A DNA stretch of 14,395 nt from Nitrospinota bacterium (GTDB lineage Bacteria > UBA8248), in assembly GCA_046581755.1 (NCBI GenBank), contig JAYGFR010000153.1, positions 1-14,395 on the forward strand. Reading direction: 5' to 3'. This document shows positions 1-14,395 of the stretch, in pieces (position 1 is the stretch's first letter; every line of letters begins with the position of its first letter). The notes under the pieces are model-generated. The model was not told the origin of the DNA and made no database searches. It saw only the letters and a list, made by a program, of their open reading frames with translations. Made by a program: the position numbers and the translations under genes.

Positions 1-162
1 CTCGAGGAAGGCGACTGGGGAGGCCAGGACGATGAGGGGCTCCTCGTTGCCATCCGCGCCGCCTCGGTGGATCGGCCCTATTTGCTCGAGATCAAGACGC
101 CCGAGTCCTCGAAGCGGGCCACCGCCGCATCGGTGAAGTACAAGAAGTACGGTGGGAAATAA
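1..162 (+). CDS. 3' end of a hypothetical protein (5'-truncated by the window edge)
   Basis: Frame 1 is open from base 1 to TAA 160-162 (LEEGDWGGQDDEGLLVAIRAASVDRPYLLEIKTPESSKRATAASVKYKKYGGK*), with GC-rich third positions. It ends 29 nt before the next same-strand gene. No family recognised. Confidence 0.7.
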   Translation, partial: LEEGDWGGQDDEGLLVAIRAASVDRPYLLEIKTPESSKRATAASVKYKKYGGK

Positions 163-191
163 TTTCCCGCCTATTTTAAGAGAGTGAGCCT

Positions 192-560
192 ATGACGACA
201 TTGGACCAGCGCCATCCGGTGGATCTGACTCTGGACAAAACCGCCCGGGAACTCCGGATTGAATGGGTGGACGGGAGCAAGAGCCGGTACGGGTTCGATT
301 ATCTGGCGGCGATGTGCCCTTGCGCGAACTGCCGCGAGAAGCGGATCGAGATGGCGAAAAACCCGCTTCATGTGGTGTCCGGCCCCCTGGGGCCGGCCGA
401 GGTGGGAAACGCCTCGATGGTGGGGCGCTATGCGTTGAGCATCACCTGGCAGGCGGGGTGCGTCTCGGGAATCTATTCGTTCGATTATCTCCGCTCCATC
501 GATCCCGCGAACGCGGAAAAGGATGAGGCTGGAGAAGCCGGTTCCCGGGAGGAGGGATGA
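192..560 (+). CDS. DUF971 / gamma-butyrobetaine hydroxylase-like N-terminal domain protein
   Basis: Family-typical motifs LRIEWVDG, CPCANC, VGRYALSITW and GIYSFDYLR; 122 aa. Confidence 0.9.
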   Translation: MTTLDQRHPVDLTLDKTARELRIEWVDGSKSRYGFDYLAAMCPCANCREKRIEMAKNPLHVVSGPLGPAEVGNASMVGRYALSITWQAGCVSGIYSFDYLRSIDPANAEKDEAGEAGSREEG

Positions 561-730
561 ACACCCGCTTGCGGGAAGAAGTGGAAACCTCCGGGAACGG
601 CAATACCGGAAACCGCCCGGAGCCCGTCCGGGATGAAGAGGAGTTTTGCCCAACCTGACTGAGCGGGGTTCTTTTCTTCTTGGTCAGGAAGGGATACCGC
701 TGGATCGCCAAAAAATTCTCAAGGGCCTAG
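557..730 (+). CDS. Candidate small selenoprotein with CxxU motif (57 aa, TGA 656-658 read as Sec)
   Basis: ATG 557-559 overlaps the DUF971 stop (ATGA) and follows GGAGGAGGG. Translation: MNTRLREEVETSGNGNTGNRPEPVRDEEEFCPT-U-LSGVLFFLVRKGYRWIAKKFSRA*. A SECIS-like hairpin follows the TGA, and the TAG at 728-730 is followed by an intrinsic terminator. Confidence 0.7.
663..700 (+). promoter_or_regulatory. Putative bacterial SECIS element
   Basis: Upper stem TTTCTTCTT/AGGAAGGGA (Watson-Crick plus G-U pairs) closes a GGTC loop at 682-685. The first loop G is 24 nt after the TGA. Basal stem GCGG/CCGC. The geometry resembles the E. coli fdhF-type SECIS (G-containing apical loop). Confidence 0.65.
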
Positions 731-745
731 CCTGAAACGCCTGTT

Positions 746-775
746 CCCCCGGCCGGAAATGGCCGGGGGCTTTTT
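746..775 (+). terminator. Rho-independent terminator
   Basis: CCCCCGGCCG-GAAA-TGGCCGGGGG hairpin followed by CTTTTTGTTGT. Confidence 0.85.
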
Positions 776-819
776 GTTGTGTTCGAACCGGATCCTTCAT
801 TTTAAAGGAGCCCCCCCTC

Positions 820-1206
820 ATGGACAAAGTCACCCTTCAGCCGTCCTCGCTCCGCGTGCCCTCGCTCCCCTACGTTCCGGGAACGAAGCGGGGGCCCTTC
901 GTATTCACCGCCGGCCAGGTGGGAGTGGACGGCGGGGGTAACCTCGTCGGCGAGGGGGACGTTGGGGCCCAGACCCGTCAGGTGCTCAAAAATCTCGCGG
1001 CCGTCCTTGAGGAGGGCGGCGCTTCCGCCGCCGATGTCATGAAAACGACAGTGTACCTTGCGGATATCGGCGATTTTGCGGCGATGAACGAGGCTTATGC
1101 CGAATTTTTCGGAGATGCCAAACCCGCGCGGACGACGGTTCAGGCGGCGCTCGCTTCGCCGAAATTTCTGGTGGAGATTGAGGCGGTGGCCGTGATCGAA
1201 GGGTAA
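820..1206 (+). CDS. RidA/YjgF/YER057c/UK114 family enamine/imine deaminase
   Basis: Motifs FTAGQVG, QTRQVLKNL, KTTVYLAD, MNEAYAEFF, PARTTV (catalytic Arg present) and LVEIEAVA; AAGGAG RBS. Confidence 0.93.
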   Translation: MDKVTLQPSSLRVPSLPYVPGTKRGPFVFTAGQVGVDGGGNLVGEGDVGAQTRQVLKNLAAVLEEGGASAADVMKTTVYLADIGDFAAMNEAYAEFFGDAKPARTTVQAALASPKFLVEIEAVAVIEG

Positions 1207-1229
1207 TGAGCGGCGGGTTGGCCGGGGCG

Positions 1230-1895
1230 TCATTCCAGTGTGATTTTTTGCACCCAGCTTCGGCCCTGGTAGCGCGCCTCGATTTTCATGTCACGAAGGA
1301 TGGTGAAGAAGATTCGGAGCCGGACGAGGTCCTCTCCGCTGAAGCGGATGGCGCCGCCGGGGCCGACCGGATATTTCTTGGACGAGCGGTTGCGGAGAAA
1401 TGTGACGCGAATCGTCCCGCCCGGCGGAACGGCTCCGCCCTTGCCGCAGGATTTTCTCCGCACGGTTTTCCAGGGACCCTTGATTTTCCGGCCCGTCGGG
1501 CGGCGGCCGGTCACGCTACGTCCTCTGCAGTTGGACAAATCGTTGCCGGGGCTGCCGGTGATCAAGTAGCCTATCTCGGCGAATTTCGTGATTCCGCAGC
1601 CGATACCCTGTGTTGCGGCGATGGCGCCCGATTGCGTGCTCACCTCGACTTCCCTGAAAGTCCGCCGCTCCTGCACCGGGCAAAGGGCCACCTTCCGGAG
1701 AAGGGCGAGGCCCCCTCCCTTTCCGTCGAGGCGGTAGCCTTCGATGTCCGGTCCCAGGGTCCGGCTGTCCACCCGGATGACACCGCCCTTGACGGTTTTC
1801 ACTGAGCCGCAGCCCGCGGACAGGGCCAGCAGGGCCAGCGCGGACAAAAAACAGGGCGCGGCCAGTTTGTGGCCGCAGAATAATATCTCTCTCAT
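1230..1895 (-). CDS. Hypothetical lipoprotein, Arg/Lys-rich
   Basis: Hydrophobic N-terminus ending in a lipobox-like LSAG|C. The mature region has four further Cys and is very basic. No family recognised. Confidence 0.7.
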   Translation of the reverse strand: MREILFCGHKLAAPCFLSALALLALSAGCGSVKTVKGGVIRVDSRTLGPDIEGYRLDGKGGGLALLRKVALCPVQERRTFREVEVSTQSGAIAATQGIGCGITKFAEIGYLITGSPGNDLSNCRGRSVTGRRPTGRKIKGPWKTVRRKSCGKGGAVPPGGTIRVTFLRNRSSKKYPVGPGGAIRFSGEDLVRLRIFFTILRDMKIEARYQGRSWVQKITLE

Positions 1896-2085
1896 GGAGC
1901 CTTGAATTCCCGTTGCGGCGGAAAAGAGGATGACGCAGCTTTTGGGGGTATCCTAATCTTCATCCGGCGGCGAGAGCAACGCCCGGCCGCCGGCTGGCGC
2001 TCCCCGATGGAGCGCAACCGGGCCGATCTGGTGTATAAGGGCTTATTCCCGTACGGTATTCCTGTTCACCGAAGGAGGACATCTC

Positions 2086-3369
2086 TTGGGCCAGACCATC
2101 GCCGAAAAAATCCTCTCCGCCCGCGCCGGAGCCGCCGCCCGGGCCGGCGATCTTGTCGTCGCTGATATCGACTACGTGATGGCGGGGGACGCCAAGGGCC
2201 CCAAGGCGCTCGACATTTTCCGGGAGGCGGGCCTCCCGTTCCGCCTCGATCCGAATAAGACCGACATCATCATCGACCATTTCGTTCCGGCGTTCGACCT
2301 CCGCTGGGCGGAGCAACACGTCAGGCTCCGTGAGTTCGCCGCCGAGCGCGGGGTGAACCTCTTCGACGCGGGATCGGGGGTGTGCCACACCATCGTGACC
2401 GAAGAGGGCCGGGTGGGCCCGGGCGATCTGGCCGTGGGCGGGGACAGCCACGTATGCACCTACGGAGCCCTGAACGCCATGGGCGTCGCCGTCGAGAGCG
2501 GAGAGATCGCCTCGGTATTCGCCACCGGCAAGCTCTGGTTCAAGGTCCCCCGTACCGTACGGGTCGATTTCGAGGGCAGCTTGCCGGAGGGCGTATTCTC
2601 CAAGGACATGGCCCTCCACCTGGCCGGTGAAATGGGGTTGAACGGGGCCAACTACCGGGCAGTCGAATACGGCGGACCGGCGCTTTCGGCCCTTTCGATG
2701 GAGAGCCGCTTCACCATCGCCAACATGGCGGTGGACATGGGGGCGAAGACGGGGCTCATGGAGGCCGACGAGAAAACGGCGGCCTGGACGCGCGAGGCGG
2801 GCCGCGCGGGTGAGCCGGTCGCGCCGGACAATGACGCCGAATACGAACGCGAAATCGTCCTGGACGTCTCCTCGATGGAGCCGGCCATCTCCGCCCCGCC
2901 CTCGGCGGACAATGTATTTCCGGTGGGGAAATATGCCGGGCTCCCGGTTCACCAGGCCTATGTGGGTACCTGCACGAACGGCCGCCTCGAGGACATCGAG
3001 ATTGCGGCCCAAATCCTCCGCGGCCGGAAGGTGGCCGATGGGGTCCGATTCTACGTGGCTCCCTCCAGCCGGAAAATTCTGGACGCGGCGGCGCGGAGCG
3101 GGGCCATCCAGGCGCTGAACGAGGCCGGGGCGATCCTTCTTCCGCCCTCGTGCGGCCCCTGTGCCTCGATGACGGGCAATGGCGTCGTGGCCGGGGGGGA
3201 GCGGGTGATTACCTCGGCCAACCGGAATTTCCCGGGCCGCTTGGGGAGCAAGGATGCGGAAATCTATCTGGGCTCGCCGGCCACTGTGGCGGCCTCCGCC
3301 CTGGCGGGGCGGATCGCCGATCCGCGCGATATTTTGGCCGAAACGAGGGAGACGGTCGAATGGCGATAA
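2086..3369 (+). CDS. Aconitase-superfamily hydro-lyase large subunit (LeuC/HacA-like, 3-isopropylmalate dehydratase type)
   Basis: Motifs MGQTIAEKIL, DHFVP, GVCH, GDSHVCTYGA, GTCTNGR, CGPC (three [4Fe-4S] Cys ligands), NRNFPGRLG and SPATVAASA. TTG start after AAGGAGG. Confidence 0.93.
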   Translation: MGQTIAEKILSARAGAAARAGDLVVADIDYVMAGDAKGPKALDIFREAGLPFRLDPNKTDIIIDHFVPAFDLRWAEQHVRLREFAAERGVNLFDAGSGVCHTIVTEEGRVGPGDLAVGGDSHVCTYGALNAMGVAVESGEIASVFATGKLWFKVPRTVRVDFEGSLPEGVFSKDMALHLAGEMGLNGANYRAVEYGGPALSALSMESRFTIANMAVDMGAKTGLMEADEKTAAWTREAGRAGEPVAPDNDAEYEREIVLDVSSMEPAISAPPSADNVFPVGKYAGLPVHQAYVGTCTNGRLEDIEIAAQILRGRKVADGVRFYVAPSSRKILDAAARSGAIQALNEAGAILLPPSCGPCASMTGNGVVAGGERVITSANRNFPGRLGSKDAEIYLGSPATVAASALAGRIADPRDILAETRETVEWR

Positions 3370-3851
3370 AGGGCCGGGTATTCCGATTCGGAGACAATAT
3401 CAGCACCGACGTTCATCTGTCGGTCAAGTACCGCCCGCCGGAAACGGGGGTGGATGAGCTTAAGCGGGACGCCTTTAAGGAGCTCGATCCGGCGTTTTCA
3501 TCTTCCGTGCGGCAGGGCGACCTGGTGGTTGCGGGGGAGAATTTCGGCCTCGTGAGCAGCCGGGCGGACGCGGCGGTCGTCCTCCGCGAGCTGGGGGTGA
3601 GCTGTGTGCTGGCCAAGAGTTTCGGGCACATGTTCTACCGCAACGCGCTGAACATGGGCCTGCCCGTCATCGAATGCGACACGGATTCCATATCGGCGGG
3701 GGATGAGGTGGAGGTGGACCCCGAGGCCGGCCTCGTCCGGGCGGGGGCTGAGGAAATCGCCTTCGCCCCCATCCCGCCTGCGATCATGAAGATGATCGAT
3801 GCCGGTGGGCTGGTCCCCCTCATTCAAAAAGAGGGGGGCTATCCGGCCTGA
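3360..3851 (+). CDS. Aconitase-superfamily hydro-lyase small subunit (LeuD/HacB-like)
   Basis: ATG 3360 overlaps the end of the large subunit. Motifs GRVFRFGDNISTD, VAGENFGLVSSR, AKSFGHMFYRNALNMGLP and AGGLV. The ORF-track start at 3150 is judged too long. Confidence 0.92.
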   Translation: MAIKGRVFRFGDNISTDVHLSVKYRPPETGVDELKRDAFKELDPAFSSSVRQGDLVVAGENFGLVSSRADAAVVLRELGVSCVLAKSFGHMFYRNALNMGLPVIECDTDSISAGDEVEVDPEAGLVRAGAEEIAFAPIPPAIMKMIDAGGLVPLIQKEGGYPA

Positions 3852-4336
3852 TTCTCTTGTCCCATCGCCGCTCCCAGCGCGGCCTCTAAAGCCGCCATCG
3901 GCAGGCCGTTCTCCCGGTAGCCCCGCCGGAGGATTTGGGCGTATTCCGCCGAGGGCTTGGCACCCCGGAGGGGCCCGGCCATCCGGTAGATCATCGCCCT
4001 CTCCCGGCCTTGGTCCGATTCGACCTCTACCTCCTCGCGCCCATAAAGGTCGGGATAATCCTCATAGCCGTCGAGGGCGGGGAGATCGTCCCCGTGCAGG
4101 AGATAGAGCGCGCCGGGCACAAAGGCGCCCTTTTCGGGAACGGTGGTGGCCCAGCCCGGACCCGGCGGAAATTTTTGGGGAAGTGCGATTCGGAGGGCGT
4201 GGCCCATCAAGCGCGCAAGGCGCAGGGGCCGGCTTCCCGGACACCTGCGGCGCATCCCTTCACCATCAAGGTTCGCGCCATAGGCGAAATAGGTAATCGG
4301 ACCCTCAGGTGGCGCGGCCGAAGTCCTCGTCTTCAT
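3839..4336 (-). CDS. Gamma-glutamylcyclotransferase (AIG2-like) family protein
   Basis: Motifs YFAYGANL, VPGALY, LDGYE and PSAEYAQIL. Start chosen at ATG 4336 (MKTRT...), uncertain. It overlaps the cupin end and converges on the small-subunit gene. Confidence 0.88.
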   Translation of the reverse strand: MKTRTSAAPPEGPITYFAYGANLDGEGMRRRCPGSRPLRLARLMGHALRIALPQKFPPGPGWATTVPEKGAFVPGALYLLHGDDLPALDGYEDYPDLYGREEVEVESDQGRERAMIYRMAGPLRGAKPSAEYAQILRRGYRENGLPMAALEAALGAAMGQENQAG

Positions 4337-4709
4337 CTTCGGCCCAGCCTTCCGGCTCGCCACCATCTTTGCTCCAGCCTTCCGGCTCGCCGCCGAAGGC
4401 GATGAGCATCTTGGCCGGTTTGTCGTCCACCGGAGCAGCGGCGTGAATCGCCCCCTTGCGGATGGTGATCATCTCGCCCCCCTCGATGAGGACGAGTTCT
4501 TCCTCGACGTTGAACTGCATCCGTCCTTCGAGGACGATGAGCCTCTCTTCCTCGTCGTGGGTATGGTAGGGGACCATGGCTCCCCTGGGCTGTTCGACCT
4601 CGAAGATGCGAAAATCGCGCTCGGCCAAAGCCGAGACGATCTCATCCTGTTCGGGCTCGCAGCTAAAGGCTTCGGCCACATATTCTACGCGGTAGGCTGG
4701 CTTGGACAT
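4305..4709 (-). CDS. Cupin domain protein
   Basis: Cupin motif 1 PYHTHDEEERLIVLEG and motif 2 GEMITIRKGAIH. Confidence 0.88.
   Translation of the reverse strand: MSKPAYRVEYVAEAFSCEPEQDEIVSALAERDFRIFEVEQPRGAMVPYHTHDEEERLIVLEGRMQFNVEEELVLIEGGEMITIRKGAIHAAAPVDDKPAKMLIAFGGEPEGWSKDGGEPEGWAEDEDEDFGRAT
4344..4394. repeat. Tandem 21-bp direct repeat (30-bp period) encoding GGEPEGW twice in the cupin C-terminus
   Basis: CCAGCCTTCCGGCTCGCC(A/G)CC at 4344-4364 and 4374-4394. Confidence 0.85.
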
Positions 4710-4730
4710 TTTTCCCGTTCCCCGTGATAA

Positions 4731-5180
4731 CTAGGCGCTGAGAATTTCCTTGACGATCCGGCTGATCCGCGCACCGGCCGCCTGGCCGGCAAGCTGTTTG
4801 GATAATACACCCATCACCTTGCCCATCTCCTTTATCGAGGAGACCCCCATCTCGTCGATGGCCGCCCGGGCCGATAGGCGGATGGCTTCGTCGTCCACCT
4901 GGGCGGGAAGATATCCCTGCAGAACAGGGACTTCCTCGCGCTCCTTGGCGGCCAGTTCGGGCCGATCGCCCTTCTCGAACTGCTCGGCCGCCTCCTCACG
5001 TCTTTTTACCATGCTTTGGAGGATTTTGAGAATCTCCTCCTCGGAAGTTTCGTTTCCCGCCTCTTTGTCCTTGGTCAGGATTTCGGCCCGAATCATCCGG
5101 ATGGTGGAGAGGTGCTCAGCCGCTTTCTCGCGCATGGCCGTCTTCATGTCCTCGAACAGCCGGTCGCGAAGTTGCGCCAT
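4731..5180 (-). CDS. GatB/YqeY domain protein
   Basis: Motifs DMKTAMREK, LSTIRM, VKRREEAAEQF, LAAKEREE..LQGYLP and MGKVMG; 149 aa. Confidence 0.93.
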   Translation of the reverse strand: MAQLRDRLFEDMKTAMREKAAEHLSTIRMIRAEILTKDKEAGNETSEEEILKILQSMVKRREEAAEQFEKGDRPELAAKEREEVPVLQGYLPAQVDDEAIRLSARAAIDEMGVSSIKEMGKVMGVLSKQLAGQAAGARISRIVKEILSA

Positions 5181-5189
5181 TTTCTTTCC

Positions 5190-5618
5190 TTATTGCGCGT
5201 TGCCCGTGCCCCGCCCAGGAGTAGCGCCAGTATACTGGGTCCGTCCCTTTTCCCGGTGAAGCAGCCAGTATATGGCCAATCCGCCGCCCAGCATGTCCGC
5301 GGCGGAGTCCATCAACGAAGGCTCCCTGCCTGGGACAAACGATTGGTGAAACTCGTCGATGAGCCCGTTGGCCGCCACGAAAACGAATAAGACGGCAGCG
5401 GCCCTCACCTCCGGGCGTCCCACAGCCGTTTCTCGCAGGGGGCGCCAGAACAAGACCGCCAGGACTCCAAATTCGCAAAGGTGCACCAGTTTGTCCAGCC
5501 CTGCCGGGATGGTCAGCCCCATCTCGCCCGGGCTGGCCGAGGAAGCCGCATGAATGAGCGCAAGATAGAAACCGGCGATGACCCAGCCCCCGCGGGCCGG
5601 GCGCCGCTCATTGCCCAT
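5190..5618 (-). CDS. VanZ-like family membrane protein
   Basis: Motifs DKLVH..FGVL, DEFHQSFVPGR and D..AD..G, with several hydrophobic segments. Start uncertain (ATG 5618 versus TTG 5660). Confidence 0.88.
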   Translation of the reverse strand: MGNERRPARGGWVIAGFYLALIHAASSASPGEMGLTIPAGLDKLVHLCEFGVLAVLFWRPLRETAVGRPEVRAAAVLFVFVAANGLIDEFHQSFVPGREPSLMDSAADMLGGGLAIYWLLHREKGRTQYTGATPGRGTGNAQ

Positions 5619-5643
5619 GCCGCCGCCCGCAGGTCCGGCGGTT

Positions 5644-6039
5644 TCAGGGGAGGGGGACAATCGCTTCGATTTCCACCAAAAATTCGGGATTGGCGAGGCT
5701 TGAGATCACCAAAAACGTATTTGCGGGTGGGTCGTCACCAAAAAATTCCTTTCGCGCCTCGCCGACCGGGCCGCGTGCGTCGAGGCTTGTGACAAAAAAG
5801 GTGGTCTTGGCGATGTCGCTCATGTTGCCGCCCGCCTCCTCGACCACCCGGCGCATGTTTTCGAGCACCTGGCGGGTCTGCCCTCCGGCGTCGCCGGGGG
5901 AGGCGACGTTGCCGTTCTCGTCGAGGGGGACCTGGCCCGCGACATAAAGCGTTCTCCCCGCCTCGACGATGACGCCGTGAGAATAATGGCCTCCCGGCGG
6001 GGCCAACCCCGCGGGCTGGTTGACGATCGATCTCTTCAT
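5644..6039 (-). CDS. Rid (YjgF/YER057c/UK114) family protein lacking the canonical catalytic Arg
   Basis: Motifs GHYSHG, LYVAGQV, QTRQVLENM and LVEIEAI; PPANT stands where canonical RidA has PPAR. Confidence 0.9.
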   Translation of the reverse strand: MKRSIVNQPAGLAPPGGHYSHGVIVEAGRTLYVAGQVPLDENGNVASPGDAGGQTRQVLENMRRVVEEAGGNMSDIAKTTFFVTSLDARGPVGEARKEFFGDDPPANTFLVISSLANPEFLVEIEAIVPLP

Positions 6040-6079
6040 GCCGGTGTCCTCAATGGATAACCAAAATTGCGCGCCCCGA

Positions 6080-7423
6080 TCAATATTCCAGCTTGGCCTC
6101 GTCCAGATTTCCCACGACGGTCAGGATGGCCTCATCCATGCGGATATGCTTTTTCGCCGCCGCCTGCACCTGCTCTTTCGTCACGGCGCGGATGAGATCC
6201 AGATATTTCCCGGCATAGTCGGCGGGGAATCCCAGGCGCTCGACCGACATCATATAGCCCGCGATGCGGGAGGATGACTGGAAGCGGGTGGCGAAATTTC
6301 CGGTGATGAAGGCCTTCGCCTCCTCCAGTTCGCGCTCGCTCACCCCTTTCTCCTGCATTAGCCGGATTTCGGCGATGGATTCGGAGATGGCTTGATTGGC
6401 GCTGATATTTTTTGTCTGGAGCATGAGCCGCCAGTGTCCCGTGTCCATTCCCGCGGCAAAATAGCTGTAGGCCGAATAGACCAGTCCCTTTTCCTCGCGG
6501 ATGTTATTCGTGATCCGGCTCTCGAAGCCGCCCCCACCGAGGATATAGTTCATCACCCGGGCCGCGTAGAAATCCTTGTGCCGCCGGGAGAGGGAGCGGT
6601 TTCCGAGAATGACGGTCACCTGCTTGAATGGGCGGTCGATCTTGATGATGGACATCTTGCCCCCGGTGTCCGCCGCGTCCGCCGGACTCGCCGGCGAGGG
6701 GCCCATCCGGGCTTTCCAGCCCCGAAAGCGGCCGAGGACCATGTCTCGCGCGCGGGCGAGCGTGATATCGCCCACGATCACGAAAATCGCGCCCTTCATC
6801 CCGTATCGGTTCCGGTGAAATTGAACGAGGTCCCGCCGCCCGATCTTCCGGATGGTCTCGGGCAACCCCTCCACCTGCCGCCCGTAGGGGTGGGAGCCGA
6901 AGAGGCGCTTACGGAAGGCCTTGTTGGCGAGATAGCCAGGACGATCTTTTTTCCGCTGGAGGCTGCCCAATAACCGTACTTTCATTTTTTTGAGTTCATT
7001 CCGGGGGAAGGTGGGCCGGCGGAGAATGTCAGCGAGCAGCTTAAACCCCCGCTCCAGGTCCCGCGTGAGAAGGCGGATCGAGGCGGTCGAAAAATCCCGG
7101 CCCGCGCTCGCGCTCGCGCCCCCGCCGAGGCCGTCGTTGAGCCTCTCTATGGCCGATGCACTTCGGTTCCGGGTGCCCCGGAGGAGCATTCCGGCGGTCA
7201 AGCTCGCCAGGCCCTGCTTGTCCAGGGTCTCGTAGCGCGAGCCGCCCTGAAAGGAGACCCGGATAGTGACGATGGGAAGCTCGTGCGATTCCTTGACGAG
7301 GAGTACGGCCCCGCCGGGAAGCTCCTCGCGGTCGTAGGACAAAACGGCGGCGAAGGCGGGCGGGGTGAGGGCAAGGCATAAAATGAATGCGGCCGCGGCG
7401 CGGCCCATCGATCGCACGGTCAT
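6080..7423 (-). CDS. M16B family peptidase, non-zinc-binding partner subunit, exported
   Basis: ATG 7423 overlaps the upstream stop (ATGA). Signal peptide ends ...PPAFA. HxxEH is replaced by ASLTAGML. C-terminal ILGGGGFESR..IREEKGLVYS carries the R/Y pair. Confidence 0.9.
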   Translation of the reverse strand: MTVRSMGRAAAAFILCLALTPPAFAAVLSYDREELPGGAVLLVKESHELPIVTIRVSFQGGSRYETLDKQGLASLTAGMLLRGTRNRSASAIERLNDGLGGGASASAGRDFSTASIRLLTRDLERGFKLLADILRRPTFPRNELKKMKVRLLGSLQRKKDRPGYLANKAFRKRLFGSHPYGRQVEGLPETIRKIGRRDLVQFHRNRYGMKGAIFVIVGDITLARARDMVLGRFRGWKARMGPSPASPADAADTGGKMSIIKIDRPFKQVTVILGNRSLSRRHKDFYAARVMNYILGGGGFESRITNNIREEKGLVYSAYSYFAAGMDTGHWRLMLQTKNISANQAISESIAEIRLMQEKGVSERELEEAKAFITGNFATRFQSSSRIAGYMMSVERLGFPADYAGKYLDLIRAVTKEQVQAAAKKHIRMDEAILTVVGNLDEAKLEY

Positions 7424-8841
7424 TTGCGGGTCTCTCCCCGTTTCGCTCCGCCACTTCTCTCTTGGCGTCCGCCCTTGGGCGGAATCGGGATGAGGGTCGC
7501 AGTCGTCCGGTTTTCCTTGCGGAGGTATTTTTTCGCGACGCGGACGATGTCCGCCGAAGTGACTTTGGCCAGGGAGGGGAGGTAGCCGTCCACCAGCCGC
7601 CAATCACCCGCAATCGCGGCCCGGCCGAGTTGCATGGCGCGGTAGAAATGACTGTCCATCGAAAAAATCGTTTGGGCCTCGATGCTGCGGAGGTTTCGTT
7701 CGAGCTCCTCGCTGGGAACGCCATTACGGATGAGGCGGTCTACTTCCTGAAAGATGGCCTCTTCTACGTCGAAGGCATCCTTGCCCGGGGCGGGCTGCCC
7801 GTAAAGATAGAAGAGCATCGGGTCGACCGAAACGTAGGTGTAGTCTGCCCCGGCCCCCAGCGCGATGGCGTCCTTCCGGACGAGACGCTGGTAGAGACGG
7901 CTGGTCTCGCCGCCACCCAGGATGGACTCGAGCATGATGAGCGCCGGACCGTCCTCGTCCCTCCAGTTCGGGGCATGGTGCGCTGTAGCGAGATAGGGGA
8001 GCTGCGCTTCCTTGCGGACCACCAGCCTCCGCCCGGCGGTCTGGGGCGGTTCGGTCATCTGGGGCCGGCCCTGAAACGGCCGCGAGAGGATGGGCCCGAA
8101 ATGTTTTTCCAGGAGCTGGATGGCCTCGGCCACGTTGAAGTCGCCGACGATGACCGCCGTAGCGTTGCTCGGCGTGTAGTAGCGCCGGTAGAAAGCTTTC
8201 AAATCCTCCAGCGAGTAGGTGTTGATGTCCTCGGCCCAGCCGATGATAGGGTTGCCGTAGGCGTGTTCAGTGAACGAGGAGGCGCGGAGCCGCTCGAAGA
8301 GCATGCCGGTGGGGCTGTCCTCGGTTCGCGAACGACGCTCCTCCATGACGACCTTGCGCTCGGGTTCGAGCTCTTTGCTTTTCAGGACCAGGTTGACCAT
8401 TCGGTCGGCCTCGAGCTCCATGACGAGGCCAAGGCGGTCCGAGGCGATTCGCTCGAAATAGGCCGTGTAGTCGAAGCTCGTGAACGCGTTGTGGGAGCCT
8501 CCGTTCCGCTTGACGATGTTGCTGAACACCTTGGGGCCGTATTTTTTCGTGCCCCGGAACATCATGTGCTCGAGCATGTGGGCGACGCCGGTTTTGCCTT
8601 TGGGCTCGTCCCGGCTTCCCACCCCGTACCAGACCTGAAAAACGATCGAGGGCGCCCGGCGGTCCTGGAGCATGAGCGCCCGCATGCCGTTGGCGAGGCG
8701 GTGTTCGGCCACCTTCCAGGGCACCCGGAGGAGGCCCGATGAATCCGTGGGGCCGCCCGGAATTTCGCCACCCCCCCGGGCCATGGAGGCGGGATAGGCG
8801 GCCAGAAGCAAGACGATGAACACTGCGGCGATTCTTCGCAT
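7420..8841 (-). CDS. M16B family zinc peptidase (pitrilysin/insulinase family), catalytic subunit, exported
   Basis: GVAHMLEHMMFRGT (HxxEH), NAFTSFDYTAY, ERKVVMEERR and YYTPSNA. Signal peptide MRRIAAVFIVLLLAAYPASMA; GAAGGA RBS before ATG 8841. Confidence 0.95.
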   Translation of the reverse strand: MRRIAAVFIVLLLAAYPASMARGGGEIPGGPTDSSGLLRVPWKVAEHRLANGMRALMLQDRRAPSIVFQVWYGVGSRDEPKGKTGVAHMLEHMMFRGTKKYGPKVFSNIVKRNGGSHNAFTSFDYTAYFERIASDRLGLVMELEADRMVNLVLKSKELEPERKVVMEERRSRTEDSPTGMLFERLRASSFTEHAYGNPIIGWAEDINTYSLEDLKAFYRRYYTPSNATAVIVGDFNVAEAIQLLEKHFGPILSRPFQGRPQMTEPPQTAGRRLVVRKEAQLPYLATAHHAPNWRDEDGPALIMLESILGGGETSRLYQRLVRKDAIALGAGADYTYVSVDPMLFYLYGQPAPGKDAFDVEEAIFQEVDRLIRNGVPSEELERNLRSIEAQTIFSMDSHFYRAMQLGRAAIAGDWRLVDGYLPSLAKVTSADIVRVAKKYLRKENRTTATLIPIPPKGGRQERSGGAKRGETRK

Positions 8842-8954
8842 GAATGATCCTTCATAAAGAAGGGAACGCACCGGGCATAACGGCGAAAGGAAGGAAATTT
8901 CATCCCTCGATATTCACCAAAATATGCCGATGGGCGAAAATAGCGGCGAGGAAA

Positions 8955-8983
8955 ATTCTACCCCACTGGCCCGGATTCTCGAA
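8955..8983 (-). promoter_or_regulatory. Putative sigma70-type promoter for the M16 pair
   Basis: Minus strand TTCGAG-N17-TAGAAT in the intergenic region upstream of 8841. Confidence 0.4.
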
Positions 8984-8990
8984 ACGCGGG

Positions 8991-9998
8991 CTAGCCCAAA
9001 AACCCCGCCTTTTCGAGGACGCCGGGGTTGGCCACGTCCCCCGGCCTCCGCCCGGACAGACAATCCACGGTCGCCCGGACCGCATGGCGGACGCAGTTCT
9101 TGCAGGCGTCCTCGCCCACCCCCGCCGCGTGCGGGGTGACGACGACGTTGTCCAGGGCGAATAGGGGATGGGAGGCGTCGGGCGGCTCGTCGGGGAATAC
9201 GTCGATCCCGGCCCCACGGATCCCGCCGGATGAGAGAGCATCCGCCAGCGCGTCGATATCCACGACAGGCCCCCGCGAGGTGTTGAACACAAAGGCGGTG
9301 GGCTTCATGAGTCTCAGCAGGGCGCGGTTGATGATGCCTCGCGTGTCGGGCGTCAGCGGGACATGGCACGAAATATAGTCGGCCCGGCTCACGACCTCTT
9401 CGAGCGGATGGAAATAGACGCCCACCTCGGCGGCGAACCGCTCGTCCTGGACGATGTTGCAGGCGAGGATTTCCATCCCGAAGGCGGCGGCGCGGCGGGC
9501 GACCTGCTTTCCGATGTTTCCGAGACCGATGAGGCCGAGGGTCCTGCCATTGAGGGCAGCCGCGGGGAGGCGGAGGCTGGCCCACTCTCCGGCGCGGATG
9601 CCCTGGTTCGACAGGGGAATTCTCCGGGCGGCGGCGAGGATGAGGCCGAAAGTGTGTTCGGCCACCGACTGGGCGTTCTGGCCGGCGGCGTGGGTGACGA
9701 CGATGCCGTTCTCGGTGGCGGCGTCAATATCGATGGCGTTCAGGCCCACGCCCGTTCGCGCGATGATTTTCAGGTCGGAGGCGGCGGCCATGACGCGGGC
9801 CGTGTATAGGTCTCCGCTCGGCAGGGTGGCGACGACGCCGGGGATTCCCTCGAGCACCTCCTCTTCGCTGAGATGGACCCCCCGGACGTCCAGATTGATT
9901 TCCAGTTCCGCCTCCTCCTCCAGCGGGCGGAGTAGGCGCATCGGGTCATCCAGGCCCCCGAGCCATGTCGTGGTAATCCATGCAATGCCTTTGGCCAC
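8991..9998 (-). CDS. D-isomer-specific 2-hydroxyacid dehydrogenase (phosphoglycerate/glyoxylate reductase-like)
   Basis: ARTGVG, VAEH, GLIGLGNIG Rossmann motif, NTSRG, DVFPDEP and TPHAAG (Arg/Glu/His catalytic residues). GTG start after GAGGGG. Confidence 0.93.
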   Translation of the reverse strand: MAKGIAWITTTWLGGLDDPMRLLRPLEEEAELEINLDVRGVHLSEEEVLEGIPGVVATLPSGDLYTARVMAAASDLKIIARTGVGLNAIDIDAATENGIVVTHAAGQNAQSVAEHTFGLILAAARRIPLSNQGIRAGEWASLRLPAAALNGRTLGLIGLGNIGKQVARRAAAFGMEILACNIVQDERFAAEVGVYFHPLEEVVSRADYISCHVPLTPDTRGIINRALLRLMKPTAFVFNTSRGPVVDIDALADALSSGGIRGAGIDVFPDEPPDASHPLFALDNVVVTPHAAGVGEDACKNCVRHAVRATVDCLSGRRPGDVANPGVLEKAGFLG

Positions 9999-10145
9999 TG
10001 CAAATCCCCTCGATGCCGGTTAGTGTGGCGGCCCGGGCGGGACCGCGTGGCGGGAGCGGAAGAACTCCCGGAAGATTCAGATCGATTCCATTGCCACGAG
10101 GATGCCATAGACGTCCCCTGATCGCCATCGGGGCTGCAGGTATGG

Positions 10146-10820
10146 CTAGAGGCGGCGGAGGATCGCGGCCCGCCGTCCGTCGCACCAGATGAGTTCGAAA
10201 TCGAAGGCTCTGCAAATCCAATCCATCGTCTCCCTCCGGTAGAAGCAAAGATGGGTGAAATCGCGCCGGTAGTGCCAGTTCGACCGAAATGCATTCTCGC
10301 TCCAGAACATCGTCATCACGCCGAGGAGCCCGCCCGTCCTGAGCATGGCGCGAAGGTGCTCGATCTCTTTTCGCGGATGGCGAAAATGCTCGAACGTCTC
10401 GGTCGATGCGATGAAGTCGAATGGGCCGCCGGGCGGATCGGGAAAGTAGAAGGGATCGTAGGGCCGGGTGGCGAATCCGCGCTCTTCCATGATCCGGCAA
10501 AGGACGGGCTCGGGGCCGCACCCAAAATCGAGCCCCCGCGCCCCGGGCGGTAGCCGCCCGGCCAGGGGGGAGGCGAGCGTTTCGAGATGGGACAGGTAGC
10601 CGGCATCGTCCGGCGCGTTTTGGTGCTGGTCGTAGCGGCGGCGCTCCTCGGCGGGCGAGGGCCAGAATTTCTCGGGAACGAACATGAGCCGGCAGGCCGG
10701 GCAGTGGAGATAGGTCCGCCCCTCGCCCTCGTCGAACGGCCTAGCATCCGCCCTATCGCAGAGCGGGCATGGAGGGGTTCTCTCTTGATCGGAAGCCGGG
10801 TCCGGCCCGTCTCGCTGCAT
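10146..10820 (-). CDS. Class I SAM-dependent methyltransferase with N-terminal CxxC...CxxC zinc ribbon
   Basis: CPLC...CPAC, LDFGCGP SAM-binding motif, ETFEH and HYRRDFTHLCFY. Start 10820 preferred; 10874 is possible. Confidence 0.88.
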   Translation of the reverse strand: MQRDGPDPASDQERTPPCPLCDRADARPFDEGEGRTYLHCPACRLMFVPEKFWPSPAEERRRYDQHQNAPDDAGYLSHLETLASPLAGRLPPGARGLDFGCGPEPVLCRIMEERGFATRPYDPFYFPDPPGGPFDFIASTETFEHFRHPRKEIEHLRAMLRTGGLLGVMTMFWSENAFRSNWHYRRDFTHLCFYRRETMDWICRAFDFELIWCDGRRAAILRRL

Positions 10821-10863
10821 GTATTCGCCCCCGCCGGCGGGGCGTACGCCCTCCGCCCTCCGG

Positions 10864-10893
10864 TTGACACCCATCCTGGGATTCCCCTAGCTT
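10864..10893 (+). promoter_or_regulatory. Putative sigma70-type promoter for the SDR-HAD genes
   Basis: Perfect -35 TTGACA (10864-10869), an 18-nt spacer, and -10-like TAGCTT (10888-10893). Confidence 0.5.
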
Positions 10894-10956
10894 AGGCGTC
10901 CATATGATTCGAAAGCCTGAACAATTGCTCCGTATCGATATGGCAAGGAGATATGG

Positions 10957-11721
10957 ATGATTCTGGACAAAATGAAGCTGGACGGCAAAGTGGCGCTCGT
11001 TACCGGGGCGGGTTCGGGTCTGGGCCAGGCGATGGCCGTTGCGCTGGCCGAGGCTGGCGCGGACGTGGCCCTCGCCGGCCGGCGGGCGGATGCTCTTGCG
11101 GAGACCGAAAAAATCATCGCCGGATTGGGCCGGAGGGCGCTCGCCGCCCCGTTGGATGTCTCGAAGCTGGAGGAGGTGAAAAAGGTGGTCGGTGAGATCT
11201 CGCGCGCGCTGGGCCCCATCGATGTGCTGGTCAACGGCGCGGGCGTCTACAACGGTGATGAAACCCTCCAGGTCGCCGAAGAGGAATGGCGGCGTGTCAT
11301 CGACATCAACCTGACGGGGACGTTTTTCTGCTGCCAGGCGGTGGGCGAGGGCATGGTCGGCCGAGGCGGGGGGAGCATCGTCAACGTGGCGACCTTCCTC
11401 GGCGAACGAGGCCAACGCGCCGCGCGGGCCGCCTACAACGCGAGCAAGGGCGGGGTCGCCTCCTTGACGCGTGCCCTCTCGGTCGAGTGGGGCCCGATGG
11501 GGGTGCGTGTAAACTGCATCTCGCCCGGCGCGCACCGCACGCCCATTATGGCGGCGGCCCTTTCGAACCCGGACACGGAAAAATGGCTGAACGAGAAGAC
11601 CGTCCTCGGCCGGATGGGCGAGCCCGAAGACATCGCCGGTCTGTGCGTTTTTCTTGCCTCGGACGCCTCAAGTTACATCTCGGGGGTGAACGTTTATGAA
11701 GACGGGGGCGGCTGGGTCTAG
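10957..11721 (+). CDS. Short-chain dehydrogenase/reductase (classical SDR; gluconate 5-dehydrogenase/FabG-like)
   Basis: Motifs TGAGSGLG, LVNGAG, YNASK (YxxxK), VNCISPG and DGG; AAGGAG RBS. Confidence 0.95.
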   Translation: MILDKMKLDGKVALVTGAGSGLGQAMAVALAEAGADVALAGRRADALAETEKIIAGLGRRALAAPLDVSKLEEVKKVVGEISRALGPIDVLVNGAGVYNGDETLQVAEEEWRRVIDINLTGTFFCCQAVGEGMVGRGGGSIVNVATFLGERGQRAARAAYNASKGGVASLTRALSVEWGPMGVRVNCISPGAHRTPIMAAALSNPDTEKWLNEKTVLGRMGEPEDIAGLCVFLASDASSYISGVNVYEDGGGWV

Positions 11722-11727
11722 CGCGTC

Positions 11728-12432
11728 ATGGTGGAGCTCGGGGCCCTCATCTTCGATTTCGACGGCACGATTGCCGACAGCGAGCCTTATCATCTGGCCG
11801 CCTTCCAGCGGACCTTCTCGGCGGAGTTGGGCCTCGAACTGACCGAAGCCCAATACCGGGATCGGTACCTGGCCTACGACGACAGGATGATGATGCGGAC
11901 ATTCCTGGACGACCGCGATGTGGCGCTATCCCCCGACCGGTTCGGGCGCCTTCTCGATGTCAAGGAAGCGCACTACAAGGATCTGGCACAGGATCCACCC
12001 ATCCTTCCGGGAGTGGCCGATCTGATCCGGGCCGCCTCGGCCAGATGGCCGCTGGCGGTCGCGAGCGGGGCGCTGGAGGCCGAGATTCGCCCCGTGCTCG
12101 CGGGTGCGGAGTTGCTTGAATATTTCGAGACCATCGTATCGGCGGAGATGGTCGAGCGGGGAAAGCCCCATCCCGAGAGTTTTCTCACGGCGCTGGAACG
12201 GCTCAACGGTGGCCGTGCCGATGCCATCCTCCCCGCCGCCTGTCTTGTCTTGGAGGATTCGGTAGCGGGCGTTGGTGCGGGTCGCGCTGCGGGGATGCGG
12301 GTTCTGGCGGTGACCACCAGCTTTCCGAGCGATCAACTCGGAGAGGCCGACCGGGTGGTGGACTCTCTTGAAGAAATCGCGGGCGCGGATGCGCTGGCGG
12401 CCTGGTTTTCATCCCTGTCCGGTTCGTGGTAA
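11728..12432 (+). CDS. HAD-superfamily phosphatase (beta-PGM/CbbY-like, subfamily IA)
   Basis: Motif I FDFDGTIADSE, VASG, GKPHP and LEDS..G. Confidence 0.93.
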   Translation: MVELGALIFDFDGTIADSEPYHLAAFQRTFSAELGLELTEAQYRDRYLAYDDRMMMRTFLDDRDVALSPDRFGRLLDVKEAHYKDLAQDPPILPGVADLIRAASARWPLAVASGALEAEIRPVLAGAELLEYFETIVSAEMVERGKPHPESFLTALERLNGGRADAILPAACLVLEDSVAGVGAGRAAGMRVLAVTTSFPSDQLGEADRVVDSLEEIAGADALAAWFSSLSGSW

Positions 12433-12468
12433 TGATCGCAAGATGTTGTTTATAAAGGATATATTGGT

Positions 12469-13050
12469 ATGGCCATATTGAAGGTGGCGCAGATGGGCCA
12501 CCCGGTCCTCCGGCAGGTCGCCGAGGAGATACCCGCCAAAGCCCTGAAGAGCAGCGATATCAAGGCGTTGGTCGATGATCTGGTGGAAACCATGTCCGAG
12601 TACGCCGGTATCGGACTGGCCGCCCCCCAGGTGCACTTCGGCGTTCGCCTCTTTATCATTCAGCCCGACCCCGGGGACGAGTCCACCCTCCGCGTTGCAG
12701 TGAACCCCGTCCTCACCCCGCTTTCGGAGGAGATGGAAGAGAGCTGGGAGGGATGCCTCTCCCTCCCCGATATACACGGGATGGTGCCCCGCTACATGCG
12801 CATCCGGCTCGACGCGTGGGATGCCTCCGGGGAAAAATACTTGGTCGAGCTCGAGGATTTCGCCGCCCGCGTCGCCCAGCATGAGGCCGACCATCTCGAC
12901 GGCGTTCTCTTCATCGACCGCATGACCAACCTCTCCACCCTTGCCTACGGCGATGAGTGGCGCCGCTACCACGCCCCCCGGCCCGAGCCGAAAGAAGGCG
13001 GGGAGGATGAGGAAGAAGAGGAAATAGAAGAGGGCGGGAAGAGCGGTTAG
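12469..13050 (+). CDS. def: Peptide deformylase
   Basis: All three PDF motifs are present: GIGLAAPQ, EGCLS and QHEADHLDG. Confidence 0.97.
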   Translation: MAILKVAQMGHPVLRQVAEEIPAKALKSSDIKALVDDLVETMSEYAGIGLAAPQVHFGVRLFIIQPDPGDESTLRVAVNPVLTPLSEEMEESWEGCLSLPDIHGMVPRYMRIRLDAWDASGEKYLVELEDFAARVAQHEADHLDGVLFIDRMTNLSTLAYGDEWRRYHAPRPEPKEGGEDEEEEEIEEGGKSG

Positions 13051-13084
13051 GGCGGTCTGTTTGAAACTCGGCGATCACGCATGG

Positions 13085-13130
13085 AAAAAGGCTGCGGGGG
13101 GAATCGCCCTCCACAGCCTTTTGTCGTTTT
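13085..13130. terminator. Bidirectional intrinsic terminator
   Basis: AAAAGGCTG(C)GGGGG...CCCTCC(A)CAGCCTTTT hairpin flanked by A and T tracts. It lies downstream of def and, on the minus strand, immediately downstream of the tRNA fragment. Confidence 0.8.
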
Positions 13131-13154
13131 TGGTGCCAAAGATAGGACTCGAAC
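13131..13154 (-). other. tRNA 3'-end fragment (probably tRNA-Leu); putative att site of an integrated element
   Basis: Minus strand GTTCGAGTCCTATCTTTGGCACCA = T-loop, 3' T-stem, 3' acceptor strand, discriminator A and CCA. The sequence 5' of it cannot form the T-stem or the rest of a cloverleaf. Confidence 0.8.
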
Positions 13155-13474
13155 ATAATTTTGTAAGACTTACATATTCAGTACTTTATGTATATTCTCT
13201 GCGGTCTATTTATCCAGATACCCGCACAATAACCCTCACACCAGTGGCCTCCTGAGGCCCTCCAAGGTCCTCCCCTCACGATGAACTCCCAAACCGCCCC
13301 GTGGGCTAGGGCCGGAGGGGCGAGGCGGCCCTTGAAGGGGAGAGAAGAGGTCCTCTTAGGGTCTGTTTCACTAGCTCCCACCATTTCCGCCGCATCCAGA
13401 GCGCTGGGTAGAGCGGTTAATTGTGGTTTATTATGGCCAGCAATTAAGTGAAGAGACTCCAGAGGGAGGGGCCT

Positions 13475-14395
13475 CCACACATTCTTGGTTCAATTTTCAA
13501 TGGCTCTCAAGACAACGGCATTTTGGCGAAAAAATGTGAGAGAGCATCATTATACCCTGCCGGTCGAATCCCCCCCCTAGGGGATGGACTCTTCCTATTC
13601 CCCCCTCTCGCCCGGTGGTGGAGAACACCCGGTGGGTGAAGCCGCGAAGAGCCCTCTGAGAGTCCATTTTGACCGCCGATTGAAGCTTGAGTTCCGGGGA
13701 ACCACCATCACATCGGACGCTGGTTTGCTCGCTTTCCGGGAACTCGATGACGCCCTCGGGCTGACCAAGTTGGCGGCCTCAAGGCTTACCGAATGCCGCA
13801 AGGGCAAGAACACCCAGCACGCACTCGTCGCTCTCCTTAGGCAATCAATCTTTGGACGGCTTGCCGGTTATGAGGACGTGAATGATGCAGAGCGCCTTCG
13901 GCTCGACCCTGCGATGCGCGCTCTCGTGGACCACGGGGATGCTTCACGATATGCGGCATCGACCAGCGAGATGGCCCGCTTCGAGACCAAACTACTGGCA
14001 ACCGAGGAGAATCTCCAAGCTCTAGGTGGCCTCTCCGGCCTTTGGATCGAGCGGGTCTATGAGCGCACGGCCCTTAAGGATCTGGTTCTCGACATGGACA
14101 GCTCGGAGAGTCCCACCTATGGTCAGCAGGAAGGCTCCATCTTCAATGGTCACTTCAGGTGCACCTGCTACCATCCCTTGTTTGTCTTCAACCAGTTCGG
14201 CGACGTGGAGCGGGCGAGGCTTCGGCCAGGGAACGTTCACAGCTCGAAGGGATGGCGCGAGACCTTGGAGCCGGTGGTGGCGCGCTACCGGGGCCGGAAG
14301 CTGTACCGTTCCTTACGAGCCGATGCAGCCTTCGCAAGACCTGAGATTTACGAGTTTCTGGAGGCTGAAGGGTTCTCCTACACCATCCGCCTACC
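13475..14395 (+). mobile_element. IS1380-family insertion sequence (left end tentative)
   Basis: Transposase as above. Candidate left end CCACACATTC at 13475 (IS1380 ends typically start with CC). The right IR is outside the window, so the end cannot be confirmed. Confidence 0.55.
13632..14395 (+). CDS. IS1380 family transposase (3'-truncated by the window edge)
   Basis: GTG 13632 after GGAGA; open to the window end. Translation includes MGEAAKSPLRVHFDRRLKLEFRGTTITSDAGLL, GYEDVNDAERLRLDP, LVLDMDSSESPTYGQQEG, CYHPL, LRPGNVHS and LRADAAF. Absent from the ORF track because it has no stop in the window. Confidence 0.93.
   Translation, partial: MGEAAKSPLRVHFDRRLKLEFRGTTITSDAGLLAFRELDDALGLTKLAASRLTECRKGKNTQHALVALLRQSIFGRLAGYEDVNDAERLRLDPAMRALVDHGDASRYAASTSEMARFETKLLATEENLQALGGLSGLWIERVYERTALKDLVLDMDSSESPTYGQQEGSIFNGHFRCTCYHPLFVFNQFGDVERARLRPGNVHSSKGWRETLEPVVARYRGRKLYRSLRADAAFARPEIYEFLEAEGFSYTIRL

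Follow-up and report, generated by a model that had tools for sequence, protein, structure and literature searches.

A conserved gene with an in-frame TGA behind DUF971 that very likely encodes a small selenoprotein of an undescribed family

Introduction

Prokaryotic selenoproteins made up a catalogue of 119 families in a 2026 review (PMC13188914), and the consensus bacterial hairpin (bSECIS) given there has a loop that starts with G and then G or U and stands 16–37 nt past the UGA (PMC13188914, Fig. 2 legend). This catalogue has been built largely by pairing selenocysteine (Sec) and cysteine forms and by extending annotated proteins, and a gene of fewer than 60 residues without a cysteine twin evades both routes. 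As stated in the account of deep-Sep, all known selenoproteins seem to have cysteine homologues, and the filter of that pipeline discards candidates that have none (PMC12013277). A cysteine homologue is the usual criterion of search pipelines, and it lies outside the biochemical definition of a selenoprotein. DUF971, the domain beside which our locus is found, has a function that has been described as elusive (PMC7980591).

Here we analyze a window of 14,395 nucleotides, meaning the whole stretch of DNA under study (contig JAYGFR010000153.1 of assembly GCA_046581755.1, forward strand), from a Nitrospinota bacterium placed in UBA8248 by GTDB. An initial annotation made from the letters had proposed a hidden selenocysteine microprotein behind a DUF971 gene. 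We conclude that the frame at 557–730 is a real conserved gene, and that it very likely encodes a 57-residue selenoprotein of an undescribed family.

Layout of the gene and authenticity of the TGA

The features of the locus are collected in Table 1. The letters bear out what had been read from them initially: a strong ribosome-binding site (GGAGGAGG at 548) upstream of ATG 557, an ATGA overlap of the start (557–559) with the DUF971 stop TGA (558–560), a hidden frame of 57 residues with C31-P-T-U34 at TGA 656–658 and its end at TAG 728–730, a GGTC loop that starts at 682, the 24th base past the TGA, and, only beyond the TAG, a terminator-like hairpin with a T run at 746–779. The coupling through ATGA holds at the source locus but fails as a general trait, with start and stop overlapping in 6 of 30 loci; in 23 of 30 the start lies 2–12 nt past the DUF971 stop, and in all 30 the start codon falls between −4 and +39 nt relative to that stop. 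A Shine-Dalgarno-like word of at least four bases precedes the start in 28 of 30 loci, and ATG, GTG, and TTG interchange at one start site in the largest genus. Complete products have 46–71 residues, of which 21–34 lie past the Sec.

Table 1. Positions of features at the microprotein locus, numbered from the first letter of the window.
Feature	Position	Strand	Remarks
DsbA-like (PF01323) oxidoreductase gene, 3' end	1..162	+	cut by the contig start; last 53 codons
DUF971 / GBBH-like_N gene, 122 aa	192..560	+	PF06155 E 3e-19; PDB 3luu E 5e-11
Shine-Dalgarno-like GGAGGAGG	548..555	+	within the DUF971 3' end
Microprotein gene	557..730	+	57 aa if TGA 656–658 is read as Sec
C-P-T-U motif (Cys31, Sec34)	647..658	+	Cys in 30/30 (TGC and TGT both used), TGA in 30/30
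Region coding the single predicted helix (residues 32–56)	650..724	+	hydrophobic, then amphipathic and basic; AlphaFold2
SECIS-like hairpin, 9-bp stem, GGUC loop 682–685	673..694	+	lower stem may reach 662–701
Intrinsic-terminator-like hairpin closing the three-gene unit	746..779	+	similar element at most 120 nt past the stop in 9/29 loci

The TGA is no assembly error, since contigs from three RNA-labelled public runs (three studies) cross it with zero differing letters and the metagenome locus L146 encodes an identical microprotein. These RNA-labelled runs cover the gene, and one of them spans 23 of 30 whole-window bins at similar low depth; because DNA carry-over is possible, the coverage is no evidence of expression. 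Two contigs stop at 733 and 741, ahead of the terminator, which is a weak hint at most.

Partners and neighbors

The gene ahead of DUF971 is, as read from its relatives, a DsbA-like selenoprotein gene, so that the operon as predicted holds two Sec genes; the selenoprotein nature of this gene had been missed in the initial annotation. Its 5' part is missing from the source assembly, and the gene is whole in the metagenome contig L146:2045-2695 (−). In relatives, it opens with CYV-TGA-P, followed about 20 nt on by a SECIS-like hairpin with a G loop, and such a gene lies upstream of DUF971 in 15 of 18 fetched regions, the other three belonging to a family in which the DsbA-like gene sits elsewhere. 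Cysteine homologues of the DsbA-like protein exist, with a DFLCP motif, and its nearest solved relative is PDB 7dk9 (E 1.5e-14); no NCBIfam model reaches its cut-off on this gene. The catalogued DsbA-like selenoprotein form 2 shares the PF01323 domain and the Sec at the attacking Cys of the DFLCP-type motif, but it has DxxUP, whereas the upstream gene has CxxUP in every copy read. The CxxU-P motif (CYVUP or CYIUP) is phylum-wide (window 1–162, L146, L149–L153, L157–L160) and differs from both catalogued DsbA-like forms (UxxC and DxxUP); database copies begin past the UGA. A second DsbA-like gene with a TGA, at L163 (G031:C60:5365-5886), reads D-Y-C-U-P, with Cys immediately before Sec.

The DsbA-like gene of the most distant family has retained the TGA but does not adjoin DUF971, and no microprotein was found in that family; the microprotein therefore occurs only where the DsbA-like gene and DUF971 are linked. 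Four genomes of this most distant family (L150, L151, L158, and L160) carry a conserved, Cys-free ORF of ~33 aa about 140–240 nt downstream of the DsbA-like gene, which has one hydrophobic stretch and a basic end and would be a small membrane protein in a similar place.

The DUF971 protein has the motif CPCAxC and a fourth Cys, at a position occupied by His in other families of the phylum. In the main family (L007–L036), this Cys-for-His lies ahead of a GIY motif in the C-terminal half, and a second CPCxxC at the end is kept in three of six DUF971 copies outside the main family. The source genome has a second DUF971 copy at C297:206-526 with no CxxU peptide behind it; the gene that follows there is Rieske-type ferredoxin-like, as read by eye. 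Common neighbors of the unit are genes for sulfite/nitrite reductase, siroheme synthesis, DUF4202, and aconitase-type proteins, and the gene directly downstream of the microprotein differs from genus to genus. In the window, a RidA/YjgF-family gene (PF01042) at 820–1206 stands directly past the terminator, a position that is kept within the genus only, and a second RidA-like gene (by eye) lies at 5644–6039 (−). In the largest genus, the microprotein gene faces convergent TauE/SafE-like genes of half length (120 aa) (L114:8482-8841 and 9456-9815, twice in one genome; L115:5152-5511; L130:6052-6411). Two further ideas were set aside: a fusion of DUF971 and the microprotein by double read-through, because DUF971 ends with TAG or TAA in many loci and the offset between the two frames is not constant, and attenuation of the next gene as the main role, because the next gene varies.

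Conservation across the phylum and selection past the TGA

A profile built from 17 members was searched in 51 genomes of the phylum, the source genome included. It matches 33 of the 51, and each best match carries the TGA; by family, there are matches in 31 of 41 other genomes of the source's own family, in the one genome of a sister family, and in none of the one and seven genomes of two further families. A further weak match (E 0.008), which has no stop, was taken as chance. In all 30 fetched loci, C-x-x-TGA with the hairpin lies within 600 nt past DUF971, and of the remaining three carriers two have CxxU and one has Trp replacing the Cys, which means that CxxU is kept in 32 of 33 carriers, while DUF971 precedes the gene in all 33. 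These carriers are kin, 22 of the 33 coming from one genus, and the counts overstate the number of independent events. As far as these genomes tell, the family is so far confined to two families of one uncultured phylum. The locus L128:7450-7620 (G048) reads W-P-T-U instead of C-P-T-U and has one additional codon ahead of the hairpin, which may be decay, a variant, or a sequencing error.

The final stop varies among the 30 loci (TAG in 15, TGA in 9, TAA in 5, with one locus truncated at the end of its contig), while the Sec codon is TGA in all 30, and neither TAA nor TAG stands at its position in any homologue examined. DUF971 occurs without a microprotein behind it in eight genomes, with one further genome cut by a contig end, and the DsbA-like and DUF971 partners can thus work without the microprotein.

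Coding conservation continues past the TGA, which the initial annotation had named as a point on which its reading could fall. From 143 close pairs of the 30-row alignment, which are not independent of one another, pN/pS over all 20 codons past the TGA is 0.63, the lowest of six frames; this value is modest because stem codons with frozen silent sites are pooled in. Codons outside the stem give a pN/pS of 0.37, compared with 1.00 and 1.76 for the shifted frames, and from the Trp onward the in-frame value falls to 0.23 (0.23–0.43 beyond the hairpin). The four codons up to the TGA, on the C-P-T side, have a pN/pS of 0.04, and the sole gap in the alignment is of 3 nt. Within the stem (codons +6 to +10), silent sites hardly change at all (pS 0.004), a pattern that we read as the mark of an RNA element overlaid on the reading frame.

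The SECIS-like hairpin and the selenocysteine machinery

The lowest-energy fold of the whole stretch past the UGA has an 8-nt loop (−18.5 kcal/mol, z −2.6). The 9-bp register with the GGUC loop lies 3.8 kcal/mol above it, and is lowest only if the first 12 nt past the UGA are omitted, as under ribosome cover. Our SECIS test was a script of our own for the consensus of PMC13188914 (G[G/U] loop, 16–37 nt, −7.5 kcal/mol or lower), used in place of bSECISearch; it passes 30 of 30 members, a result that is weak alone because 111 of 300 TGA ends of long ORFs also pass. If the hairpin must come within 2 kcal/mol of the best fold, 19 of 30 members and 46 of 300 ordinary TGA ends pass. Covariation was followed in 12 rows, 11 from outside the largest genus and one from within, where 88.5% of the cells of an 8-pair stem are paired and five of the eight pairs have two-sided changes, all slid controls being lower; one genome, which itself folds best in another register, contributes three of the nine two-sided cells. 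The hairpin on which the initial reading depended is conserved, with compensatory changes in these 12 rows.

The best evidence that the hairpin is a SECIS comes from its loop match to AhpD-type genes of the same genome. Eleven PF02627 (AhpD/CMD-type) matches of the source genome carry one TGA; in three of them the best hairpin has a GGUC loop 21 nt past the UGA, and another has a CGUG loop, as do the microprotein hairpins of the largest genus. Of 1576 TGA ends of long ORFs, none is followed by a GGUC hairpin of at least five pairs, and of 109,854 TGA triplets 105 are, a control that was chosen only once the loop had been seen; 11 of the 105 have a Cys three codons before (2.8 expected), and these include six AhpD-like genes and the microprotein. 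Formate dehydrogenase was of no help as a control within the source genome, with no match over the cut-off and no TGA in two partial matches, and Rfam gave nothing near a gathering score in window positions 1–1500. The AhpD/CMD-type genes with TGA lie on contigs C246, C66, C88, C213, C247, C284, C231, C225, C42, C75, and C215, with the in-frame TGA at CxxU-like sites, one of which has N for the first Cys. Together with three further AhpD look-alikes on C94, C110, and C398, they form a large paralogous selenoprotein set.

The initial annotation had asked for selA, selB, selC, and selD, and the source genome (G000) has adjacent selA and selB, a selD with its own single in-frame TGA, and tRNA-Sec. 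In the phylum, selA is present in 49 of 51 genomes and tRNA-Sec is over the cut-off in 48 of 51. The misses are all microprotein carriers with fragmented assemblies, two for selA (67% and 79% complete) and three for tRNA-Sec (67%, 88%, and 90% complete), one 67%-complete carrier having neither match. Because the Sec trait is phylum-wide, presence or absence of the microprotein cannot be correlated with it. Three UBA8248 genomes are in the BSepDB top ten, with 48–54 selenoprotein genes each (PMC13326102).

Search for homologues

The cysteine homologues that had been hoped for were not found. A profile of 48–50 positions, of limited reach, gave none among 1.84 billion representatives or 5.8 billion clustered proteins, and there was none in two pattern scans, in plasmids, in phages, or in 129 genomes of four other phyla (0 of 120, 0 of 1, 0 of 2, and 0 of 6 genomes with a profile match). 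Cys/Sec-pair pipelines would therefore drop the microprotein. At E up to 0.001, the protein databases returned seven matches, one real (P0001) and six long proteins. P0001 is the microprotein mis-read with Trp at the UGA, and it is the sole member among about 15 billion predicted proteins. The six long proteins were rejected as members, the four of them that were read being repeats, as were 18 longer proteins at E up to 1, which cover 12–39% of the query and of which the two read are CPxC-repeat proteins.

The pattern scans used a degenerate DNA pattern that permits TGA or Cys codons and was built from non-g8 members only. In GTDB genomes, it gave 15 loci, nine of them family members, all with TGA, and six others rejected as having no DUF971 or no plausible frame; in metagenomes, it gave 17 loci, eight of them members and nine others, and plasmids and phages had no match.

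Among known models, nothing in Pfam or NCBIfam is above cut-off for the window protein or for 28 members, and NCBIfam 20.0 gives no score below E 0.067 for any of the 28; the weak, sub-threshold Pfam matches of some members are zinc ribbons. The best hit of a PDB sequence search with the microprotein has E 0.91. By domain or model, the microprotein belongs with none of the 119 families listed in PMC13188914 (Table 1), and other published candidate lists could contain the family. A full-text literature search found no paper that joins a selenoprotein to DUF971 or to Tectomicrobia, and one on small amphipathic selenoproteins led to human SELENOK only, in the text that it reached (10.1101/2021.05.15.444318).

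Predicted shape and membrane association

AlphaFold2, run with 28 sequences and with Sec modelled as Cys, predicts one helix at residues 32–56 (pLDDT 77–91), a head below 55, a mean of 65, and no strand. This agrees with the disordered N-terminus of the initial annotation, whose acidic head does not hold as a family trait, as the head is conserved in neither sequence, length, nor charge. In the tail, the Trp is near-invariant (29 of 30), the net charge past the Sec is +3 to +7 in 29 complete members, and the hydrophobic moment is 0.43–1.00. The proposed membrane helix stands in part: a helix that is hydrophobic and then basic is predicted, but the tail lacks the length and hydrophobicity of a transmembrane anchor, the best 19-residue Kyte-Doolittle mean being 0.83–1.47, short of the ~19 strongly hydrophobic residues of a single-pass segment. 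These values fit an amphipathic helix lying on the surface, and not a transmembrane one. The hairpin imposes part of the pattern, in that its pyrimidine arm codes Leu/Phe and its purine arm Lys/Gly, while the Trp and the later basic and hydrophobic residues lie past the stem. Going by the model, the head is probably disordered and residues 32–56 probably form a helix in the membrane surface, with the CxxU at its N-terminal end. Redox sites of the thioredoxin and AhpD types are arranged in this way, at the start of a helix.

Proposed function and alternative explanations

The function proposed here is predicted from sequence and model, for one uncultured phylum. Very likely, SelB binds the hairpin and Sec is inserted at the in-frame UGA. 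The product would be a protein of 46–71 residues on the inner face of the membrane, held there by one amphipathic helix, in which Cys31 and Sec34 would cycle between a selenenyl-sulfide and a reduced pair. The oxidized CxxU might be re-reduced through the DsbA-like partner, and the reduced CxxU might keep thiols near the membrane reduced, for example the four metal-binding Cys of DUF971. Under low selenium, translation would stop at the UGA and leave a 33-residue head without the membrane helix, switching the function off. We consider the whole account (UGA read as Sec, a CxxU peptide at the membrane surface, and a redox relay for the DsbA-like protein and DUF971) to be evenly balanced between right and wrong, and the relay at the membrane surface with the DsbA-like selenoprotein, taken by itself, to be a tentative suggestion that falls a little short of that. 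A more far-reaching version has a Sec-only origin in one bacterial order, without a cysteine ancestor, a disordered micro-redoxin with CxxU at the membrane surface that relays with the CxxU-P DsbA-like enzyme, as two selenoproteins, to serve DUF971, and a membrane helix that is made only if selenium permits read-through; this is possible, though doubtful. If true, a hidden class of Sec-only microproteins, all dropped by searches for Cys/Sec pairs, would have its first example here.

An unlikely but coherent alternative keeps the selenoprotein and takes the CxxU as a metal or Fe-S ligand pair that loads, holds, or passes the metal of DUF971 at the membrane. The gene always stands directly behind DUF971; this domain has a CxCxxC motif and occurs as a fusion with HCF101, an Fe-S carrier (PMC7980591). 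The neighborhood often includes aconitase-type, siroheme, and sulfite/nitrite reductase genes, and the zinc ribbons among the sub-threshold matches point the same way. However, a single CxxU supplies just two ligands and the main-family DUF971 has four Cys of its own, while the second DUF971 copy of the source genome does without such a peptide and the other gene of the unit encodes a thioredoxin-fold protein.

We regard as improbable that the microprotein is a selenium sensor or store, in which read-through itself would matter (as cover of the mRNA end, a Se-dependent membrane tag, or a Sec sink) and not catalysis. Strong selection at the protein level on C-P-T ahead of the Sec (pN/pS 0.04) argues against it, as does the lack of a fixed attenuation target, the downstream gene differing between genera. 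A head free to vary, a simple tail, the last place ahead of a terminator in 9 of 29 loci, and the loss of the Cys in one genome where TGA and tail persist would all suit it, and bacteria with related genomes rank among the richest in selenoproteins (PMC13326102, Table 2).

That the UGA is an ordinary stop, leaving a 33-residue peptide that ends in C-P-T with a conserved non-coding RNA element behind it, is very improbable. It agrees with the failure to find a Cys homologue, with a hairpin that is a real RNA structure, and with an overall pN/pS of just 0.63 over the 20 codons past the TGA. Yet the TGA is never TAA or TAG, though both neighboring stops vary, the sole gap is of 3 nt, pN/pS is 0.23–0.43 past the hairpin, and loop and spacing match the SECIS of known-type selenoprotein genes in the same genome. 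Least probable of all is a precursor of a modified or secreted peptide (a leader with a Sec-containing core), which the small size, variable head, cationic amphipathic tail, and listing of selenobacteriocins as a class (PMC13188914, Table 1) may bring to mind, but there is no match to TIGR04081 or any other NCBIfam model, no conserved modifying enzyme, peptidase, or exporter in the neighborhoods read, and no conservation of the head.

If the microprotein is real, the selenoproteomes of Sec-rich lineages are systematically undercounted, and Sec need not always come from replacing Cys in an old protein. It would also link DUF971 to a thiol/selenol redox operon of three small proteins.

Comparison with known systems

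With bacterial genes that combine a UGA and a bSECIS, the microprotein shares the UGA, a G[G/U] loop 16–37 nt on, and SelA, SelB, SelD, and tRNA-Sec; it differs in having no known domain and no cysteine homologue that we could find. The nearest in appearance are the AhpD/CMD-like CxxU selenoproteins (PF02627, TIGR01926, NF041047, NF041238), which also have a CxxU with Sec second, its place at a helix start, and the GGUC loop. Their multi-helix CMD fold with a His past the motif is not what we find in the microprotein, which has one predicted helix, no such His, a basic amphipathic tail, and no profile match. In contrast to the thioredoxin- and glutaredoxin-fold selenoproteins with their beta-sheet core, its model has no strand, and here too there is no profile match.

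Shortness, and being easily missed, are shared with the small catalogued selenoproteins CC/Se (NF041239), dual CXXC (NF041197), KCU-star/DUF466 (NF033934), UXX-star (NF041114, NF041211), Tso, and TIGR04081, several of which lie near more than one Sec gene in the catalogue (PMC13188914). None of 28 members matches these families at E up to 1, in a scan of NCBIfam 20.0 as a whole, and their motifs differ from that of the microprotein except for CC/Se, which is CxxU and whose model gave no match. From its sequence, the microprotein thus resembles a CxxU redox selenoprotein yet belongs to no catalogued family, and is apparently undescribed.

The eukaryotic SELENOK and SELENOS are likewise small, largely disordered, and membrane-bound, with no catalytic fold. 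Their helix is a true transmembrane one close to the N-terminus, and their Sec lies close to the C-terminus, whereas in the microprotein the Sec would precede a surface helix, and the likeness is drawn here as an analogy and not as a claim of homology.
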